Notes under the pieces: generated by a model
Databases searched by the model: none
What the model was told of the DNA's origin: nothing
The model's input: only the letters and a program-made list of their open reading frames with translations
Part shown: positions 1 to 64,000 of the stretch, in pieces
Position numbering within the stretch: the first letter of the stretch is position 1
Layout: each line of letters begins with the position of its first letter
Position numbers and translations under genes: made by a program
From: Planctomycetota bacterium
GTDB lineage: Bacteria; Planctomycetota; MHYJ01; JACPTZ01
DNA length: 64,000 nucleotides
Direction: 5' to 3'
Assembly (NCBI GenBank): GCA_016192525.1
Contig: JACPTZ010000218.1
Span: 9,490 to 73,489 of the forward strand

Positions 1-1125
1 GCCACCGCCCTCGCCGAACATGTCTTGAAGGCCCTCCTCGCCAGGACGAAGATCGACCCGAAGATTGTCCAGGAGGTCATCGCCGGCTGCGTGGGGCAGT
101 CGAGCGACGCCCCCAACATCGCCCGGGTCGTCGCCCTCCGCTGCGGGATCCCGAAGGAAGTCCCCGCCTTCACCGTGGCGAGAAACTGCGCCTCCGGGTT
201 CCAGGCGATCGTCTCCGCGGCTCATAATCTCATCGCGGGCGATGCCGACGTGCAGATCGTCCTCGGCATCGAGTCGATGTCCGGGGCGCCCTACATCAAC
301 CGCGACATCCGGTTCGGAAAGAAGCTCCGCTCGTCCGAACTCGTCGACACCCTCTGGGAAGGGCTCACCGACCCGGTCTGCAACCAGCTCATGGGCCGGA
401 CGGCGGAGAACCTGGCGGAGGAGTTCGGGCTCTCGCGCGAGGCGCAGGACAAGTTCGCCGTCGAGAGCCACAAGCGGGCCTTCCGGGCCACGCGCGAGGG
501 GAAGTTCAAGGATGAGATCGCGCCGATCGAGGTGCCGAAGAAGGTGGCGGGCCGCGCCGTGGCGCCTGAACTCGTCGCGCAGGATGAGGGTCCGAACATC
601 GCCCTCAATCTCCAGGTCCTCGGACTCTACCCGACGATCTTCAAGGAGAACGGGACCGTCACCCCCGGAAACTCCTGCCCGATCAGCGACGGGGCCTGCG
701 CCCTGCTCCTCATGTCGGAGGAGCGCGCGAAGGCGCTCGGCCTCACGCCGATCGCCCTCCTGCGATCCTGGGCCTTCGCCGGACTCGAGCCGGAGCGGAT
801 GGGGCTCGGACCCACCTGCGCCACGCCGCTCGCGCTCAGGAAGGCGGGGCTCACGCTCGCCGACATGTCGCTCATCGAATTGAACGAAGCCTTCGCGGCG
901 CAGGTCCTCGCCTGCGAGAAGGTGCTGGGACTCGACCTCGCGAAGACGAACGTGAACGGCGGGGCGATCGCGCTCGGCCATCCGGTGGGGATGACCGGGG
1001 CGCGGATGTCGCTCACGATCGCCCGCGAGATGGCGCGCCGGAAGGCCCCGTTCGGACTGACCACGCTCTGCGTCGGCGGCGGCCAGGGCGGGGCGCTGGT
1101 GTGGGAGTGTGCGGGCGGCAGATGA
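1..1125 (+). CDS. acetyl-CoA acetyltransferase / 3-ketoacyl-CoA thiolase (5' end cut by window edge)
   Basis: Frame open from base 1 (ATALAEHVLKALLARTKIDP...); thiolase signatures RNCASGFQA, NEAFAAQVLA, NGGAIALGHPVGMTGAR, CVGGGQGGA; stop TGA 1123-1125. Confidence 0.9.
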   Translation, partial: ATALAEHVLKALLARTKIDPKIVQEVIAGCVGQSSDAPNIARVVALRCGIPKEVPAFTVARNCASGFQAIVSAAHNLIAGDADVQIVLGIESMSGAPYINRDIRFGKKLRSSELVDTLWEGLTDPVCNQLMGRTAENLAEEFGLSREAQDKFAVESHKRAFRATREGKFKDEIAPIEVPKKVAGRAVAPELVAQDEGPNIALNLQVLGLYPTIFKENGTVTPGNSCPISDGACALLLMSEERAKALGLTPIALLRSWAFAGLEPERMGLGPTCATPLALRKAGLTLADMSLIELNEAFAAQVLACEKVLGLDLAKTNVNGGAIALGHPVGMTGARMSLTIAREMARRKAPFGLTTLCVGGGQGGALVWECAGGR

Positions 1126-1131
1126 GGGAGT

Positions 1132-1296
1132 AGAACGTAAGACGTAAAACGTAAGGGAAAGACCTTTGGGTTCATTCGGTTGAAGCAGGCTCGTCTTGAC
1201 GCGAACCCGGAACGGAACGAACCACGAATTTCACGGATGACACCCTTCGCTCTCTTCTGTTTCAGTTGTTTCCTGCGTTTCACGTTTTACGTTTTC
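1132..1296. repeat. AT-rich imperfect palindromic intergenic element, family A copy 1 (inverted arrays of AACGTRA heptamers)
   Basis: Left arm agaacgtaagacgtaaaacgtaagg (1132-1156) versus right arm cctgcgtttcacgttttacgttttc (1272-1296); nearly identical arms recur in swapped orientation at 2522-2658. Confidence 0.8.
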
Positions 1297-1306
1297 CGAG
1301 GGCCCC

Positions 1307-2518
1307 ATGTACATCTACAAAGCCGGCGTCGTCGGGGCGGGACTCATGGGCGGCGGGATCGCGCAGGTGATCTCGTACAGCGGGCTCCCCGTCGTCCTGA
1401 AGGACGTGGACGAGAAGTACGTTCAGAAGGGGCTCGCCGCCGCCCGCGCCGTGTACGAAGGCCGGGTGAAGAAGGGGAAGATGTCGGCGGGCGAACTCGA
1501 ATCGAAGATGGCCCTCATCACCGGCACCACGAAGTGGGACGACTTCAGCGACGTGGACGTGGTGATCGAGGCGGTCCCGGAGGAGTTCGAACTGAAGAAG
1601 CGGGTGTTCGCCGAGATGGACGCGAAGTGCCCGGAGCAGACGATCCTCTGCTCCAACACCTCGGCGCTCTCAATCTCCGCCCTGGCCGCCGCCACGAAGC
1701 GGCCGGAGAAGGTGATCGGGATGCACTTCTTCTTCCCGGCCCCCGTCATGAAACTGGTGGAGGTGATCCCGGGGCTCCAGACCTCGACGGAAACGACCGA
1801 CACCATCGTCGCCTTCACCGAGTCGATCCGGAAGCTCCCGGTCCGGGTGAAGGAGTGCGCCGGGTTCCTCGTGAACCGGCTTCTCATGCCGTACGTGAAC
1901 GAGGCCGCCTTCTGCCTGCAGGAGGGGGCCGCCTCGGCGAAGGAGATCGATGCCGCGATGGTGGCCTTCGGGATGCCGATGGGGCCGTTCACCCTCACCG
2001 ACAACCTCGGCCTCGACGTCTGCACCCACGCCGGCCGCGTGATGTGGGAGGCGTACGGCCCGCGCATGGCCCCGGCCGACATCCTGGTGAAACTCTTCGA
2101 GGCGAAGCGGCTCGGCACCAAGACGGGCGGCGGGTTTTACACCTACAACGACCAGTCCGACCCGCTCCCCGCGATGATCGGGGAGATCCAGACGAACACC
2201 GGCCGGCGGGGGACCAAGTTCTCGGTCGAACGGCTGCTCTACCCGATGGTGAACGAGGCGGCCACCTGTCTCGAGGAGAACGTCTGCACGGCGACGGAGG
2301 TCGATCTCGCCATGATGGCCGGGACCGGTTTCCCGATGCCGACGGGCGGGCTCCTTCAGTGGGCCGACACGCAGGGGCTGGATGCGATCGTCGCCGCCCT
2401 GGAGGTGTGGTCGCGCGACTACGGCCCGCGTTTCTGGCCGGCGCCGCTCCTCCGCCGGATGGCGGGGGCGGGGATGACCGGCACGAAGGCCAAACGGGGG
2501 TTTCATGCGCACGAGTAG
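1307..2518 (+). CDS. 3-hydroxyacyl-CoA dehydrogenase (NAD-binding plus C-terminal dimerisation repeats)
   Basis: 403 aa; Rossmann motif VVGAGLMGGGIA at N-terminus; typical HADH core (SNTSALSI, GMHFFFPAPVMKLVEVI, GFLVNRLL). Confidence 0.9.
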   Translation: MYIYKAGVVGAGLMGGGIAQVISYSGLPVVLKDVDEKYVQKGLAAARAVYEGRVKKGKMSAGELESKMALITGTTKWDDFSDVDVVIEAVPEEFELKKRVFAEMDAKCPEQTILCSNTSALSISALAAATKRPEKVIGMHFFFPAPVMKLVEVIPGLQTSTETTDTIVAFTESIRKLPVRVKECAGFLVNRLLMPYVNEAAFCLQEGAASAKEIDAAMVAFGMPMGPFTLTDNLGLDVCTHAGRVMWEAYGPRMAPADILVKLFEAKRLGTKTGGGFYTYNDQSDPLPAMIGEIQTNTGRRGTKFSVERLLYPMVNEAATCLEENVCTATEVDLAMMAGTGFPMPTGGLLQWADTQGLDAIVAALEVWSRDYGPRFWPAPLLRRMAGAGMTGTKAKRGFHAHE

Positions 2519-2521
2519 GAA

Positions 2522-2658
2522 GAAAACGTAAAACGTGAAACGCAAGAAGAAACAGAAACGAATGAAGAAACGGAAATAGAAGCAGAACCCGAAGCGAGCA
2601 GTGGAATCCGACCCGTCCATCTCCTCTGTTTCTTACGTTTTACGTTTCACGTTCTTCC
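2522..2658. repeat. family A palindromic intergenic element, copy 2 (inverted relative to copy 1)
   Basis: gaaaacgtaaaacgtgaaacgcaag (2522-2546) is one mismatch from the reverse complement of 1272-1296; cttacgttttacgtttcacgttcttcc (2632-2658) matches the reverse complement of 1132-1156. Confidence 0.8.
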
Positions 2659-2675
2659 GTTCAGGAGGCATCCCG

Positions 2676-3458
2676 ATGTCCGATCCCCAATTCATCAAGT
2701 CGCGCATCGAAGACGGCGTCGCGATCCTTACGATCCACAGTCCGCCGGTGAACGCGCTGTCGACGCCCGTGGTCACCGAACTCCGTGACGCGTTTCTCTC
2801 GGTGAAAGCGGATCCGAAAGTGAAAGCGATCGTCATCACCGGAGAGGGGATGGTCTTCGTCGCCGGGGCCGACATCCGGGAAATCCAGAAGATCACCAGT
2901 TCCGCCATCGGGCAGGCGCTGGCGCGGAAGGGGCAGGAGTTTTTCAGCGAAATAGAGGCGTCCCGCATCCCGGTGATCGCGGCGATCAACGGTCCCTGTC
3001 TCGGGGGCGGCAACGAACTCGTCATGGCCTGCCACCTGCGGATCGCGAATGATCGCGCCCGGTTCGGGCAGCCCGAGGTCAACCTCGGCATCCTCCCCGG
3101 CTTCGGCGGCTCCCAGCGGCTTCCGCGGCTCATCGGCACGGCCAAGGCCCTCGAGTGGATGCTGACCGGTGACCTTTATTCGGCCCAGGAAGCCAAGGCG
3201 CTCGGACTCGTGAACATGGTCGTCCCCGAAGCGGCGCTCATGAAGCAGACGCTTGGACTCGCAAAGAAGATCGTCGCCAAGGGTCGCCCGGCGATCCAGG
3301 CGATCATGGAGGCCACGATGGAGGGGCGTCAGAAGCCGCTCGCCGAAGGTCTCAAGCTCGAGGCCGAGCTGTTCGGAAAGATCTGCGACACGCAGGACAT
3401 GAAGGAAGGGGTGGCGGCATTCGTCGAGAAGCGGCAGCCGAAGTTCCGGGATCAGTGA
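2676..3458 (+). CDS. enoyl-CoA hydratase (crotonase family)
   Basis: ATG 2676 preceded by AGGAGG (2664-2669); crotonase motifs FVAGADIRE, INGPCLGGGNELVMACHLRIA, GQPEVNLGILPGFGGSQRLPRLIG. Confidence 0.9.
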   Translation: MSDPQFIKSRIEDGVAILTIHSPPVNALSTPVVTELRDAFLSVKADPKVKAIVITGEGMVFVAGADIREIQKITSSAIGQALARKGQEFFSEIEASRIPVIAAINGPCLGGGNELVMACHLRIANDRARFGQPEVNLGILPGFGGSQRLPRLIGTAKALEWMLTGDLYSAQEAKALGLVNMVVPEAALMKQTLGLAKKIVAKGRPAIQAIMEATMEGRQKPLAEGLKLEAELFGKICDTQDMKEGVAAFVEKRQPKFRDQ

Positions 3459-3492
3459 CGGGTGACGGGTCATGGGTGCGAGGTAACTTGTC

Positions 3493-4653
3493 ATGGCCAT
3501 CGAATTCACGTACTCCGAAGAGCAACTGATGATCCGCGACATGGTTCGCGATTTCGTCACAAACGAGGTCAAGCCGCGGGCCGAGGAGATCGAGCGGACC
3601 GATGCGATTCCGAAGGAGCTGCTCGGCAAGGCGGCGGAACTGGGGCTGTTCGGTCTCGCCTTCCCTGAGGAGTACGGCGGGGCGGGGGCCGGAAAGGTGG
3701 GCTACTGCCTCATGCTGGAGGAACTCGCCCGCGGTTCCGGCGCCGTGGCGACGACGATCGGCGCGCATCAGTCCATCGGGGCGCAGTCGATCTTCCTCGA
3801 CGGGACCGAGGACCAGAAGAAACGCTACCTGCCGGCCCTCTGCCGCGGCGAACAGCTCGCCGCCTACTGCCTCACCGAACCCGCCTCCGGCTCCGACGCC
3901 GCCGGGCTCCAGACCACCGCCGATCCGGACGGCGACTCCTACGTCCTGAACGGCGAGAAGATCTGGGTCACGAACGGCGGGATCGCCGAGGTTTACATTG
4001 TTTTCGCCCTCACCGACAAGGCCCTCCGGGCCCACGGCGGTGTGACGGCCTTCATCGTGGAGGGCTCGTTCCCGGGCCTGAAACGCGGCAAGCCCGAACG
4101 CAAGATGGGGCTGCACGGCAGTTCCACGACGGCGGTCTCGCTCGAAAACGTGCGGGTCCCGAAGTCGAACGTGCTGGGGGAGATCGGCAAGGGGTTCATC
4201 ACCGCGATGCGGGCGCTCGATGTGGGGCGGCTTTCGCTCGGCGCCGGCTGCTGCGGGGCGGCGAAGGAGATGATCGACGTCTCCATCAAGTATGCCCAGG
4301 AGCGGCGCGCGTTCGGCGGACCGATCGCGGAGAAGGAGGCCATCCAGTTCATGCTGGCCGAGATGGCCGCGGACATTTACGTGATGGAGAGCATCGTCTA
4401 CCGCACCGCCTGGGCCTACGACGCGGGGCAGAAGATCTCCCGCGAGGCCGCGATCGTGAAGTTCGTCTGTTCGGAGGCCGGGGAGCGCGTCGTCGACAAG
4501 GCCCTGCAGATCCACGGCGGCATGGGGTACTCCGCGGAACTTCCGGTGGAGCGATACTACCGGGACGCCCGCGTGAACCGGATTTTCGAGGGAACGAACG
4601 AGATCCAGCGGCTGATCGTTGCGACGGATCTGCTGAAGAAGGGGAGATACTAG
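3493..4653 (+). CDS. acyl-CoA dehydrogenase
   Basis: 386 aa; ACAD motifs AYCLTEPASGSDAAG, KIWVTNGG, QIHGGMGYS..ERYYRDARVNRIFEGTNEIQ. Confidence 0.9.
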   Translation: MAIEFTYSEEQLMIRDMVRDFVTNEVKPRAEEIERTDAIPKELLGKAAELGLFGLAFPEEYGGAGAGKVGYCLMLEELARGSGAVATTIGAHQSIGAQSIFLDGTEDQKKRYLPALCRGEQLAAYCLTEPASGSDAAGLQTTADPDGDSYVLNGEKIWVTNGGIAEVYIVFALTDKALRAHGGVTAFIVEGSFPGLKRGKPERKMGLHGSSTTAVSLENVRVPKSNVLGEIGKGFITAMRALDVGRLSLGAGCCGAAKEMIDVSIKYAQERRAFGGPIAEKEAIQFMLAEMAADIYVMESIVYRTAWAYDAGQKISREAAIVKFVCSEAGERVVDKALQIHGGMGYSAELPVERYYRDARVNRIFEGTNEIQRLIVATDLLKKGRY

Positions 4654-4676
4654 AGGTCGCGTCAAGGAGGCACGCC

Positions 4677-5153
4677 ATGGCCCAGACGCCGAACGCGGGA
4701 AAAAAGCCGCCCGCAAAGAAAGAGACCGGCCCGGCCCGAAAGGGGCATCCGTTGATGACGTTTGAGGAGCTCATCAACCAGGTTTGCGCCGAACGCGGGT
4801 GGCCGTACCGCAGGACGGGCGAAAACGCCGTCGAAGTGGAGATCGCCCTCGACAAGGGTCGGAAGCAGAAGGTGACGCTGGAGACCTACGAGGAGGAGGA
4901 TGAAACCCTGACCCGCGTGAAGACGATCATTGGCCCGGCCGACTCCCTCTCCCTCCAGCAGACGAACGCCGCGCTGGGAATGAACGCGCACATGCGATTC
5001 GGCGCCTTCGCGATCGACAGCGGAAACCTGTGCCTCGTCGATTCGTACCTGCTCCGGGACGCCGACCCCGACGAGGTGGCGGAATCGGTCCGCTTCCTCG
5101 GCCGGCAGGGCGATTTCTGCGAGAAGTACGTGTACCGTCAGGACAAGCACTAG
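4677..5153 (+). CDS. hypothetical cytoplasmic protein, possibly YbjN-like
   Basis: 158-aa ORF with good GC3 bias, K/P-rich N-terminus; family call is weak recollection only; its TAG stop is the first 3 nt of repeat B1. Confidence 0.5.
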   Translation: MAQTPNAGKKPPAKKETGPARKGHPLMTFEELINQVCAERGWPYRRTGENAVEVEIALDKGRKQKVTLETYEEEDETLTRVKTIIGPADSLSLQQTNAALGMNAHMRFGAFAIDSGNLCLVDSYLLRDADPDEVAESVRFLGRQGDFCEKYVYRQDKH

Positions 5154-5361
5154 CCCGGATTGTTCAGGAATTCTTGTGAGTTCTCGTACGAGACAGCGTT
5201 CATGCGGATCCCCGAGACCCCGAGTAGGCGCGGCCGTTCACGCGCCGTAACGAGGGGCCAGCCCTGACGGCGGGGCACAAATGCCTGAGCCGCCCCTCGT
5301 TACGCGGCCTGCGGGCCGCTACTCGGGGCTACGGTGCTCCTTTCATGAATGATCCGGGCTA
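5151..5361. mobile_element. MITE-like nested-palindrome element, family B copy 1 (TA-flanked terminal inverted repeats)
   Basis: ta-GCCCGGATTgTTCAgGAA ... TTCATGAATgATCCGGGC-ta; internal pairs ccccgagtag/ctactcgggg and cgtaacgagggg/cccctcgttacg; about 85 percent identical by eye to 20115-20330. Confidence 0.75.
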
Positions 5362-5372
5362 GAGCCCCGACT

Positions 5373-6086
5373 ATGCACCTGATCGCCCTCGTCAAACCGG
5401 TCCCCGATCTCGCGAACCTCTCCATCTCGCGGGGGCAGCAGGCGATTTTCGAGAAGTCGAAGCGCCTCCTTAATCCCGCCGACGAATCCGCCGTGGAGGC
5501 GGCTCTGCTCTGGAGGGCGGCCCTCGGGGGCGCCGTCACCGTTCTTGCCCTGGTGTCCGAACGCGATATAGAGGTGATCCGCAAGCCGCTGGCGATGGGG
5601 GCCGAGGCCGCCGTCGCGGTGGTGGAGACGTCCGTCGCCGACGCGCTGTCGGGGGGGGGCGCTCCAGCGCTCCTCCTCTCCGCGGCCATCCGGAAGATCG
5701 CCGGGGCCGGCCCGGCGGTCATCTGCTGCGGGCCCGGCGGTCGTCCGGGCGGCGGCAGCGCCCAGACCGGCCCGCGAATCGCCGAAGCGCTGGGCTGGCC
5801 GTGCGCGGTCGGGGTCACCTCGGCGGCGGTCGCGGACGACTCCGGCCTCGAAGTCCGGGAGAGGGTCCGTGGCGGAGAGCGCACCCGCCGGATGACGCTC
5901 CCGGCGGTCTGCGTGGTCGATCCGGCGGCGTTCAAGCCGCGGGCGGCGAATGCGCTCGCCATCATGAAGGCGGTCAAGCGGCCGGTGACGCGGTGGACCC
6001 TGGGCGACCTGGGGCTCGATCCGGCGGCCGTGGAGCAGCGTCTCGCGGCGCTCGCAGTCTCGGGCCGGCAACTGGCGGAGGAGTGA
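5373..6086 (+). CDS. etfB: electron transfer flavoprotein beta subunit
   Basis: MHLIALVKPVPD... typical ETF-beta N-terminus; start 5373 chosen because 5349 lies inside repeat B1; stop overlaps next start (GTGATG). Confidence 0.8.
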   Translation: MHLIALVKPVPDLANLSISRGQQAIFEKSKRLLNPADESAVEAALLWRAALGGAVTVLALVSERDIEVIRKPLAMGAEAAVAVVETSVADALSGGGAPALLLSAAIRKIAGAGPAVICCGPGGRPGGGSAQTGPRIAEALGWPCAVGVTSAAVADDSGLEVRERVRGGERTRRMTLPAVCVVDPAAFKPRAANALAIMKAVKRPVTRWTLGDLGLDPAAVEQRLAALAVSGRQLAEE

Positions 6087-6724
6087 TGGGGCCATCTACT
6101 TGCAGCATTCCGGTCCCCGCCAAAGATCAGTGGCGCGACATCGCCGTCGTCATCGCCGCCGACTCCGGGGGAGGTCTGGGCGACGGCGAGGCCCGGCTCC
6201 TCGCGGCCGCGCGCACGATAGCGGATCAGTTCGGATGCTATGTCTGGGCTGTGTCGCTCGACCCGCTCTCCGAAGCGACGGCCCGCGCCGCGATCGGGAA
6301 CGGGGCGGACGCCGTGGAGGCGCCGTCCGCCCCGGGCGTCGGGGGCGTGGAAGAGATCACGGACCGTCTCGCCGCTTTCACCACATCGCGCCGGCCCGAG
6401 TCGGTCCTCGGGGCACCTGAGCCGATCCTGCATGCGGCTTTGGCGCGCCTCGCGGAGCGGATCCAGGCCCCGTTCGTGGCGGGCGGGATCGCGCTGGTGG
6501 AGGACCCATCGGCCCGAACCCTCTCGGTCCGCGTCGCAGGGTATGGCGGGCGTCTCCTGACGGACCTGGTCTCTCCGACCGCCCGACCGTTCTTCGCCAC
6601 GGTCGCCCCGGAATCGCTTCCGCCCCCCTTCCCGAATCCGGGCCGGGAGGGGGAGATGGTCTTTCCCGTGGAGATCGCGGGCCAAAAAGTCTCGACAATC
6701 CCGCCCGGGGAACGGCAGAATTGA
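6086..6724 (+). CDS. ETF alpha-like protein, N-terminal domain only (no FAD-binding C-terminal domain)
   Basis: 212 aa; ATG 6086 overlaps etfB TGA (6084-6086); resembles ETF-alpha domain I (IAVVIAADSG.., GADAV, RLLTDLVSPTARPFFATV) but stops before the region that normally carries the FAD-binding signature. Confidence 0.6.
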   Translation: MGPSTCSIPVPAKDQWRDIAVVIAADSGGGLGDGEARLLAAARTIADQFGCYVWAVSLDPLSEATARAAIGNGADAVEAPSAPGVGGVEEITDRLAAFTTSRRPESVLGAPEPILHAALARLAERIQAPFVAGGIALVEDPSARTLSVRVAGYGGRLLTDLVSPTARPFFATVAPESLPPPFPNPGREGEMVFPVEIAGQKVSTIPPGERQN

Positions 6725-6789
6725 CCTGCTGGAAGGAGGGCCCGGTCCCTTCGCCCCCGCCGCCGCGACACCCCTGAGGAGTTCTCCCC

Positions 6790-8079
6790 ATGGCCGAAGA
6801 AAGCCTGACCGTACGCGACAACCGGACCGGGAAGGAGTACGTCCTGCCGATCACGAACGGCACGGTCCCGGCCCCCAAATTCCGGGACATCAAGACCGGT
6901 CCCGACGACTTCGGTCTGATGTGCTACGACCCGGCCCTCAACAACACCGCCGTCTGCAAGAGCCGGATCACGTACATCGACGGGGACAAGGGAATCCTCG
7001 AGTATCGCGGCTACCCGATCGAGCAGCTCGCCGAGAAGAGCACCTACCTCGAAGTGGCCTATCTGGTCCTCCACGGCGAACTGCCGACGTCCGAGCAGCT
7101 CAAGCAGTGGATTCACGACATCACGCATCACACGATCATCCACGAGAACATCAAACGCTTCATCGGCTCGTTCCATCACGACGCCCACCCCATGGGGATC
7201 CTCTGCGGCACCGTGGGGGCGATGTCCACCTTCTACCCGAGCGCCAAGAACATCGAAGACTCCGAATGCCGCGCGCTCCAGATCCGGCGGCTCATCGCCA
7301 AGATGCCGACGATCGCGGCCTTCGCCTACCGGCACAGCGTGGGGATGCCGGTCGTCTATCCGGACAACGACCTCTCCTACACCGCGAACTTCCTCAGCAT
7401 GATGAACAAGATGACGGAACTGAAGTATCAGCCCGACCCGGTGCTGGTCCGGGCCCTCGACGTGCTCTTCATCCTGCATGCCGACCACGAGCAGAACTGT
7501 TCGACGAGCGCGGTCCGGGTGGTGGGAAGTTCGAGGGTGGATCCGTACTCGGCGCTGGCGGCGGGGATTGCGGCGCTCTACGGGCCGCTCCACGGCGGGG
7601 CGAACGAGGCGGTCCTGCGGATGCTGCAGGAGATCGGCTCGAAGGACAAGATCCCGGCCCTGATCAGGAAGGTGAAGGCGAAGGAAGCCCTCCTCATGGG
7701 GTTCGGGCACCGGGTCTACAAGAACTTCGATCCCCGGGCGAAGATCATCAAGGTGCTGGCCGATCAGGTGTTCGACCGGGTCCCGCGGAATCCGCTGCTC
7801 GACATCGCCCTCGAACTGGAGCGGATCGCGCTCCAGGACGACTACTTCATCCAGCACAAGCTGTATCCGAACGTCGACTTCTACTCGGGGCTGATCTACC
7901 AGTCGCTCCGTTTCCCGGTGGACATGTTCCCGGTCCTCTTCGCGATCGCCCGCACCTCGGGCTGGCTCGCGCAGTGGGAGGAGATGATCCTCGACGAGAA
8001 GGAGCAGCGGATCGCCCGCCCGCGGCAGGTCTATCTCGGCGCCAAACGCCGGGAGTATGTAGCGATCGAGAAGAGGTAA
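6790..8079 (+). CDS. gltA: citrate synthase
   Basis: 429 aa; ILHADHEQNCSTSAVR, GPLHGGANE, GFGHRVYKNFDPRA signatures. Confidence 0.95.
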   Translation: MAEESLTVRDNRTGKEYVLPITNGTVPAPKFRDIKTGPDDFGLMCYDPALNNTAVCKSRITYIDGDKGILEYRGYPIEQLAEKSTYLEVAYLVLHGELPTSEQLKQWIHDITHHTIIHENIKRFIGSFHHDAHPMGILCGTVGAMSTFYPSAKNIEDSECRALQIRRLIAKMPTIAAFAYRHSVGMPVVYPDNDLSYTANFLSMMNKMTELKYQPDPVLVRALDVLFILHADHEQNCSTSAVRVVGSSRVDPYSALAAGIAALYGPLHGGANEAVLRMLQEIGSKDKIPALIRKVKAKEALLMGFGHRVYKNFDPRAKIIKVLADQVFDRVPRNPLLDIALELERIALQDDYFIQHKLYPNVDFYSGLIYQSLRFPVDMFPVLFAIARTSGWLAQWEEMILDEKEQRIARPRQVYLGAKRREYVAIEKR

Positions 8080-10673
8080 TGCGGACAGGCGCCACCGCCA
8101 TCGTGCTCGTATGCCTTGGCCTTCGCGCCGGGGCCTGGGCCCAGCCGGTGGATCCTCCGACGGGCCCCGCCGTCGACACGCCGGAAGGCCGTCGCGCCTT
8201 CCACCATCTCTCGCGGCACTACGAGAAGCTCGCGCCCTGCCCGGACTGCGATGAGTCGGTTCGCGCCCTGGATTCGGAAGACGAGGCGACCCGCCTCCGC
8301 GCGGTGGAGTTCGTGCAGGCCCTTCTCGTGCAGGCCGCCGCGGACGAGGCGCATTGGCGCTCCGGAAACACGAGGGACCACTGCTATTACCCCCGCCCGG
8401 AGTCGATGGCGCGTGAGTTCCGTGAGTCTCTGGCCCACCGCCTGTTTCATGACGCCCACGGCCCCGGAGCCCTGGGACCGGTCACGTGGTTGCTTCGTCA
8501 CGAGCGCACTCCCAAGGCCCAGGTTGACGCCTGGCGTGTTCTCAGGCAGGTCCAGACATCCGAAGCGTCGGACTTGATTCGGGAACTGCTCTCCCCGCCT
8601 CACCCGAATCAGGAGGTCCTGATCGGGGCCGTCGAGGAGACGGCCGCCCGGTCGCTCCGGGAGGCCCTCCCTCACGTCATCGCCCTCGTCACGCATCACC
8701 GGAGCGCCGTTCGCGAGGCGGCCCGCCGCGCGGCGGGGCGTCTCGGTGCGGAAAAGATCCGGGACTTCCGCCCGGAAGAGGCTCTCTCGCCCTGGCTCGC
8801 GTCGGAGTTGGCTCGCATCCGCGCGATGGTCCGCGCCCCGATTCCGGAGGAGGCCGAGTGGTGCCGCTTCGAGCCCGGACCGGAGAAGGACATTCGCGGC
8901 CGGTCCCGGACTCCCGAACCGTTCAGCGGCTGGCTTCTCGCCAACAAGGGAGGCCGCCTGCTCATCGTCGACGACGTCGGAGAAGAGCGCCGGATCCCGG
9001 CCGGAACGGTGGCCGTGCGCCCCGGCACCTTCGCGGAGGAAGTCTCCCGATTTCTGCATCCGGCCCCACGGCCAGACGTGTCCGGGCCCGGATACCGATG
9101 GAGCCCGGGCTTTGCCGGCCCGAACTCCGAGCTCAGTATGATCCTCATCGCGGCCTGGGCCGAGGGATGGGGGGCGCGGACCGAGGCCATGGCGCTGATC
9201 CTGCCCCGGCTGGACGAGGGAAAGGATGATCGCGAACTCCACGAGACGGTCCGGATGCAGCTGGGGATGAGGTATCTCTACCGGATGTTCGACGAGTTCT
9301 CCCTCCGACGCGACTACGGGGCGGCCATCGCCATCGGACGCCATCTCTCGAACTCACACTTCGACGGCTTCCTTCACCAGGACGTGGCACGGGAGCTGGC
9401 CGGTCAACTCGCCAACCGCTCCGGAGACTTCACCTCGCTCACACTTCCCGCCCCGGACGCCTGGGCCGAAATCAGAACGAAGCTCGATCGCCCGGGACAA
9501 ATCCGCTATCTCGCCGATCGGCTGCGTCTGGTCCATGCGCGCTACTCCTTCGGGTTTGGAGGGGGCACGCTCAACGCGCCCCAGTTCGTCGAGCCTCCGG
9601 CGGAGCTCGGTCCGGAGCCCATCCCCACGGGAGGGACCGCTGTCATCAATCCCTTCACGGAACTTGAGGCCCTGGCCCTTGAGCCCGCCGACCTGCCGAT
9701 CCTGGCCCGTCTTCTGGACGGCGACGATTTCCTTCCTGCTTACAGCGGCGAGCATCCACGCGGCTGGGACCCGACCCTGCACCGCGTCCGGGAGGCCATC
9801 GGAGAGCTCCTGAACGACGTCGCCGGGAAGAAGATCTACTTCGCATCGGAGTACGCAAGGCTGGGCCCGACCGCCCGCCGGGAGAGAATGAACCGCCTCC
9901 GGGAGTGGTGTCAGGTGCATGCCGACCTCACATGGGAGGAGATTCGAGTCGAGGCGATGAAGGAGGCGACCACTCCGTGGGTCGTGCTCGACGCGGCGGA
10001 GGCCCTGATGAAGCGCGGGTCCGCGGCCGGAGCGCCGGTGCTGATTCGCCGGTGGAACGACTTTCCCGGCAAGCAGGGGGATATCCTCTCGAGACTCTAC
10101 CGGATGAACGCCCCGGAGTCGGTGCCGGAGGCGCGGAGAAAGTGGGTGTTCGCCGACGATCCAAGTGCGCGCTTCTGGGGGGGAATGATCCTGTTGCGGG
10201 ACTCTTCCGGCGCCGACGCGACGGCCGTGGAAACCCTCAAAAGCCTGCTGAGAGAGGACCCGGAGGGGAAGTTCCGGCGGGAGTCGTTCGACGCCCTCTT
10301 CGACACCGGGCGCGAGGAGTGCCGTCTCCTCGCCTGCGGGGTTGTCGAAGCGCCGCGATTCGCCTGCCTGTTCGATGAAGACGATCGGAGGATGCGAAAG
10401 ATGTTCGAGGCCGGGAGGCCGGAGGCGCTCGAATTCCTCCTCGCGGCGCTCGACGACGCGGGACCGTCCAACGCTTCCATGTACGATCCCGAGGCGCCGG
10501 AGGGACACGAGTCGGTGGAACTGGAAGTGCGGGACTGCACGGCACAGACGGTGAGCGCCTGGAGGGGTTCGGCTTACGACGAATGGGCCTCTCCGGAAGT
10601 TCGAACCGCAAAGATTGAGGAACTCAAGGAGTGGCTCAAGTCCGAAGCGAGTCGGGCGCGCGGCGGCCGATGA
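8079..10673 (+). CDS. large secreted orphan protein with HEAT-like helical repeats
   Basis: ATG 8079 overlaps gltA TAA (TAATG); N-terminal signal peptide MRTGATAIVLVCLGLRAGAWA/QP; 864 aa; no recognisable catalytic motif; the track ORF 6921-10673 is an artefactual upstream extension. Confidence 0.6.
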   Translation: MRTGATAIVLVCLGLRAGAWAQPVDPPTGPAVDTPEGRRAFHHLSRHYEKLAPCPDCDESVRALDSEDEATRLRAVEFVQALLVQAAADEAHWRSGNTRDHCYYPRPESMAREFRESLAHRLFHDAHGPGALGPVTWLLRHERTPKAQVDAWRVLRQVQTSEASDLIRELLSPPHPNQEVLIGAVEETAARSLREALPHVIALVTHHRSAVREAARRAAGRLGAEKIRDFRPEEALSPWLASELARIRAMVRAPIPEEAEWCRFEPGPEKDIRGRSRTPEPFSGWLLANKGGRLLIVDDVGEERRIPAGTVAVRPGTFAEEVSRFLHPAPRPDVSGPGYRWSPGFAGPNSELSMILIAAWAEGWGARTEAMALILPRLDEGKDDRELHETVRMQLGMRYLYRMFDEFSLRRDYGAAIAIGRHLSNSHFDGFLHQDVARELAGQLANRSGDFTSLTLPAPDAWAEIRTKLDRPGQIRYLADRLRLVHARYSFGFGGGTLNAPQFVEPPAELGPEPIPTGGTAVINPFTELEALALEPADLPILARLLDGDDFLPAYSGEHPRGWDPTLHRVREAIGELLNDVAGKKIYFASEYARLGPTARRERMNRLREWCQVHADLTWEEIRVEAMKEATTPWVVLDAAEALMKRGSAAGAPVLIRRWNDFPGKQGDILSRLYRMNAPESVPEARRKWVFADDPSARFWGGMILLRDSSGADATAVETLKSLLREDPEGKFRRESFDALFDTGREECRLLACGVVEAPRFACLFDEDDRRMRKMFEAGRPEALEFLLAALDDAGPSNASMYDPEAPEGHESVELEVRDCTAQTVSAWRGSAYDEWASPEVRTAKIEELKEWLKSEASRARGGR

Positions 10674-10716
10674 CGGCGCCCTTGACCCGTTCCCGGCGGT
10701 CGCCTACACTCCTGTT

Positions 10717-12168
10717 GTGAAATACCCCGAGGCCAGGGAGCGGCTCTCCGAGTTTCCAGAGCGCCCCGGCATCTACCTTCTGAAGGACGTCAAGGGTCGA
10801 GTCCTTTACGTCGGCAAGGCGAAATCGCTCCGGGACCGCGTCGCCTCCTATTTCCGCCCGGCGGCCGAACTGCCGCGCCGCACCCGGGCCATGCTTCCCG
10901 CCGTTTCCGAAATCGAGTACCTCGAGGCCCCCACCGAGGTCGAGGCCCTCCTGATGGAGGCCCGGCTCATCAAGGACGTCCAGCCGAAATACAACGTCCT
11001 CCTGAAGGACGGCAAGTCGTTCCCGCTCCTGGCGCTGTCCCGTGACGATGACTTCCCCCGCGTGTACGTGACACGGGATCCGGCCGCGGGCGTTCGGGGA
11101 AACCCTCCGGCGCGGCCCGCCAGACTCTATGGCCCCTTCACCGAGGCGAAGCCGCTGCGTCATGCCGTTCAGATCCTGCAGGGGATCTTCCGGTTCCGCA
11201 CCTGCGATCTGGAGATCCGCGAAGATGCTCCGAAGCGCCGCGGGTTTCGACCCTGTCTCCTTTACCACATCGGCCGCTGCTCGGCGCCCTGTGCCGGGAA
11301 GATCGGCAAGGCCGACTACGCCTCCGACCTCCAGCGGTTCCGGCAGTTCCTTTCCGGCGGGCGCGCCCCGGTTCTCAAGGCCCTCGAAGCCGATATGGCC
11401 CGCGCGGCGGCCGCCCGGGAGTACGAGCGCGCCGCCGGGTTGCGCGACCAGATCGCCTCCCTCCGCGGACTCGACCGACGCTGGCGCCGCACTCCGCTCG
11501 ACCAGACGGAGCTCACCCCGCTCGACCCGTTCGAGAACATGCAGGACCTCGGCGCCGCCCTCGGTCTCTCGCCCGTCCCCCGCACCATCGAGGGGATCGA
11601 TCTTGCGCACCTCGGAGGGCAGGAAGCGGTCGGTTCCCTGGTGGCCTTCCTCGACGGCATCCCGTACAAGGACGGCTACCGCCGGTTCCGCCTCAAGACC
11701 GTGACACCGGTGGATGACTACGCGTCCATGAGAGAGGTCGTGCGACGCCGGTTCTCGCGACTCATGTGTGAAGGCCTTCCCTTTCCGGACCTTCTCCTTC
11801 TCGACGGCGGCGCGGCTCATCTTCGTGCGACCCTGGCAGAATTCCAGGCTCTTGGATTTCGGCCCCCGGTCCTTCTCGCTCTGGCAAAGCACGAAGGAGA
11901 TCATCTGTTCACACCGGCTTCCGGGCCCGGAGCCGTTCCGGAGGCCTCCCCCGCCCGGGTGGCCCCCCGGCGGAGCTCCGCCTCCGATCCCCAGATCGTT
12001 CCGCTCCACCTCGATCCGCGTTCCGCCGGATTTCGCCTGCTGCAGTTCGTTCGCGATGAGGCGCACCGCTTTGCCCAGCGGTATCACCACTTCCTTCGCT
12101 CGGAGCGGACGTTCCGGGATGTTCCAGCGCCGCCCTCCAGAGCCCCGCGCTACCCGTCGAAAAAATGA
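10717..12168 (+). CDS. uvrC: excinuclease ABC subunit C, lacking the C-terminal (HhH)2 domain
   Basis: GIY-YIG motif PGIYLLKDVKGRVLYVGKAKSLRDRVASYF, UVR motif EYERAAGLRDQIASL, endonuclease region IEGIDLAH..; start uncertain (GTG 10717 or ATG 10615, which overlaps the upstream gene). Confidence 0.8.
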   Translation: MKYPEARERLSEFPERPGIYLLKDVKGRVLYVGKAKSLRDRVASYFRPAAELPRRTRAMLPAVSEIEYLEAPTEVEALLMEARLIKDVQPKYNVLLKDGKSFPLLALSRDDDFPRVYVTRDPAAGVRGNPPARPARLYGPFTEAKPLRHAVQILQGIFRFRTCDLEIREDAPKRRGFRPCLLYHIGRCSAPCAGKIGKADYASDLQRFRQFLSGGRAPVLKALEADMARAAAAREYERAAGLRDQIASLRGLDRRWRRTPLDQTELTPLDPFENMQDLGAALGLSPVPRTIEGIDLAHLGGQEAVGSLVAFLDGIPYKDGYRRFRLKTVTPVDDYASMREVVRRRFSRLMCEGLPFPDLLLLDGGAAHLRATLAEFQALGFRPPVLLALAKHEGDHLFTPASGPGAVPEASPARVAPRRSSASDPQIVPLHLDPRSAGFRLLQFVRDEAHRFAQRYHHFLRSERTFRDVPAPPSRAPRYPSKK

Positions 12169-12177
12169 CCGCGAGAC

Positions 12178-12274
12178 TTTTCCACATTTCACGATAATGC
12201 CCGCTGCTTCAACCGCTTGCGACGCTTTCCACAGCCGTTATTCTTTTGCCGGTTTGAACCCTCGCGAGTAGAAT
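12178..12274 (+). promoter_or_regulatory. dnaA upstream region: two DnaA-box-like 9-mers and a candidate promoter
   Basis: TTTTCCACA (12178-12186) and CTTTCCACA (12225-12233) versus consensus TTATCCACA; TTGCCG-17 nt-TAGAAT (12246-12274); locally AT-richer than surroundings. Confidence 0.35.
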
Positions 12275-12340
12275 CCGCCGCGTCATTCATACATCCTCCG
12301 TTCTCATCGCGCTCGTCGCCCGCCGAAAGGACCGTCCGCA

Positions 12341-13720
12341 ATGCCCGCGCTGGACCCGCGCCTTACGGAACAGATACGTGCCCACCTCGCCCGAACCATT
12401 GAGCCTCACCTGTACCGACAGTGGCTGGAACACGCGCCTTTCGAAGGCGGCCTTGACGGCGGCATCGATGTCGGTGTTCCGAATCAGTTCGCGAGCGACT
12501 ACTTCGAGAAATCTCTCCGGGGACCGATCGAAACCGCGGTCAACGTCTCTCTCGGAATGACCCGATCCGTGCGCTTTGTCGTCCGTCCGGACGCCACCCT
12601 GCCCGTCCGTCCCGAGGTAGCCCCTGCTGTCCCACCCGCCGCCGCCCCCGCGGCCTCCGTTCTGGTGCAGGTCGCAAGTCCGCCGCGGGATCTGCGTCTC
12701 AATCCTGATTACTCCTTTGACCAGTTTGTCGTCGGCCCCTCGAACCGACTTGCTCATGCCGCCGCTCTCGCGGTGAGCGAGGCGCCCGGCAAAGCCTATA
12801 ACCCGCTCTTCATCCACGGCGCGGTCGGTCTCGGCAAGACGCATCTCCTCCAGGCGCTGTGTCACTCCGTTCGCGCCCGGCTTCCGAACGCCGTGATTGA
12901 CTATCTCCCGTGCGAGGAATTCGTCAACGCCTACATCGCCTCCCTCAAGGAACAGAAGGTGGAGCAGTTCCGCGCGCGGTACCGCGGCGCGGATGTCCTG
13001 CTGGTGGACGACGTCCACTTCCTGGCGAACAAGACGGGCAGCCAGGAAGAGTTTTTCCACATGTTCAACGCCCTGCGCAACGCCTCCCGGCAGCTTGTCT
13101 TCTCCAGTGATGCCCCGCCGAAGGACATCCCCACGCTCGAAGAGCGCCTCGCCTCGCGTTTCAACTGGGGCATCGTGGCCCGGCTCGATCCGCCGCTTTT
13201 CGAAACCCGCGCCGCCATCCTGAGACAGAAGGCACAGCAGCGCGGCGCCGTTTTCCCGGATGACGTCGTCGACTTCGTGGCGGTCCACATCGAAACCAAC
13301 ATCCGCGATCTGGAGAGCGCCGCCCTCAAGCTCATTGCGACCGCTCTGGTGGAGCGCCGCGCCATCGACATCGAACTGGCGCGACGAATCCTGCAGGAGC
13401 ACACGGCGGTTCCCTCCACCCGTCTCACCGTCGCGGACATCCAAAACGCCGTCAGCCGGCACTTTCACGTCCGGATTTCCGACATGCAGTCGCGCAAACG
13501 AAACCGCTCGATATCCGTTCCGCGGCAGATCACCGGCTACCTGATCCGGACGCTGCTCGACATTCCGCTCCAGGACATCGGCGGCTATCTCGGCGGCAAG
13601 GACCACACCACGATCATGTACGGCATCGGCCGGGTGAAGGCGAAGATGGAGAGCGACTTCCAGTTCCGGGCCACCATCGAGCATCTGGCCGCTGAATTGC
13701 GACGACTTCAGAGCACCTGA
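12341..13720 (+). CDS. dnaA: chromosomal replication initiator protein DnaA
   Basis: 459 aa; Walker A GAVGLGKTHLLQA, Walker B LLVDDVHFL, C-terminal DNA-binding helix region with HTTIMYG. Confidence 0.95.
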   Translation: MPALDPRLTEQIRAHLARTIEPHLYRQWLEHAPFEGGLDGGIDVGVPNQFASDYFEKSLRGPIETAVNVSLGMTRSVRFVVRPDATLPVRPEVAPAVPPAAAPAASVLVQVASPPRDLRLNPDYSFDQFVVGPSNRLAHAAALAVSEAPGKAYNPLFIHGAVGLGKTHLLQALCHSVRARLPNAVIDYLPCEEFVNAYIASLKEQKVEQFRARYRGADVLLVDDVHFLANKTGSQEEFFHMFNALRNASRQLVFSSDAPPKDIPTLEERLASRFNWGIVARLDPPLFETRAAILRQKAQQRGAVFPDDVVDFVAVHIETNIRDLESAALKLIATALVERRAIDIELARRILQEHTAVPSTRLTVADIQNAVSRHFHVRISDMQSRKRNRSISVPRQITGYLIRTLLDIPLQDIGGYLGGKDHTTIMYGIGRVKAKMESDFQFRATIEHLAAELRRLQST

Positions 13721-14024
13721 GAGAGGAAATCCGGTGGAGAAGGGCGGGACGAGAAGAGGGGATTTCAGCAGTGTTCCGGGACAGATTCTGCAAAAACCCG
13801 GACCGTTCGTACGGCGTTCTGGAGTATGCGAGATCGCCCCGCAGGATGCCGGGATGTTCTCCACCGACGTTCCAGACCCAGGCGCGGACACAACCTTTTT
13901 CGCGCCGCCGGATTGCCGCAATGATCGACAACTGTTAGGCGGGGCGGCGGCCCGTGCTTATGGAGATGGATAGTTTTTCTGAGAGAAGGACTCATCCCAA
14001 CAACCCCAGGGCCCATCGTGTCGC

Positions 14025-14522
14025 ATGCAGATGCTCGCCGAAGTACTGGCTTTCGTCTTCGTCTTCGTCGTTCTGGAGGTGACGGCGCTCTTCGCGCCGC
14101 ATCAGTTGCCGATGGTGGGATTCGCTCTGGCTGTCTTTCTCTTTCTCTACAGCAAACTCGACAGGATCGAGATCGCCCTTTCTGAGGAACGAAGGGCTCA
14201 ATACCAGCGCTTTCAGGAGCGGCGCCGAGAGGTGATCGGCGCGACCTTGCTTCTGACCTTTGTCCTCTGCAGCGTGATCTATCTTCTTCATCTGTATGGG
14301 GTCATTGCTCCGGTGCCGGCGCCGGGTGAAGGCGTGCGACTGGCCTCGGAGTCATGGGGAGGCAAACGTTCGCGCGGTCCAGCCGCCGGCGTATCGCCGA
14401 GTCCGGTTTCGGCCCCGGCGCCGCCTTCTTCCGTGACCCCGAGCGGGCCTCTTCCTCCCCCGCCGGAACCGGAGGAGGAGGCCCCGCCGGTGCCGCCGGA
14501 ACCGGATTCGTCCCCGCATTAA
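14025..14522 (+). CDS. small membrane protein with Pro-rich C-terminal tail (hypothetical)
   Basis: 165 aa; three predicted hydrophobic helices then PAPPSSVTPSGPLPPPPEPEEE; inserted between dnaA and dnaN. Confidence 0.5.
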   Translation: MQMLAEVLAFVFVFVVLEVTALFAPHQLPMVGFALAVFLFLYSKLDRIEIALSEERRAQYQRFQERRREVIGATLLLTFVLCSVIYLLHLYGVIAPVPAPGEGVRLASESWGGKRSRGPAAGVSPSPVSAPAPPSSVTPSGPLPPPPEPEEEAPPVPPEPDSSPH

Positions 14523-14540
14523 CCTGGAAAGGAGACCGCC

Positions 14541-15647
14541 ATGAAGTTTCGCTGCAACCGACAGGCCCTGAGCGATGCCTTTGCCCTGGTAGGGAGCGTC
14601 GCCCCGCAGAAGAGCACCATCCCGATCCTGCAAAATGTCCGGCTGGAGGCGTCGGACCGCCAGATCGAAGTCGTCGGTACCGATCTGGAGGTCGGCGTCC
14701 GGGTCGTCGTGGCGCCGGCCGACGTCCAGGACGGAGGGGTGATGATTCTCCCCTCCGCCCGCGTCGGAGCCATTCTGCGGGAGGGCACGGAGTCGGAGGT
14801 GTCCTGCGTGGGGGACGGTCAACTGGCCACCCTGACGTGCGGGGAGGATACGTTCAAGGTCCAGGGCGCGAATCCCGTCGATTATCCCGAATTCCCGTCC
14901 TTCGAGAAGAAGAAGGCGGTCAGTGTGGAATCGAAGCACCTGAAAGACATGATCCGGAAGACGATTTTCGCCACCGCCGCCGAACTGACGCGCTATGCGC
15001 TGACCGGGGTGCTTTTCGTCGTGAAGGAAGATCAGATCCGGCTCGTGGCGAGTGACGGCAAGCGGCTGGCCTACGCGCGGGCCAAGCTGAGCAAGGAGGA
15101 ACGGGCCAAGGGCGAGATCAAGGTGATCGTGCCGACGAAGGGAATGCACCTCCTGGAGCGGCTGATCACGGAGGAGGACGAAAGCGTGCTGCTGGCGGTC
15201 GAGGAGAATCAGATCAAGATCCAGACGAAGGGCGGGACGATGTTCTCGCGACTCGTTGAGGGAAGCTTCCCCGAATACGAAGCCGTCATCCCGTCCGACG
15301 CCGGGATCAAGCTCAAGCTTCCGGTCGAAGACTTCGCCGCCGCGATGCGGCGGGCGGCGATCCTGACGAGCGAGAAGGCCCGCGCCACGAAGTTTCAGCT
15401 GAAGAAGGACAAGCTGGTGCTTCTGGCGCGAACGCAGGACGTGGGAGAATCGAAGGTCGAGGTCCCGGTGAAGTACGACGGGGACGAGTTTGAGATCGTG
15501 TTCAATCCCGAGTATTTCACCGATGTGCTTCGCGTGGTGGAGGTGGAGGAAGTGCAGTTCGAGTTGAAGGACAAAAAGTCTCCGGGAGTCGTCCGGGCCG
15601 GCAAGGACTACGTGTATCTGGTGATGCCGCTCAGTATTGAGGTGTAA
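14541..15647 (+). CDS. dnaN: DNA polymerase III beta subunit (sliding clamp)
   Basis: 368 aa; MKFRCNRQALSDAFALVGSVAPQKSTIPILQNVRLEA typical N-terminus; RBS GGAAAGGAG upstream. Confidence 0.95.
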   Translation: MKFRCNRQALSDAFALVGSVAPQKSTIPILQNVRLEASDRQIEVVGTDLEVGVRVVVAPADVQDGGVMILPSARVGAILREGTESEVSCVGDGQLATLTCGEDTFKVQGANPVDYPEFPSFEKKKAVSVESKHLKDMIRKTIFATAAELTRYALTGVLFVVKEDQIRLVASDGKRLAYARAKLSKEERAKGEIKVIVPTKGMHLLERLITEEDESVLLAVEENQIKIQTKGGTMFSRLVEGSFPEYEAVIPSDAGIKLKLPVEDFAAAMRRAAILTSEKARATKFQLKKDKLVLLARTQDVGESKVEVPVKYDGDEFEIVFNPEYFTDVLRVVEVEEVQFELKDKKSPGVVRAGKDYVYLVMPLSIEV

Positions 15648-15665
15648 GGCGAGAGGAGCGTCGAC

Positions 15666-15980
15666 GTGGGGCGGCGAACGGAGAAGGCGGGACCGCAGGC
15701 CATCGGTCCCCTGGTGGAGAGCCTTCTCGGAGGGCTCTCCGTCCAGCGGTCGAAAAACCGGGCCGCGCTGGAGGCGGCCTGGGAGTCGGCCATCGGCCCT
15801 GCGGGGTCCCGCCATACCCGGGTGATGGGGCTCGACCGGGGGATCCTTCACGTGGCCGTGGAGAGCGCCCCGCTCCTTCAGCATCTCGCGCACTTCCGGA
15901 AAACCGAATTGCTCCGCGCCCTCCGCGCGGATCCCGCCGGAGCCGGCATTCGCGACTTGCGCCTTTCGGCCGGAAACTGA
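15666..15980 (+). CDS. DUF721 / DciA-like protein
   Basis: 104 aa, GTG start; position between dnaN and gyrB and the pattern IGPLVESLL..W..AIG...HT.V.....G.L.V.V.S are typical of DUF721. Confidence 0.6.
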   Translation: MGRRTEKAGPQAIGPLVESLLGGLSVQRSKNRAALEAAWESAIGPAGSRHTRVMGLDRGILHVAVESAPLLQHLAHFRKTELLRALRADPAGAGIRDLRLSAGN

Positions 15981-18524
<2,544 letters not shown>

Positions 18525-18543
18525 CGGAAGCGAAAGACCGAAC

Positions 18544-18954
18544 ATGGCCGACTGGCGGGAACAGGATCTGGGCGGGAATCCGCCGATGCCCCCGTGGCTC
18601 GTCCGGCAAATCCGCTTCTGGAGGTACGGAAGCCTGGGTATCGGACTGGCCTCCTGGGTGATCTGGCTGGCCCCGCTGGCCTGGTTCAAGGCGACGTCGC
18701 CGAACGCCCGGTTCTTCACCGCCTACGGCCTGGTGGCCGGAACGCTGACGCATCGGTTCGACCCGATTCTCCTGTCGATCGGCTGCACGGCGGCGATCGT
18801 GGGATCGATCGGAGGAATGATCTCGGCCGTGCTCGGGCTGAAGGCGCTCGGGGCGAAGTCGCCGCCGGCCCTCTTCATCGGATTTGCCGTCTGCTTCGCC
18901 CTGCTCCTGCTTAACCTGTTCCTGCCCGGCGGACAGCGGGGTCCCGTTCGATGA
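18544..18954 (+). CDS. small integral membrane protein (hypothetical)
   Basis: 136 aa, four hydrophobic segments; stop overlaps moaB start (ATGA at 18951). Confidence 0.5.
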   Translation: MADWREQDLGGNPPMPPWLVRQIRFWRYGSLGIGLASWVIWLAPLAWFKATSPNARFFTAYGLVAGTLTHRFDPILLSIGCTAAIVGSIGGMISAVLGLKALGAKSPPALFIGFAVCFALLLLNLFLPGGQRGPVR

Positions 18955-19460
18955 GTGTCGAAGGCCACCAGGCCGCCGCCGCGGAAGCGGAGACGATTCG
19001 CGTCGCCCTCCGCGTGACGACCGATTCGCGGACGGCCGCGACAGACGAAACCGGGCGGTTGGCCGCGGAGTTGCTCGCCAAAGCCGGTTTCAGCGTCGAT
19101 GGACCCGCCCTGGTTTCAAACGACCCAGCCACATTGCGTCGCGCGATTCGTGAGGCGCTCCTGGGCACGGCCGACGTCGTTCTCCTGAGCGGCGGCACAG
19201 GGCTGGGAAGACGGGACGGGACCGTCGAGGCGGTGAGCGAGGTGATCGCCAAGCGCCTGGACGGATTCGGAGAGGCGTTCCGCGCCCTGAGTTTCGCCGA
19301 GATCGGGCCGGCCGCCATCCTGACCCGGGCTCTTCTGGGCTCGACAGTCGAAGGAAAAATCGTCGTGTGCACCCCCGGCAGCCCCAACGCCATGAGACTC
19401 GCCCTCGAGAGACTCCTCCTGCCGGAGTTGCCGCACCTCGTGCGCGAAGCGCGCCGGTAA
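18951..19460 (+). CDS. moaB: molybdenum cofactor biosynthesis protein B (MoaB/MogA family)
   Basis: 169 aa; VVLLSGGTGLGRRDGTVEAV and TPGSPNA motifs of the MoCF-biosynthesis domain. Confidence 0.8.
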   Translation: MSVEGHQAAAAEAETIRVALRVTTDSRTAATDETGRLAAELLAKAGFSVDGPALVSNDPATLRRAIREALLGTADVVLLSGGTGLGRRDGTVEAVSEVIAKRLDGFGEAFRALSFAEIGPAAILTRALLGSTVEGKIVVCTPGSPNAMRLALERLLLPELPHLVREARR

Positions 19461-19486
19461 GCGGACGCGCGCCGGCGGAGGGGAAA

Positions 19487-20038
19487 ATGCCTACCGTCGC
19501 CTGCCCGAACTGCCAGATGCCGCTCTCCGTTCCTGAGAGCGCGGCCGGCCGCAAGGTCCGATGCCCGCAGTGCCAGACCGTCTTCACGGCCGGGGCCACC
19601 GGTCCGGCAGGGGGATCGTCCGCGGGGGAACGCCCCGGCGGAACGCGCCGCGCGCGGCGCGGCGTCCGCCGACCCGCAGATTCCTCCGGCGGACTCTGGC
19701 TCCTCGGCGGAATTGCCCTCGTCGCCCTGCTCGCCGGCGGCTTCTACCTGGCGACCTCCGGGCCAAAGGATGAGTCGGCCGCCGTCCGTCGGCTCCGCGA
19801 GGATCCAACGCTCAAGGCGTTCATTTCCAGCGGAGGAGAGAGTGGTCGGAGTGAGGTGCGCCTCCTGGAGCGACACGATCAGGAAATGACCGAGTCGCGC
19901 TATGCCCTGCCGGTGGGATCGCCCGTGAAAGTGAACGCCTCCGTGCGCGTCAACGGGCAGATGTATCTGCTCGTCGAATCGACAACCGGAGTGTCCGACG
20001 GCTGGACACCGGAGCGGTTTGTGGAGTTGCGGAAGTGA
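19487..20038 (+). CDS. zinc-ribbon membrane protein (MJ0042-type CxxC..CxxC finger, one TM, C-terminal beta domain)
   Basis: MPTVACPNCQMPLSVPESAAGRKVRCPQCQTVF; TM LWLLGGIALVALLAGGFYL; ATG 19487 chosen over upstream 19367. Confidence 0.6.
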   Translation: MPTVACPNCQMPLSVPESAAGRKVRCPQCQTVFTAGATGPAGGSSAGERPGGTRRARRGVRRPADSSGGLWLLGGIALVALLAGGFYLATSGPKDESAAVRRLREDPTLKAFISSGGESGRSEVRLLERHDQEMTESRYALPVGSPVKVNASVRVNGQMYLLVESTTGVSDGWTPERFVELRK

Positions 20039-20051
20039 GGGGGGCAGAAGG

Positions 20052-20114
20052 CAGGGGTCAGGGGTCAGGGGTCAGGGGTCGGGGGTCAGGGGTCGGGGGT
20101 CGGGGGTGGGGGGT
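20052..20114 (+). repeat. nine tandem heptamers CRGGGGT (G-tract array)
   Basis: caggggt x4, cgggggt, caggggt, cgggggt x2, ggggggt, directly abutting repeat B2. Confidence 0.9.
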
Positions 20115-20330
20115 TAGCCCGGATTCTTCATGAACTCTCGCGCACGTCCGGACGACGAAGCGGCTGGGCGGATCCCCGAGGCCCCGAGTAGGCCCCGCAG
20201 CACGTGCTGCGGGGCCGTAACGAGGGGCCGGCTCCCGGTGCGGGGCCATTCGCCTGTGCTGCCCCTCGTTACGCGGCCTGCGGCCGCTACTCGGGGCTAC
20301 GGGGCTTTGGTTCACGAATAATCCGGGCTA
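20115..20330. mobile_element. MITE-like nested-palindrome element, family B copy 2
   Basis: ta-GCCCGGATTcTTCAtGAA ... TTCACGAATaATCCGGGC-ta; same internal palindromes as 5151-5361 plus ccccgcagcacgtgctgcgggg. Confidence 0.75.
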
Positions 20331-20404
20331 GGGGCTTCTGCTGAAGGACGAGGCCGGGACCCGCCCGCTGCGGCGGATGAACGTGCCGGATGCGGAGCAG
20401 GTCC

Positions 20405-21457
20405 CTACCGGAGCACCCGCGCGGCATCCACCGGCGTCCCCTCCCGGAACAGCCTGAAGTGGAGCGTGGGGCGCTCGGCGCGGCCGGTGGTGCCCGCCTT
20501 GGCGATGGCATCGCCCTGTCGGACGACGTCCCCCGTCTGGACGAGGATCTCGCTGTTGTAGGCGTAGAAGGACTGATATCCGTCCGGATGCGAGAGGACG
20601 ACCGTCTTTCCATACCCCTGCAGCCGGTCCGAAACGAAACTCACGGTGCCGGAACGGATGGCCGTGACCGTCTCCCCGGCGTCCGCCTCGATGTCCATCC
20701 CCTCGACGCCGTGATCGGCGATCACCCGACCCGCGATGGGCCAGCGGAAGGCGGCGTCGACGCCCGGTGCGGAGCGGGTCACGGCCCGTGAGGCGCCGCT
20801 GCCGGCGCTGGAGGAGGGCGCGGGGCCCCGATCGGCCGGGGTCGCGGACGTGCCGGGCGCGCCCGGGAGCACCAGAACCTGTCCCACCTTCAGACTGCCC
20901 GGATCGGCCACGCCGTTCTTGCGTTGAAGTTCGCGGACGTCGATGCCGTAGCTGGAGGCGATTCTCCAGAGGGTTTCTCCGGCCTTGACGGAGTGCGTCC
21001 GGACCGGCGCCGGCGGAGGCGAGAGCGGAAGTTCGGGGCATTCGGCGACCGGGGTCTCGGACAGGAAAGCGAGGTCCTGCCTCAACCGCTCGCGATTCGC
21101 ATCGACCGGCGGCGCATCCGCCGTTCTGGCGCGACCCGACGTGCATCCGACGATCCCGAACGCGGCCGTGAGGCCGGCGGCGAGCCAGACCCCGTAGAGG
21201 GCGGTCCGACTCAGGAACCGCTTCGCGATGCGGAGCGCGACGCTGGTTTCGCGCTCGACGCGTTCTCCCTCGCGGCGCGGCCCGCGGTGCCGGACGATGT
21301 ACGGCGGGGTGAGTTCTTCCCGCTGCTCGACGACGCGTTCTTTCGCGCGTTCGAGGCGGTTGAAGGCGAGAAGGGCGGCGTAGACGGCCTGAAGGACGCG
21401 CAGATCGTCAGGGGGGCGCTCGGTCGAGGTCGCGCGGGGATCCATTCTGACCTCCAT
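20405..21457 (-). CDS. LysM-domain M23 family metallopeptidase
   Basis: LysM (VKAGETLWRIASSYGIDVRELQRKNGV..VGQVLVLP) and M23 core (GMDIEADAGETVTAIRSG.., GKTVVLSHPDGYQSFYAYNS, GTTGRAERPTLHFRLF); start uncertain (21457, 21445 or 21514). Confidence 0.85.
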   Translation of the reverse strand: MEVRMDPRATSTERPPDDLRVLQAVYAALLAFNRLERAKERVVEQREELTPPYIVRHRGPRREGERVERETSVALRIAKRFLSRTALYGVWLAAGLTAAFGIVGCTSGRARTADAPPVDANRERLRQDLAFLSETPVAECPELPLSPPPAPVRTHSVKAGETLWRIASSYGIDVRELQRKNGVADPGSLKVGQVLVLPGAPGTSATPADRGPAPSSSAGSGASRAVTRSAPGVDAAFRWPIAGRVIADHGVEGMDIEADAGETVTAIRSGTVSFVSDRLQGYGKTVVLSHPDGYQSFYAYNSEILVQTGDVVRQGDAIAKAGTTGRAERPTLHFRLFREGTPVDAARVLR

Positions 21458-21578
21458 GCCATGAATGCTGGGGCGCCCAGTTGGGGGGCGCCCGCACCAA
21501 AAGAACGGGCGCACGGCCCGCTCGATCGGTCTCCGCTAGAGGCATCGGCGTGAATGGAGGGGAACTGTAGGGGGAGAA

Positions 21579-21653
21579 TGGAGCGGCCGACCGGATTCGA
21601 ACCGGCGACGTCCACCTTGGGAAGGTGGCATTCTACCACTGAATTACGGCCGC
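21579..21653 (-). tRNA. tRNA-Gly (anticodon CCC), CCA encoded
   Basis: Minus-strand sequence GCGGCCGTAATTCAGTGGTAGAATGCCACCTTCCCAAGGTGGACGTCGCCGGTTCGAATCCGGTCGGCCGCTCCA folds into a cloverleaf by hand; anticodon loop TTCCCAA. Confidence 0.9.
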
Positions 21654-21691
21654 TCGTCGTATCGCAGGCGTGACCGACTGAGTATGGGGTG

Positions 21692-21720
21692 ATTCTACGA
21701 GCGCCGCGGCGGGCGGGCAA
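21692..21720 (-). promoter_or_regulatory. candidate promoter of tRNA-Gly
   Basis: Minus strand TTGCCC-17 nt-TAGAAT about 38 nt upstream of the tRNA 5' end; same -10 hexamer as the dnaA candidate. Confidence 0.35.
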
Positions 21721-21846
21721 GCGGAAAACGGGTCCGGTCCCCGAGCAGCCACGAGATGGCCGCCTGCCATCGAATCCGGGAGGGAAGCGGCTCGGCGGGC
21801 GGCCGGGGGTAAGGGGCGGGCGTCAGGCAGGGGAGATGGATCTCCC

Positions 21847-24438
21847 CTACCTCCCCTCCAGGGAAGCGCCCAGACGGGCCATGAGGACCTGGATCGTGGT
21901 TTCGAGGATCGTGACGGCGCCGGGGGAGAGATTCTGGGCGCCGGGGGAGGTGCGGTAGTTCTGAAGTTCGCGGAGTGTCTGCGGGTCGGTGCTGGACTGG
22001 AGCGCGCCGAAGATGTCGATGATCAACTCGTCCCGTTCCAGCTGCGGGATCGCGTTCAGAAGGTGACGGTCCCGCTCCGCCTCCGTCCGGCGGCCGAGGG
22101 CCTGGATCGCGGCGCGGCGGATCGCCTTGTCTGCGGCGTCCATCTGACGGGCCAGGGCGGCCAGCACGTCGGCGGAACCCGGTTCGCGCGTGGCCAGGAG
22201 ATTGATCGCCACCGTCTTCGTCGCGGGCGGGGAGGCGAGATGGAGGACCTCGACAAGGGCTTGAGTGGCCTCCGGCTGCGGCTTCGCGTGCAGCGCGAGG
22301 ACGGCCCGGTGACGGGCCCGGTCGGAACCCTCCCGGATGGCGCTCAGGAGCCCTTCAAGCGCCGAGGGTTCCGCGCTCGTTTCGAGCGCCCACAGCGCAA
22401 TCTCCTTCATGGTGTCCGGATAGTTCCCCTCGATGACCCGGATGAGGAGCGGCACCGCCTCGGCATCCACCGATTGCTCCTTCGCGAGGAAGACAAGCGC
22501 CTGCGTCATGTCGTTCTCGTTCTGCGCCTCGCGGAGGGTGCGGATCGCCTCCGCATGAGCGCCGATCGCCCCCCCGGAGGAACCCCCGCCCGGGCCGACC
22601 GGGACCGGGACCGTCTCCGTCCCCGGGCCGCTGACCGCCGGACCGCGACGCCCCCCGCGATCACGTGGTTCATCGGGAGCTTCGCCCACCCCGGAGGCGC
22701 GGTCGAGGAGCGGGGCCAAGGCCTGGTTCATGTCGGTGCGGCCCGCCCCGGCCATCATCTCGGGTCCCACCCAGGCGACGATGCCCACCGTGACCGCAAG
22801 AAGCAGGAAAACGAGCCAGCGCGCCAGCCGTTCAAATCCGGTCGAGGGGACCGCCGTACGGACCGGCGGGAGCGGGAGAGCGGCCGCCGGCGGGCTGAGC
22901 AGGGCGAGCGCGGTCGCCGGCGCCGCCGACCCGAACTGCTCCCGGCCCGGCACCTCGGTCGCTGCGGAGGAGACTGGCTCGACCGCCACGGGTGTCTCGG
23001 GGGCGAAGGCGGGCGGCGTCTCCGGTTCGTACCGGACCGGTGAGTCAAACTTCGGCGCGGGCAGGAATCCGCTTTCCTCTTTCGGCGCTTCGGCAGCCAC
23101 GCCGGCCGGCTCTTCCGCCGGCCCGGGTTCCTCCGTCTGCGGCGCCGCTTCACCGGCGGGGAGCGGCGCCTCTTCGATCAACTCGGGAGTCTCATCCACC
23201 CCCGGCTCCTCGACCGGAGTCGACGGCGGCTCCGTCGACCCCGCCATCCGGTCCGTGATCTCGAGAACCCACGGCTGCTCGGCGGCGACCTCAGAGGCGT
23301 CGCTGTCGAGGATTCTCCCGGCGTCGAACCCCTCCTCCGGCGCCTCCCCCTCCGGCGGCGCCCAGGAGACGAGGACGTCGTCCGGGATCGGCTCCACCTC
23401 CGGGGCGGAGTCCGACTTCGAGGCGACCGGCGTAGCGTCCTCCTGGAGCGGGACGATCTCCTCGAGAGGCTCGGCCTCCCCGGCGGGCGCCTCTTCCGCT
23501 CCGATCTCGATCGGCTCGATCTCCGCCGGCTCCGGCAGGATCGACTCGAGCGATTCCTCGGCTGGGGCGATGAGCGGGGCCTCCGACCACTCCCCTCCCT
23601 CCGCCACGATCGGGGCGAGCGGCTCCTCGGCCTCTGCTTCGTCGCGCGTGGCCATCGGCTCCGGGGGCGCCGGCCGGGCGGCCTCGGGCACAGGCTGAAG
23701 AGCCGGTGCCGCCAAGGGAGGCGGCGCCGCGAGGCGGAGGACCACCGGCGAAGCGATCCGGCGCCCCCCCGGGGCCACGGTGCAGGTGAGGAGGCGGGCG
23801 TCGCGCAGGAGATGGGCGTCGAAGTTCGGCGGAAGGGCGCCCGCGGGCAGGATCGGCGCCCGCAGGCCAGCCGTTCGAAATTCCGTAAGAAAGGAGGCGA
23901 ACTCCTCCAGCGGCACGCCGAGCGGATCGGTGAAGAGCGCGAGGAAGGCGCACGCGGCGTCGATGGCGGCCGCGGTGTTCGGAAAGGTGAGGCGGGCGCG
24001 GGTGGTCCCCGAGGCGATCGCCGCCTGGCACGCCGCCCATTCCCGTTCGAGCAGCGTAAGGAGCGCCCCGACCTCGAACGGCTCCACCAGCGCGGCATCC
24101 TCCCATACCCGTACGCCGTTCCGGGCCGGCCGGGGCTGTCCGATCAGGATCACCGAGCGGGGTGTGGGCGACGCCTTGGCCGCGGCGATGAACTCGAGGA
24201 GGTCGTCCGGGGGCTGGGACTGGACGTCGATGACGAGCAGGACGGGATCGAGCCGCGCCAGGGCGGCCCGGGCGCGGTCGAGGGAGCTGAAGCGCGCCGG
24301 CTCCGCCCCCAGCTTCCGCATCCGGCGGACGACGATGTCGCCGAGGAAGTCGGTGACGGGGGCGAGGACGAGGGTGCCGGGGGCGGGACTATCCATGGGC
24401 GCTGGTCGGCGATCCGCCGCATCTCCATCTGCAGACAC
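21847..24438 (-). CDS. multidomain orphan protein: receiver-like N-terminus, acidic Pro/Glu-rich linker, one TM, C-terminal HEAT repeats
   Basis: 863 aa; N-terminus LVLAPVTDF..LLVIDVQ resembles a CheY-like fold; TM WLVFLLLAVTVGIVAWV; C-terminal repeats of the LL..L.......R..A..AL type. Confidence 0.55.
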   Translation of the reverse strand: MSADGDAADRRPAPMDSPAPGTLVLAPVTDFLGDIVVRRMRKLGAEPARFSSLDRARAALARLDPVLLVIDVQSQPPDDLLEFIAAAKASPTPRSVILIGQPRPARNGVRVWEDAALVEPFEVGALLTLLEREWAACQAAIASGTTRARLTFPNTAAAIDAACAFLALFTDPLGVPLEEFASFLTEFRTAGLRAPILPAGALPPNFDAHLLRDARLLTCTVAPGGRRIASPVVLRLAAPPPLAAPALQPVPEAARPAPPEPMATRDEAEAEEPLAPIVAEGGEWSEAPLIAPAEESLESILPEPAEIEPIEIGAEEAPAGEAEPLEEIVPLQEDATPVASKSDSAPEVEPIPDDVLVSWAPPEGEAPEEGFDAGRILDSDASEVAAEQPWVLEITDRMAGSTEPPSTPVEEPGVDETPELIEEAPLPAGEAAPQTEEPGPAEEPAGVAAEAPKEESGFLPAPKFDSPVRYEPETPPAFAPETPVAVEPVSSAATEVPGREQFGSAAPATALALLSPPAAALPLPPVRTAVPSTGFERLARWLVFLLLAVTVGIVAWVGPEMMAGAGRTDMNQALAPLLDRASGVGEAPDEPRDRGGRRGPAVSGPGTETVPVPVGPGGGSSGGAIGAHAEAIRTLREAQNENDMTQALVFLAKEQSVDAEAVPLLIRVIEGNYPDTMKEIALWALETSAEPSALEGLLSAIREGSDRARHRAVLALHAKPQPEATQALVEVLHLASPPATKTVAINLLATREPGSADVLAALARQMDAADKAIRRAAIQALGRRTEAERDRHLLNAIPQLERDELIIDIFGALQSSTDPQTLRELQNYRTSPGAQNLSPGAVTILETTIQVLMARLGASLEGR

Positions 24439-24448
24439 TCTGCTTTAT

Positions 24449-24640
24449 CCGTACGAGGTTACCGCATTGTCATCCTGAGCTCAGCCGGCCGCTCCGCCAC
24501 ACAGATGGCGGACAGGCGTTTGGCCGGCCGAGCGAAGGATCGCCAGCGTCGGAGTCTGCGAACCGCACACGCTGGTGATCCTTCGCCTCGGCCTGCGGCC
24601 GAGGCTCAGGATGACAAGGGACGGCAACCTCGTACCTCTA
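24449..24640. repeat. nested-palindrome intergenic element, family C copy 1 (TGTCATCCTGAGC ... GCTCAGGATGACA)
   Basis: Outer IR gtacgaggtt/aacctcgtac, TIR tgtcatcctgagc (24468-24480) / gctcaggatgaca (24604-24616), inner gcgaaggatcgccagcg/cgctggtgatccttcgc and hairpin ccgccacacagatggcgg. Confidence 0.8.
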
Positions 24641-24670
24641 TGCCTCCCCCGAAGCGGCGGGGGATACCGT

Positions 24671-25957
24671 CTACTTTATCGGCCGGATCGTCGCCTCGCC
24701 GCCGAGGTACGGACGCAACACCTCCGGAAGCGTCACCGATCCGTCGGCGTTCTGGTACGTCTCGAGGAGCGCCACGATCACCCGCGGGAGGGCGAGGCCG
24801 GAGCCGTTCAGCGTGTGGACGAGCCGCACCTTGCCCTCCTTGTCCCGGAACCGGATGTTTCCGCGGCGGGCCTGGAAGTCGGTGAAGTTGGAGCAGGAAG
24901 AGGCCTCCAGATACCGCCCCACGCCCGGCGCCCAGACCTCCAGATCGTAGGTCTTGGCGCTCGCGAACGACATGTCACCCGTCGAGAGGAGCAGCACCCG
25001 GTACTCCAGCCCCAGCCGCTGAAGAAGCGTTTCCGCGTTCCCGACCAGCCGCTCCAGTTCGTCGAACGACCCCTCGGGCCGCACGAACTTCACCATCTCC
25101 ACCTTCTCGAACTGGTGGACGCGGATGATCCCCCGCGTGTCCTTCCCCGCCGCCCCGGCCTCGCGGCGGAAGCAGACCGAGTAGGCGGTGTGGTAGCGCG
25201 GGAGCGTGTCGCCGGGGAGGATCTCGTCGCGATAGATGTTCGTCACCGGGACCTCCGCCGTCGGGATCAGAAAGAGCCCGTCCCGCTCGACGAAGTACAT
25301 CTCCTGTTCGAGCTTCGGCAGCTGGCCCGTGGCGTACATCGTGGGGCGGTTGGCGATCACCGGGACGTTCAGCTCGACGTAGCCGTGCTCCTGGACATGC
25401 ACGTCCATCATCCAGTTCACGAGCGCCCGGCAGAGGCGCGAGCCCGCGCCGACGAAGAGCGGGAAGCCCGATCCGGCGATCTTCGAGCCGCGCGGGATGT
25501 CGAGAATCCCCAGTTTCTCCCCCACGTCCCAGTGGGCGAGCGGCGTGAACGGGAAGGTGCGGCGCTCCCCCCAGTGCCGCACCTCCACGTTTCCGGCGGC
25601 GTCCGCCGCCACGGGGACACTCTCGTGCGGGAGGTTCGGGATCCACTCGAGCGCCGCCCGGCGCTCCTCATCGAGGCGCTTCGCCTCCGCCTCGGCCGCC
25701 TTGATCTTCTCGCCGAGCGCGCGCGACTCCGCCTTCACCGACTCCGCCTCGGCGGCCTTCTTCTCCCGCATCAGCAGGCCGATCCGGGCGTCCAGGTCGT
25801 TCTTCGATTTCTGAAGCGTCTCGGTCTCAGTCCGGCACTTGCGCCAGGCGGCGTCGATCTCGCACGCCTTGTTCACGTCGGCGTGTTTCTCGGCCTTGTT
25901 GGAGACGGCCTGGCGGACGAGGTCCGGGGTGCGGCGGAGGAGGTCGATGTCGATCAT
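24671..25957 (-). CDS. serS: seryl-tRNA synthetase
   Basis: 428 aa; N-terminal coiled-coil arm, class II motifs FRREAGAAGKDTRGIIRVHQFEKVE and GSGLALPR. Confidence 0.95.
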   Translation of the reverse strand: MIDIDLLRRTPDLVRQAVSNKAEKHADVNKACEIDAAWRKCRTETETLQKSKNDLDARIGLLMREKKAAEAESVKAESRALGEKIKAAEAEAKRLDEERRAALEWIPNLPHESVPVAADAAGNVEVRHWGERRTFPFTPLAHWDVGEKLGILDIPRGSKIAGSGFPLFVGAGSRLCRALVNWMMDVHVQEHGYVELNVPVIANRPTMYATGQLPKLEQEMYFVERDGLFLIPTAEVPVTNIYRDEILPGDTLPRYHTAYSVCFRREAGAAGKDTRGIIRVHQFEKVEMVKFVRPEGSFDELERLVGNAETLLQRLGLEYRVLLLSTGDMSFASAKTYDLEVWAPGVGRYLEASSCSNFTDFQARRGNIRFRDKEGKVRLVHTLNGSGLALPRVIVALLETYQNADGSVTLPEVLRPYLGGEATIRPIK

Positions 25958-25990
25958 GAGGCCTCGGGCGAAGAAGGGACGGAAGGGACA

Positions 25991-28900
25991 TCAGGGTTCG
26001 GGCTCGTATACGTGCACCCCGTCCGCGGCGGCGACGAGGAGGCGGCCGGGGTGGGCCGCCACCGGCGGCCACACCCCGTCCGCGGACATCGGGAGACTCA
26101 CTCTCCAGATCTCCCCCCCCTTTAACGGTTCCAGCAGGAAAATGTTGGCCGGAGCGGGGGTTGCACCTCGTGCCGGAGCCGCCACCCCCTCCGTTTCAGC
26201 GATGTCCGCCACCAGCACCCCCCCGCCATATCCCCCGCAGATCTGAATCCGCCGCTGCGGCGGCATTATCTTCTCCCAAATCTGCCGCAGACCCTCCTTC
26301 CTCCCGATTTCGTGGAGTTCGATCCGGCAGGCCGTCTCGCCCTCCTTCTCCGCCTTCGGGGCGCAGACGCCGGCCACGAGACCGGGCCCAACCATCCGGA
26401 AGGCGCCGGGATCGGGCAGACATGGCGAACTGAGGAAGGAGGCGCCCGAGGCGAAGACCTGTCCCGAGACCGGATGCACCGCGGTCAGCGTGCCCTCATG
26501 TCCCACCCAGACCACCATTTCGCCGTCCGATCGAAGATGGACGGGAGCATACGCCGGGCTTTCCACCGGCAGATGCCAGCGATCGCGGCGCAGGGCGAGG
26601 TCATAGCCGTGCCAGACGCCGGACGCCTCCGCGTGGACGCAGAGGGTCCCGTCGAGCAGAATCGGGAAGGGGCGGCCGTCCTGCGTCCCGACCATCGTGT
26701 CGGTCTTCCAGAGCGTCAGTCCGGAGGTCCCCTCGAGCCACTCCAGCCGGCGCGGCGTGCCGACCAGGATTCCGCCGAGGCCGGGGACCGGGGTGAAGGT
26801 CCGGGGCGCTCCGCGGGAGACCGCCCTCTGCCACTCGACGGCCCCCGTGGACGAGTTCAAGGCCACAAGAAGCTCCTCGGTGACCGGCCGTCCGGCCTCG
26901 ACGAAATCGGCCCCGTCCGACCCCGGGCGGATGAGCACGAAGATCCGCCCGGCGGCCGTTCCCACACATTTCATCTCGGGCAGGCTGGTGAGCGTCGGGG
27001 GAAAGCGCCACCGGACCTCCCCGTCCGGCGCCAGCGCGGTCAACTGGAAGGGGCGGGCGGCAAGGAGGCCGCCGTCATCGAGGACGAAGAGATCGGCGAC
27101 GGGAGTGCCGAACAGGGCGGGGCGGGGGACGAGGGTGGCGGGACAGCGGATCCGCTTTCCAGCACGGGCCACGATGAGTCGCACCGGGGTCGGGCCGTCG
27201 CTCTTGCAGGTGGAGAGGAACGAGATGAGGCCGGGCAGGGAGTCGACCGAGGTGTCGTTGGCGGCGACCAGGACATCTTTGACTTTCACCCCGGCGGCGT
27301 CCGCGGGCTGGCCGGCGTAGACCTTTTCGATGAGGACGCCCGGCGGGGCGAAGGAGTGGCTCTGGCGGATGCCGATCCAGGGTCGCGCGTCGGGGAGGGT
27401 CCACTTCACGGCGGCGTCGGCCCCGGCCCGCCACTGGAATTCGCCGCCGCGGCAGACGCCGAACCCCTCGGGCGCGATGACGGAGGGCGTCTCCGGGGTG
27501 CAGATCCACGGCGCGGCCGCGTTCTTGAGTTCATCCTCGCCCGTCGCAAGGGCGACGTCTTCGGGGAGGGGCGCGATGACGGCGGTTTCGCAGAAAGGGT
27601 GGCAGGCGACGCCGGACATTTCCCTGATGGACTCGCGGATCGTCTCGAACTCCGGGAGCGCCCGGAGGAGGTCGATCTTGCAAAGGGCCGTCTGGCGGGA
27701 TTCCTCCGAGCCGTCGCGCGAAGCCATGACGCGGGCCTCCGCCTCTCCGATCCACGACCAGGCCGGCGCGGGACCTTCCCCCAGGCGATGCAGACTCACC
27801 TGCAGTCCACACGCGTGCCCCAGCGACTCCGGGGTGCGAAGCAGGAGCGATCGGGTTCGCAGGAAGTCCCATCCCCGTCCCACGGACAGCAGCGTCAGCG
27901 CCTCCGACGCCTCCCGGGAGAACGGGTAGCGGGCCAGGAACTCGTCGCACCATGCCGTGTCGAGTCCCTGGCCCTGCCCCGGATTCTTGAATTTGAAGGC
28001 GCTCGTTGCCGCCCCCGCCCTCGCCTCATCAAACGCCGCCGGGTCCTTGTCCCGCAGCGCCGAGAGACGCGCCAGCGCCAGGGCCGTGACGGAGGTTCGG
28101 AGACCGCCCCCGGCTTCCACCGGTCCCCTGGCCCCGTCCAGGAGAAGCTGTGTGTACTCGTTCGCGGCGGCGGTGTCCTGCGGCGGCGTGGCTCGCTCGC
28201 AGGCGACGGCGAGCGCGAACCGGAGCGGCGCCGCGTCCTCCACCGACGCGCAGACCCGAAGCCCCGAGCGGTACTGGATCATCGCGTCTTCCCAACGCCC
28301 GGTCTTCACCGCCTCGTCCCCGAGACTCCGGTGCAGGTGGGAGAGCGCGCTCCGGGCCCTGGCGCCGGTTTCCTTGTCTTCGTCCGAAGGGGATGGCATC
28401 GCGGCGATGAGGTCGAGGATCTTCCGGTAGTCCGCCAGCGCATCGGACGTCCGCCCGTTCTGCTCCATCACCCGGGCATGATCGAGATAGAAGCCGAGTC
28501 CGCGGTCCCGGGCGAACATCTCGTCAAACGTCGACTGCTCAAACAGGGCGACGATCCGTTGTCCGCTCGTGACGAGGATCCAGCGGTCCACCACCGTGCA
28601 GTTTGACGGGGGGTCGCCCGGGTCGCCGCACGGTCCCGGATTCAGATCGCACAGCCTCCCCCCGCGCGGCCGCCCCTCCGGGCTGTCGTCTGCGTACTTC
28701 TCCTGCCGCTCGAGGGCCTGGGTCGTGGGAAAGTACCAGACCTCCTCCGTGAGAATCGGCCGCCCGAGCCGCGACTCCCCGGGGAGCGAAGTGCCGAGCC
28801 GCGGGGGCGGGTCGATCGCGAGAGTGCGCGTCTTCCGATCGACCAGACAGAGATGTTCGCCACGGTCGCCGCTTCCCGGATGATCCCGGGAGGTGGCCAC

Positions 28901-30655
28901 AAGCCAGCGATCGGTCAGCCCCACCAGATAGCGGGCGTTCGCCGTTCCCGGCAGAAGCTGGAGTTCGCCGGAGTCCACGTTGGCCGCATAGACCCCGAGC
29001 CCGTCCGTCGGGAGCACATAGCAGATCCGTCCCGTCAGGAGCGGGAAGTTTGGTGAGGGTGGGAGGAGGGTCGGCCGCACGGAACCCGTGGAGGGGGGGA
29101 TCGCGGACGGGTCGGCGTCGGGTTCCAGGTACGAAGTGATCCAGAGAATCGCCCCGGTCCGGGCCTCGAGCGCGGCCACCGTGCCGACATTGGTGCAGCA
29201 GTAGAGGCGGCCGTTCGATTCCGAGAGGGTGGGGGTGCAGGCGAAAAGCCCGCCGGTGCGGCGGGTTCCCGCACAGAGAAAGGAGGACCAGCGCGGCGCG
29301 CCGGTGGCCGGATCGAGGGCGATCACATGCACCTCGGGCTCCGCGTGGATCACGAGAGCCGCGAGGAAGAGCCCGACCGGCGTGACGAGCGGAGGGGAGA
29401 ACACGCCCGGCTCGTGGAAAAGTGCCTCCGGACGGTTTTGGGTGTCCCACCGGACGGCGCCGGTGGCGACATCGAGCGCCACGGCGCGGCCGCCCATCGC
29501 ATATCCGGCGACCTCCTCTCCGACGGGGGCGAGGAGATTGAGAAAGACCGTCCCGGTCTCATCCGCTGCTCCCCCGAAGAGAAAGGACCCGCGAGCCCCC
29601 GGACCCCTCCCCCAGAAGCCCGTCGGGTTGGTGTCGGGCATCTCCCAGACTTCTTCACCCCCTTTGAGGTCGAGGGCGATCGCGCTGCGCGATTCCGGCG
29701 GCACAAGCCGCTCCGGCATGGGGATCGGCAGTATCACCCGGCCCCGGGTCACGACCGGAAGGACCTCCATGGCGATCGACGGCACGGACGGCGGGGTCGG
29801 CGCGGGCTCCGCGGGCCGGGCCGGGCCCGGGGGCCATCCCCACGCCTTCATCTGGGCGACAGGATGCTCCTGGGCGCGGCCGGAGCGGGACGGATTCCCC
29901 CCCGCCGTCGGCCACTCGCCGCAGGAGGGACGGTCCGGTCGACGCTCCCGCGCCGAGACGAGGCACCGGGCCGTGAATTCGGAGAGCGGCCGCGCTCCGG
30001 CCGAGGGCTCACGCTCGGCGAGGGCGTGGGCGGCGGCGCAACGGTCCGGCTCGCCGGCGGCGGCGCTCCAGAGGGCGAGGTGAGAGATGAGGAAGGGTCC
30101 GGCGACGTCCGAGGCCGGGGCGTCCCTCAGGATCCGCGAGGCCCAACCCGCCGCTGTCGCGAAGTCGCCGGCGGCCGCCGCGGCGCGGGCGGTGATCCAC
30201 GCGGCGTCCGGCCCGACCGAGGTGCGGAAATCGTCCTCCGCGACCCGGGCAAAGGCGTCGAGATCGCGGCGGTCCCGGGCCTGGGCGAATCGCGTCGTCG
30301 CGACCGGCTCGCAGGCGGAACGGAAGGCTTCCACCCCCTCCGGGGGAAGAGCGGCCAGGCGTCGATCCACATATTCCCGAACACCGATGTACGTGAAACC
30401 CTGGCCCGCCCGCCAGACCGACTGGGGGAATTTCTCCCGCGCGGCCAGCCAGTGGCCGATGGCGCTGGACCAGAGCCCCGCCTTCGCAGCCGCCTCCGCG
30501 GCCTCCAGTTCTGTCCGCGGCTTGTCGTCCGGGACGTAGACGGGCGGGGCGTCGTCGCGGGCGGGTTCGTCCTCCTGGGCCAGGGCCGGGGAAGAGAGGA
30601 GAACCGTCAGGACGACGAGGAGGGGGGGGAGGGAGTGGATGCGGGAGAGGCTCAT
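25991..30655 (-). CDS. giant secreted protein with PQQ-like beta-propeller repeats, TPR-like helical region and a PDZ domain
   Basis: 1554 aa; signal peptide MSLSRIHSLPPLLVVLTVLLSSPALA/QE; repeated G..RW pattern; PDZ-like GVLIEKVYAGQPADAAGVKVKDVLVAANDTSVDSL. Confidence 0.7.
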   Translation of the reverse strand: MSLSRIHSLPPLLVVLTVLLSSPALAQEDEPARDDAPPVYVPDDKPRTELEAAEAAAKAGLWSSAIGHWLAAREKFPQSVWRAGQGFTYIGVREYVDRRLAALPPEGVEAFRSACEPVATTRFAQARDRRDLDAFARVAEDDFRTSVGPDAAWITARAAAAAGDFATAAGWASRILRDAPASDVAGPFLISHLALWSAAAGEPDRCAAAHALAEREPSAGARPLSEFTARCLVSARERRPDRPSCGEWPTAGGNPSRSGRAQEHPVAQMKAWGWPPGPARPAEPAPTPPSVPSIAMEVLPVVTRGRVILPIPMPERLVPPESRSAIALDLKGGEEVWEMPDTNPTGFWGRGPGARGSFLFGGAADETGTVFLNLLAPVGEEVAGYAMGGRAVALDVATGAVRWDTQNRPEALFHEPGVFSPPLVTPVGLFLAALVIHAEPEVHVIALDPATGAPRWSSFLCAGTRRTGGLFACTPTLSESNGRLYCCTNVGTVAALEARTGAILWITSYLEPDADPSAIPPSTGSVRPTLLPPSPNFPLLTGRICYVLPTDGLGVYAANVDSGELQLLPGTANARYLVGLTDRWLVATSRDHPGSGDRGEHLCLVDRKTRTLAIDPPPRLGTSLPGESRLGRPILTEEVWYFPTTQALERQEKYADDSPEGRPRGGRLCDLNPGPCGDPGDPPSNCTVVDRWILVTSGQRIVALFEQSTFDEMFARDRGLGFYLDHARVMEQNGRTSDALADYRKILDLIAAMPSPSDEDKETGARARSALSHLHRSLGDEAVKTGRWEDAMIQYRSGLRVCASVEDAAPLRFALAVACERATPPQDTAAANEYTQLLLDGARGPVEAGGGLRTSVTALALARLSALRDKDPAAFDEARAGAATSAFKFKNPGQGQGLDTAWCDEFLARYPFSREASEALTLLSVGRGWDFLRTRSLLLRTPESLGHACGLQVSLHRLGEGPAPAWSWIGEAEARVMASRDGSEESRQTALCKIDLLRALPEFETIRESIREMSGVACHPFCETAVIAPLPEDVALATGEDELKNAAAPWICTPETPSVIAPEGFGVCRGGEFQWRAGADAAVKWTLPDARPWIGIRQSHSFAPPGVLIEKVYAGQPADAAGVKVKDVLVAANDTSVDSLPGLISFLSTCKSDGPTPVRLIVARAGKRIRCPATLVPRPALFGTPVADLFVLDDGGLLAARPFQLTALAPDGEVRWRFPPTLTSLPEMKCVGTAAGRIFVLIRPGSDGADFVEAGRPVTEELLVALNSSTGAVEWQRAVSRGAPRTFTPVPGLGGILVGTPRRLEWLEGTSGLTLWKTDTMVGTQDGRPFPILLDGTLCVHAEASGVWHGYDLALRRDRWHLPVESPAYAPVHLRSDGEMVVWVGHEGTLTAVHPVSGQVFASGASFLSSPCLPDPGAFRMVGPGLVAGVCAPKAEKEGETACRIELHEIGRKEGLRQIWEKIMPPQRRIQICGGYGGGVLVADIAETEGVAAPARGATPAPANIFLLEPLKGGEIWRVSLPMSADGVWPPVAAHPGRLLVAAADGVHVYEPEP

Positions 30656-30748
30656 GACCGTCGCCTTCGTCCTCCGAAAAAAACGCCGCGATCGGCCGTC
30701 GATCGCGGCGATGTCGTCGGCCGACTTGTACCCGCCCGAGGCCCCCGA

Positions 30749-31462
30749 CTACCGGTTTGAGCGCAGCATGCTCAGGAGTTTCAGGATCTCCTTGTGGATT
30801 TCCGGCGACTGGCAGACGACGAGGAGACCGTTGTTGAGCGTGGCCGTGCACTTCGGGTTCTTTTCCCAGGAGTCGCCCCCGGTGTTCTTCTGGATCATCT
30901 CGACGATGAAATCCGGTTCCATCGGCGGCGTGGGAGGAGGTTCGGAGAGTCCGGTGGTGCCGGTGTTCCCGCTGTCGTCCGGCGGTTTCAGCTCGATGTC
31001 GGGCCCCGGAAAGTCGGGGAGGCTCATGAGCAGATCGCGAACGTCGTAGAGACGGGTGACCAGGTCCTCATCGCTGGCGTCGTCCTTCGGCACGACGAGG
31101 AGGACCCCCTCCTTGTACTTCGCGGTAAGGTCGTGCATCGAGAGAACCAGCTTCAGGGCCGAGCGCAGGGAGAGATTGTCGACCTTGAGGGTGATCTCAA
31201 GAGGGTCGTCCGGGTGCGCGTCGCGGACCCGCTTGTCGATCACGAAGTTGATGTCGGAGAGGGAGCGGACGAAATCGATCACCTCGACGAGCGGCGTCTT
31301 CTCGAAGTCGAGGGAGACCTTCATGGAGTCGAGCTTGGCGACGATTTCCTGCCGGCGGGTGTCGCGCGCCGCGTCTTCTCTCCCCTGGGCCCGGGCGACG
31401 GCGGGACCCGAGAGGGCGAACGCCGCCAGCAGCGCGGTTCCAACTCGGACGGTGTGATGCAT
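30749..31462 (-). CDS. secreted hypothetical protein with an STN/secretin-N-like alpha-beta domain
   Basis: Signal peptide MHHTVRVGTALLAAFALSGPAVARA/QG from ATG 31462; VSLDFEKTPLVEVIDFVRSLSDINFVIDKRV..ITLKVDNLSLRSALKLVL. Confidence 0.55.
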   Translation of the reverse strand: MHHTVRVGTALLAAFALSGPAVARAQGREDAARDTRRQEIVAKLDSMKVSLDFEKTPLVEVIDFVRSLSDINFVIDKRVRDAHPDDPLEITLKVDNLSLRSALKLVLSMHDLTAKYKEGVLLVVPKDDASDEDLVTRLYDVRDLLMSLPDFPGPDIELKPPDDSGNTGTTGLSEPPPTPPMEPDFIVEMIQKNTGGDSWEKNPKCTATLNNGLLVVCQSPEIHKEILKLLSMLRSNR

Positions 31463-31589
31463 GATCGTGCTCCCGAAAGCACCGTGACGCGAAGAAGCGC
31501 GTCCTTCCCCCCTTGGAAGCGGCCGTCCGACGGCCGACGATGAACAAAGTCTATCACCCCGCGCCTGGCGGCGCAAGGGCCACGCGTCG

Positions 31590-32219
31590 CTATCCCCTCG
31601 TCCGCATCACCCGGAGCACCCCGCCCCGGAGGCCGTTTTCTCCGAGCAGCGGGAATACCAGGGCATGAAACTCCCCGTTCCCGCTTCGAATCACCCGTTC
31701 GCGGGGGGCCTGGGCTTCCATCGCCTCCTGCACCAGGGCGGGCAGATCGGACCCCACGCGATCGGCGAGGGGGAGGCTGAGAACGTCGTTCAGGATGGAG
31801 GAGTGAATGCTCTCGCCGAGACACTCCACCGCCGCGCGGTTGTAGTGCATCACATTTCGGTCCGGATCGAAGCCGACGATCGCCGCCGGCTCGTTTTCAA
31901 AAATCTCCTGGTACAGCTTCAGGGCGGCCAGCCAGTGATTGAGCTCGAGGTTCTTCTTCCGCATCTCCTCGAGCGACTCTTCCAGCCGCTCCGCCTTTTC
32001 CTCGAGTTCCCGGGCATACACGCCGAGCGTCTGGTCCTTCTGTCGCACGAGCTGGAGGACTCGGCTCCCGGGCCCGTCGGGCGGCCGGGCAGGTAGCTGG
32101 ACGGCGGGAAGCGACGGCGACGACGGCTTCCGCGCCAGCTGCTCCTCCAGCTCGAACACCTTCTGGCGCAGGCGCCGGTTCTCCTGGATGATGTCGCTCA
32201 GGGCCCGGGTTTCAGACAT
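31590..32219 (-). CDS. coiled-coil plus PAS-like domain protein
   Basis: Start MSETRALSDIIQENRRLRQKVFELEEQL at 32219 (8-nt overlap with rsmD end); C-terminal PAS-like FENEPAAIVGFDPDRNVMHYNRAAVECLG. Confidence 0.6.
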   Translation of the reverse strand: MSETRALSDIIQENRRLRQKVFELEEQLARKPSSPSLPAVQLPARPPDGPGSRVLQLVRQKDQTLGVYARELEEKAERLEESLEEMRKKNLELNHWLAALKLYQEIFENEPAAIVGFDPDRNVMHYNRAAVECLGESIHSSILNDVLSLPLADRVGSDLPALVQEAMEAQAPRERVIRSGNGEFHALVFPLLGENGLRGGVLRVMRTRG

Positions 32220-32949
32220 GATCCTCTCCGATGGAGCGCGCCGCGGGGGCGGCGCGCGTGGGGCGGGCGTCCTCGCCTGCCTCGCGCGGCGCGGGCGGGG
32301 AGGCCTCACCCGCCGCACGGGACGGGGCCGTCTCCGCCAGCACCGCCGCCGGAGCGGGTACGGCAATCGTCAGCCGCGTCTGGCCGTGGACGCGGACATC
32401 GATCGGGACGACCCACCCGAGCGACAGTCCCAGCAGCGATTGCTTCTTGTGATGCTCCGCAAAGAACCGGACGTGCGGCGCCAGTCGACCGTGCTCCTTC
32501 CACGACGCGATCATCTTCCAGAGCGCCGTCGCTTTCACCCCGTCGTCCCAGAACGCGTACGGGGGATTGATGAAGACCAGATCGGGACGGCCGGCACCGG
32601 GATCGACTGAAGCCGTCCCCCGGATCGCCGTTTCCTCCAGCTCCAGCACATCGGAGACCAGCACGCGCGCCCGATCCGCCAGCCGCGTCTTCTCAAGGTT
32701 CCGCCGCAGGAGCGCGGCCACCTTCGCGTCGCGTTCCACGAAGACGCAGGCGGTGGCCCCGCGGCTCAGCGCCTCGATCCCCACACTCCCGGTTCCGGCG
32801 AAGAGGTCAAGCACGTGGGAGTCTGAAATGTCCGGAGCGAGGATGTCGAAGAGGGAGGTGCGGACCCGGGCGAGGGCGGGTCGGACGGCAAAGCCGGACA
32901 GCGTTTCGAGACGCATCCCTTTCGCGCGGCCGGCCAGTACCCGCTGCAT
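32212..32949 (-). CDS. rsmD: 16S rRNA (guanine966-N2)-methyltransferase RsmD family, with C-terminal extension
   Basis: LDLFAGTGSVGIEALSRGA (SAM motif I) and VFINPPY (N-methyltransferase motif IV). Confidence 0.8.
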   Translation of the reverse strand: MQRVLAGRAKGMRLETLSGFAVRPALARVRTSLFDILAPDISDSHVLDLFAGTGSVGIEALSRGATACVFVERDAKVAALLRRNLEKTRLADRARVLVSDVLELEETAIRGTASVDPGAGRPDLVFINPPYAFWDDGVKATALWKMIASWKEHGRLAPHVRFFAEHHKKQSLLGLSLGWVVPIDVRVHGQTRLTIAVPAPAAVLAETAPSRAAGEASPPAPREAGEDARPTRAAPAARSIGEDHV

Positions 32950-33034
32950 GACGGATCCTCGATGGCGGAAACGACGCGCCCGTCGATTCTAGACCTCCGC
33001 CGGGGGGGGGGTCAAGGGGATTGAGGGCGTTCGC

Positions 33035-33715
33035 CTATTTCGGCTGCTCCTGCCTCTGGCTCTCCACCATGCGGTCGATGGCCAGCCCCGCGATCCACCG
33101 GGAGAGGAAGACGAAGCCGACGAACAGCAACGCCAGAAGGGCGTAAACAGCCGCCTGCGTGGCCCCCGAAGGGCCGGGGGGGGCGTGCGGTCGGGGAGGG
33201 CCCTGGGGTGCGACCGGCGGGGCATGTCCGCCGGAGGGGCGGGCGGATGGGGGAGCGGGCGGCCCGAGACGCCCGCTCGGGCGCCTCTCGGCAACCGGGA
33301 CCGGGGGTGGAGCGCAGGGAGCGGGATCGACCGGTGTCTTCGCCCCCGGCGACGCGGGCCGGTCCGGAATCCCCTGGCGGGCCTCGGGCGCGGAGTCGGC
33401 TCCGGAGGCCGATCCCGGTCCGCCGCCGGTCGCCGGATCCTCGAACCGCAGCACCGTTTTGGCGATCCGGATGCGGTCTCCGTTCCTGAGGGCGTGCCGG
33501 GTCACTTTCGACCCGTTCACCTCGGTCCCGTTCCGGCTGCCGCAATCCACGGCAAACCAGCCGCCCGCCTCCCGGACAACCCGGGTGTGTTCCCGCGAAG
33601 CCTCCGGATCCGGAATCGGGACCGCCGCCGTCTTGAGACGCCCAAGGACCACGGTGTCGCTGAATTCCACCTTTCGCCCCGCCCCGTCGCCCGCCTCGTA
33701 GTAGAGCACTGGCAT
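33035..33715 (-). CDS. FHA-domain protein with Pro-rich linker and C-terminal TM anchor
   Basis: FHA core VVLGR...IPDPEASREHTRVVREAGGWFAVDCGSRNGTEVNGSKV; C-terminal TM AAVYALLALLFVGFVFL; start MPVLYYEAG at 33715. Confidence 0.8.
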   Translation of the reverse strand: MPVLYYEAGDGAGRKVEFSDTVVLGRLKTAAVPIPDPEASREHTRVVREAGGWFAVDCGSRNGTEVNGSKVTRHALRNGDRIRIAKTVLRFEDPATGGGPGSASGADSAPEARQGIPDRPASPGAKTPVDPAPCAPPPVPVAERRPSGRLGPPAPPSARPSGGHAPPVAPQGPPRPHAPPGPSGATQAAVYALLALLFVGFVFLSRWIAGLAIDRMVESQRQEQPK

Positions 33716-33846
33716 GCCGGCGATGATAGCGGCGGCTTCCGGCGGGCCGCAAGCAAATCCGGTGATGGAAACGCGTTGACACGCTCCCCGGGCCGGTGCT
33801 ACGCTCAATCCCTGGAGTCGGCAGGATTCTTGCCAGGAGGCCGAAC

Positions 33847-34740
33847 ATGCGGCAACTTAAGTTCGTTCTGATGGTCCTTGCGCTCGGCCTGCCTGTGGCC
33901 GGTCCGGTCCACAGCCAGGGTTCCCCCCCGCCCGAGGAAGACGTGTTTGCCGAGAAGGATCCGCTCGAGGGTCGGGTTCTGGGCGAGCGGGTCGAAATCA
34001 CCCTGACCAATGGAAGTCTGTTCCGGGGCGAGCTCCGGGCGATATTCAAGGACCGCATCAAGGTCGACCTGTCGTATGAGGGAACGAACGTCGATGGAAT
34101 GATGTCGTTCGAGCGCAAGAAGATCCGTCAATGTCAGGTCCTGCCGGCTCTCACCGCCGATGAACGCGGCCGGATCGCCGCCGCCCGGGAGGCGGCGAAG
34201 GGGACCGCCGCCGCCGCCGCCGCCGCGACCGAAGAACCGGCGGAGCCCAAGGAGGGGGACGAGAAGAAGGAGGAGTCGGCGGAAGAGAAGCGCAAGGCCG
34301 AACTCGAGGCCCTGCTGGCCGCCTATCCGCCGGAGGTGTGGACCGAGAGGCGCTATGCCGAGATTCTCTCCACCGATCCCGCCCGGCGCACCCCCGAGGA
34401 GCAGGGGCTCGTCGACAAGTACACCGACTGGCTCGAAGCGAAGAAGATGAAGGCGGCCGCGGAGCGGGCCAAGATCCTCGAGACATACCCGCCCGGCGAC
34501 GAGTGGAACGAGCAGAAGTACGAGTCGCTCCAGAGCAAGCTCGCCGTCTTCGGCATCCCCTGTTCCGCCGAGGAGCAGTTCTTCGTCGAGAACTTCGCCG
34601 ACTGGAAGACGGCCAAGGCCGAGAAGGAAGCGGCGGACAAGAAGGCCGCCGAGAAGAAGGCCGAGGAGGAGAAGAAGAAGGCGGAGGAGGCGAAGAAGGC
34701 CGAAGAAGAGGCGGCGAAGGCGGCGGAAGAGGGGAAATAG
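33847..34740 (+). CDS. secreted protein with internal duplicated module and Lys/Glu-rich tail (hypothetical)
   Basis: Signal peptide MRQLKFVLMVLALGLPVAGPVHS/QG; two YPP..W.E..Y...EEQ..V..DW..AK modules; 9 nt upstream of the helicase gene. Confidence 0.55.
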   Translation: MRQLKFVLMVLALGLPVAGPVHSQGSPPPEEDVFAEKDPLEGRVLGERVEITLTNGSLFRGELRAIFKDRIKVDLSYEGTNVDGMMSFERKKIRQCQVLPALTADERGRIAAAREAAKGTAAAAAAATEEPAEPKEGDEKKEESAEEKRKAELEALLAAYPPEVWTERRYAEILSTDPARRTPEEQGLVDKYTDWLEAKKMKAAAERAKILETYPPGDEWNEQKYESLQSKLAVFGIPCSAEEQFFVENFADWKTAKAEKEAADKKAAEKKAEEEKKKAEEAKKAEEEAAKAAEEGK

Positions 34741-34748
34741 CGCGGGAG

Positions 34749-37376
34749 ATGGAATATCACGGTCTCACCCTCGACCCGTTTCAGGTCGAGGCCCTCCATC
34801 ACCTCGAGGCCCGCGCCTCGATCATCGTCTCCGCCCCCACCGGGTCCGGCAAGACGCTCATCGCCGAGTACGCCATCGAGCAGGCCCTCCAGGGCACCCG
34901 CCGCCTCATCTACACCGCCCCCATCAAAGCCCTTTCCAACCAGAAATTCCGTGACTTCTCCGCCCGCTACGGGGACCGCGTCGGCGTCGTCACCGGCGAC
35001 GTGGCCATCAACCCGTACGCGCAGGTCCTCATCATGACCACGGAGATCTTTCGCAACACCGTGTTCGACGATGCCGCCCGCCTCCACGACGTCGAGTACG
35101 TCATCTTCGACGAAGTCCACTTCATCGACGACAACGAACGCGGCACCGTCTGGGAGGAGTCGCTCATCTTCGCGCCGGAGCACATCCGGTTCGTCTGCCT
35201 CTCCGCGACGGTGCCGAACCTGCGCGAATTCGCCGCGTGGCTCACCTCGATCCGCAAGACCCCGTTCCACACGATCGTTTCGGACGAGCGGGTGGTCCCG
35301 CTCCGGCACTACCTCTTCATCCAGGGGCACGGGGTCGGCTCGCTGGAGGACCTGCGCCGTTACGACCAGATGATCGAGAGCGGACAACTGGCCCGCTGGG
35401 AGGACTGGCGCAAGATTGTCCCGCCGGAGCAGGCCGACCTTCTCTCGCCGAGGCATGCCGGCCGGTGGCGGCGCGACCTGATTGATCACCTCGTCGCGGA
35501 ACAGCGCCTCCCCGCGCTCTACTTCATCTTCAACCGGCGCGAGTGCAATGAACGCGCGATGGAGAACATCGGGCGCGAACTCCTCACGCCGCCGGAGCAG
35601 GAGCGGATCCGGGAGATGTGGAACGGGCTCGTCGATCGCTACTCGCCGCCCGACGACGAGACCACCCGGAACCTCGGCACGATGATCCGGCGCGGAATCG
35701 CCTATCACCACGCCGGAATGCTGCCGACGCTCAAGGAGATCGTCGAGCGCTCCTTCACCAGCGGACTCGTGAAACTCCTCTTTGCGACGGAGACCTTCGC
35801 CCTCGGGATCAACATGCCGGCCCGGACGGTGGTGCTGGACACGCTCCACAAATTCGACGGCATCCGTCGCTCGTTCCTCAAGTCGCGCGACTACATGCAG
35901 ATGGCGGGCCGCGCCGGCCGGCGCGGGATGGACGAGGAGGGATTCGTCTACGGGAACGTGGAGTGGCCCTTCGCCCGGCACGAGCAGGTGGAACGGATTG
36001 TGCTGGGGGCGCCGGAGCCGCTCCGAAGCCAGTTCAACCTCTCCTACGCCACGCTGCTCAACCTGTACCAGCAGCTCGGGGAGCGGATCTTCGAGGCGTG
36101 CGAGAAGTCGTTCGCGAACTTCACCGGCGAGGAGAAGCCGCCGCCCTCGGCGCGGGCGCCGAAGCCGGCAGATCGAGACGAGACGGGCCGGCGCCGAAGC
36201 CGGCGGAAGCGTCCGGGCGTGGAGCGGCCGGCGCCGCCGGGGCCGGAGGAGATGCAGTACTGGGGGATGGTGGACCAGGTGAAGCGGCGGCTGGCCGTTC
36301 TGCGCGATCTCGACTACATCCGCGACGGGAAACTGACGGCGCGCGGCAAGTTCGCGAGCCAGGTCTACGGCTACGAACTCCCGTTCACGGAGATGCTGTT
36401 CCGGGGCGTGTTCGACCATCTCTCGGAGGAGCAGATCTGCGTGACGGTCTGCGCGGTGCTCTTCGAATCGAAGCGGAGCGCCTACTACCGGATGCTGCCG
36501 AACTCGGTGCTGGGGAGATCGAAGCGGGCGGCCTGGAGCGCGCTGAATCCCATTCTCGCGCGGGAGGCGCAGCACCAGGTGCGGGAGCGGACGAAGGGGC
36601 TGGACTTCCGCCTCGGGGCGGCGATCCACTCGTGGGCGCGCGGGGCGAAGTTCGAGGCGCTCGAACGGGACACGAGCGCCACCGACGGCGACATCGTGCG
36701 GTCGGTGCGACAGACGGTGCAGTTTATGCGGCAGATCGAGCGCGCGATCGCTTGGAACGACGAGGAGGTGGGGTGGGTGGTGCCGGGGGCGCACGCGGTG
36801 CGGCAGCGGATCGACCGGGCGATCCGGCGGATCAAGCGGGACGTGATCGACGCCGAGAAGCAGCTGCGGATGAGCGAGGAAGCGGAGAGCGAGGGGACGG
36901 CCGCGGCGCTCGAGGGGGCGGGGACGGGGATCTCGGTCGGGCGTCTGCCAGGCGAGGCGGGGGCGGGAGGGACGACCGACGAGGGGCGACGGGCGAAGGA
37001 GGAAGGACAAGAAACAGAAACGGAAGCACCAGCGAATCGGCGTGCTCGAGATGGGGAGCCGGAGGACACTCCAGCCGGGGCGCGCCGCGCCAGCGGCGCA
37101 TCGGGGTTCACCCGCGTAGAAAACGATCGAGCCGTAGGGGCGGGGACCGGCCGGTCCCCCGAGTCCTCGGGCGCATCGGAAGGAACCGCCTTCAGACGCC
37201 GGTCGGGTCCCAGCGAGTCTCGCGAGGCCGGGACCCGCCCGGCCGCCTCTCCCAGGACCCGTCCGGACCCGCCCTCCCCGCCCCGACCCCGACCCCCGGA
37301 CCGGTCCAAGTCTCCCCCGCCGATCCGCTGGGAGGACGCCGTCCCGCCGAAGCGCGATTCGGGGAAGGAACCGTGA
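34749..37376 (+). CDS. Ski2-like (HelY/Mtr4-type) DEAD/DEAH-box helicase with about 200-aa low-complexity C-terminal tail
   Basis: Motif I SAPTGSGKT, II DEVH, III SAT, HHAGMLP, VI MAGRAGRRG; C-terminal DSHCT-like region (WARGAKFEALERDTSATDGDIVRSVRQ). Confidence 0.85.
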   Translation: MEYHGLTLDPFQVEALHHLEARASIIVSAPTGSGKTLIAEYAIEQALQGTRRLIYTAPIKALSNQKFRDFSARYGDRVGVVTGDVAINPYAQVLIMTTEIFRNTVFDDAARLHDVEYVIFDEVHFIDDNERGTVWEESLIFAPEHIRFVCLSATVPNLREFAAWLTSIRKTPFHTIVSDERVVPLRHYLFIQGHGVGSLEDLRRYDQMIESGQLARWEDWRKIVPPEQADLLSPRHAGRWRRDLIDHLVAEQRLPALYFIFNRRECNERAMENIGRELLTPPEQERIREMWNGLVDRYSPPDDETTRNLGTMIRRGIAYHHAGMLPTLKEIVERSFTSGLVKLLFATETFALGINMPARTVVLDTLHKFDGIRRSFLKSRDYMQMAGRAGRRGMDEEGFVYGNVEWPFARHEQVERIVLGAPEPLRSQFNLSYATLLNLYQQLGERIFEACEKSFANFTGEEKPPPSARAPKPADRDETGRRRSRRKRPGVERPAPPGPEEMQYWGMVDQVKRRLAVLRDLDYIRDGKLTARGKFASQVYGYELPFTEMLFRGVFDHLSEEQICVTVCAVLFESKRSAYYRMLPNSVLGRSKRAAWSALNPILAREAQHQVRERTKGLDFRLGAAIHSWARGAKFEALERDTSATDGDIVRSVRQTVQFMRQIERAIAWNDEEVGWVVPGAHAVRQRIDRAIRRIKRDVIDAEKQLRMSEEAESEGTAAALEGAGTGISVGRLPGEAGAGGTTDEGRRAKEEGQETETEAPANRRARDGEPEDTPAGARRASGASGFTRVENDRAVGAGTGRSPESSGASEGTAFRRRSGPSESREAGTRPAASPRTRPDPPSPPRPRPPDRSKSPPPIRWEDAVPPKRDSGKEP

Positions 37377-39328
37377 CGAAACTCTGGTCCCACATCCCGG
37401 AATCGCGGTCGTCTCACGCCGCCCTGGCCGCGCGCAGCGGCGACGTCCTCGGCGGCGATGCCGAGGGTCGCTTGTGGAGCCTGGAGGCCGCCGGCGGCAC
37501 GATCCGATGGCGGACGAGCGTGGTGGCGCCCGTGCGGGCCCTCGCGATCTCGTCCGATGGCCGCCGGGCGTACGTCCTCGGGAGCCGGGGACACTTTGCG
37601 ATGCTTGATGAGAAGGGCGCGGTCGTCCGACAGGAGAAGCTCCAGCCCGAAGTCTCCCTGATGGACCTCGAACCCGCCGAACAATTCGTTCTCTTCTCCG
37701 ACGGCGTCTCGACCACGTGGCTCCGTGACCTCCGGACGCACCAGATGCAGCGCCGGGCACTCGCTTCGGAGGTCGCCTCGCTCCGCCTCATCCCGGTCCG
37801 GAACGACCTGGTCGCGCTTCTCACGTCGGGAACCGCGGCGGTGCTGCCGCTGGAGGGCGGTCTGCCGAAACGGATCCGCGGCGACACCTCGCTCGTGGCG
37901 GTGGATGTCGCGGCCCATGGAAACCTGATCGCGTTCGCGGCGGGATCGGCCGGCGTCTTTCTCACCGACGGGGTCGGAAACGAGACCGCCCGTTTCATGC
38001 TCGACGATGGCTCCGCGGTCCTCCACATCGGGTGCGACGCAGCCGGGGAGCGACTCGCCGTCGCGGACAACCGCGGCCGCGTGCTCCTCCTCGATCGCGA
38101 CGGCCGGATCCTCTGGCATCGCCCGGCCGAAGCCTCCGGTCCTGTCTCGGGCCTTCGTCTCACCGGGAACGGCGAGCGGCTTCTCGTGATCGCGGGGGAC
38201 GGCGCGCTTTGGATGTACGATCTGGCGGCCGGCGGCGCTTCCGCGACCTCCTCAGGCGCCGCTCCCACGGCGCACTCCAACGCTCCGGGTGGAGCGCGCC
38301 GCGCAAGCGTCGAGGGGGAGAGAGGCCCGCTTTGGACGATTCCCGCCTTCGGGGGGATCCGCTCCAACTACCTCGGGGCGGCGGCGGTTTCTCCGGATGC
38401 GGGGCTCGTGGGTTTCCTCGATCGCGAGCGCCGCGAGGCCCGTCTCTACGATCGGCGCGGGACCCTGCTCTCTTCGGCGCGGGCGGACGGGACCGATCTC
38501 GCCATTGCGTTCATCGACGCGGAGCATCTCGTCGTCACCGGTTCCGAAGGGGTGCTCCTTCTGACTCCCTCCACGAAGGGCGCCTCGATGCAGAAGGCGC
38601 CGCGCGATTCCTTCACGGGGATGGCGCTGGCGCCGGGCGTGCCGTTCGCCCTCGCGTGGACTTCCCTCGGAACGGCGGTCGCCCAGGAATGGACCGGCGC
38701 CGCCCGCTGGTCGGGGAGCGCGGGAGGGAGCCGGATCACTCACGGCGCCCTGACGCCGCAGCGGGCGTGGATCGTGAACGCCGCCGGGGCCGTGGCGGAA
38801 CTGGGCCCGGACGGAAAACTTCTCTCGAAATCGACGCCGCTCTCCGCTCCGCCGGCCGCCGCCGCCGGATGGGGGAATTTCCTGGCGCTGGGCGCCGGGA
38901 GGGAGGTCCTCGTGATCGCGCCGGGGGGAAAGACATTCCGCACGCTGAAGTGTCGCGGCACGGTGGCGGCCCTGCATGTGCTCGGAGATCACCTCCTCGT
39001 TCGCGATGCACAGGACCGTCTCACCATGTACAATCTCGTGGGCCTGGAGGAAGCGTCGGGCGGTCCCTGGCCCGGCCGCTGGGCCGTCGCTGAATCGGCC
39101 GAGTTCGGCGGGATCGTGCTCCTCCAGGCGGAAGTCGACATCCTGACCTGCCACCGCCCCGGAGGCGCCGGGGTGGCATGGCGGGTGAAGATGGAGGAGC
39201 CGATCGTCGATGTGGAGGCGAGCGCCGACGGCCGCTTCGGCGTGGTCCTCGACGGCCCGCGGATGTCGCTCTGGCCGATCGGCTCCGCCACGCTGCCGGA
39301 GGCGAGAGAGAGTTACCTGGAACTGTAG
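37373..39328 (+). CDS. cytoplasmic beta-propeller (WD40/PQQ-like) repeat protein
   Basis: GTG 37373 overlaps the helicase TGA (GTGA); 651 aa of repeated ..DG..L.V....G.l.l.D..G pattern; no signal peptide; the track ORF start 35618 is an artefactual extension. Confidence 0.6.
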   Translation: MTKLWSHIPESRSSHAALAARSGDVLGGDAEGRLWSLEAAGGTIRWRTSVVAPVRALAISSDGRRAYVLGSRGHFAMLDEKGAVVRQEKLQPEVSLMDLEPAEQFVLFSDGVSTTWLRDLRTHQMQRRALASEVASLRLIPVRNDLVALLTSGTAAVLPLEGGLPKRIRGDTSLVAVDVAAHGNLIAFAAGSAGVFLTDGVGNETARFMLDDGSAVLHIGCDAAGERLAVADNRGRVLLLDRDGRILWHRPAEASGPVSGLRLTGNGERLLVIAGDGALWMYDLAAGGASATSSGAAPTAHSNAPGGARRASVEGERGPLWTIPAFGGIRSNYLGAAAVSPDAGLVGFLDRERREARLYDRRGTLLSSARADGTDLAIAFIDAEHLVVTGSEGVLLLTPSTKGASMQKAPRDSFTGMALAPGVPFALAWTSLGTAVAQEWTGAARWSGSAGGSRITHGALTPQRAWIVNAAGAVAELGPDGKLLSKSTPLSAPPAAAAGWGNFLALGAGREVLVIAPGGKTFRTLKCRGTVAALHVLGDHLLVRDAQDRLTMYNLVGLEEASGGPWPGRWAVAESAEFGGIVLLQAEVDILTCHRPGGAGVAWRVKMEEPIVDVEASADGRFGVVLDGPRMSLWPIGSATLPEARESYLEL

Positions 39329-39336
39329 CGCAGGGA

Positions 39337-39488
39337 TGTCATCCTGAGCGTCGGGCGCAGCCCCGCGGCAGATGCCGCGGGGCTGCGCCCGACGCGAAGG
39401 AACACCAGCCCGGCCCCAGGAAGGCGCTTGTTCTCAGGCAACGCTGGCGATCCTTCGCCTCGGCCTGCGGCCGAGGCTCAGGAGCACA
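39337..39488. repeat. family C nested-palindrome element, copy 2 (right end degenerate)
   Basis: tgtcatcctgagc at 39337-39349; right half gctggcgatccttcgcctcggcctgcggccgaggctcaggagcaca nearly identical to 24571-24616. Confidence 0.75.
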
Positions 39489-39505
39489 AGATCGGAGGAC
39501 CATCC

Positions 39506-41017
39506 ATGCCCCCCTTCAAGACCGAACTCGATCTCTACATCCGCTCCCGCTACCCGGTGATCTACGTCACCACCTGGGAGGAGGAGCGGGCGGAACGCGT
39601 CCTCACCGAGGTCGCCCAGCCGCTCGGCAAGGAACTCCACGTCTGGACCTCCTCCGAGGGATTCCGCGGGATCGACGCCTCCTGCACCGGCCCGCTGGAG
39701 GCCCTCGACATGATCGCCCGCTCCGGCGCCCGCGCCGTCTTCGTCCTCAAGGACTTCCACGTCTACCTCGAAGACGCCAAGGTCATCCGACGCATGCGCG
39801 ACCTCGTCGCGCTGCTCAAGAAATCGTTCAAGACGGTCGTCCTGCTTTCCCCCCAGTCGAAGGTCCCAGTCGAACTCGAGAAGGACTTCGTCGTCCTGCC
39901 GCTGCCGCTTCCCGACGCGGGCGAACTCCGGGCGGTCCTCACGAACTTTCTGAAGTCGCTCGACGGCGCCCGCGGAGTCCGGATCGACACGAATGAGGCG
40001 CTCATGGAGCGGGTCGTGAAGGCCTCGCTCGGTCTCACGGAGGCGCAGGCGGCGAACGTCTACGCCAAGGCCATCGTGAACGACCGGGCCTTCAGCATGG
40101 ACGATCTCCCGCTCATCAGCGGCGAGAAGAAGCAGGTCCTCCTCCAGACCGGGCTTCTCGAATACTACGACTCGGACCAGTCGGTGGCGGACATCGGCGG
40201 GCTGGACGAACTCAAGCGCTGGCTCGGGGAGCGGAACGACGCCTTCAGCGAGAAGGCGAGGGCCTACGGCCTTCCGGAGCCGAAAGGGGTGCTGCTCCTC
40301 GGGGTGCAGGGGTGCGGGAAGTCGCTCTGCTCGAAGGCGATCGCGGCGGTCTGGAAGCTGCCGCTCCTCCGGTTCGACGTCGGCGCCGTCTTCGGCAAGT
40401 TCATGGGGCAGTCCGAGGAAAACATGCGGAAGGCGCTCTCGATCGCGGAGTCGCTCGCGCCGGCGGTGCTCTGGTTCGACGAGATCGAGAAGGGGCTGAG
40501 CGGGATGAAGGGCTCCGCGGCCGCCGATTCCGGGACCACGGCGCGGGTCTTCGGCACCTTCCTGACCTGGATGCAGGAGAAGACGAAGCCGGTCTTCGTG
40601 GTGGCCACGGCGAATTCGATCGAGGACATGCCGCCGGAACTGCTCCGCAAGGGGCGGTTCGACGAGATTTTCTTCGTCGACCTCCCCACGCTTTCGGAGC
40701 GGCAGACGATCTTCGACATCCACCTCCGGCGGCGGAAGCGCGACGCGAAGAAGTTCGACGTGGTCCGCCTCGCCCGCGAGGGGGACCAGTTCAGCGGGGC
40801 GGAAATCGAGCAGGCGATCGTCTCGGCGATGTACACGGCGTTCGCCCAGAATCGGGAGTTCACCACGGACGACGTCTCCCGGAGCATCGCGGAGACCGTC
40901 CCGCTCGCGCGCACGATGGCGGAGAAGATCGAGGAACTGCGCGAGTGGGCGAAGTGGCGCACCCGGCCGGCGTCCAGAATTCCCGCGAAGGCGCCCCTCA
41001 CGACTCCGGCGCCGTAG
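39506..41017 (+). CDS. classical-clade AAA+ ATPase (Ycf46/CDC48-like single AAA module with N-terminal domain)
   Basis: RBS GGAGGA 39494-39499; Walker A GVQGCGKS, Walker B VLWFDEIEK, ATAN sensor-1, RKGRFDEIFFV; N-terminus YIRSRYPVIYVTTWEEER recalled as Ycf46-like (unverified). Confidence 0.85.
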   Translation: MPPFKTELDLYIRSRYPVIYVTTWEEERAERVLTEVAQPLGKELHVWTSSEGFRGIDASCTGPLEALDMIARSGARAVFVLKDFHVYLEDAKVIRRMRDLVALLKKSFKTVVLLSPQSKVPVELEKDFVVLPLPLPDAGELRAVLTNFLKSLDGARGVRIDTNEALMERVVKASLGLTEAQAANVYAKAIVNDRAFSMDDLPLISGEKKQVLLQTGLLEYYDSDQSVADIGGLDELKRWLGERNDAFSEKARAYGLPEPKGVLLLGVQGCGKSLCSKAIAAVWKLPLLRFDVGAVFGKFMGQSEENMRKALSIAESLAPAVLWFDEIEKGLSGMKGSAAADSGTTARVFGTFLTWMQEKTKPVFVVATANSIEDMPPELLRKGRFDEIFFVDLPTLSERQTIFDIHLRRRKRDAKKFDVVRLAREGDQFSGAEIEQAIVSAMYTAFAQNREFTTDDVSRSIAETVPLARTMAEKIEELREWAKWRTRPASRIPAKAPLTTPAP

Positions 41018-41057
41018 CCAATCCCCCTCTGCCCCGGCATCGGCTGCAAACTCCCTA

Positions 41058-41089
41058 TTGACAGGCATCATCATCATCATCATGATAAT
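41058..41089 (+). promoter_or_regulatory. candidate promoter with (CAT)6 microsatellite in the spacer, family D copy 1
   Basis: TTGACA (41058-41063), gg + (CAT)6 (41066-41083), GATAAT (41084-41089); spacer 20 nt. Confidence 0.45.
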
Positions 41090-41141
41090 GGCGGTTCGTC
41101 AGCGTGTCGGGATTGGCAGACCCTGATCACGGAGGCGGGCC

Positions 41142-42181
41142 ATGGGGACGAGGAAACGGGCGTGGGGTGCGCTGCGAAAACGGGCGTTGGAGTGCGCCGC
41201 GGAAGCGGCGCCGGGGCGCATGGCGGGAGCGGCGCTTGTGGTGATGATTGCGCTGCTCACGTTCGCGGGAAGCGTCCGCGACGCCAGGGCGCAGACGCCC
41301 GGCCCCGGCGGGATCGTCATCATCGGGGTAGATCTCTCAGGCCAGTGGAACTTCGACATGACGGTGCTGACCGCCTCGGATCCGGCGATGATCGGACGCA
41401 CCTTGACCGGCGAGTTCACGGTGACCGGCGGTGTTCCCTCCTGACCATCACGCGGCCAGCGACGCAGACGCCGGCGGAGCGGATCGGGAGCGCGTTTCAG
41501 GCAGCGTCGCGGCGCATGTCGGATACGGCTTCGCTGGCGGCCGCGAGTATCCGATCGATCGTTGACGCCGCCCTGGTCGAGATGGCGGACGCCGCGACGA
41601 TGGAAGAGGCGCGCCTTGTCGAACGGAACGCGAAAACCGGGATCTCGGTGGTGGTTTGGTCCGCCTTCCGACAGATCGAAGAGGACATGAGGGGCTTCCG
41701 TTCCGCTGCGGACGAGATTGTCATCTCAGCTAGCGAGGTGGATCAGTGTCTCCTGCGTCGCCTTGCGGGGTCCATGACCGGGCAGATCGGCGCGCGGGCA
41801 GGCGAGGCAAAACGGAGCATAACCGTTGCTTCACACGAGGGACGGATGTTGCTTCAGGATGGAAGCAAGGAGAATCCACCCGCAGCTCCCCCGCTGCCGC
41901 CGAAGAAAATGGAGCACAAGATCAAAGTTCGGTTCGACGGGGAGACTACCTATCCCTATTCTCCCGACGACAAGCCGACTGAGCCTGCGGCGCGGAAGAA
42001 TCTCAACCAGGACACCCATCTGCCTGTTGAATTGAAGGCGCAGTTTCAAATCAGGCTTTTCTGCGACGAGGACGAAGTGGACTGCGTCCAATTTGAGATC
42101 CACATCTTCGTCGATGAGGGTCCCGGTGGGTCGATTGTTTTCAAGTCCGATCCACCAAAGATAGTGGAGTGCGAGCCTTAG
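41142..42181 (+). pseudogene. family D secreted protein, copy 1, disrupted by an out-of-frame internal deletion
   Basis: Frame 0 ORF 41142-41444 (signal peptide + AQTPGPGGIVIIGVDLSGQWNFDMTV..TVTGGVPS-stop) continues in the -1 frame (LTITRPATQTPAERIGSA.. to 42181). The intact paralog at 62778 has 228 nt where this copy has 8 nt. Confidence 0.55.
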
Positions 42182-42184
42182 GCG

Positions 42185-43483
42185 ATGGTCTATGCGAGAT
42201 CTTTCTCTTGTTCCTCGCTCTTGACGGCGCTGGTGATCTCCGTCGCCGCCGCTCAAGACCCTCTCATGGCCCCCGTCTCCGAGTCAAGCGAGGCGGAGGC
42301 TGCAGTGCAGGAGCTCAGAAATCTGCCTGACCCGGGGGACGATTGGGACCGATTGTCGGTTTGCCCCGCAGTCGCCAAGTGTGTCGCAGCAGATTGGCGC
42401 GCCGCCCCTGCGTTGGAGTCCCTGGCGAAGTCACCGGCTCCCCGTTGGGTCAGGGTCGCAGCACTGTACGCCCTTGGTCAGATCGGACTGTCCGCCGCTT
42501 CGCCCCATTCCTGGGCTGACGCCGGCGATCCCGTCCTCGGTGCAGCAATTGCATCCATGCTGGACAATGCAACACGCGCAGGTTCCATGTCCCATGATCT
42601 GCCAGCAACACTCGCTGAGACAGATAGTACATCTGCTCGACTGGTAGAGTTGTTCGGCAAACCCATTACCCTGAGTCCATCTGAAGAACGCAACCGTGTA
42701 GCGACGCTAATCGCCCGTCTCCAGACCTCGTCCTCCATCGGAATTCGCGGTCCGTCTGTCGAACTGCCGGATTCACGGATCATCGCGCTGCTTTCTCTGC
42801 ATTGGGACGAAACGGCCCGACAGATTCGACCGGCGTTGCTCCAGGACAGTGGAGCATTCTGTCGTCGAACGCTCTACGCCACTCTCGCGCTGAGTTCTCC
42901 CGGAGCCCTGGCGGATCGCGGGGACCTACAGCTTGTCCTTACCGATTGCCCGCACATGGAGTCCACCAGTCCCATCGACTCGCTCCTGATGCTCTACGGA
43001 CTCGCCAAGGTCGGCACTCCGGCAGCCATTGCAAAGATGCGCTCGCTGCAGTGTTCCCCGTCGTCTCCATCGCTTGCGGGCATCTTGGAGAGACTGCTGC
43101 GCGACCCGCAAACTCTCGATCTCACGCATCTCATGCAAGACGTCCGCTCAGTCTCGTCGCCCGGAGAAGACAGCCGAGGCGGACGCGGAGCCAATCTCAC
43201 GCACTTTCCCTGGTCTCGCAGCCCGGACCCAGGAAATCCCATGGGGCCGCGCGTAGGAGGGGCGGTGGCGGCCATGACGCCAGATCCGCCGCCGCAGTGG
43301 CCCGAAACAATCACAGCGAGAGAGATTCACCGTAGCAATGGGCCGGATTGTCGCACCCCGGAGCCTTCGAGTTCCCAGCGGAGCAGTCTCGAGGAGACCT
43401 CGTTGGCATCCTGGTTTACGATCGGCCTCGCCCTACTCACCGTTGTCGCTGCCATTGCCTTGTGGCGGCGCGGCAGGCACTAA
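42185..43483 (+). CDS. hypothetical HEAT/ARM-like repeat protein with N-terminal signal peptide and C-terminal TM anchor
   Basis: 432 aa; starts 4 nt after the D1 stop; MVYARSFSCSSLLTALVISVAAA/QD; C-terminal WFTIGLALLTVVAAIALW; visibly lower GC and weaker GC3 bias than neighbours. Confidence 0.55.
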   Translation: MVYARSFSCSSLLTALVISVAAAQDPLMAPVSESSEAEAAVQELRNLPDPGDDWDRLSVCPAVAKCVAADWRAAPALESLAKSPAPRWVRVAALYALGQIGLSAASPHSWADAGDPVLGAAIASMLDNATRAGSMSHDLPATLAETDSTSARLVELFGKPITLSPSEERNRVATLIARLQTSSSIGIRGPSVELPDSRIIALLSLHWDETARQIRPALLQDSGAFCRRTLYATLALSSPGALADRGDLQLVLTDCPHMESTSPIDSLLMLYGLAKVGTPAAIAKMRSLQCSPSSPSLAGILERLLRDPQTLDLTHLMQDVRSVSSPGEDSRGGRGANLTHFPWSRSPDPGNPMGPRVGGAVAAMTPDPPPQWPETITAREIHRSNGPDCRTPEPSSSQRSSLEETSLASWFTIGLALLTVVAAIALWRRGRH

Positions 43484-43539
43484 GTAAGTGCGCTTCGCGC
43501 CCACGAGGCGGTCTGCCATGTCATCGAGGGCGCGCCATC

Positions 43540-44370
43540 ATGTTTGCCCGCGCTTTCTTCGGCACCTCCTCCTGGTCCGAGAAGTCCTGGGACGGCGTCT
43601 TCTACCCGAAGGGGATGGCGCCCGGGGACTACCTCGCCCACTACGCCACGGAGTTCGACACGGTCGAGGCGGACGTCACCTACTACCGCGTCCCCGACAG
43701 GAAGATGGTGGAGGGATGGAACCGGAAGACGCCCGACGGCTTCGTCCTCTCGGCCAAGTTCCCGCGGTCGGTGGTGCATGGCGGGGAGGAGGCGAAGCCG
43801 GACCCGGCGAGGGTGCTCGTCCCGAAGCACGTCTGGGATGACGCGGAGCGATTCCTGGCCTCGATGAGCCTCCTCGGAGGAAAGTGCGGACCGCTCGTCC
43901 TTCAGTTCCCGTACTTCAACAAGCAGGTCTTCGGCTCGATCGACCCGTTCCTCGAACGGCTCGACGCCTTCCTGGAGAGACTCCCGAAGGAATTCCGCTA
44001 CGGGGTGGAGATCCGCAACAAGGCCTGGGTGGCGAAGCCGCTCCTCTCGCTCCTCCAGAAGCGCCGGGCCGCCTTGGTGCTGGTCGATCTCGTCTACATG
44101 CCTCACCCGGCCGATCTGGCGGAGAAACTCGATCTCGTCACCACCGACTTCGTCTACGGCCGCCTCATCGGCGACCGGAACGCGATCGACGCCCTGACGG
44201 AGACCTTCGACAAGGTGGTGATCGACCAGAAGCCCCGCCTGGAGCGCTGGGCCGCCCTGCTCAAGACGTACATCTCCCGCGTCCCGATCGCCTACATGTA
44301 CGCGAACAACCACTACGCCGGGCATGCGCCGACGACGATCCGGGAACTGATCGACCTGATGAAAGCCTGA
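43540..44370 (+). CDS. DUF72 (UPF0759) family protein
   Basis: MFARAFFGTSSWSEKSWDGVFYPKG..YLAHYATEFDTVEADVTYY typical DUF72 N-terminus; ATG 43540 chosen over 43348. Confidence 0.8.
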   Translation: MFARAFFGTSSWSEKSWDGVFYPKGMAPGDYLAHYATEFDTVEADVTYYRVPDRKMVEGWNRKTPDGFVLSAKFPRSVVHGGEEAKPDPARVLVPKHVWDDAERFLASMSLLGGKCGPLVLQFPYFNKQVFGSIDPFLERLDAFLERLPKEFRYGVEIRNKAWVAKPLLSLLQKRRAALVLVDLVYMPHPADLAEKLDLVTTDFVYGRLIGDRNAIDALTETFDKVVIDQKPRLERWAALLKTYISRVPIAYMYANNHYAGHAPTTIRELIDLMKA

Positions 44371-44488
44371 CATGCTGATGGTCCATCTGATCTGGAATGG
44401 TCATGGGTACCTGGCCTTTGTGGGCACGGTCGCCATCGGGGCGCTCATCCAGTCCTCGGTGGGTCACTCGGGGAATAGCCCGGCGCGA

Positions 44489-45667
44489 TCAGAAAATGTC
44501 GCCGGCATGGAGCCTTCGGAGAAACTCCGTCGCCGGGAGGACGTCGAACCCGTCGAAGCGGTAAGACCGCGGCCCCGTGTAGACTCCTATCATCCTCTGC
44601 ACGCGCACCCCTTTCTGTGAGGCCAGATCGCGCAGCGGCCGCTCCCACCCCCGGTCCCATCTCTCGGCGAGCTTCACCTCGATTCCGACGACCTGCGCGG
44701 GGTGGGCCGAGGTCCGCTGCACCGTCTCGAGGATGAAGTCGATTTCGACTCCGGCGCTCGTGCGGTAGAACCGGATCGGGCAGTGCTTGTCGCTCACCTC
44801 GTTGTGAACGCGAATCTCGTGGAGGAGGTGTGCCTCCAGAGCACGCCCCAGCCACTCGCGCTCGGCGGGCTGACGGAGAAGTCCGGCGGCCCCGCGCGCC
44901 ACGCCGGCGTCGAACCAGTAGAACTTCGGATGGACCTGTTCCCGGACCTTGAAGTGGGGGCGCCACGCCGTGAGGAACTCGCCCAGGAGGGTGTCGGTCA
45001 GGACCGAGAAGTAGGACTCGACCGTGCTCCGCGGGACGGCGGCCTCGCGGGCGATGTTCTGCAGGTTGATCGTCTGTCCGTTCATCATGCCGGCGATGGC
45101 GAGGAATCGCAGGAACGGGTCGAGCCGGCGGAGAACGCCTTCCTCACGGATCTCCTCCCGAAGGTAAGTGTGCACGTAGGCCGTCAGGAGGTCTGCCGCG
45201 CCGGCCGCGTCCTCTCGAACGGCCGGAAGGTTTCCCCACTCCAGCGAGGAGCGCAGATCGAATCCGCTCCCGAGCTCGGCCGAGACGAAGGGGGCCATGC
45301 GGCGAGTGACGGCTCGGCCGGCCAGGAGATTCGCGCCGCCGCGCTTCAGTTTCCGGGCGGAGGAGCCACACAGGGCGAAACGCCACCGCCGCATCTGCAT
45401 CAATCGATGCACCTCGTCCAGGAGGGCCGGGATTCTCTGGATTTCATCGAGCACGATCCACGAGCCCGGCGGAAGGGTCCCGGCCATTCCCTCCAGGGCG
45501 GTGGGGGAGCGGCCGAGTTCCAGACTCGTCCGCGCGTCGAGCAGGTCCAGCCGAAGCGCCCCGGGAAGGGCTTCCATGAGCCAGGTGCTCTTGCCCACCC
45601 CGCGGGGCCCGAAGAGGAAGAACGACCGGTCCGGGACACACAGAAGGCGCTGGTGAAGGGGTTTCAT
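44489..45667 (-). CDS. AAA ATPase, COG1373-like (P-loop N-terminus, DUF4143-like C-terminus)
   Basis: Walker A LFGPRGVGKSTWL, Walker B IVLDEIQ; start MKPLHQRLL at 45667 (alternative 45706). Confidence 0.8.
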   Translation of the reverse strand: MKPLHQRLLCVPDRSFFLFGPRGVGKSTWLMEALPGALRLDLLDARTSLELGRSPTALEGMAGTLPPGSWIVLDEIQRIPALLDEVHRLMQMRRWRFALCGSSARKLKRGGANLLAGRAVTRRMAPFVSAELGSGFDLRSSLEWGNLPAVREDAAGAADLLTAYVHTYLREEIREEGVLRRLDPFLRFLAIAGMMNGQTINLQNIAREAAVPRSTVESYFSVLTDTLLGEFLTAWRPHFKVREQVHPKFYWFDAGVARGAAGLLRQPAEREWLGRALEAHLLHEIRVHNEVSDKHCPIRFYRTSAGVEIDFILETVQRTSAHPAQVVGIEVKLAERWDRGWERPLRDLASQKGVRVQRMIGVYTGPRSYRFDGFDVLPATEFLRRLHAGDIF

Positions 45668-45727
45668 GACGAGACGCATTATGACATTTGAATGGTTATA
45701 TTGCAATGCGTTTTCACAACAGTGTTG

Positions 45728-46261
45728 TCATTCTGCATCGTGCGGAAACCACGCCATGGTGAGATCGTCGAGGTGTCCACCGTCCGGGAGCCGGACCCGA
45801 CGGCGGAAACGACCCTCAACGACGAAGCCGAGCGACCGGTAGAGGGCGATGGCGGGTCGGTTCGTGGCGCGGACGAGGAGTTCGACCTTCCCCACGGAGG
45901 GAGTTCGTCGCGCCCAGGAGAGCAGTCCCTTCATGAGGGCCCGGCCGACCCCGCGTCCCCGCTCGCCGGGGTGGACGACGATGGTGAGCCGGTAGACGTG
46001 GGCGATCGACTCGAGCCCCATCGCCTCCAGGAAGGCGTGGCCGAGGATCCGCCGTCCCTCGCACGCGACCAGGTACCGTCCGCGCGGCCCCCCGATCGGC
46101 CCCCGGTGCCGCCCGTTCAGCTCGGCGATCTTTTCCCGGAAGGCCTCCAGCCGGAACTCGTGGGGGTGGGAAACGAGCAGGCCGGGAACGCGCGCCGTCT
46201 CGCGCTCGGCGGCAAAGAGCGTCACGGCATCGGCGGGTTGGGCGAGTCGGAGGCGGGGCAT
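45728..46261 (-). CDS. GNAT family N-acetyltransferase
   Basis: 177 aa; acetyl-CoA pocket VVHPGERGRGVGRALMKGLLSWA. Confidence 0.85.
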   Translation of the reverse strand: MPRLRLAQPADAVTLFAAERETARVPGLLVSHPHEFRLEAFREKIAELNGRHRGPIGGPRGRYLVACEGRRILGHAFLEAMGLESIAHVYRLTIVVHPGERGRGVGRALMKGLLSWARRTPSVGKVELLVRATNRPAIALYRSLGFVVEGRFRRRVRLPDGGHLDDLTMAWFPHDAE

Positions 46262-46720
46262 GGAGAATCTTCTGAGCGAACTTGCGCCATCTCGAGTGCG
46301 GGAATCTCCTGATCGGTGCCGATCTTAGGACGGCGATCATGTGAGTGCAAGGCCAATCTCCCCTGGTGATCCGTCAACTCTATTCGTGCGGGCGGTTTGC
46401 CGTTGTTGTTTCCCGCTCCCCTCCGCCACACAGATGGCGGACAGGGGAGGGGAGGGCGTAGGGGGAGGGGCGCGGCCCTTCCCCGTGCTGGCGCGCGCCC
46501 CCCTCGCCCCGGAGGGGCGGCAGAAGCGCTGGCCCACGACCCCGTTCTGCCGCCCCTCCGGGGCTGGGTGCATGCGTTGCGCGTTTCCGGGGGCTTCGCC
46601 CCCGGCTATTCCCTTGGCGCCCCTCCGGGGCGCCGCATGTGCACTTACCCCACCTCTCAAACATGCCACGTGCACCTGGACCTTGGGGGTGTAAGTCAAT
46701 CTCGTCGGCGCACCCTGGAT

Positions 46721-46851
46721 TGTCATCCTGAGCCCCGTAGCACGTGCTACGGGGCGAAGGATCGCCAGCGCACGCGCCTCGGAGCCTCTGGTGTTGGTGA
46801 TCCTTCGCTCCGCGCCGCCGGACGGATCGCGGCGCTGCGCTCAGGACGACA
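46721..46851. repeat. family C nested-palindrome element, copy 3
   Basis: tgtcatcctgagc (46721-46733) ... gctcaggacgaca (46839-46851); contains ccccgtagcacgtgctacgggg and gcgaaggatcgccagcg/ggtgatccttcgc modules. Confidence 0.75.
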
Positions 46852-46934
46852 ACGGAAGGGGCCGCCCCCACAGACGCGCGCTCCTCCGACAAAACTGACC
46901 TGCACCCGGGGCCCGGAATTCCGAAAAAAAACTC

Positions 46935-46963
46935 TTGACACCCTTCCGCCCGGTGGATATAAG
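46935..46963 (+). promoter_or_regulatory. near-consensus sigma70-type promoter upstream of the Cys-leader / sulfate-assimilation unit
   Basis: TTGACA (46935-46940), 17-nt spacer, TATAAG (46958-46963), preceded by an A-tract. Confidence 0.6.
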
Positions 46964-46990
46964 GGCGCGTCTCACGTGTCAGGGAATCCC

Positions 46991-47071
46991 ATGCGCGCGA
47001 ACCTGTCGGCCAATTTGAGCGTTTCGAAGCGGCCCATGGTCCGGCTCGTGGCGATGTGTTGTTGCGGCTAA
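46991..47071 (+). CDS. candidate leader peptide 1, MRANLSANLSVSKRPMVRLVAMCCCG
   Basis: 26 codons, AGGGA 5 nt upstream of ATG; three consecutive Cys codons (47057-47065) two codons before TAA. Confidence 0.5.
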   Translation: MRANLSANLSVSKRPMVRLVAMCCCG

Positions 47072-47119
47072 ACGGCCTCGACCCCTGACACGCTGAAGAC
47101 CCCCCGGAAGAATCCGAAG

Positions 47120-47150
47120 CCTCCAGCCTGTCAGGGCTGGGGGTTTTTTT
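47120..47150 (+). terminator. intrinsic terminator 1
   Basis: 9-bp stem cctccagcc / ggctggggg (47120-47128 / 47135-47143), 6-nt loop, followed by T7 (47144-47150). Confidence 0.7.
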
Positions 47151-47327
47151 GTTGCCCGGGCGGCGGGGCGGTCCCCCGCTCAGGACCCGTGGTCCGGCAG
47201 GGCGGAAGACGGAACGCGAGACTTCTCATCGACCCGGAGTGGACTCTGAACCGCGGGGTCCCGCCCCCTGCGTCCTGACCGTACATCGGGTCGCCGGATG
47301 TGTGACCTCGCCGACAAGGAAAGGCCC

Positions 47328-47441
47328 GTGATCATCCTGAACCTGATCTCCAAGCGCATGGCCATGTGTTGCTGCATGTGCCCGACGGGCAACGGCCCGC
47401 CGACGGCGCCCGGGGTTCGTGTTCGATGGAGACGCGAATGA
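47328..47441 (+). CDS. candidate leader peptide 2, (VIILNLISKR)MAMCCCMCPTGNGPPTAPGVRVRWRRE
   Basis: GTG 47328 after AAGGAAAGG, or ATG 47358; four Cys in five codons (47367-47381); shares SKR..M..AMCCC with leader 1. Confidence 0.45.
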   Translation: MIILNLISKRMAMCCCMCPTGNGPPTAPGVRVRWRRE

Positions 47442-47466
47442 ACCCCTGAAGGCTCCCGAAGGCGAC

Positions 47467-47505
47467 AAGGCCGCTGCCCTCCCAAGGTCAGCGGCCTTTT
47501 TTGTT
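47467..47505 (+). terminator. intrinsic terminator 2
   Basis: 10-bp stem aaggccgctg / cagcggcctt (47467-47476 / 47489-47498), 12-nt loop, T-run ttttttgttgt. Confidence 0.7.
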
Positions 47506-47584
47506 GTCCCCTTTCCCTTGCCCTTTCCCTTGCCCTCGGAGGGAAAGGGCAAGGCAAAGGGAAAGAAGCAGAAAGGAAGAACAG

Positions 47585-48502
47585 ATGCTGGTCTGGCCCC
47601 TCATTCTTACCGGCGCGCTCGTGGGGATTCTCGTGGGACTCACCTCCCTCGGAGGAGGTTCCGTTCTCACCCCCGCCCTGGTCCTCCTCCTGGGCATTCC
47701 CCCGTCTCTCGCCGTCGGGTCGGATGTTCTCATCGCGAGCGTGATGAAACTGGTCGGGGGGGGCGTTTATGCCGCCCGCCGCGCCGTTCACTGGCCCACG
47801 GTCCTGCGACTGTCCTCCGGATCGGTTCCCGGGGCCCTGCTCGGGATCGCCCTCCTGAACCGCCTCCCCAAGGGCGCGCTCGACCTCTTCATCGGACGTT
47901 CCCTCGGGGTCGTCCTCGTTCTGGCCGGGACGGCCACGCTTCTCCGGCTGCTGCGCCGCCCGAGCGTCTCTGAGGCGGCGTCGAAGCCGCCGTCCAGCCC
48001 GTGGACGGTCCTCCTCGGGTTCGTTACGGGTCTGCTGGTGGGAGTGACGAGCATCGGGAGCGGATCGCTCCTTCTCTGCGTCCTCGCCTGGGCGTGGCCG
48101 CTGCGCTCCCAGACGCTCGTCGGCACCGATCTCGTGCACGCCTTTCTCCTCTCCTCGGCTGCGACGGTCGGTCACCTGCTGTCGGGTCGGGTCGACTTCG
48201 CCCTCGCCGGCGCCGTGCTGGCCGGGGCGGTTCCGGGCGTCCTGATCGGCGCCCGGTTGACGTTTGCCATTCCGGAGCGGGCGCTCCGGACCGCCCTCGC
48301 GACACTGCTGGTGGGGGTGGGAACGTACCTGTCCGTCTTCCGGCTTCCGGAGGCGCGGGCTGCCGATGAAGTCTCCGGGCGGCACGGCGGCGCTTCCGCG
48401 CCGCACTCCACCCCCCCCGCGCTGCACTCCGCGCCCCCCGCGCCGCACCCCGGGGGCACGGAGCCGGAGGCGGTTCCATCCTTCAAGGAGTCTCCCGAAT
48501 GA
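47585..48502 (+). CDS. TauE/SafE (DUF81) family anion permease
   Basis: Multi-TM protein GALVGILVGLTSLGGGSVLTPALVLLLGIP; ATG 47585 after GAAAGGAAG; stop overlaps cysH start (ATGA). Confidence 0.8.
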   Translation: MLVWPLILTGALVGILVGLTSLGGGSVLTPALVLLLGIPPSLAVGSDVLIASVMKLVGGGVYAARRAVHWPTVLRLSSGSVPGALLGIALLNRLPKGALDLFIGRSLGVVLVLAGTATLLRLLRRPSVSEAASKPPSSPWTVLLGFVTGLLVGVTSIGSGSLLLCVLAWAWPLRSQTLVGTDLVHAFLLSSAATVGHLLSGRVDFALAGAVLAGAVPGVLIGARLTFAIPERALRTALATLLVGVGTYLSVFRLPEARAADEVSGRHGGASAPHSTPPALHSAPPAPHPGGTEPEAVPSFKESPE

Positions 48503-49203
48503 CCCCGTCCGAACTCCACGCCGCCGCCATCGCCCTCGAAGGCCGGCCCGCCGTCGAGATCCTGCGCTGGGCCGCGGAACGATTCCCCGGCCGGCTTGCC
48601 TTCGCCACGGGCTTCGGGGTGGAAGGGTGCGTCCTGGTCGACCTCATCGCCCGGAACGAAGTCGACGTCGATCTCTTCACCCTCGACACCGGCCTCCTCT
48701 TTCCCGCCACGCTGGAGCTGTGGAAGCGGCTCGAGGAGCGATACGGCGTGGTGATCCGCGGAGTCCGGCCGGCCCGAACGGTCGAGGAACAGGCCTCGAT
48801 CGAGGGCGCCGACCTCTGGGATCGCGATCCTGACCGCTGCTGCCTTCTCCGCAAGGTGCAGCCGCTCCGCGGGGCGCTCCTCGGGTACGACGCGTGGATT
48901 TCGTCGATCCGCCGCGATCAGACCCGCGACCGGGCCGCGGCGGGGGCAGTGGAGCCGGACGGGAAGTTCGGGCTCGTGAAGGTGAACCCGCTGGCCGGCT
49001 GGAGCGCGGAGGAGGTGTGGCGGTACGCGCGGCAGAACGGCGTACCGTACAACCCGCTCCACGACCAGGGATATCCGAGCATCGGCTGCTGGCCCTGTAC
49101 CTCCCCCGTGGCGCCCGGGGAGGACCCGCGGGCGGGGCGGTGGAGGGGACGGGCGAAGAAAGAGTGTGGACTGCATTCCAAGGCGGCGCAGACTGAAGTC
49201 TGA
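48499..49203 (+). CDS. cysH: adenylylsulfate (APS)/PAPS reductase, Fe-S type
   Basis: 234 aa; SIRRDQT, CC pair (DRCCLLRKV), GCWPCT and KECGLH motifs. Confidence 0.9.
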   Translation: MTPSELHAAAIALEGRPAVEILRWAAERFPGRLAFATGFGVEGCVLVDLIARNEVDVDLFTLDTGLLFPATLELWKRLEERYGVVIRGVRPARTVEEQASIEGADLWDRDPDRCCLLRKVQPLRGALLGYDAWISSIRRDQTRDRAAAGAVEPDGKFGLVKVNPLAGWSAEEVWRYARQNGVPYNPLHDQGYPSIGCWPCTSPVAPGEDPRAGRWRGRAKKECGLHSKAAQTEV

Positions 49204-49229
49204 GCCACAACAACCGAAAGGAGACGCTC

Positions 49230-51071
49230 ATGTCATCGACCGCAACCCTGAGAACCGAAACGCAGGACCTTCTGGTGGAGCCGCACGGGGGAACGCTGGT
49301 GAACCGGATCGTGCCGGCGGAGGAGGCCGCCGCCCTGCGCGACCGGGCCGCCGCGCTCCCGACGATCGTGCTCGACGCGCGCGAGCTCGCCGATCTGGAA
49401 CTGATCGCCACCGGCGCGGCCAGTCCCCTCACCGGCTTCCTCGGCGCCGCCGACTACCGGAGCGTGCTCGCCCGGTCGCGCCTCGCCGACGGGACGGTGT
49501 GGCCGCTCCCCTTCACCCTCGCCGTCACCGATGAGGTCCGGGCCCTCCTCGATCCGGGCCGCGAGGCCGGGCTCGTCGACGGCGCCGGACGCATCTGGGG
49601 GATCCTCCGCATTTCCGAGATCTTCCGCCGCGATCCGCGTGAAGAGGCCCGGGCGGTCTACCGCACGGAGGACGAGTCGCACCCCGGCGTGGCGTATCTC
49701 CTTTCCCGTCCCCCCTGGCTCGTGGCCGGTGAAGTGGACGTCCACCCGCTTCGGGCCGATCTCCCCTTCGCCGAACACCGGCTCAGTCCGCGCGACCTGC
49801 GCGAGGCGATCCGGGCGCGCGGGTGGCGCCGGGTGGCCGGCTTCCAGACGCGGAATCCGATTCACCGGGCGCACGAGCATCTCACGAAACTCGCGCTCGA
49901 GGTCACCGACGGGATCGTCATCCATCCCCTCGTCGGCGAGACGAAGAACGACGACGTTCCCGCGGCGGTCCGCTTTCGGGCTTACGAGGCCCTGATCGGG
50001 AAGTACTACCCGAAGGACCGGACGCTTCTCGCCGCCTTCCCGGCCGCGATGAGGTATGCTGGGCCGCGCGAGGCGCTCTTCCACGCGATCGTCCGAAAGA
50101 ACTACGGGATCACGCACCTGATCGTCGGACGCGATCATGCAGGGGTCGGGAAGTTCTACGGGCCGCTGGAGGCGCAGCAGATCTTCGACCGGTTCGGCCC
50201 CGGGGAGGTCGGCGTCACGCCGCTCCGCTTCGAGCCGACCTTTCACTGCCTCGCCTGCGGCAATCTCGCCTCGTCGCGGACCTGCCCGCACGATGCCGTG
50301 GCGAGGCTGGATCTCTCCGGCTCGAAGGTCCGCGAAATCCTGAGGAGCGGCGGGGCCCTCCCGGTGGAATTCACCCGTCCCGAGGTGGCGGAGGTGTTGA
50401 GGGCGCACTACGCAGAGGCCGCTCGAGGAGCGGCGCCGGGCGTACGGAGCGAGCCGGGCCCGCTCGCGGCCGACGGCCGGGGGCCCCTGTCCGCCATCCG
50501 TTCGGCGGAGGCCCCGGCCCTGCGGTCTCCGGAGGCAAAGCCCGGGCACGGATTCATCCTCTGGTTCACCGGTCTCTCGGGCGCGGGAAAGAGCACCCTG
50601 GCGAACGGTCTCAGGGCGCGGCTGGGGACGGGCCGAAGGGTGGAGATCCTCGACGGCGATGAGGTCCGCACCTACCTCTCGAAGGGGCTCGGTTTTTCGA
50701 AGGAGGATCGGGACACGAACATCCGACGGATCGGGTATGTCGCGCGGCTCCTCGCCCGGAATGGTGTGGTGGCCATCACGGCGGCCATCTCGCCCTATCG
50801 CGAGATCCGCCAGGAGGTGCGATCGCTCGCCTCGAAGGACGAGACGCCGTTTGTGGAGGTGTTCGTCAGCGCCTCGATCGACGCCCTGGTGAAGCAGGAC
50901 GTGAAAGGGCTGTACAAGAAGGCGCTCGCCGGCGAGGTGGCGCACTTCACGGGCATCTCCGACCCCTACGAGCCGCCGGATCGGCCCGAGGTGACGGTCT
51001 ACAGCGATCAGGAGAGCATCGAGGAGAGTCTGGCGCGCGTCGAGGCCGCCCTGAGGGAGAGGGGGCTATGA
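49230..51071 (+). CDS. bifunctional sulfate adenylyltransferase / adenylylsulfate kinase
   Basis: 613 aa; ATP sulfurylase QTRNPIHRAHE and GRDHAGVG; C-terminal APS kinase P-loop FTGLSGAGKSTLA. Confidence 0.9.
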   Translation: MSSTATLRTETQDLLVEPHGGTLVNRIVPAEEAAALRDRAAALPTIVLDARELADLELIATGAASPLTGFLGAADYRSVLARSRLADGTVWPLPFTLAVTDEVRALLDPGREAGLVDGAGRIWGILRISEIFRRDPREEARAVYRTEDESHPGVAYLLSRPPWLVAGEVDVHPLRADLPFAEHRLSPRDLREAIRARGWRRVAGFQTRNPIHRAHEHLTKLALEVTDGIVIHPLVGETKNDDVPAAVRFRAYEALIGKYYPKDRTLLAAFPAAMRYAGPREALFHAIVRKNYGITHLIVGRDHAGVGKFYGPLEAQQIFDRFGPGEVGVTPLRFEPTFHCLACGNLASSRTCPHDAVARLDLSGSKVREILRSGGALPVEFTRPEVAEVLRAHYAEAARGAAPGVRSEPGPLAADGRGPLSAIRSAEAPALRSPEAKPGHGFILWFTGLSGAGKSTLANGLRARLGTGRRVEILDGDEVRTYLSKGLGFSKEDRDTNIRRIGYVARLLARNGVVAITAAISPYREIRQEVRSLASKDETPFVEVFVSASIDALVKQDVKGLYKKALAGEVAHFTGISDPYEPPDRPEVTVYSDQESIEESLARVEAALRERGL

Positions 51072-51739
51072 CCGGCGACGCGCACACGGCTGTGTCCGGA
51101 GTCGTCGGGCCCTCCCGTTCCGCCCTGTTCCCCGTGTTCCTGAAGCTCGCCGGGCGAAAGGTCGCGGTCGTCGGCGGAGGTCCCGTGGCGCTTCAGAAGA
51201 TCCGTGCCCTGCTCGAGGCCGGGGCGTGCGTGACGGTGATCGCACCGCGGATCGTTCCGGCCATCGCGGCCCTGGATGTCGTGCTGCAGGGCCGCCGGTT
51301 CGCGCCGGTCGATCTCGACGGGGTGTGGTATGTCGTGGCCGCCGCCCCCCCGGAGGTCAACCGGGAGGTCCGCCGCGCGGCGGATGAGCGGCGGATCTTC
51401 GTGAACGCCGTGGACGACCCCGAAACGGCGACGGCCTATGCCGGGGCGGTCCTGCGGAAGGGGGGCGTGACGGTGGCCGTCTCGACTTCGGGTCACGCCC
51501 CCGCCCTCGCGGGTCTGGTCCGGGACGGACTGGACTCGATCCTCCCGGACGAGATCGCGGAGTGGGCGGCGGAGGCGCGATGGCAGCGGGCGGTGTGGAA
51601 GTCGCAGACCGTTCCGATGGCAGAGCGACGGCCGCGCCTGCTGGAGGCGCTGAACAGGCGATATGCCGCCGTGGAGCCCTTGACGGGGAATTCCGAATAT
51701 CCCCTCTCCCGTTCGGCGTCGCCAAACGGGGGAGGGTAG
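51068..51739 (+). CDS. precorrin-2 dehydrogenase / sirohydrochlorin ferrochelatase (SirC/Met8-like)
   Basis: FPVFLKLAGRKVAVVGGGPVALQKIRALLEAGACVTVIAP Rossmann N-terminus; start overlaps the upstream stop (ATGA). Confidence 0.8.
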   Translation: MTGDAHTAVSGVVGPSRSALFPVFLKLAGRKVAVVGGGPVALQKIRALLEAGACVTVIAPRIVPAIAALDVVLQGRRFAPVDLDGVWYVVAAAPPEVNREVRRAADERRIFVNAVDDPETATAYAGAVLRKGGVTVAVSTSGHAPALAGLVRDGLDSILPDEIAEWAAEARWQRAVWKSQTVPMAERRPRLLEALNRRYAAVEPLTGNSEYPLSRSASPNGGG

Positions 51740-51993
51740 TTCTACTGTCACCGATCACGGGAGTCGTGTCGTAAACGTGGCATTGTAACGGGGACAGACC
51801 GAGTCTCTGAGTAGCGACCGCTCGGCGCCGTCTGCCGAGCGGTCGCGTATCGAAGGGACGGTTGACGCGAACGGCGCTTCGTCTCCGGGCCCGCCCTTCG
51901 ATACGCCCTCCTCGGTCGCCTGCGGCGACCGAGGAGGGCTACTCAGGGCTACGGTTTGCAGGCGCGACCGGCGCGCGAACCGTGACAGTAGAA
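51740..51993. mobile_element. MITE-like nested-palindrome element, family B-related copy 3, inside the operon
   Basis: ta-gTTCTACTGTCAC ... GTGACAGTAGAAg-ta; internal ctgagtagc/gctactcag, cgtatcgaaggg/cccttcgatacg; shares CTACTCRGGGCTACGG with B1/B2. Confidence 0.7.
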
Positions 51994-52007
51994 GTAGATT
52001 GGAGGAC

Positions 52008-52799
52008 ATGATGACCGGTTTCGTCTCCATCATCGGCGCCGGGCCGGGCGACCCGGAACTGCTCACGCTCAAAGCGGCCCGGCGCCTCGCCCAGGCCGAC
52101 CGGGTCCTTTACGACGCCCTCGTGGCGCCGGAGACCCTCGACCTCGCCCCGGCGCACGCCAGGCGGATCTACGTCGGGAAGCGGGCCCGGCGGCGGTCGA
52201 TGAGCCAGGCCGCGATCGAGTGGCTGATGGTGCGGGCCGCCCGCCGGGGGGAGCAGGTCGTGAGGCTGAAGGGCGGAGATCCCTTCGTCTTCGGACGGGG
52301 GGGGGAAGAGGCGCTGGCGCTGGCCGCGGCGGGGATTCCGTTTGAGGTGGTCCCGGGGATCAGCTCATCGATCGCCGCGCCGGCGCTCGCCGGGATCCCG
52401 GTCACGCATCGGGGTCTCACCTCCGCCTTCACCGTCGTCTCCGGCCACGCCCCGGAGGCGTACCGCCCGGTCCTCGACGCGCTCGCGCCGAACTCACTCA
52501 CGGTCGTGGTCCTCATGGGTCTCGCGGAGCGGGGCCGGATCGCGTCCGTCCTGCTCGAACGCGGGTGGAGGCGGGAGACCCCGGCGGCGATTTCACTCTC
52601 GGCCTCGCGCCCGGATGCTCAAACATGGATCGGGACGCTGTCGGAACTGGCGACGGCGGCGGATGGAGCCGAGTCTGAGCCCCGTGCGGGGGTGCTGGTG
52701 GTGGGGGAGGTGGTGTCGCTGGCGGAGCGAATCAGAAATGCCTCAGTGTCTCATCCCGACGCAAGTACTCCAAGGAGACCCCATGCTCTCTCTCGATGA
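52008..52799 (+). CDS. cobA: uroporphyrinogen-III C-methyltransferase
   Basis: IIGAGPGDPELLTLKAARRLAQADRVLYD, GGDPFVFGRGGEE, VPGISS; start ATG 52008/52011 after GGAGGA (the track uses TTG 51999). Confidence 0.9.
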   Translation: MMTGFVSIIGAGPGDPELLTLKAARRLAQADRVLYDALVAPETLDLAPAHARRIYVGKRARRRSMSQAAIEWLMVRAARRGEQVVRLKGGDPFVFGRGGEEALALAAAGIPFEVVPGISSSIAAPALAGIPVTHRGLTSAFTVVSGHAPEAYRPVLDALAPNSLTVVVLMGLAERGRIASVLLERGWRRETPAAISLSASRPDAQTWIGTLSELATAADGAESEPRAGVLVVGEVVSLAERIRNASVSHPDASTPRRPHALSR

Positions 52800-54906
52800 T
52801 CCGAAGACCTTCGGCCCCGCCCGGCTGGGCTTTGCTGACGAGAAGGACGTCGACCTCTTCGTCGACACCCTCGAGAAATTCGAACGGGGCGAAATCGATT
52901 CCGACGCCTGGCGCTCGTTCCGCCTCCTGAACGGTGTCTACAGCCAGCGGCAGGACGAATGGATGATGGTCCGGGTGAAGATCCCGCAGGGGATCCTCAC
53001 GGCGGACCAGCTTCGGGCGCTGGCGGAGGTGGCGGAGCGGTGGTCGAACGGCAAGGGGCACGTCACCACCCGTCAGAACGTCCAGTTCCACTTCGTGAAG
53101 CTGGAGCACGCGGAGGAGGTGCTCCGTCGCTGCGCCGAGGCGGGCCTCACCACGCGCGAGGCCTGCGGGAATTCCGTCCGGAACATCACCACCTGCCCGT
53201 TCGCGGGGACGTCGGCCGTCGAGCCGTTCGATCCGACGCCGTATGCGGAGGCCCTCACGCGACACCTTCTCGGCGGCCCCTGGTCCTCCTCGCTTCCGCG
53301 CAAGTTCAAGATCGCCTTCGGCGGCTGCTGCGGGACCGATTGCGTCCACGCGGCGATCAACGATCTGGGATTCCTCGCCCGGCTGGGTGGCACGGGCGGC
53401 TTGTCCGCCCGTGCCAGCGGCGGCTTGTCCACCCGTGCCAGCGGCGGCTTGTCCGCCCGTGCCCTGCGCGGCTTCCGCCTCACCATCGGCGGCGGCACGG
53501 CCGTCCTTCCCCGGTCCGGCTTTGTCGCGCACGAATTTCTTCCGGCGACGGAGGTCCTCGAAGCGGCCGAGGCGGTGGTGCGGGTGTTCCATCGGATCGG
53601 CGACCCGAAGGACCGTCACCGCGCGCGACTCAAGTACGTCATTGAGCGACTGGGGCAGGAGGCCTTTCTGCGCGAGTATGAAAGGGAGCGCGAGGCGATC
53701 CGGTCGGAGGGGGGGCGGCCGCTGATCCCTGATGTCGGGGAGGATCGCGATGCCTCCCCCGGGCAGGTCCCGATCTCATCGTTGCAGGATGGACGACCGA
53801 AGAGCCGTGACCTGTCCCGCGATCCGCGACCCGCGGCCTCCGATCACCGGTCGGCACCCGCCCCTACGGATTCCGTTCCCGTCCATGATTCAGCCCTTCC
53901 GCGATCCGGTTTCCTCCCGCGACCCGGTTACACCGAGTTCGCCCGCACCAATGTCCGGCCGCAAAAGCAGCCGGGCTTCTCGACCGTGATCGTCCGGCTG
54001 CCGCTCGGAGATGTCACGACAGGGCAGTTCCGCAGCCTCGCCGATCTGGCCGGGCGATACGGTGAGGGCGAGGCGCGGACCACGCACGAGCAGAACGTCG
54101 TCCTGCGCTACATCCCCGACGACCGTCTCGCGAATCTCCACGCGGAGCTGGAGACAACCGGGCTCGCGAGACCGGGCGCCCGGACGGTCGTGGATGTAAC
54201 CTCCTGCCCCGGGGCGGCATCGTGCCGGATCGCCGTCACCGCCTCGCGCGGGCTCGCCTCGCTGCTGGGCGAGTTTCTTGAGAGCCGACCCGACCTCGTG
54301 GCGAAGGCGCCGTCGCTCCATCTCAAGATTTCGGGTTGCCCGAACGGCTGCGGCCAGCATCACATCGCCGGGATCGGCTTCCAGGGTGGGGTGCGACGCT
54401 TCGGCAAGACGGTAATTCCACAATACCACGTGTTTCTCGGCGGCGGCATCTCCATTCCCGAGACGGTAGCACAGGCCTTCCAGCCTGTGCGCGAACCTTT
54501 GCTCGAGCCTGTGTCGCAGCCTGCGCTCCAGCGCGTGCCGGGCACCCCGCTGCCGGCCCCGAACAGCCCCGCAGCGAGGCTCGCGAAGCGAGCCTCTGCC
54601 GCGGGGCGTACCGAGGGGCGGCCGCCGGCGGAAGGCGGTGCCACGTTCGGCCGTCTCGCCGCGCGCATCCCGGCTCGACGCGTCCCGTCGGCGCTGGAGC
54701 GTCTCATTGATCTCTACGCCACGGAGCGCATCGGGGACGAGGCACCGGAGGAGTTCTTCGCCCGGCTCCCGCTCGACCGCGCGACGAAGCTCCTCGCCGA
54801 TCTCGAGGAGTTCGGCCCGGAGGACGTGACCCCGCAAGACCTTGTCGATCTCGGTGAGGAGAAGGCCTACGCGGTCCAGGTCTCCGCCGGGGAGTGCGCG
54901 GTGTGA
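52783..54906 (+). CDS. assimilatory sulfite reductase (ferredoxin-type siroheme/4Fe-4S hemoprotein) with several insertions
   Basis: ATG 52783 after AGGAG; RQNVQFHFV, REACGNSVRNITTCP, TSCPGAASC, ISGCPNGCGQHH; 707 aa with low-complexity inserts including a 3x24-bp repeat. Confidence 0.85.
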   Translation: MLSLDDPKTFGPARLGFADEKDVDLFVDTLEKFERGEIDSDAWRSFRLLNGVYSQRQDEWMMVRVKIPQGILTADQLRALAEVAERWSNGKGHVTTRQNVQFHFVKLEHAEEVLRRCAEAGLTTREACGNSVRNITTCPFAGTSAVEPFDPTPYAEALTRHLLGGPWSSSLPRKFKIAFGGCCGTDCVHAAINDLGFLARLGGTGGLSARASGGLSTRASGGLSARALRGFRLTIGGGTAVLPRSGFVAHEFLPATEVLEAAEAVVRVFHRIGDPKDRHRARLKYVIERLGQEAFLREYEREREAIRSEGGRPLIPDVGEDRDASPGQVPISSLQDGRPKSRDLSRDPRPAASDHRSAPAPTDSVPVHDSALPRSGFLPRPGYTEFARTNVRPQKQPGFSTVIVRLPLGDVTTGQFRSLADLAGRYGEGEARTTHEQNVVLRYIPDDRLANLHAELETTGLARPGARTVVDVTSCPGAASCRIAVTASRGLASLLGEFLESRPDLVAKAPSLHLKISGCPNGCGQHHIAGIGFQGGVRRFGKTVIPQYHVFLGGGISIPETVAQAFQPVREPLLEPVSQPALQRVPGTPLPAPNSPAARLAKRASAAGRTEGRPPAEGGATFGRLAARIPARRVPSALERLIDLYATERIGDEAPEEFFARLPLDRATKLLADLEEFGPEDVTPQDLVDLGEEKAYAVQVSAGECAV

Positions 54907-55090
54907 GAGCCATGGCGCCGCTCCGCGCGCGGTTCCAGGCCTCGGAACCGGCGGGAGCCCTCAGACCGTCGTAGACGAACACCCCCGGGGCTCCCGGCGG
55001 GGCGTCATCCCAACTATCGCAATCCTTGACGGAGGGCATCGGCCGGGACAGCATGAGGGACCGCACAGGGACCCGCCGCGGAGGACGCCG

Positions 55091-55921
55091 ATGCGAGTCT
55101 GGCAGGACGAATTCAGTTCAGAGGACAAGACGGGAGCGGCGGGAGGGGCCCTCACCGTGCTCCTCCTCATCGGAATCTCGGGCGGACTGACCTGGTGGGG
55201 ATTCCCCGCGGAGTGGGGGACCGCGTCGCTGGAGAACCGGATCTGGGTGGGGATCGGCGCGTTCGTCGCGTTCTTCCTGCTCGTCATCCTGTGCCTCATC
55301 CTGGGCAGTCTCTTCGGAGGCCTTGGGGTGCGCCGGATCACCCTTCGGATGGAAGCCGACGGGACCAGGCTGAAGTGGCGACTCGAATTCGACACGAAGG
55401 CGAGCATCGGCAAGGTGGAGGCGCGATTCAAGGTCACCCAGGAGTTCCTGCAGTGCCGTCTCGTGAAGCGCGAGTCGGAGAAGTCCCGCAAGCGCGACCT
55501 GCACGATCCGAGACGGTACACGATCGTGGAAGACTGGAACGGCCAATCTCCCAGGATGCTCCTCGATCGTCAACTCTGCAAGGTTCTGCTCCCCTCCTCG
55601 AAGGTCCTGGAGGGAATCGTGGACCTGGACAAGGCGCTCCCCCATCCCCGGCATGTCACGGCGTGGATACCCGGAAAGGGGCAACCGTCGAGGGAGACGG
55701 TGCTGGAGTCCTTTGAGGAAGATGACGCCGCCGGTCGGGCCGCCTTCGAGTACGCCTCGCGAAGCCTCGGGGCCGGGGATCGCCGCCCCGGCGAGGATGA
55801 AGTCATCGCCGTCCGCCACAAGGTCCGCTGGCAGGTCGATCTCTGGGCCGAGCGACGCGGTTGGCCGGACACGGGGGTGATCCTCCGCCTCGGGGACGCG
55901 TCGGAGGGAGATGTCACCTAG
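55091..55921 (+). CDS. hypothetical membrane protein (two TM helices plus soluble domain)
   Basis: MRVWQDEF.. start at 55091; TMs LTVLLLIGISGGLTWWGF and IWVGIGAFVAFFLLVILCLILGSLFGG; no recognisable domain. Confidence 0.5.
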   Translation: MRVWQDEFSSEDKTGAAGGALTVLLLIGISGGLTWWGFPAEWGTASLENRIWVGIGAFVAFFLLVILCLILGSLFGGLGVRRITLRMEADGTRLKWRLEFDTKASIGKVEARFKVTQEFLQCRLVKRESEKSRKRDLHDPRRYTIVEDWNGQSPRMLLDRQLCKVLLPSSKVLEGIVDLDKALPHPRHVTAWIPGKGQPSRETVLESFEEDDAAGRAAFEYASRSLGAGDRRPGEDEVIAVRHKVRWQVDLWAERRGWPDTGVILRLGDASEGDVT

Positions 55922-56065
55922 CCCCAATGCCAGTCGGATAAGCGTCACAGGTACGGGGCCTCGGGGATCCGGGCGCTGTACGAGATCGTCGCTCCCCTTT
56001 CCCTTCCGTTTCCCCGGTCCCTTCCCGTATGATCGACGGCCGGGGAAGGGCCCGGGCGCCCCGCC

Positions 56066-59000
56066 ATGCCCACCGATGCCGATCTGCTCCTGGGCCGACT
56101 CGCCGTCGAGCGCGGATTCGTCACCGCCGGACAGCGCGACTCCGCCTTGGAGGAACAGGAACGCGAGACCCGGGACACCGGCCGCGTCCGCTTCCTCGGC
56201 GAGATCCTCGTTTCCCTCGGCCTCCTCACCCCCGAGCAGCTCCTGGAACTGAGCGAGGCGGGGGTCGAGAGAGTGCTCCGACTCCAGCACACCGTCATCG
56301 AACAGGCCCCCGCCGGTGCCGCTTCCGCGGCGCACTCCAACGGCACGCCTCCGGGCGCCGCTTCCGCGGCGCACTCCAACGAGGCGCGCCCCGCCGCGCG
56401 CCCCGCCGCCGAAATCCTCGTTGAGAAGGGGCTTCTCTCGCGGGAGGGCCTCGAACACGGCAGCCGCGTCCGGAAGACCTCTCCCGTTCCGCCGGAGGAG
56501 CCGTACTTCGCCGATCCCTCCCTCCTCGGCATCGAGGGCTCCCGGCTCGGCCGGTACCGCATCCTCCGCCGCCTCGGCAGCGGTGCGATGAGCGACATCT
56601 ATCTCGCTGATCAGATCGATCTCAAGCGCCGCGTCGCCCTCAAGGTCCTCCCGCGCGAACTCTCGATGAATCCGGACCGCATCGCGCGATTCGCCCGCGA
56701 GATCGAAATCCTCGCCCGGCTCCACCATCCGCACATCTGCCCCGTTTTCGAATCGGGCCGCGACGGCGAGGTCCAGTTCTACGCCATGGCGAATCTCGAG
56801 GGCCTGGACCTCGACCAGGTGCTCAAGACCCAGCGCGTGGACCCCGCGCGGGCCGCGGAGATCGCCCGGCAGATCGCCGACGCCCTCCACTGCGCCCATC
56901 AGGCCGGGATCGTCCATCGCGACATGAAGCCGAGGAACATCGTCGTGACGAGAGGACGCCGGAAAAGGAGCGATTCCGGGAAGCCGCGCGCTTCCGCCGG
57001 GGGGACCGACAGCACCACCGGCTCCTCCGTCTCCCTCCCCGGCGCCGGAAGCGACTCCCGCGCCTCCGCGGGACCGCGCCTCCCCTCGCCCGAGTACGAG
57101 GACCACGCCTACCTGATCGACTTCGGCCTCGCCTTCTACCAGGAGGCCGACCCGCTCACCGTCGCGGGCGCCGTCCTCGGCACCCCGTCGTACATGGCGC
57201 CGGAGCAGGCCGTCGGGGGCTTCATGACCGTGGACGCCCGGACCGACGTCTACGGCGCGGGCGCCGTCCTCTATGAGATGCTCACCCTGCGACCGCCGTT
57301 CACCGGTTCGCACATGACCGAGATCATCACGCGGGTCACCTCGTACGAAGCCACGATGCCGAGCCGCCTCCGCGCCGACTGCCCGCGCGAACTCGAGATC
57401 ATCACCATGAAGTGCCTGGAGAAGGACCCGAACCGCCGGTACGCCACCGCGCAGGACCTCGAGGCCGATCTCGCGCACTTCCTCGCCGGCGAACCGATCA
57501 CCGCCCAGCCCGCGAGCGTGATCTACAAGGTCCGGCGGAAGATCACACGCAATCCGGCCGCCTCGATCGGCCTCGGCCTCGCGGCCGCCCTCGTGATGCT
57601 CCTCGCCCTCCTCACGTGGGGCCCGGCCCGCATCACGATCCGGTCCTCCCCTTCCGGCGCCCTCGTCTCCATCGACGGCCGGCCGACGGGACTCCGCACG
57701 CCGGTCGAGGATCGCTGCTCCTGGCCGCCCGGGGCGCGCCTCATCACGCTGGAACACGAGGGGTATGAACCGGAGAGCGCGCTCCTCGAGACCCGGGCCC
57801 TGGCCGCCGTAGAGATCGCGATCACCCTGCGGCATCACCGCGGAATCCTCACCGTGACCTCGAACGAAAACGCCGTGCGGATGGAGGTCTTCCCGGCCGG
57901 GGAATCGAGCTCCCCGTTCGCCCTGAGCGAGGTCGCCGCAGGCGACCGAGTCGAAGGGCGCCGGGGCAAGCCGTCCTTCGACTCGCCCCCGCCGGACGGA
58001 GGGCGGGGGTTCGCTCAGGACGGACGGGGGGAACCCGACAGGGTCCGCCCATGGCGCACGCTGACGATTCCCCAGGAGGAACTGGAGCTGGATACCGGTC
58101 GCTGGCGCCTCGTCTTCTCGAAGGAGAACTTCTTCGGGGCCGAGCAGATCGTCGAGGTCGCCCGGGACGGAATCGCCCGCGTCCACGTGACGATGAGGCC
58201 GATGCTCGCCTGGTCGTTCGCCACGGGCGACGCGATCGAGGGCTCCACCGCCGTCGCCGATCTCGACGGCGACGGCCATCTCGAGGTGGTCGTCGCCTCC
58301 GGTGACGGCGCCGTCTACGCCCTCCGCGGGGAGGCCGGGGGGGTGCTCTGGAAGACGGTCCGGAGTTTCCCGTTCGTGGCCACGCCGGCGGTGGCGGACC
58401 TCGAGGGAGACGGCGCGGTCGAGGTGATCGCCCTCGGAGAGAAGGAGGCGCTCGTCCTGGCCGGCCGCGACGGCGCGGTGCTCCGGTCGTGGCCCGTCGA
58501 GGAGCCCGGGCTCACACGGCCGGCGATCGGGAAGATCGACGGCGACGGCGTGCTCGACATCATCGTCTGCGACGGCGCCGGTCGTGTCCGCGCCTGCTCC
58601 GGAACCGACGGTCGCGAGATCTGGCGGTTCACAACCGGGGGAAAGATCCACTCCTCCCCGGCCTTGTGCAGGCTCGACCGGGACGGGGTCCCCGATGTCG
58701 TCGTGGCGACGCAGGCCTCGCGGGTGTGCGCCCTCTCCGGGGCGACCGGGACGCCTCTGTGGTCGCGGGATTTCGCCCCGGGCTCCACGCTCGCCTCGCC
58801 CGTCGTCGGCGAGTTGAACGGCGACGGCACCCCGGACGTCGTGATCGGGTCGTGGGACTCCGCCGTATACGCCCTCGACGGACGGACCGGCGAGCCGCTC
58901 TGGCAGTTCCCGACGAACAAACACATCCCCTCGACCGCCGAACTGACAGACCTCACACACGACGGCCAGCTGGACGTCGTGATCGGCTCGGCCGACGGCT

Positions 59001-60622
59001 GCCTCTACGCCCTCGACGGGAGAGTCGACCGCGCCTCGACCCCGCCCGCGCTGCTCTGGAAGGCTGAGACCGACTACGAGATCTGGGGAGCGGTCTCGTC
59101 CTGTGACATCACCCACGACGGAGTCCCGGACCTCTTCGTCGCCTCCGACGATCACTACGCCTACGCCTTCGACGGCCAGGACGGGCATCGCCTCTGGCGA
59201 TTCCGCGCCGGCCACCAGATCATCTCCGCCCTCGAGATCGCAGACCTCGATGAGGACGGTGTGGCGGAGGCGGTCTTCACGTCGAAGGACCGGAGCGTGT
59301 ACGCGGTCCGCGTTGAGCCGGCGTCGCCGACGCTCTGGATCGCGGAGACCGGCCCGGTGTCCACTTTTTCCCCGGAGTGCCTCCGGGTGAACGGCGACTC
59401 GATCCCCGACGTGATCGTCGGGACGGAAGACGGCCACCTGTGCGCCCATTCGGGGGCCGAGGGGGCCCCGCTCTGGAGATGCCGCGTCGGCGGAATGACG
59501 CCAGGCCCCCTGGCGCGGGGGAAGTTCGACGACGACGGCGTGGAGGACCTCCTCTCCGGCGGAAGCGACGAGATGATGTACGCCGTGTCGGGCCGGACCG
59601 GGACCGTCCTCTGGAAGGTGCGATCCGGGGCCCTCCCGATGGAGACCGACTGTCTCGAGGACATGAACGGCGACGGTTTCACGGATGTCGCTCTGGGATT
59701 TCGCGGGGGAGTGCTGCGCGCGATCTCGGGGAAGGATGGTCTGGCCCTGTGGAACTTCCGCGTCGAGGACGCCCTGAGCAGCATTCCGTTCGGGAGGGAT
59801 CTGGACGGAGACGGCCGGCGTGAGGTGCTGGTGGGGTCCGGGGACGGCACGGTTCACGCCCTGTCCTCGCGCGACGCCGCGCCGGCGTGGACCTGCGGGG
59901 CGGAGATGGCGGTCGATTCCGTGAGCCCGCTCGCCGATCTCGACGGGGAGGGCGGGCCGGACCTGCTGCTCGGCTCGGACGGCGGGGGAATTCTGGCGAT
60001 CAGGGCGCACGACGCGGGGCGTCTGTGGAAGCGCGAGATGGGCGCGCGGCTCGGCCTTCCGCCCGGGCTGGTGGACGCCAGAGGCGACGGGGTGATGGAC
60101 GTCGTGGCGGGAATGGAGGACGGCAGGGTGATCGCCCTCTCGGGAAGGGACGGCCGCACGCTCTGGGAACTCGCCGCGTCGAAGGCCTCCATCGGGGCCT
60201 GGCTGAGGGAGGACCTGGACCGCGACGGGGTGACGGACGCGGTGGTCGGGGCGGGAACGTCTCTGGCGCGGGCGATATCGGGGAAGTCGGGCCGGGTCCT
60301 GTGGGAGAGCCCCGCGTCCGGAACAGAGTTCACCGCCTTCAGCGCGGCCGAACTCACCGGCGATCGCGTGCCGGACCTGCTCGCGGGAACGAAGGCCGGG
60401 ATCCTGTACGCCATCTCGGGGGCGGACGGGACGCTGCTGTGGCGGTACCGGGTGGGTCGCCCCGGTTCCGGCCGGCCCTGCGCGATGGACCTGAACGGGG
60501 ACGGCATCCCGGATGTGGTGGCCGGCTCGCTCGACGGCCGCCTCCACGCCATCGACGGCCGCCCGCGTCGCCGGCTGGGGGTGCTCTGGTCGGTGGAGGG
60601 GGGGCGGGGAGAGAGGAAGTAG
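56066..60622 (+). CDS. Ser/Thr protein kinase with MshEN-like N-terminus, TM, PEGA domain and a very large FG-GAP/PQQ-like repeat ectodomain
   Basis: 1518 aa; kinase motifs LGSGAMSDIY, ALKVL, HRDMKPRNIVV, DFGLA, APE; TM IGLGLAAALVMLLALLTW; many repeats DLDGDG..EVVV.S.DG.VYAL.G..G..LW. Confidence 0.9.
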   Translation: MPTDADLLLGRLAVERGFVTAGQRDSALEEQERETRDTGRVRFLGEILVSLGLLTPEQLLELSEAGVERVLRLQHTVIEQAPAGAASAAHSNGTPPGAASAAHSNEARPAARPAAEILVEKGLLSREGLEHGSRVRKTSPVPPEEPYFADPSLLGIEGSRLGRYRILRRLGSGAMSDIYLADQIDLKRRVALKVLPRELSMNPDRIARFAREIEILARLHHPHICPVFESGRDGEVQFYAMANLEGLDLDQVLKTQRVDPARAAEIARQIADALHCAHQAGIVHRDMKPRNIVVTRGRRKRSDSGKPRASAGGTDSTTGSSVSLPGAGSDSRASAGPRLPSPEYEDHAYLIDFGLAFYQEADPLTVAGAVLGTPSYMAPEQAVGGFMTVDARTDVYGAGAVLYEMLTLRPPFTGSHMTEIITRVTSYEATMPSRLRADCPRELEIITMKCLEKDPNRRYATAQDLEADLAHFLAGEPITAQPASVIYKVRRKITRNPAASIGLGLAAALVMLLALLTWGPARITIRSSPSGALVSIDGRPTGLRTPVEDRCSWPPGARLITLEHEGYEPESALLETRALAAVEIAITLRHHRGILTVTSNENAVRMEVFPAGESSSPFALSEVAAGDRVEGRRGKPSFDSPPPDGGRGFAQDGRGEPDRVRPWRTLTIPQEELELDTGRWRLVFSKENFFGAEQIVEVARDGIARVHVTMRPMLAWSFATGDAIEGSTAVADLDGDGHLEVVVASGDGAVYALRGEAGGVLWKTVRSFPFVATPAVADLEGDGAVEVIALGEKEALVLAGRDGAVLRSWPVEEPGLTRPAIGKIDGDGVLDIIVCDGAGRVRACSGTDGREIWRFTTGGKIHSSPALCRLDRDGVPDVVVATQASRVCALSGATGTPLWSRDFAPGSTLASPVVGELNGDGTPDVVIGSWDSAVYALDGRTGEPLWQFPTNKHIPSTAELTDLTHDGQLDVVIGSADGCLYALDGRVDRASTPPALLWKAETDYEIWGAVSSCDITHDGVPDLFVASDDHYAYAFDGQDGHRLWRFRAGHQIISALEIADLDEDGVAEAVFTSKDRSVYAVRVEPASPTLWIAETGPVSTFSPECLRVNGDSIPDVIVGTEDGHLCAHSGAEGAPLWRCRVGGMTPGPLARGKFDDDGVEDLLSGGSDEMMYAVSGRTGTVLWKVRSGALPMETDCLEDMNGDGFTDVALGFRGGVLRAISGKDGLALWNFRVEDALSSIPFGRDLDGDGRREVLVGSGDGTVHALSSRDAAPAWTCGAEMAVDSVSPLADLDGEGGPDLLLGSDGGGILAIRAHDAGRLWKREMGARLGLPPGLVDARGDGVMDVVAGMEDGRVIALSGRDGRTLWELAASKASIGAWLREDLDRDGVTDAVVGAGTSLARAISGKSGRVLWESPASGTEFTAFSAAELTGDRVPDLLAGTKAGILYAISGADGTLLWRYRVGRPGSGRPCAMDLNGDGIPDVVAGSLDGRLHAIDGRPRRRLGVLWSVEGGRGERK

Positions 60623-60676
60623 CTACGGCTCCAGCGCTGCTCCCCTCGCCCCGACGAGGGTACGGGGTTCCCGTAT

Positions 60677-60701
60677 TGTCATCCTGAGCTCAGCCGGCCG
60701 C
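60677..60701. repeat. family C element, left-half fragment
   Basis: tgtcatcctgagctcagccggccgc identical to the left end of 24468-24492; no matching right end found nearby. Confidence 0.6.
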
Positions 60702-60827
60702 CCCCGGCCATCGCGGCCCGCCTGCGGACCCTGGGCGGGTGGCTCGGCGCGAACGCGCGCGCGCTGGCGGAGACGCTCCCGCTCGCGCGCGGGTAGCCTC
60801 GCCGACCTTTCCGCGAGCCACACTCCC

Positions 60828-61364
60828 TCACCCGCCGAAGAGACCCGAAACCTCCGGGGCCACCTGAAGCGCCGGAACCTGCCGCTTCAGCTCCGAGAGG
60901 AGGCGGCGGAGATCCGCCGATCTCCAGCCCGTGAACGACAACTCGAAGAGAACGTTCTTCCCCGTCCAAAAGACAACGTATTCCTCGGGGACCGTCTCGT
61001 CGGCGAAGTGAGACGATCCTTTGGTTGCCGCGGTGATCGAGGCCGCCGGCCAGGAGTTCCGGGAAAACCAGGTGCTGAGTGTCAGTACTCCATCCGCCAG
61101 TACCAGCCGTCGGGAGCGATAATAGGCCGCGGAAACCAGGAGCAGCAGGTCGACCCCGGCGACCCCGAGCCAGATCAGCAGGACGTTTCGAAGGCTCAAC
61201 CCTCCACTCCCGCCGCCGAGAGGGGTCCCCGTCAGAACGAGGACCACGGGCATACCCAGGGCGATGAGTGCGAGGATCCCGGCGGCGAGGAAGAAAGCGC
61301 CGCCGGAGCCCCGGGCCTCTACGGGGGAGCGGGGCGCGGTCAACGGCGGGGATTCGGAGTTCAT
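60828..61364 (-). CDS. hypothetical membrane protein (two TM plus small C-terminal beta-rich domain)
   Basis: Start MNSESPP at 61364; TMs FFLAAGILALIALGMPVVLVL and LLIWLGVAGVDLLLLVSAAYY. Confidence 0.5.
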   Translation of the reverse strand: MNSESPPLTAPRSPVEARGSGGAFFLAAGILALIALGMPVVLVLTGTPLGGGSGGLSLRNVLLIWLGVAGVDLLLLVSAAYYRSRRLVLADGVLTLSTWFSRNSWPAASITAATKGSSHFADETVPEEYVVFWTGKNVLFELSFTGWRSADLRRLLSELKRQVPALQVAPEVSGLFGG

Positions 61365-61505
61365 GATTTGGCGATCAAGAATACCATCCAAACGGAATCG
61401 TCTCAAGAGCGAATTCCCGACGCCTCATGTCTCGCCGTGCCGCGGAAATCCTCCACGATTCCCTTCCCGGGCGCCCCCCCCCGGCGTATGATCCGGACGA
61501 GAGCC

Positions 61506-62612
61506 ATGTTCGAGATCATCCCCGACCGCAAAGCCTACCGCCGCCTCCAGCACCTTTTGCCCGCGCACCGGACGATGCTGGCCGATCCGGTCCGGAATCG
61601 CGCCTTCTTCGAGGCGCTGCGGCGGTCGGTCACGTCGCGCTCCCGAGTCCTCGACGTCGGGGCGGGGACCGGGATCTGGGCGATCGCGGCGGCCCGGCTC
61701 GGGGCCCGGAGGGTGGTGGCCATCGAGAAGGAGCGCCTTCTGATTCCGCTCATCCGGCGGCTCGCGGAAGAGTAGGGGGTCGCCGATCGGGTGGAGGTGC
61801 TGCAGGGCGACTCGCGGCGGCTCGCGGCGGAGGCCATCGAACAGAGCGTTGGAGCAACCTCCCCGGTGGGGCGCGGCGCGCCGGCGCCGCTCCGTTCGCC
61901 CGCCCGTCGAGCCGATCCTGCGAGTTTCGATCTCCTCGTCACGGAGACGATCGGCCGTCAGGGCTTTGACGAATCGATCGTTCCGACGGTGATCGATGCC
62001 CGCCGTCGATTCCTCCGCGAGGGGGCCACGATCGTCCCGCGGACCATCGCGCTCCGGGCGGCCCCGGTCCGGATGGACTGGCTGGCGGCCCCGATCCCCG
62101 CGGGTCTTTCCAACGGGGCGCCGCTCGTAGCGCCGCCGTCAGGCGGCCGGTCGAATCACGGCCTGCGACTCGGCGTTCTCGAATCGTTGCTTCTTGAGGT
62201 CCCGATCGCCCCTCCTGAACGCGAGCGGTTCGCTCTCCTCGCGAGGCCGGTCTCGCTGATCGAGGTCGATCTCGCCACGGTGCAGCGTCCCCCCCGCCTC
62301 CACAACCTCACGGCGAGTTGGCGCCTCAACGATACCCGCCGTCTGAACGGGATCGCCCTCTGGGTGGAGGCCGGGATCGCGCCCGGGGTCCGGCTCTCCA
62401 CCCGATCCGACACGCACTGGGCGCCCACGCTTTTCCCGCTCGCCCCGTTCCGCGCCCGCCGGGGCACTCTCGAGGCCTCGATCTCCCTCCCGCCCCGCCC
62501 CACCTGCTGGACCGCCTCGCTCCACGCGAACGGCCGCGTCGAGCGCCAGTCCCGCGGACCGCTCTTCGCCTATCTCGCGATGACGCGGAACCGGTCGCAC
62601 AACGCGCCCTGA
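61506..62612 (+). pseudogene. PRMT-fold (protein arginine N-methyltransferase-like) SAM methyltransferase interrupted by a single in-frame TAG
   Basis: HRTMLADPVRNRAF, VLDVGAGTGIWAIAAARLGARRVVAIE, [TAG 61773-61775], DLLVTETIGRQGFDES (double-E loop), DTHWAPTLF (THW loop); both halves are in the same frame. Confidence 0.7.
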
Positions 62613-62689
62613 CGCCTGCCCGCCATCTGCATGGCGGGGGACGCACCACGAACGGCACCCCCTGCGCGGCCGACGCCGATACTTCCTCC

Positions 62690-62725
62690 TTGACACGTCA
62701 TCATCATCATCATCATCATCATAAT
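62690..62725 (+). promoter_or_regulatory. candidate promoter with (CAT)8 microsatellite in the spacer, family D copy 2
   Basis: TTGACA (62690-62695), cgt + (CAT)8 (62699-62722), with CATAAT (62720-62725) as the homolog of GATAAT in copy 1; spacer 24 nt. Confidence 0.45.
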
Positions 62726-62777
62726 GCTGGCTCGTCAGCGTGTGGGGCATCGCAAACCCTGTTCACGGAGACGGGCC

Positions 62778-64000
62778 ATGGGGACGAGGAGAGCGTCATG
62801 GGAGTGCGCCGCGGGAGCGGCGCGGGGACGTATCGCGGGCGCGGGCCTCGTGGGGCAGGCGTCCCCGCCTGCCCCACGGGCCCCACGTGTCGCGCGTGAC
62901 GCGGGCGAGGACGCCCGCGCCACGGCGGCCGGGCGCGTCCCGCGGGTGGGGCTGGCCCTGATGATGGCGTTCGTCGTCTTTGCGGGCGCCGCGCGCGAGG
63001 CCCGGGCGCAGACCCCCGGCCCCGGCGGAGTCGTCATCATCGGGGTGAATCTGTCCGGCCAGTGGGACTTCGACATGACAGTGCTGAACGCCTCGGACCC
63101 GGCCATGATCGGCCGGACCTTCACAGGCTCCTTTACCGTGACCGGCGGGGTGCCGGACTACCTCGGCGAGGGCACCTTCAACGGTCTCCCGGCCACCATC
63201 AGCGGAGACGGCTCGATCGATCTCTCGGACGGGACAACGATCGTCCTCTCGGACCACATCGCGACGACCGATTCGACCACGACCTTCACCGCCACGCTCG
63301 TGTCCGGTGACTTCGGTACAGGCACGTTCCAGGGCGGCACGGTGGACGACCTGCAGACCTGGAGCGGGGTCTTCAAGATCGCCATCACGCGGACACCGAC
63401 GCAGCCGCCGGAGGAACAGATCCGGAGCGCCTCCGAGACGGCGGCGCAGAACATGACAGATACGGCTACGGTCGCGTCGGCCGGCATCCGCTCGACGGCC
63501 GAAGCCGCCTTGGCCGAGATGCAAGAGGCCCCGACAGTGCGGGAAGTTCGGGAGATCGCCCGGCGGGCGGAGGCCGCCATGTCGGCGATTGTTAGAGCTT
63601 CATTCCACACCATCGAGGATGAGATGCGGCGTTTTCGTTCCGTCGCCGATGGTATTGTCAGCTCCGCTTCAAAGGGAGATCAGCGCACTCTGCGTCGCGT
63701 CGCCGGGTCTCTGACTGGACAGATCGGCACTCGCGCCGGCGAAGCGAAGCGGCGCGTAATGGATGCCTCGCAAGATGGACGCATGCTGTTCCAGGATGTG
63801 AGAGCGGGGAGGGGGAAGAAGAAGCCGCTGGTCGAGATACGAGACAACGGGATGTCGATCTATGAGTACCCCTCGGCCATCGGAGAAACAAAGTTCAAAC
63901 TCGGTGACACTACTTACGGCGGCAGGATCGTGCATGCGTTTGAGGTGGTCTGGCCCACGGGGCCGGGCTACAAGATCGAGCAGTGGATAAAGCGAACGAT
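62778..64000 (+). CDS. family D secreted protein, copy 2, intact and running off the right window edge
   Basis: Hand translation from ATG 62778 is open to base 64000 (not in the ORF track because no stop is reached). Signal peptide ..LALMMAFVVFAGAAREARA/QTPGPGGVVIIGVNLSGQWDFDMTV. The true start may be GTG/ATG 62947-62962, because 62778-62946 contains a perfect 12-bp hairpin and aligns to the copy 1 leader. Confidence 0.7.
   Translation, partial: MGTRRASWECAAGAARGRIAGAGLVGQASPPAPRAPRVARDAGEDARATAAGRVPRVGLALMMAFVVFAGAAREARAQTPGPGGVVIIGVNLSGQWDFDMTVLNASDPAMIGRTFTGSFTVTGGVPDYLGEGTFNGLPATISGDGSIDLSDGTTIVLSDHIATTDSTTTFTATLVSGDFGTGTFQGGTVDDLQTWSGVFKIAITRTPTQPPEEQIRSASETAAQNMTDTATVASAGIRSTAEAALAEMQEAPTVREVREIARRAEAAMSAIVRASFHTIEDEMRRFRSVADGIVSSASKGDQRTLRRVAGSLTGQIGTRAGEAKRRVMDASQDGRMLFQDVRAGRGKKKPLVEIRDNGMSIYEYPSAIGETKFKLGDTTYGGRIVHAFEVVWPTGPGYKIEQWIKRT

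Follow-up and report, generated by a model that had tools for sequence, protein, structure and literature searches.

A promoter that appears to be of the sigma-70 type, followed by a structured 5′ leader, heads each sampled member of a small secreted-protein family found only in a Planctomycetota MAG and in related metagenome contigs (groundwater Planctomycetes), and the CAT run in this module would be the promoter spacer. Judging from the sequence, we put the probability of this reading at about 0.5.

Two copies of the module in the window

Two loci in the window (the whole stretch of 64,000 nt that was analysed) carry the same module, which consists of TTGACA, a CAT run, a (G/C)ATAAT hexamer and a shared leader of ∼50 nt (Table 1). 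Re-reading both loci confirmed the anatomy and the coordinates given by the original prediction, with a (CAT)6 tract and a 20-nt spacer in copy 1 and a (CAT)8 tract and a 24-nt spacer in copy 2. That prediction had missed a further -10-like hexamer at canonical spacing in each copy, namely CATGAT in copy 1 and CATCAT in copy 2. The leader motif TCGTCAGCGTGTSGGGNNNNGCARACCCTGWTCACGGAG has exactly two matches in the window, at 41096-41134 and 62732-62770, with a shuffle expectation of 0.00, and CATCATCATCAT is confined to the two CAT tracts, again with an expectation of 0.00. These tracts are the only CAT runs of at least four units in the window, where the other perfect trinucleotide repeats of at least four units are (CCG)7 and (GCC)4 only. 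Because the leader matches compare with an expectation of 0.00 and CAT runs are this rare in DNA of 68% G+C, the CAT module is real and far beyond chance.

Table 1. Features of the two module copies and their genes in the window
Feature	Position	Strand	Remark
Copy 1, -35-like box TTGACA	41058..41063	+	TTGAC kept in 7/7 module copies
Copy 1, filler GG	41064-41065	+	
Copy 1, (CAT)6 microsatellite	41066..41083	+	fills the promoter spacer; same count in independent Logan assembly L005
Copy 1, CATGAT, -10-like hexamer	41081..41086	+	17 nt from -35 box; 10/12 consensus matches
Copy 1, GATAAT, -10-like hexamer	41084..41089	+	20-nt spacer from -35 box
Copy 1, predicted 5′ leader hairpin	41093..41141	+	outer stem GGTTCGTC (41093-41100) pairs with GGCGGGCC (41134-41141)
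Copy 1, predicted inner stem-loop of leader	∼41103-41131		
Copy 1, Shine-Dalgarno GGAGG	41131-41135		within the hairpin
Copy 1 gene, part 1	41142..41444	+	start codon, long signal peptide, beginning of conserved domain; stop made by frameshift
REP-like hairpin in copy 1 N-terminal coding region	41186..41213	+	
Copy 1 gene, remainder	41444..42181	+	other reading frame; helical region and C-terminus
Partner gene, HEAT-repeat protein	42185..43483	+	hydrophobic C-terminal segment
Copy 2, -35-like box TTGACA	62690..62695	+	
Copy 2, filler CGT	62696-62698	+	
Copy 2, (CAT)8 microsatellite	62699..62722	+	
Copy 2, CATCAT, -10-like hexamer	62714..62719	+	18 nt from -35 box; 10/12 consensus matches
Copy 2, CATAAT, -10-like hexamer	62720..62725	+	24-nt spacer from -35 box
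Copy 2, predicted 5′ leader hairpin	62729..62777	+	outer stem GGCTCGTC pairs with GACGGGCC
Copy 2, Shine-Dalgarno GGAG	62767-62770		
Copy 2 gene HYY93_16765	62778..64000	+	intact; continues past window end

Spacer length in seven copies

Logan metagenome contigs supplied five extra copies (loci L001, L006, L009, L010 and L011), which with copies 1 and 2 of the window gives seven from at least three sample series (Table 2); the promoters of the MAG paralogs HYY93_05015, HYY93_01115 and HYY93_05110 are outside this set. Scans of GTDB genomes (one pattern each for protein and DNA), of JGI metagenomes (with two DNA patterns) and of the IMG/VR viral collection returned neither the module nor the protein family.

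Table 2. The seven module copies; repeat counts are CAT units inside the spacer, and the first three bases of a CATAAT hexamer make one further unit
Copy	Source	-35-like box	Spacer content	xATAAx hexamer	Spacer length
1	window	TTGACA	GG + (CAT)6	GATAAT	20 nt
2	window	TTGACA	CGT + (CAT)7	CATAAT	24 nt
3	L001-L004	TTGACA	GCG + (CAT)2	CATAAT	9 nt
4	L006-L008	TTGACC	CAGCC + (CAT)5	CATAAT	20 nt
5	L009	TTGACG	CCGAT + (CAT)5	GATAAT	20 nt
6	L010	TTGACA	G11 + CTTCGGTTG	TATAAG	20 nt
7	L011	TTGACG	CAGCCGGT + (CAT)4	CATAAT	20 nt

All seven copies have a repeat, either (CAT)n or G11, between the -35-like and xATAAx elements, both of which were assigned by motif alone. The distance between these elements is 20 nt in five of the seven (copies 1, 4, 5, 6 and 7), with differing filler sequences, so that the standard geometry of the family reads TTGACN, 20 nt, (C/G/T)ATAA(T/G). 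The four 20-nt copies of the CAT type (1, 4, 5 and 7) align without gaps and share an identical block of (CAT)4-5 + SATAAT, whereas their first 5–8 spacer bases have diverged; homology between copies starts ∼10 nt upstream of TTGAC. As the original prediction had it, repeat number differs between paralogs while the flanks are conserved, and tracts of 3, 6, 6 and 8 units give spacers of 9, 20, 20 and 24 nt (the full tracts are (CAT)8 in copy 2, (CAT)3 in copy 3 and (CAT)6 in copy 4). Relative to the 20-nt norm, the spacer of copy 2 is longer by one unit and one base. Copies 2 and 3 have a 3-nt filler in common and are exactly five CAT units apart, which indicates that slippage has occurred. In the distant family member that carries copy 6 (L010 97-107, SRR22387960), a G11 homopolymer directly follows TTGACA; a change from G11 to G8 would set a 17-nt spacer to TATAAG.

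Choice of the -10 hexamer

The CAT repeat itself offers a -10-like hexamer every 3 nt, and CATCAT matches TATAAT at four of six positions. CATGAT or CATCAT is found 17–18 nt from the -35-like box in copies 1, 2, 4, 5 and 7 (in 5 and 7 by direct reading), with CATCAT at 17 nt in copies 4 and 7 and CATGAT at 17 nt in copy 5. Under the sigma-70 criterion of two hexamers separated by 16–19 nt, copy 1 thus qualifies through CATGAT at 17 nt and copy 2 through CATCAT at 18 nt, whereas the better SATAAT hexamers, with spacers of 20 and 24 nt, fall outside this range, as does copy 3 with its 9-nt spacing. In the same genomes, four further, unrelated promoter-like sites are all spaced at 17–18 nt: TTGACA-17-TATAAG before a small RNA that folds strongly and carries a terminator, TTGACC-18-TAGAAT before an rsmD-like gene, TTGACC-17-TACAAT and TTGACA-17-CATAAT. 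Hence canonical spacing applies in this lineage, and the sites would define a lineage promoter consensus of TTGACN, 17–18 nt, xAxAAx.

We infer the -10 hexamer, and with it the transcription start, from these positions. If CATSAT at 17 nt is used, a start 7 nt downstream would coincide with the G that opens the leader hairpin, whereas from SATAAT at 20 nt a start 7 nt downstream would fall on pyrimidines inside the stem. The CATSAT model cannot cover all five 20-nt copies, because copy 6, despite its 20-nt spacing, has no -10-like hexamer at 17–18 nt (TTGTAT and TGTATA are there). In the CAT-type copies, the 20-nt geometry would bring a weaker -10-like hexamer, CATCAT or CATGAT, to the canonical spacing of 17 nt, and RNA polymerase would initiate on the first G of the conserved hairpin or close to it. 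Copy 1 has the family-standard configuration, for which modest transcription is probable. Copy 2, with a 24-nt spacer and CATCAT at 18 nt, and copy 3, with a 9-nt spacer and no usable -10 hexamer, would be slippage derivatives whose promoter strength is probably altered.

The predicted leader hairpin

The leader is conserved more strongly than coding DNA: in pairs drawn from copies 2–5 and 7, identity is 72–98% in the leader, compared with 68–79% in the DNA of the conserved protein domain and 40–58% in the 60 nt upstream of the -35 box. All copies have GGAGG 6 nt upstream of the ATG that opens the signal peptide. A two-tier hairpin is predicted in all seven copies, with an 8–9-bp outer stem formed by the 5′ end of the leader and the bases preceding the ATG, and this outer stem is predicted to bury most of the Shine-Dalgarno GGAGG. 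Outer-stem substitutions among copies 1–5 and 7 are all pairing-neutral (U-G to C-G, U-G to U-A, G-C to G-U). In copy 6 the outer stem is GGCUGUCUC/GAGGCAGCC compared with GGUUCGUC/GGCGGGCC in copy 1, with three pairs changed on both sides, and GGG:CCC of the inner stem is swapped to CCC:GGG (direct reading); these compensatory changes come from one divergent sequence, aligned by eye.

Against the GC-rich background, the folding-energy z-scores of the hairpin (-0.1 to -1.1) are not significant. A covariance model of copies 1–4 recovered copies 5 and 7, missed copy 6, and gave a weak match to an unrelated palindrome at 24533-24584. Rfam 15 contains no family for the leader, its sole match in the window being a tRNA, and the best matches over 40950-41350 scored 10–14 bits, far below the gathering threshold. 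On the predicted structures, the 5′ leader hairpin over the ribosome-binding site is a conserved and previously undescribed element. Since its 3′ arm would cover the Shine-Dalgarno sequence, we infer that the hairpin would set mRNA stability or translation.

Genes headed by the module

All seven copies head orphan secreted proteins, which form a multigene family with variable C-termini. The copy 2 protein and HYY93_16765 of the MAG ‘Planctomycetes bacterium’ are identical. Among 5.8 billion proteins searched, the only paralogs were five from that same MAG, and an exhaustive profile search of 1.84 billion representatives ended with nine proteins in total, adding two distant relatives from other sequencing runs; a third distant relative, P0014, came from a later search. 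No Pfam family matches the secreted proteins. The AlphaFold model of a family protein has low overall confidence (mean pLDDT 52) and comprises a signal helix and a beta domain of eight strands, together with a three-helix bundle modelled with confidence and a C-terminus that is variable and disordered; Foldseek found no match to this model in the PDB at an E-value of ≤0.001.

Compared with copy 2, the copy 1 gene has a net deletion of 220 nt that shifts the frame (break at window 41438-41444). The same break is present in L005, an assembly from an independent sample, and the frameshift is therefore not an assembly error. A HEAT-repeat gene lies downstream of the family gene at copy 1, L001, L006 and L009; the downstream gene of L010 is cut by the contig end and unannotated, and the sequences of copy 2 and L011 end before the partner position. 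Genes scanned near the module encode an AAA ATPase (preceding copy 1), the HEAT-repeat protein and a DUF72 protein. Gene order and the modelled fold would together define a lineage-restricted two-gene cassette, of a secreted protein with a beta domain, a three-helix bundle and a variable C-terminus, and its HEAT-repeat partner.

Repeat stability and alternative explanations

The CAT count is identical, at consensus level, in all independent assemblies of each locus (2–5 per locus). For copy 1 the MAG and SRR12113422 were compared and have the same count (contig L012 starts downstream of this promoter). Copy 3 has the same count in the four of its five carrying contigs that were read (four runs), and copy 4 in three of its four (three runs); for copy 2, the upstream neighbour HYY93_16760 (273 aa) is recorded from NCBI only, and alternative starts of the copy 2 protein had no entry in the collection. 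Moreover, contigs cross the CAT tracts without breaking, and copies 4, 5 and 7 have kept exactly 20 nt through substantial divergence. This assembly-level constancy argues against a highly unstable tract. Across assemblies, no length difference was seen within a locus; only paralogs differ.

The original prediction held that both loci are currently OFF and poised to switch by slippage. Its structural part stands: the tract lies between a conserved -35-like box and an A/T-rich -10 region, the paralog tracts differ by whole CAT units and a distant member has G11 there, and the genes encode secreted proteins with variable C-termini. The claim that copy 1 is in an OFF-like state is not supported, because 20 nt is the norm of the family (five of seven copies, three sample series) and copy 1 is thus in the standard state, not in a special OFF state. 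Over-long spacing is also an unreliable sign of OFF when a -10-like hexamer is already present at 17–18 nt, as in copies 1, 2, 4, 5 and 7. The reading that both loci are OFF and switch is thus only partly supported, and as stated it is unsupported.

A true contingency locus would be one in which slipped-strand mispairing alters the number of CAT units (in copy 6, of Gs) at high frequency, with the 20- and 24-nt spacers as OFF or low states; loss of one unit from copy 1, or of two from copy 2, would then bring SATAAT to 17–18 nt and turn the gene fully on. We regard this as possible, if on the unlikely side. The repeat does sit in the core promoter, the other promoter-like sites of these genomes are spaced at 17–18 nt, and the G11 at the same position in a distant member is likewise 3 nt over the optimum; yet a -10-like hexamer is already available at 17–18 nt, and the five 20-nt copies would all have to be in the same supposed OFF state, with none at 17 nt. 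Similarly, paralogs differ by whole units, with copies 2 and 3 five units apart behind the same filler, whereas every independent assembly of a locus has the same count, contigs are unbroken across the tracts, the tracts are short (3–8 units), and copies 4, 5 and 7 hold exactly 20 nt while the remaining spacer and the gene diverged. The products, secreted and variable at the C-terminus within a multigene family, would suit such a locus, and there are parallels with porA, hif and vlhA (PMC3639595; PMC6258824; van Ham et al. 1993, as related in PMC11868660).

A ‘vernier’ form of contingency promoter in a free-living planctomycete, in which slippage would move between a weak -10 hexamer at optimal spacing and a strong one at optimal or poor spacing, we consider rather unlikely. 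Slippage would then grade or switch individual genes for a secreted protein and its HEAT partner, with a poly-G version doing likewise in the relative. Graded or switched expression through slippage is a live minority hypothesis, which the G11 copy strengthens.

The tract could instead be a neutral microsatellite in a tolerant spacer, with length differences that reflect drift after duplication and have no regulatory role. An intact module precedes a broken gene at copy 1, an apparently crippled 9-nt spacing precedes an intact gene at copy 3, and a C10 run also lies in the spacer of the promoter of a housekeeping rsmD-like gene, all of which would agree with neutrality. Drift would not, however, be expected to leave (CAT)4-5 + SATAAT identical in copies 1, 4, 5 and 7 when the first 5–8 spacer bases and the coding DNA diverged, nor to conserve a 20-nt spacer across three sample series, and an AT-rich triplet run is a strong outlier at 68% G+C. 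We hold neutrality to be quite improbable.

MerR-family promoters have 19–20-bp spacers, and the over-long 20-nt spacer might likewise be a regulated feature, keeping the promoter inactive until the DNA is untwisted by a MerR-type spacer-binding activator or by a change in supercoiling. The module resembles these promoters in having an over-long spacer between good hexamers, with a length of exactly 20 nt in five of seven copies, including the G-tract copy that has no alternative -10 hexamer at 17 nt. It differs in that the spacers contain no conserved dyad-symmetric operator, spacer sequence is wholly different between CAT-type and G-type copies, and no MerR-family regulator is encoded among the scanned neighbours (AAA ATPase, HEAT-repeat, DUF72). 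We consider an untwisting mechanism highly unlikely.

Very little can be said for the CAT/GATAAT array as the operator of a metal-responsive repressor (Fur-box hexamers NATWAT), or for the CAT run as a histidine-rich leader peptide. TGATAAT is a Fur half-site, it occurs in copies 1 and 5, and CATCAT is one position off NATWAT, but no inverted half-site follows TGATAAT and an A/T-rich array is wholly absent from copy 6, and we rejected the operator on these grounds. A TTG-initiated frame in copy 2 reads His8, but a His-leader attenuator was rejected because the CAT frame of copy 1 has no start codon, a 4-nt insertion shifts the frame in copy 3, and copy 6 lacks a CAT run; substitutions between copies also show no synonymous bias. 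We regard the minus-strand ORF that starts MMMMMM at 41083 as arising from the repeat itself.

Comparison with known systems

The preferred reading, a sigma-70-type promoter with a CAT spacer, has its nearest analogue in the vlhA (pMGA) family of Mycoplasma gallisepticum, where a (GAA)n tract precedes the start site by ∼40 nt and lies outside the -35/-10 spacer, expression is reported only at exactly 12 GAA units, and the unit number varies between strains (PMC6258824). Both systems comprise paralogs for exported proteins, each gene with its own promoter trinucleotide repeat in highly conserved flanks and with differing repeat number. The GAA tract is upstream of the core promoter, whereas the CAT tract is the spacer; strains vary there and no variation between samples was seen here; and the phyla and the proteins are unrelated.

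Repeats within the spacer are known from porA of Neisseria meningitidis, with poly-G between the -35 and -10 hexamers that varies within populations (PMC3639595), and from hifA/hifB of Haemophilus influenzae, with population-variable (TA)n between -35 and -10 (van Ham et al. 1993, as cited in PMC11868660). In both, repeat length sets spacer length and thus promoter strength. The repeat of the present module is likewise in the spacer, and G11 of copy 6 is in exactly that position. The differences are that porA and hif have units of 1–2 nt and fine steps, whereas steps here are 3 nt and the CAT repeat itself mimics a -10 hexamer in register; that they have a spread of lengths, whereas 20 nt is modal here; and that they vary in populations, whereas at assembly level we observed no such variation.

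In hmw1A of H. influenzae, heptanucleotide repeats are transcribed and form one arm of a hairpin that RNase III cleaves (PMC12721329). An intergenic simple repeat thus occurs together with a structured 5′ UTR in both systems, controlling expression in hmw1A and with a predicted role here. In the present module the hairpin is downstream of the repeat and excludes it, and the role proposed for it is occlusion of the Shine-Dalgarno sequence.

To our knowledge, nearly all repeat-bearing promoters come from pathogens and commensals. With a conserved example in an uncultured planctomycete from groundwater, the strategy would reach free-living bacteria, in which phage or competitors might exert the selective pressure. 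Were the vernier explanation true, these would form the first family of repeat-driven, phase-variable promoters to be reported from bacteria that are not host-associated. Whether or not the module switches, it would define a lineage promoter consensus, a leader hairpin and a two-gene cassette. As a general caution, a repeat that resembles the -10 hexamer makes ON/OFF calls from spacer length unreliable.

Other elements in the window

A REP-like hairpin of ∼28 nt (CGTTGGAGTGCGCCGCGGRAGCGGCGCC) occurs at 32234(+), 38256(-), 41190(+), 48387(-), 56316(-), 56355(-) and 62802(+), as well as at ∼181 in L001. The elements are on both strands, inside ORFs and in frame. The element reads as GAASAAHSN at two places in a Ser/Thr kinase and as (L/W)ECAA(E/G)AAPG in the N-region of the signal peptide of copies 1–3; copies 4–7 lack it. 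In the copy at 48387 the stem arms are swapped, a compensatory change. The pattern resembles that of in-frame palindromic mini-elements.

A candidate small RNA of ∼185 nt (window 46935-47152, plus strand) has a canonical promoter, TTGACA-17-TATAAG, and is closed by a long stem; its terminator hairpin is followed by T7. It folds with an MFE of -89 kcal/mol (z-score -4.8) and belongs to no Rfam family. Its ends, CACGTGTCAGGG (5′) and CCCTGACACG (3′), resemble the inner stem of the family leader, and a stretch of 10 nt, TCTCACGTGT, is identical in this RNA and in the leader of copy 6.

The C10 run (minus strand, 33002-33011) is within the 18-nt TTGACC...TAGAAT spacer upstream of the rsmD-like methyltransferase gene on the minus strand, which indicates that spacer repeats are not confined to the secreted-protein family. 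Just upstream of copy 2, an in-frame TAG at 61773-61775 splits an arginine-methyltransferase-like gene (60513-61775 and 61791-62612); it could reflect a pseudogene, a sequencing error or stop-codon readthrough. A 50-nt repeat with a GC-rich hairpin is 94% identical between 24569-24618 and 39441-39490, where the latter copy closely precedes the AAA ATPase gene located upstream of copy 1; the repeat may be another shared leader. Tandem repeats are also present, with (CAGGGGT)8 at 20052-20114 and 2.9 copies of a 24-nt unit (GGCGGCTTGTCCGCCCGTGCCAGC) at 53395-53463.

Follow-up and report, generated by a model that had tools for sequence, protein, structure and literature searches.

In the window analysed here (the whole stretch of 64,000 nucleotides, or 64 kb, from an uncultured planctomycete), two serial ribosome-mediated transcription attenuators very probably sense charged tRNA-Cys and gate the path from the promoter at 46935 into a sulfate-assimilation operon. 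The initial annotation had read the leader as a duplicated, ribosome-mediated cysteine attenuator, and that reading is supported by cysteine-codon clusters in 23 of 25 relatives, by an antiterminator recognisable in five loci and by the conservation of both units. A trp-type sensor tuned to cysteine is apparently common to many uncultured bacteria. All source sequences are metagenome assemblies.

Layout of the leader and its operon

Re-inspection of the sequence finds every element of the initial annotation in place, and Table 1 lists these together with the features added here. The promoter consists of TTGACA (46935-46940), a 17-nt spacer and TATAAG (46958-46963), which would set the transcription start near 46970. 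TTGAC-N17-TATAA is kept at the same relative position in the close relatives L088, L003, L004, L087 and L097. A promoter scan does not return this site because its -10 hexamer ends in G; a promoter-like site that the scan does return (47085-47113) lies inside unit 1, shows no conservation and was dismissed.

Table 1. Features of the tandem leader and the operon downstream, in window coordinates
Feature	Position	Strand	Details and basis
Sigma-70-type promoter, TTGACA-17-TATAAG	46935..46963	+	sequence; conserved in relatives
Unit 1 region 1, 5'-UTR segment CACGUGUCAGGGA	46973..46985	+	complementary to region 2; overlaps AGGGA of ORF1
Leader ORF1, 26 codons, MRANLSANLSVSKRPMVRLVAMCCCG-stop	46991..47071	+	ends AMCCCG-stop; sequence, equivalents in relatives
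Unit 1 region 2, antiterminator 5' strand, CCCCUGACACGCUGA	47082..47096	+	duplex energy, conserved architecture
Intrinsic terminator T1	47116..47150	+	10-14 bp stem, -18.5 to -23.3 kcal/mol, U7 tract 47144-47150
Shine-Dalgarno-like AAGGAAAGG of ORF2	47316..47324	+	sequence; conservation in L088
Leader ORF2, ..ISKRMAMCCCMCPTGNGPP..	47328..47441	+	GTG start preferred; in-frame ATGs at 47298, 47358, 47364
Unit 2 hairpin P1 (regions 1:2), UGCCC-GAC-GGGCA	47379..47391	+	-7.0 kcal/mol; 5' arm includes last Cys codon
Unit 2 region 2, antiterminator 5' strand, GGGCAACGGCC	47387..47397	+	duplex with region 3
Central irregular hairpin	47400..47463	+	-26.8 kcal/mol; spans ORF2 stop 47439-47441, brings regions 2 and 3 together
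Intrinsic terminator T2, GGCCGCUG...CAGCGGCC + U6	47469..47503	+	-19.5 kcal/mol; 5' arm is region 3
Near-perfect palindrome, 65 nt	47504..47568	+	between T2 and the TauE ribosome-binding site
Operon, putatively regulated: TauE-family permease, cysH, sat-cysC fusion, sirC-like, cobA-like, sulfite reductase	47585..54906	+	Pfam

The genes named earlier downstream of the leader are borne out by Pfam, with matches to TauE, PAPS_reduct, PUA_2 with ATP-sulfurylase and APS_kinase, NAD_binding_7/Sirohm_synth_M, TP_methylase and NIR_SIR. Their order recurs, whole or in subsets, in relatives, and the operon is inferred to be regulated by the leader upstream of it.

Each of the two units combines a short ORF with a hairpin and a run of T. 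ORF1 carries its cysteine codons, UGU UGU UGC, at 47057-47065 and has an SD-like AGGGA 5 nt upstream. It is not leaderless: with the last base of the -10 hexamer at 46963 and the ATG at 46991, the inferred UTR is ∼21 nt long and includes the SD-like motif. Its terminator has a stem at 47120-47143 that can be extended to 14 bp over 47116-47147, followed by T7 at 47144-47150. ORF2 ends at 47441 and encodes MAMCCCMC, with cysteine codons at 47367-47375 and 47379-47381; the likeliest start is the GTG at 47328, with AAGGAAAGG ahead of it, and L088 keeps this arrangement (GAAAGGAA, then GTGATC). The second terminator has its stem at 47469-47496 and T6 at 47497-47502. Since both peptides share SKR..AMCCC, the units look like a duplication.

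Such runs of cysteine codons are uncommon in this DNA: TGYTGYTGY occurs three times on both strands of the 64-kb window (0.87 expected), and two of the three matches, 310 nt from each other, belong to this leader and to the operon strand. The third match is at 16210-16218 (- strand). A cysteine-rich frame at 42553-42622 (- strand) runs antisense within a 432-aa ORF and was set aside as incidental. The palindrome between T2 and TauE is an addition to the elements described before.

Competing pairings within the two units

In unit 1, the complementary motifs pointed out earlier are present as CCCTGACA (47083-47090) and TGTCAGGG (47129-47136). The antiterminator proposed from them, CCCUGACA:UGUCAGGG, recurs in five of five tandem loci and can be extended by a second helix. 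Region 2 forms a duplex with 47123-47136 of -21.6 to -22.9 kcal/mol, in two helices with a 1x1 loop between them; this alternative to the terminator joins 47083-47095 to 47124-47136 and uses the terminator 5' arm. The part of T1 that makes up its 5' arm and loop (47120-47136) also serves as region 3. Across the five tandem loci, helix 2 covaries with the terminator 5' arm (GCUG:CAGC, GCCG:CGGC, CGCG:CGCG). Duplex ranks for unit 1 are unremarkable (0.25-0.70) when region 3 is cut at the loop so that GGG is left out; the anchored five-locus comparison resolved the pairing.

A competing pairing in the 5' UTR of unit 1 had been missed in the initial annotation. A third copy of the motif, as TGTCAGGG at 46977-46984, overlaps the SD-like AGGGA and is complementary to 47083-47092, and the minimum free energy fold of 46970-47160 pairs the segment 46973-46985 with 47083-47092. 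This segment is proposed to act as an anti-antiterminator. Among relatives, L003 retains GUCAGGG, L088 differs by one mismatch, and in L087 the competitor is not clearly recognisable; L004 has GCCAG instead of GUCAGGG, fitting the CUGGC of that locus. The competing energies are balanced, at -23.1 (1:2), -22.9 (2:3) and -23.3 kcal/mol (3:4).

When Cys-tRNA is plentiful, the ribosome would complete ORF1 and depart; the 5'-UTR segment would then capture region 2, or the terminating ribosome would block it, and with region 2 occupied T1 would fold and transcription would end. When Cys-tRNA is scarce, the ribosome would stall at UGU-UGU-UGC, leaving region 2 available to bind 47123-47136, within the 5' arm and loop of T1, so that T1 would be blocked and the polymerase would continue. 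The earlier suggestion that a ribosome at the stop codon masks the antiterminator fares less well than the pairing itself, its geometry being marginal: the stop lies one codon past the cysteine run and 10 nt from the antiterminator segment, and the footprint of a terminating ribosome barely reaches 47082. With a single codon between the cysteine run and the stop, a stalled and a terminating ribosome would have footprints only 4-12 nt apart.

Unit 2 would take the same decision again with a textbook four-region layout, and its antiterminator had also gone unnoticed. Here, as in the wider family described below, the 3' arm of a hairpin overlaps the segment complementary to the terminator 5' arm, and the stall geometry fits. 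A ribosome stalled on the cysteine codons (47367-47381) would cover the 5' arm of P1 and release GGGCAACGGCC, which could then bind the 5' arm of T2, GGCCGCUGCCC (47469-47479); an unstalled ribosome would translate through the antiterminator 5' strand to the stop at 47439, and T2 would form. The 2:3 duplex has an energy of -21.7 kcal/mol, beside -7.0 for P1 and -19.5 for 3:4. With the switches in series, the repression ratio should multiply. The mechanism presupposes coupled transcription and translation in these phyla.

The mutually exclusive structures anticipated in the initial annotation are present as competing pairings in both units, but equilibrium folding gives no clean switch. Terminators dominate thermodynamically at most ribosome positions in several units, both window units included, so the equilibrium terminator probability over ribosome positions is not decisive; folding of truncated transcripts and per-sequence ranking of duplexes are more informative. 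With the ribosome modelled as a mask, roughly half of the units show the expected shift in terminator probability or 5'-arm sequestration at the cysteine positions. By duplex ranking, the segment after the cysteine run has a median empirical rank of 0.02 against background windows for pairing with the terminator 5' arm, and in most leaders the hairpin overlapping the antiterminator segment starts 0-8 nt past the last cysteine codon. Covariation, also anticipated, is found in helix 2 of the unit 1 antiterminator but is sparse overall: 87.5% of the antiterminator is paired in an alignment of 9 sequences, a value indistinguishable from column shuffles, as most of the paired columns do not vary, and RNAalifold on 16 sequences recovers the terminator alone.

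Conservation of the leader among relatives

Relatives were counted as independent loci whose operon begins with a TauE homologue of 50% identity or more, and a cysteine cluster as three or more Cys within eight codons uninterrupted by a stop. Clusters of this kind stand upstream of the operon in 23 of 25 such loci, compared with 3/25 on the reverse strand and 14% of random segments (12-14% overall); the enrichment is specific to frame and strand. At least three consecutive cysteines occur in 14 of the 25 TauE-first loci and in 0.4% of random segments. At the low end, L089 carries one Cys codon and L097 two. Leader cysteine codons are UGU in 71% of cases, against 26% in the long ORFs downstream. 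In the sat-first operons of more distant relatives, taken as a negative control, clusters are at background level only (6/29). A scan of the genome collection with the TauE protein returned two distant loci only, one in an archaeon and one in an actinomycetotal MAG, and no Cys ORF stands upstream of either. The lineages that carry the leader range in GC content from 43 to 75%.

The tandem form is found in five loci, the window included. Equivalents of ORF1 contain MCCCA-stop (L088), MCCRPLVRTP-stop (L003), RCCRCR-stop (L087) and CTGCSCRIP-stop (L004), and terminators stand at the place of T1 in the same four relatives. The counterparts of ORF2 are CMAMCMSMCPVGSGPP (L003), LCACTCPEGSGSP (L004), VCCPCPEGSGPP (L087) and MSMCCCMCRTGNGPP (L088). 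T2 is identical in L088 and has homologous hairpins in L003, L004 and L087, with poor U tracts in L004 and L087. In L003, L004 and L087 a C-to-U change in P1 is retained as a G-U pair, and the 2:3 complementarity of unit 2 is kept through wobble-compatible changes. Identity to the closest relative, L088, is 82% for unit 1 and 90% for unit 2, against 72.5% for the TauE-cysH coding sequence, and the spacer between the units is unalignable; both units are conserved islands, consistent with purifying selection.

A large family of the form 'CCC...GGGCCCCCG...GGCCCGGGAGG-terminator' comprises loci L008-L029 and L091-L099. An nhmmer profile of 16 members recovers all members, the held-out L098 and a second copy in L009, where the same leader occurs twice, before TauE-cysH and before a divergent sat gene. 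At E values up to 10 the profile does not match the window, L088, L003, L004, L087 or L097, so the relationship between the window clade and the family is one of shared architecture and context rather than demonstrated homology. The two agree in the order of parts: promoter, Cys ORF, hairpin, antiterminator segment, terminator and a TauE-first sulfate-assimilation operon. Several relatives have a leaderless look (L097, L098, L099, L004), with a start codon 7-11 nt past the -10 hexamer in several of them.

The peptides vary in ways that bear on a different reading, in which they are functional cysteine-rich micropeptides (for example metal- or redox-active) with terminators of their own, and their adjacency to sulfur genes reflects shared function. 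The shared SKR..AMCCC of the two window peptides would fit this, as would a loosely conserved C-x-P-x-G-x-G-P-P / E-A-x-x-G-P-R-A motif after the cysteine run. The length, termini and non-Cys residues vary, however, as is expected of a leader peptide. Cysteine number spans 1 to 7, and outside the cysteine run ORF1 of the window differs from that of L088 by 6 amino-acid replacements, 2 synonymous changes and a stop changed from UAA to UGA. The motif after the cysteine run coincides with the RNA pairing segments and survives, at the nucleotide level, a frameshift in L016. Of the readings weighed here, this one is the least credible.

Hardly more credible is an RNA-only switch (a riboswitch, or a leader bound by a protein or sRNA), in which the ORFs and cysteine codons are incidental to a conserved RNA rich in U and G. 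Conservation past the cysteine run is indeed at the RNA level, the 1-nt deletion in L016 altering the peptide while keeping the nucleotide sequence, and the segment GGGCCCCCGCGCCGACGGUCGU is highly conserved within one subgroup. Yet the cysteine codons keep to one stop-free frame with a start codon upstream even though the pattern varies (CCCCC, CSCC, CCGC, CMAMCMSMC, CACTC, CTGCSC), and the enrichment in frame and strand is hard to reconcile with RNA alone. Attenuator regions 1-4 fully account for the conserved RNA segments. Rfam, furthermore, gives no relevant match for 46300-47700 at E values up to 10, the S-box and T-box families included, and no cis-regulatory family reaches its gathering threshold anywhere in the window or in any of 16 related loci.

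Relation to known attenuators

In the trp, his, leu, thr, ilv and pheA leaders of enterobacteria, codons for the end product cluster in a short ORF, and the RNA segments pair as 1:2, 2:3 or 3:4, the last being the terminator. The leaders described here share the end-product codons in a leader ORF, the four-segment RNA, a 3:4 intrinsic terminator, a predicted stall site that overlaps or abuts segment 1 and a preference for the rarer synonymous codon. They depart from the classical examples in using cysteine as the regulatory amino acid and, in the window, in having two complete units in series; segment 1 of unit 1 lies in the 5' UTR ahead of the ORF, its cysteine codons adjoin the stop, and this leader has no Rfam model. 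The sulfur genes of Firmicutes are controlled by S-box (SAM-I) riboswitches and Cys T-boxes, through an RNA aptamer or a tRNA-binding leader. These serve the same pathway with the same output of terminator versus antiterminator, whereas the sensor here would be a translated ORF. Tandem riboswitches and T-boxes place two complete decision units in series on one transcript. So does the present leader, as do the tandem attenuators of Salmonella mgtCBR (PMC3641672), but both units here appear to read the same signal, the Cys codons.

The initial annotation held that Cys-codon leaders are not usual for cysteine regulons; this is outdated, given experiments on mycobacterial sORFs (10.1101/834739) and predictions in other bacteria (PMC1262725, PMC4007540). 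In Actinobacteria, Cys leader peptides have been predicted for candidates that have no terminators, with Rho dependence proposed (Seliverstov et al. 2005, PMC1262725), and in Deinococcus deserti a 10-aa peptide with 2 Cys is predicted before the tRNA synthetase gene cysS (de Groot et al. 2014, PMC4007540). As in the leaders here, the Cys codons fall close to the stop of a short ORF, which precedes a cys operon or cysS, and attenuation has been proposed; a difference is that neither set involves TauE-cysH-sat operons or a tandem arrangement. In mycobacteria, leaderless polycysteine sORFs upstream of cysteine and sulfur genes (the 'Cys ribulon' of Canestrari et al. 2020) have been shown experimentally to sense Cys-tRNA through ribosome stalling, with derepression when cysteine is scarce (10.1101/834739; see also PMC13402693). 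The dissected case is translational: stalling unmasks a Shine-Dalgarno sequence, and there is no intrinsic terminator (10.1101/834739). The present leaders resemble these sORFs in the polycysteine ORFs ahead of sulfur genes and in the apparently leaderless relatives, and differ from them in the conserved canonical terminator with its covarying antiterminator and in the UTR and SD-like motif of ORF1 in the window.

[quoted passage not shown] We consider this quite unlikely, if less so than either reading discussed above. In its favour, the only polycysteine sORF dissected experimentally works by SD sequestration (10.1101/834739), the U tracts of the unit 2 hairpins in L004 and L087 are weak, no canonical terminator accompanies the Cys ORFs of the group C loci (L018, L021-L026), and the very stable palindrome sits just upstream of the TauE ribosome-binding site. 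The palindrome is, however, missing from L088, and the TauE SD (47573-47579; start at 47585) lies outside it. The conserved complementarity aims at the terminator 5' arm and not at a downstream ribosome-binding site, and strong hairpins with U runs of 5-9 follow the leader ORFs in nearly all loci, which favours transcription attenuation. Whether the palindrome, which is unique within the window, is part of the regulatory element is uncertain; miRNA-like Rfam matches at 47497-47580 reflect it only and were discarded.

We know of no leader-peptide attenuation in hosts labelled Planctomycetota or Acidobacteriota; to our knowledge, almost nothing has been described of gene regulation in these phyla, and no cysteine regulator has been characterised. 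Neither Rfam nor the searchable literature yielded a conserved terminator-based Cys attenuator in MAGs with these labels. Somewhat more probably than not, these leaders are the first class of canonical terminator-based cysteine attenuators, spanning at least lineages labelled Planctomycetota and Acidobacteriota and duplicated in the clade of the window into a two-stage, multiplying switch. The class would supply the cysteine counterpart 'missing' from the trp, his and leu leaders and extend classical ribosome-mediated attenuation to that amino acid and to both phyla. The conceptual advance would be moderate, because sensing of cysteine by Cys-codon uORFs is already established in mycobacteria.

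If the proposed mechanism holds, it would imply, and be indirect evidence for, tight coupling of transcription and translation in these poorly studied phyla. Prematurely terminated leader RNAs (∼180 nt from unit 1) might also act in trans; rnTrpL of Sinorhizobium is reportedly a terminated leader RNA with such roles. The combination of a Cys-codon ORF with a terminator behind it, ahead of TauE-cysH, could serve as a signature for annotating a cysteine/sulfate regulon in MAGs, and the window leader would offer a natural example of identical-input attenuators in series, useful for studying how tandem switches sharpen a response.

A cysteine-codon leader in two units

Upstream of the TauE gene lie two successive modules (units 1 and 2), each with a small open reading frame (ORF1, ORF2) carrying a run of cysteine codons and, after it, a terminator hairpin (T1, T2) with a U tract. 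The promoter, both ORFs and both hairpins with their U tracts were all found where the initial annotation had placed them. The genes that follow on the same strand encode, by Pfam, TauE, PAPS reductase, a PUA/ATP-sulfurylase/APS-kinase fusion, a sirC-like protein, a cobA-like methylase and sulfite reductase; the TauE is identical to a protein under the NCBI label 'MAG: Planctomycetes bacterium'. Three consecutive cysteine codons (TGYTGYTGY) occur at three sites on both strands of the 64 kb, two of them in this leader. Judged from sequence, the element probably consists of tandem leader-peptide transcription attenuators of the classical type, reading cysteine codons.

Positions of the leader features and of other elements in the window
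Feature	Position	Strand	Basis
Promoter TTGACA-17-TATAAG	46935-46963	+	sequence
5'-UTR motif copy	46973-46985
ORF1, 26 codons, C-terminal AMCCCG-stop	46991-47071	+	sequence
Cys run, unit 1	47057-47065	+	sequence
Unit-1 helix 1, CCCUGACA:UGUCAGGG	47083-47090 : 47129-47136
Unit-1 helix 2, GCUG:CAGC	47092-47095 : 47124-47127
T1, then U7	47120-47143, extendable to 47116-47147	+	sequence, terminator scan
Cys run, unit 2	47367-47381	+	sequence
Unit-2 hairpin UGCCC-GAC-GGGCA	47379-47391
Unit-2 antiterminator, GGGCAACGGCC:GGCCGCUGCCC (T2 5' arm)	47387-47397 : 47469-47479
ORF2 with MAMCCCMC	end at 47441	+	sequence
T2, then U6	47469-47496	+	sequence, terminator scan
Palindrome of CCCTTTCCCTTGCC repeats	47504-47568
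Acido-Lenti-1-like match, with neighbouring inverted repeats	46587-46632, also 46506-46564	+	Rfam, sub-threshold
tRNA gene	21582-21653	-	Rfam

Ribosome-mediated attenuation is known for trp, his, leu, thr, ilv and pheA; there is no new mechanism here, and the element would be a cysteine-reading example of leader-peptide attenuation. Cys-codon leaders have been predicted in Actinobacteria, without terminators (PMC1262725), and for cysS of Deinococcus deserti (PMC4007540). For Mycobacterium smegmatis, experiments have shown them to be translational attenuators, which act by unmasking a Shine-Dalgarno sequence (10.1101/834739), and in recent work on M. tuberculosis poly-Cys sORFs are regarded as attenuators of sulfur genes that respond to cysteine (PMC13402693; PMC13236596). 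A full-text literature search of incomplete coverage found neither a terminator-based Cys leader nor such Cys elements in Planctomycetes or Acidobacteria; an earlier description may exist elsewhere.

Distribution and conservation of cysteine codons

Relatives were gathered by TauE protein search, contig look-ups and one metagenome scan, and were included where the gene leading a sulfate-assimilation operon encodes a TauE homologue of at least 50% identity. This gives about 30 distinct loci with a GC content of 43% to 75% (68% for the window contig), one leader (L099) coming from a MAG with the NCBI label Vicinamibacteria; a genome-collection scan returned just two distant loci, both without the element. 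The search of relatives for cysteine ORFs that the initial annotation proposed finds, in nearly all of these TauE-first loci, a small ORF with a Cys run and then a strong intrinsic terminator between a TTGAC-N17-TAnnnn promoter and TauE (example ORFs: AACCCCCMKAPVGPRAAGRV; LCCCCCTEARKGPRAPGLR; ACCCCCCRMREALCLREAA; DCCCTEAHLGPLTDGRV; VCACCCCCMGPPGIPRADGRT). The tandem form is present in five: the window, its closest relative L088, and L003, L004 and L087. A nucleotide profile of 16 members of the larger family retrieves every member, the held-out L098 and a second copy in L009, and gives no match to the five tandem loci or L097. The window units thus resemble the large family in architecture, in context and, loosely, in the motif that follows the Cys run, and are at most putative homologues of it. 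The window element belongs to a widespread group of Cys leaders, apparently undescribed so far, that precede TauE-led sulfate-assimilation operons.

On the operon strand, 23 of 25 independent leaders contain a stretch of eight codons, free of stops, with at least three Cys codons; the figure is 3/25 on the reverse complement and 14% for segments of equal length drawn at random from the same loci. [quoted passage not shown] The loci are related, and a binomial figure therefore overstates their independence. L089 has a single Cys codon, and L097 has two. In the sat-first operons of more distant relatives, the negative control, Cys clusters are at background (6/29), and no terminators were found in these 29 leaders. 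Together with the terminators and a covarying antiterminator, the clusters support the earlier reading of a duplicated cysteine attenuator. UGU makes up 71% of leader Cys codons (26 units) versus 26% in downstream long ORFs, an approximate control since GC-rich DNA can contain spurious long ORFs. The host genomes favour UGC; the bias in the leaders is reminiscent of the way classical leaders prefer rare codons, and might stem from selection for slow decoding or for avoiding GC-rich structure where the ribosome stalls.

Both units are better conserved between the window and L088 (unit 1, 46917-47186, 82%; unit 2, 47304-47505, 90%) than the TauE-cysH coding DNA (72.5%), and the spacer between them (47186-47304) does not align to L088. 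Cysteine positions are kept as codons of one frame amid a varying nucleotide pattern and varying residues in between (CSCC, CCGC, CMAMCMSMC, CACTC, CTGCSC); outside the Cys run, ORF1 differs from that of L088 by six amino-acid replacements, two synonymous codon changes and a stop changed from UAA to UGA. Conservation 3' of the Cys run is at the RNA level, as in L016, where a 1-nt deletion alters the peptide and the nucleotide sequence is retained. Such a mixture would be expected of a leader peptide whose coding sequence overlaps regulatory segments of the RNA.

Predicted alternative pairings in units 1 and 2

In unit 1, the pairing of CCCUGACA with UGUCAGGG noted earlier is confirmed and extends further, a second helix following across a 1x1 loop. 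The two-helix antiterminator, at -21.6 to -22.9 kcal/mol (terminator, -18.7 to -23.3), is present in 5/5 tandem loci. In the covariation check called for by the initial annotation, helix 2 covaries with the terminator 5' arm across these loci: the window, L088 and L003 have GCUG:CAGC, L004 has GCCG:CGGC and L087 has CGCG:CGCG. Helix 1 is replaced in L004 by CCUG(G)CA:UGCAGG. A third copy of the motif, in the 5' UTR and overlapping an SD-like AGGGA, pairs with the antiterminator segment (-23.1 kcal/mol) in the minimum free energy fold of the free RNA, and we interpret it as a putative anti-antiterminator. L003 has the copy, L088 has it with one mismatch, and in L004 a matching GCCAG/CUGGC takes its place; L087 has no clear counterpart. 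In the window a single codon separates the Cys run of unit 1 from the stop, which is 10 nt away from the antiterminator strand. What sets a stalled ribosome apart from a terminating one would here probably be persistence and the 5'-UTR competitor, rather than the simple masking proposed initially.

Unit 2 and the wider family have what is, as predicted from sequence, the classical arrangement of 1:2, 2:3 (antiterminator) and 3:4 (terminator) pairings. The last Cys codon of unit 2 lies within a hairpin of -7 kcal/mol, whose 3' arm is the start of GGGCAACGGCC; the pairing of this segment with the T2 5' arm reaches -21.7 kcal/mol, versus -19.5 for T2. Every change at these antiterminator positions in L003, L004 and L087 is wobble-compatible. 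In most of 23 leaders tested, a hairpin begins 0-8 nt after the first nucleotide of the last Cys codon, within the stretch that a stalled ribosome would cover, and 5-14 nt of its 3' arm are shared with the antiterminator strand. This does not hold for L089 (start at +11) or for unit 2 of the window, where the automatic pick has no overlap. The leader ORF crosses the 5' strand of the long antiterminator, its stop lying 17-43 nt before the terminator. In 21 unit-2 and family leaders, the 45 nt after the Cys run pair with the terminator 5' arm more strongly than nearly all stretches of equal length from the locus concerned (median empirical rank 0.02). In an alignment of nine sequences, pairing reaches 87.5% for the antiterminator (33-55% when slid) and 99% for the terminator; covariation is weak there because most columns are invariant.

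Folding for mutually exclusive structures, also proposed initially, finds the competing pairings. With a 28-nt ribosome footprint masked in silico at each codon, terminator probability or 5'-arm sequestration in the nascent transcript shifts as expected at or just past the Cys codons in about half of the units (e.g. L008, L014, L017, L027, L028, and unit 1 of L087 and L088); the shift is modest in the window units. Since equilibrium folding cannot decide a kinetic switch, this is compatible with an attenuator and is no proof of one.

Flanking sequences and variant leaders

Rfam gives no relevant match in the leader region, the whole window or 16 related loci, the tRNA gene being the sole match at gathering score in the 64 kb. 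A sub-threshold match to the Acido-Lenti-1 RNA motif (27.3 bits, gathering score 37) lies near inverted repeats directly upstream of the promoter region. Between T2 and the TauE ribosome-binding site is a 65-nt near-perfect palindrome (segment 47497-47600 folds at about -51 kcal/mol). Occurring once in the window and absent from L088, it looks like a recent insertion; it accounts for miRNA-like Rfam matches in the window, which are spurious.

Six relatives (L018, L021, L022, L023, L025, L026) have a third leader type upstream of TauE, with two serial Cys ORFs (MVMPCAGCIACCMPAGG... and ...SLASRKCACCRRPVECRV...) and no canonical hairpin-plus-U terminator after the second; it may use a different mechanism, e.g. 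translational control or Rho. In L097 (1240-1280), L098 (1248-1290), L099 (1305-1345) and L004 (2516-2560) the ORF starts just 7-12 nt past the -10 hexamer, and may be leaderless or nearly so in the manner of the mycobacterial polycysteine sORFs. L089 (1476-1630), from a Planctomycetales-labelled MAG, has the full architecture of promoter, ORF, GGCCC hairpins and terminator around its single Cys codon (MAMCSAEARRAA), and may be a decayed or differently tuned family member. In L009, one Cys leader (TCCGCMEAQKGPRADGRV plus terminator) occurs in two copies, at 1103-1248 (-) and 2330-2476 (+), one upstream of TauE-cysH and the other upstream of a divergent sat-like gene; such duplication is as expected of a regulon, and suggests a small Cys-leader regulon.

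What the first reader, a model, noticed from the sequence alone, without database searches (positions are those of the whole stretch)
62778..64000. Paralogous secreted-protein family with a conserved 5' module and divergent lower-GC C-terminal cassettes (polymorphic-toxin-like architecture)
Seen, comparing the gene at 62778 to the window edge with the locus at 41142-42181:
- Shared promoter and leader.
- Shared signal peptide and a beta-rich segment: AQTPGPGG(I/V)VIIGV(D/N)LSGQW(N/D)FDMTVL.ASDPAMIGRT.TG.FTVTGGVP.
- A shared helical middle region: ITR.P.TQ.P.E.I.SA ... RR(L/V)AGS(M/L)TGQIG.RAGEAKR......(H/Q)(E/D)GRML(L/F)QD.
- Immediately after GRMLxQD (41860 in copy 1, 63797 in copy 2) the sequences become unrelated. 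Copy 1 continues GSKENPPAAPPLPPKKMEHKIKVRFDGETTY... Copy 2 continues VRAGRGKKKPLVEIRDNGMSIYEYPSAIGETKF...
- By eye, GC content and GC3 bias drop in the middle and C-terminal parts.
- Copy 2 also carries about 100 nt absent from copy 1, including a perfect 12-bp hairpin (62849-62878), in what may be 5' UTR rather than coding sequence.

Established: polymorphic toxin systems (CdiA, Rhs, MafB and others) keep a conserved N-terminal delivery region. They swap C-terminal toxin domains after a short conserved demarcation motif, usually followed by a cognate immunity gene.

Inference: this may be an undescribed secreted polymorphic effector family. The tightly coupled gene at 42185 would be a candidate partner or immunity protein.
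Basis: partly seen in the sequence, partly recalled or inferred. Interest (0 to 1): 0.6.

Follow-up and report, generated by a model that had tools for sequence, protein, structure and literature searches.

The report
Barrel-stalk secreted family with HEAT partners
An uncultured groundwater planctomycete carries seven copies of an undescribed two-gene unit, an exported protein with a constant small beta-barrel and a fast-diverging helical stalk and tail plus a membrane-tethered HEAT-repeat partner; it is laid out like a toxin/immunity family, but no toxin is detectable and both copies in this window are damaged.

Summary
The genome holds 7 copies, and only 3 more exist in all public data searched.

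Each copy has the same plan:
- an SSR-bearing promoter and leader, then a signal peptide;
- a 127-aa 8-stranded beta-barrel, 70-85% identical between copies;
- a Pro/Thr hinge and a helical region of exactly 137 aa, 20-35% identical;
- a variable tail;
- a downstream exported, membrane-tethered HEAT-repeat gene.

1. The tails of copy 1 and copy 2 are homologous (BLASTP 1e-4). Copy 1 lacks about 100 central residues, and the shared end of copy 2 lies beyond the window edge.
2. Copy 1 is a pseudogene. It has a 220-nt out-of-frame deletion, confirmed in two independent assemblies.
3. The extra DNA in copy 2 is an in-frame 129-nt insertion of dispersed hairpin repeats. It sits inside the signal-peptide coding region, not in the 5' UTR.

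Conservation drops at the barrel/hinge boundary, not at GRMLxQD, which is only the end of helix 3. Tail class and partner class co-vary. No toxin domain, orphan cassette or tail reuse elsewhere was found.

Best reading: a co-diversifying exported binding pair on a constant module, possibly stochastically expressed. The toxin/immunity reading remains a minority possibility.

The parts
41058..41089 (+). Copy 1 promoter: TTGACA (41058-41063), GG, (CAT)6 (41066-41083), GATAAT (41084-41089)
   Evidence: Sequence. The scan finds TTGACA-17-CATGAT, 10 of 12 matches. It is identical in the Logan assembly L016.
41090..41141 (+). Copy 1 conserved leader (5' UTR) with GGAGG before the ATG
   Evidence: Alignment of upstream regions. 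A possible stem pairs the 5' end of the leader with the SD-ATG spacer, but covariation is weak.
41142..41444 (+). Copy 1 first ORF: signal peptide plus the first two strands of the barrel, ending in a premature stop. Its n-region contains a dispersed 24-mer (41185-41208).
41439..41446 (+). Deletion scar in copy 1 (tcctgacc). It replaces 228 nt of barrel-coding sequence, a net loss of 220 nt, so the frame is lost.
   Evidence: Confirmed in L016 and L017.
41444..41860 (+). Copy 1 hinge plus helical region, in the shifted frame, ending in GRMLLQD
41861..42181 (+). Copy 1 tail: class I, shortened to 106 aa, including the stop codon
   Evidence: L017 carries a further indel that truncates it.
42185..43483 (+). 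Partner pA (432 aa): signal peptide, HEAT-like repeats, Ser/Pro linker and a C-terminal membrane anchor
   Evidence: HEAT_2 scores 20 bits, below the cut-off. It is homologous to pC at E 4e-19, and a TM segment lies at 405-429.
62690..62725 (+). Copy 2 promoter: TTGACA (62690-62695), CGT, (CAT)8 (62699-62722), AAT
   Evidence: The scan finds TTGACA-18-CATCAT inside the repeat.
62726..62777 (+). Copy 2 conserved leader
62778..63005 (+). Copy 2 signal-peptide region, carrying a 129-nt in-frame insertion of two dispersed hairpin units (hairpins at 62849-62878 and 62900-62919)
63006..63386 (+). Copy 2 constant domain: 127-aa, 8-stranded up-and-down beta-barrel
   Evidence: AF2 pLDDT is 72-89 in this model and 84-92 in the paralog G model. 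Foldseek finds small calycin/avidin-like barrels. Paralogs are 70-85% identical at the amino-acid level.
63387..63797 (+). Copy 2 Pro/Thr hinge plus a three-helix region of exactly 137 aa, ending in GRMLFQD
63798..64000 (+). Copy 2 tail, class I. It runs on to window-equivalent position 64385. Partner pB (431 aa) overlaps its end by 10 nt, outside the window.

Best explanation
PROPOSED READING
This is a lineage-restricted multigene family of two-gene envelope cassettes.

- Gene 1 is exported through an SPase-I type signal peptide. It consists of a constant, soluble, calycin-like 8-stranded barrel, a Pro/Thr hinge, a three-helix stalk of fixed length (137 aa) and a tail.
- Gene 2 is a HEAT-repeat protein displayed on the periplasmic side of the cytoplasmic membrane on a long Ser/Pro tether. 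In partner class I the anchor is C-terminal; in class II it is N-terminal.
- The stalk, the tail and the partner have co-diverged to 20-35% identity in three or four matched classes. The promoter-leader-barrel module is kept alike between loci by constraint plus recombination or gene conversion.

INFERRED MECHANISM
- The variable stalk/tail binds its own HEAT partner, as a lock-and-key pair.
- The barrel supplies a common function: binding a ligand or a shared envelope component.
- The simple-sequence repeats in every promoter make the expression level of each cassette mutable, so cells differ in which pairs they display.

SHOWN VERSUS INFERRED
- Shown: the architecture, the fold of the barrel and stalk, co-variation of tail and partner classes, the mosaic combinations, the repeat positions, and the damage to copies A, B and E.
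- Inferred: the binding, the localisation, the switching and the biological role.

STATE OF THE WINDOW'S COPIES
Copy 1 is a pseudogene. Copy 2 carries a repeat insertion in its signal peptide that may impair export.
For: FAMILY SIZE AND DISTRIBUTION
- The genome holds 7 loci.
- Only 3 further members (P0007, P0008, P0009) were found, by a word search of 5.8e9 proteins and an exhaustive profile search of 1.84e9 representatives.
- None were found in 40 same-class genomes, in GTDB contigs or in JGI metagenomes.

FOLD
- Two AF2 models give an 8-strand barrel and three long helices at pLDDT about 80-97.
- Foldseek finds avidin, lipocalin, FABP, nitrobindin and de novo barrels, with TM up to 0.66 normalised to the target, plus helical bundles.

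CONSERVATION GRADIENT
- Barrel: 0.64-0.85 amino-acid identity, dN 0.11-0.35.
- Stalk: 0.20-0.36 identity, dN 0.7-1.2, yet always 137 aa long.
- Orthologue pair X7/X8: barrel dN 0.14 against stalk dN 0.24. The barrel is therefore more alike among paralogs than constraint alone predicts.

PARTNERS
- A partner lies at all loci whose contig extends far enough downstream to show it.
- HEAT_2 scores above its cut-off in 6 of 8 partners.
- Class I (pA-pD) members are mutually about 26% identical and have a C-terminal TM segment.
- Class II members pE and pG are 25.5% identical to each other. An N-terminal anchor is detected in pE and pX8, and P0014 looks the same. pX8 shows no BLASTP-level similarity to pE or pG and is grouped with them on topology only.
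- The partner classes match tail classes I and II.
- No partner-like gene occurs anywhere else in the genome.

MOSAICS OF PROMOTER TYPE AND TAIL CLASS
- CAT + class I: A-D. CAT + class II: G. CAT + class III: X7, X8. GT + class II: E. GT + short tail: F. Poly-G + class II: P0009.

REPEATS
- All four (CAT)>=5 tracts and both (GT)7 tracts in the 4.18-Mb genome lie between the -35 and -10 of family promoters.
Against: - No direct evidence exists for binding, localisation or expression.
- Tail models have pLDDT below 50, so tail folds are unknown.
- The barrel could instead be membrane-embedded; designed and natural TM barrels also appear among the Foldseek hits.
Consensus repeat numbers are identical across the few independent assemblies available.
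- The CAT repeat itself supplies -10-like CATCAT hexamers every 3 nt, so repeat number need not switch the promoter on and off.
- Three of the seven copies are damaged, which could mean the family is decaying rather than in use.
Confidence: 0.45

Rival explanations
1. Sec-exported polymorphic toxin/immunity or bacteriocin-like system. The barrel and stalk would be a constant delivery or receptor-binding module. The tail would be a non-canonical toxin acting in the periplasm or on the membrane. The tethered HEAT protein would be the cognate immunity factor.
For: - The N-terminus is constant and the C-terminus variable, with tight coupling to a partner that co-varies with the tail.
- Broken copies A and E keep intact partner ORFs, as immunity genes often do.
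- Mosaic promoter/tail combinations imply module exchange.
- Precedents are described in PMC3482391: MAFB-N-type constant domains after a signal peptide, and Imm-HEAT immunity proteins, including in planctomycetes.
- Full-length colicin E3 is the top PDB Foldseek hit of the paralog G model, but only at E 1.1e-3, TM 0.15, rmsd 32 A. That is a resemblance of layout, not of fold.
Against: - No Tox/Ntox or other toxin family is found in any tail. There is no sequence or confident fold match in the PDB.
- Class I tails look partly disordered and acidic.
- The tails recur nowhere else, and there are no orphan cassettes.
- There is no common demarcation motif.
- The partner is larger than the supposed toxin, is exported and is membrane-anchored.
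- No secretion-system marker domain is present.
Confidence: 0.2
2. OmpA-like envelope tether. The N-terminal 8-stranded barrel would sit in the outer membrane. The Pro/Thr hinge and helical stalk would hang into the periplasm. The tail would dock onto the HEAT partner tethered to the inner membrane, forming a variable bridge between the two membranes.
For: - The order signal peptide, 8-strand barrel, Pro-rich hinge, periplasmic domain matches the layout of OmpA (from general knowledge).
- An even number of strands puts both ends of the barrel on the same side of the membrane.
- Both partner classes place the HEAT domain in the periplasm on a long flexible tether, although their anchor ends are opposite.
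- Designed TM barrels, Omp33 and KdgM appear among weak Foldseek hits.
Against: - From the sequence read against the predicted strands, the hydrophobic face of the strands carries many Gly residues and only about 24 hydrophobic residues. The other face carries Asp, Lys and Gln. That pattern fits the core of a small soluble barrel better than a lipid-facing surface.
- Loops are short at both ends of the barrel.
- No aromatic girdle or terminal beta-signal is apparent.
- The best structural matches are soluble barrels: 8ah9 at TM 0.61 and bradavidin at TM 0.66.
Confidence: 0.15
3. A decaying, largely functionless lineage-specific family. On this reading, the low GC3, the deletions and the IS and repeat insertions reflect relaxed selection on everything except a recently homogenised barrel segment.
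For: - Copy A is frameshifted and carries a further polymorphic indel.
- Copy E is interrupted by a DDE transposase.
- Copy B has a repeat insertion in its signal peptide.
- Paralog D lacks the terminal module and has only (CAT)3.
- GC3 is far below the genome norm.
Against: - Copies C, F and G, all partners, and the three foreign members have long open frames.
- The stalk length is strictly conserved at 137 aa despite 20-35% identity.
- dN/dS is about 0.29 between orthologues X7 and X8 in both barrel and stalk.
- The repeat-bearing promoter and the leader are conserved across organisms whose proteins are only about 50% identical.
Confidence: 0.1

Closest known systems
MafB / MAFB-N type Sec-exported polymorphic toxins of Neisseria (Zhang et al. 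2012, PMC3482391)
   Same: - A signal peptide is followed by a lineage-specific constant globular N-domain that is highly conserved among paralogs.
- The C-terminal parts are divergent.
- A cognate downstream gene is present.
- Several copies occur per genome.
   Different: - No toxin domain and no orphan cassettes.
- Divergence begins directly after the N-domain and includes a 137-aa stalk.
- The partner is a large, exported, membrane-tethered HEAT protein.
- The loci are dispersed singly among housekeeping genes rather than clustered in islands.
Colicin/pyocin-type bacteriocins (T-R-C domain order plus immunity gene)
   Same: - A beta-rich N-domain, long helical middle and variable C-terminal part are followed by a specific partner gene.
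- There is a weak Foldseek layout match to colicin E3.
   Different: - Colicins have no signal peptide.
- Their immunity proteins are small.
- Their C-domains are recognisable nucleases or pore-formers; none is detectable here.
- TM-score is only 0.15.
SSR-controlled contingency gene families. Examples recalled from general knowledge: Neisseria porA/opc/fetA promoter tracts, Haemophilus hif and hmw, Mycoplasma gallisepticum vlhA (GAA)n.
   Same: - A multigene family of exported proteins carries a simple-sequence repeat in or next to the promoter spacer.
- Repeat numbers differ between copies.
- Three different repeat motifs occupy the same position.
   Different: - The organism is a free-living groundwater planctomycete.
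- Switching has not been demonstrated.
- The CAT repeat itself offers -10-like hexamers at every unit, so a simple spacer-length on/off model may not apply.
Calycin superfamily barrels (avidins, lipocalins, FABPs, nitrobindin; handle/barrel domains of TbpB and HphA)
   Same: A predicted 8-stranded up-and-down antiparallel barrel of about 115 residues.
   Different: - No sequence relationship, and only fold-level E-values of 1e-2 to 1e-1 for natural proteins.
- The ligand is unknown.
- The barrel is fused to a helical stalk.

Membership tests
Polymorphic toxin systems (CdiA/Rhs/MafB sense) | Constant N-terminal region and variable C-terminal region among paralogs | tested here: met
   The barrel is 70-85% identical; the stalk (20-36%) and the tails fall into 3-4 classes. 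The boundary lies at the barrel/hinge junction, not at the tail.
Polymorphic toxin systems (CdiA/Rhs/MafB sense) | C-terminal domain is a recognisable toxin (nuclease, deaminase, ADP-ribosyltransferase, peptidase, pore-former) | tested here: not met
   Pfam on whole proteins and on all 8 tails separately, plus NCBIfam, PADLOC and a PDB profile search, gave nothing. The tail models are too poor for fold search.
Polymorphic toxin systems (CdiA/Rhs/MafB sense) | The same C-terminal cassettes recur on other scaffolds or as orphan cassettes with their immunity genes | tested here: not met
   tblastn of all tails against the genome found only E's own tail, displaced by an IS element. The tails of copy 2 and of G matched only themselves among 5.8e9 proteins.
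Polymorphic toxin systems (CdiA/Rhs/MafB sense) | A short conserved demarcation motif directly before the variable domain | tested here: not met
   GRML(L/F/M)QD occurs only in A, B and F, with GKMLLQE in G. It is absent in C, D, E, X7, X8 and P0009. It is the C-terminal end of helix 3.
Polymorphic toxin systems (CdiA/Rhs/MafB sense) | A cognate immunity gene immediately downstream that co-varies with the toxin | tested here: inconclusive
   A downstream gene is always present and often overlaps or abuts gene 1. Its class follows the tail class. However, it is 380-550 aa long, exported and membrane-tethered. HEAT-repeat immunity proteins do have precedent.
Polymorphic toxin systems (CdiA/Rhs/MafB sense) | Toxicity of the C-terminal domain and neutralisation by the partner | not testable with these tools
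   This needs expression experiments.
SSR-mediated phase-variable (contingency) loci | A hypermutable simple-sequence repeat within the promoter spacer or the 5' coding region | tested here: met
   (CAT)3-8, (GT)7 or G11 lies between TTGAC(A/G/C) and the -10 in all 10 promoters. All (CAT)>=5 tracts and both (GT)7 tracts in the genome are at these sites.
SSR-mediated phase-variable (contingency) loci | Repeat length varies within a population, and expression changes with it | not testable with these tools
Consensus repeat numbers are identical in 4 assemblies of paralog D and in 1 assembly of copy 1.
HEAT_2 repeat proteins (PF13646), for the partner genes | Score above the Pfam gathering cut-off (27.7 bits) | tested here: met
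   pB 46.4, pC 29.3, pD 36.5, pG 34.1, pE 36.5 and pX8 54.6 bits. pA (20.0) and pF (23.1) fall below the cut-off, but pA is homologous to pC.
Colicin-like bacteriocins | T-R-C fold with a known cytotoxic domain, no signal peptide and a small immunity protein | tested here: not met
   Only a layout-level Foldseek hit (2b5u_A: E 1.1e-3, TM 0.15, rmsd 32 A). A signal peptide is present and the partner is large.
Calycin-like 8-stranded barrels | An 8-stranded up-and-down antiparallel barrel | tested here: inconclusive
   Two AF2 models give 8 strands at pLDDT 72-92. Foldseek TM normalised to target is 0.61 (8ah9) and 0.66 (bradavidin), but E-values are weak and there is no sequence signal.

The most novel reading that the evidence does not exclude
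A phase-variable, polymorphic effector/immunity or kin-recognition system in a free-living groundwater planctomycete. A new constant barrel-plus-stalk delivery module would carry fast-evolving tails. Each tail would be neutralised or recognised by a cognate HEAT protein tethered to the membrane. Each cassette would be switched stochastically by a promoter microsatellite. This would be a contingency-locus family outside host-associated bacteria and a new class of Sec-dependent conflict system.
Probability: 0.15. Interest if true: 0.75.

Novelty: new variant of a known kind. Interest (0 to 1): 0.45.

Why it matters
If the pairs are used as inferred, this is a compact natural example of a co-diversifying lock-and-key protein pair: stalk and tail against a HEAT solenoid, hung on a constant module. 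Ten matched variants are already available for specificity studies.

It would also extend microsatellite-controlled gene families to an environmental planctomycete. Surface and conflict biology is almost unknown in that group.

If it is a toxin/immunity system, it would add a new delivery module and tethered HEAT-type immunity.

If it is neither, the finding still corrects the public gene calls at these loci. Copy 1 is currently called as two fragments, and copy 2 is called from Met100.

Tried and rejected
I used independent Logan assemblies instead.
- Searches for more members: GTDB contigs, 40 same-class genomes, JGI metagenomes by peptide pattern and by leader DNA pattern. All found nothing.
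- Relationship of the X7/X8 tail and the F tail to class I tails by hhalign: not significant. Only an NGxxSY motif aligned, at E 0.048.
- Fold search of the tails: not interpreted, because pLDDT is below 50.
- Viral fold library: only low-TM matches to long-helix tail or tape-measure proteins, and small avidin-like barrels. There is no sign of a phage link.
- Lipoprotein reading: rejected, because no Cys follows the signal peptide; the cleavage motif is AxA|Q.
- A recurrent recombination breakpoint at GRMLxQD: rejected. Apart from the A-B pair and the X7/X8 orthologues, no paralog pair exceeds about 43% identity in helix 3.
- Tat export: every intact member has an RR pair in its n-region, but no Tat model matched. 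Left open.
Full report
WHAT IS THERE

The window is C217:9490-73489 of a 4.18-Mb, 67% GC, 227-contig assembly. Earlier notes of this scan label it an uncultured groundwater planctomycete. It has no relative closer than class level among the held genomes.

Copy 2 starts at 62778 and runs off the window. In the genome it is 535 aa and ends at window-equivalent position 64385.

Copy 1 (41142-42181) is not one gene. A 100-aa ORF stops at 41444, and the homologous remainder continues in another frame. Relative to copy 2, 228 nt coding for six of the eight barrel strands are replaced by the 8 nt tcctgacc. Two independent Logan assemblies confirm this: L016 is 100% identical over 1,948 nt, and L017 is 99.94% identical. 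L017 also has a further indel that truncates the tail. Copy 1 is therefore a pseudogene, not an assembly artefact.

THE FAMILY

tblastn finds seven loci in the genome:
- A = copy 1 and B = copy 2 on C217;
- C, D and E within 22 kb on C71;
- F on C3;
- G on C167.

Public data add only three more members (P0007, P0008, P0009), all on short Logan contigs. They came from a word search of 5.8e9 proteins and an exhaustive profile search of 1.84e9 cluster representatives. Nothing was found in 40 same-class genomes, in GTDB contigs or in JGI metagenomes. Pfam, NCBIfam, PADLOC and a PDB sequence-profile search give no family.

ARCHITECTURE

All intact members share one plan:
- a signal peptide ending AxA|Q, with no lipobox;
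- a 127-aa beta domain;
- a TRPPTQTPxEQ hinge;
- a helical region of exactly 137 aa;
- a tail of 64 to about 290 aa.

Two AlphaFold models were built, for copy 2 and for G, from alignments of 8-9 sequences. Both give an 8-stranded up-and-down barrel (pLDDT 72-92) and three long helices (78-97). The tails score below 50.

Foldseek places the barrel among small calycin-like barrels:
- de novo barrel 8ah9, E 4.5e-4, TM 0.61;
- bradavidin, TM 0.66;
- weaker hits to FABPs, lipocalins, nitrobindin, TbpB and HphA.
The middle region matches helical bundles.

I read the sequence against the predicted strands. One face carries W, F, I, L, V and many Gly. The other carries Thr, Ser, Asp, Lys and Gln. That favours a soluble barrel, but a membrane barrel is not excluded.

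WHERE CONSERVATION BREAKS

| Region | aa identity among paralogs | dN | dS | GC3 |
|---|---|---|---|---|
| Barrel | 0.64-0.85 | 0.11-0.35 | 0.34-1.0 | 0.84-0.92 |
| Stalk | 0.20-0.36 | 0.7-1.2 | saturated | 0.61-0.76 |

Tails have GC3 0.64-0.72 and partner genes 0.61-0.71. Neighbouring genes have 0.88-0.94, like the barrel.

That is why the drop after GRMLxQD looked sharp. The motif occurs only in A, B and F (GKMLLQE in G) and is the end of helix 3.

Between the orthologue-like pair X7/X8, dN is 0.14 in the barrel and 0.24 in the stalk. Among paralogs the stalk/barrel dN ratio is 5-7. I infer that the barrel segment is kept alike between loci by more than constraint alone, through gene conversion or module exchange. 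In line with this, E and F have barrels about 80% identical in DNA to B-D, although their promoter and leader are of a different type.

THE TAILS

Read to its real end, copy 2's tail is homologous to copy 1's tail (E 1e-4), to C's (1e-16) and to D's (1e-5). Copy 1 matches C at 1e-5. Class I (A-D) consists of:
- a K/RxxVRxxGxxxYxYP start;
- an HPFE..WP..QW.K.T block;
- an acidic linker;
- DNGDGTxSYxD;
- a terminal Cys-containing beta module.
A lacks the centre and D lacks the end.

Class II is helical and is shared by G, P0009 and E. E's original tail lies at C71:23802-24212, split from the gene by a 1.3-kb insertion that encodes a DDE_Tnp_1 transposase (E 3.9e-19). X7/X8 carry a coiled-coil plus beta tail, and F has a 64-aa tail. 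Neither is significantly related to class I.

No tail hits a toxin family. The tails of B and G recur nowhere in 5.8e9 proteins. There are no orphan cassettes.

THE PARTNERS

Every locus is followed by a gene for a HEAT-repeat protein. The spacing is a 4-nt gap in A, a 10-nt overlap in B and an ATGA overlap in X8. HEAT_2 scores above its cut-off in 6 of 8 partners.
- Class I partners (pA-pD, about 430 aa, about 26% mutual identity) have a signal peptide, a Ser/Pro linker and a C-terminal anchor followed by basic residues.
- Class II partners are 520-550 aa. pE and pG are 25.5% identical to each other. An N-terminal anchor is detected in pE and pX8 and is seen in the P0009 partner fragment. pX8 has no BLASTP-level similarity to pE or pG, so its placement rests on topology.

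Partner class follows tail class for I and II, and partner-like genes occur nowhere else in the genome. Two opposite anchor topologies both place the HEAT domain in the periplasm on a long tether. That suggests the position matters for function.

PROMOTERS

All ten promoters carry a simple-sequence repeat between TTGAC(A/G/C) and the -10:
- (CAT)n, with n = 6, 8, 7, 3 and 6 in A, B, C, D and G, and 5-6 in X8 and X7;
- (GT)7 in E and F;
- G11 in P0009.

These account for all four (CAT)>=5 tracts and both (GT)7 tracts in the genome. Three repeat motifs at one position argue for selection of mutability.

Two cautions apply. The CAT repeat itself supplies CATCAT/CATGAT -10-like hexamers: the scan reports TTGACA-17-CATGAT in copy 1 and TTGACA-18-CATCAT in copy 2. 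A simple spacer-length switch is therefore not implied.

An earlier follow-up in this scan (e1-2869891) reached a similar position on the promoter. I re-derived the facts independently.

COPY 2'S EXTRA DNA

Relative to paralog C, copy 2 has 129 extra nt, in frame, after the conserved ATG. They contain two hairpins (62849-62878 and 62900-62919) whose 26-nt units recur on many contigs. The ALECAAEAA-coding stretch in A, C and D is also a dispersed 24-mer, with 30 copies at two or fewer mismatches. The public gene call for copy 2 starts only at Met100 (P0001). Whether export survives a 61-residue n-region is unknown.

INTERPRETATION

The layout resembles Sec-exported polymorphic toxins with a lineage-specific constant N-domain, and HEAT-type immunity proteins have precedent (PMC3482391). 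Mosaic combinations of promoter type and tail class show that modules have been exchanged.

Four defining features of polymorphic toxin systems were tested and not met:
- a recognisable toxin domain;
- cassette reuse or orphan cassettes;
- a common junction motif;
- a small immunity protein (the downstream partner does co-vary with the tail, so I scored the immunity feature as a whole inconclusive).

I therefore rank the readings as follows:
- a co-diversifying exported binding pair on a constant module: 0.45;
- a toxin/immunity or bacteriocin-like system: 0.20;
- an OmpA-like tether between the two membranes: 0.15;
- a decaying, largely functionless family: 0.10.

The viral fold library gave nothing specific.

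Noticed in passing
C18:34680-34990 of the genome (outside the window): The same type-2 promoter and leader as paralogs E, F and P0009 (TTGACA GGGAA G11 CTG TATATG ... GAGGAGAGGAGGCAGCC ATG). Here it precedes a different small signal-peptide ORF of about 85 aa, followed by Gly-rich coding sequence. The promoter/leader module is therefore not exclusive to this family.
   Followed up: partly
Whole genome: The genome is unusually rich in simple repeats. It has 320 homopolymer tracts of at least 9 nt, almost all G or C. It also has (CAGC)22-24 at C71:149771 and C210:6044, (CGAC)10, many (AAACGTA)n-type heptamer arrays, and AAC/ACA trinucleotide arrays.
   Followed up: no
C71:87235-87252 and C192:5329-5346 (minus strand): (TCT)6 lies between TTGAC(C/A) and ATGGT at two further sites. 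C13, C92 and C172 also have poly-C or poly-G tracts inside promoter-like TTGAC..N..-10 spacers. These are possible further repeat-bearing promoters.
   Followed up: no
C71:22520-23860: A single-copy insertion encoding a DDE_Tnp_1 transposase splits paralog E from its original tail. The partner pE downstream remains intact.
   Followed up: yes
It forms part of the signal-peptide n-region of copies A, C and D, where it encodes ALECAAEAA.
   Followed up: partly
window 41090-41141 and 62726-62777: The conserved leader can form a stem pairing GGCTCGTC with G(A/G)CGGGCC, the stretch between the Shine-Dalgarno sequence and the ATG. Only one-sided and G-U changes are seen in most pairs, so covariation is weak.
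   Followed up: partly
L017 (Logan SRR12113432), equivalent to about window 42150-42160: A natural variant of copy 1 has one mismatch and one 1-nt gap. It ends the tail as ...FKSDLQR* and removes the last Cys, which fits relaxed constraint on the pseudogene.
   Followed up: yes
All intact family members, n-region of the signal peptide: Every intact member has an RR pair: TRRAS, ARRML, WRRLF, ARRRA, TRRASF or MRRSG. Tat export is possible, but no Tat model matched.
   Followed up: no
Tails of A, B, C, P0009 and the truncated E product: A Cys lies within the last 1-5 residues (...VECEP...QECG...VQCGG...LLGC...RACVST). It may be a disulfide or modification site. The partner ectodomains are also Cys-containing.
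   Followed up: no
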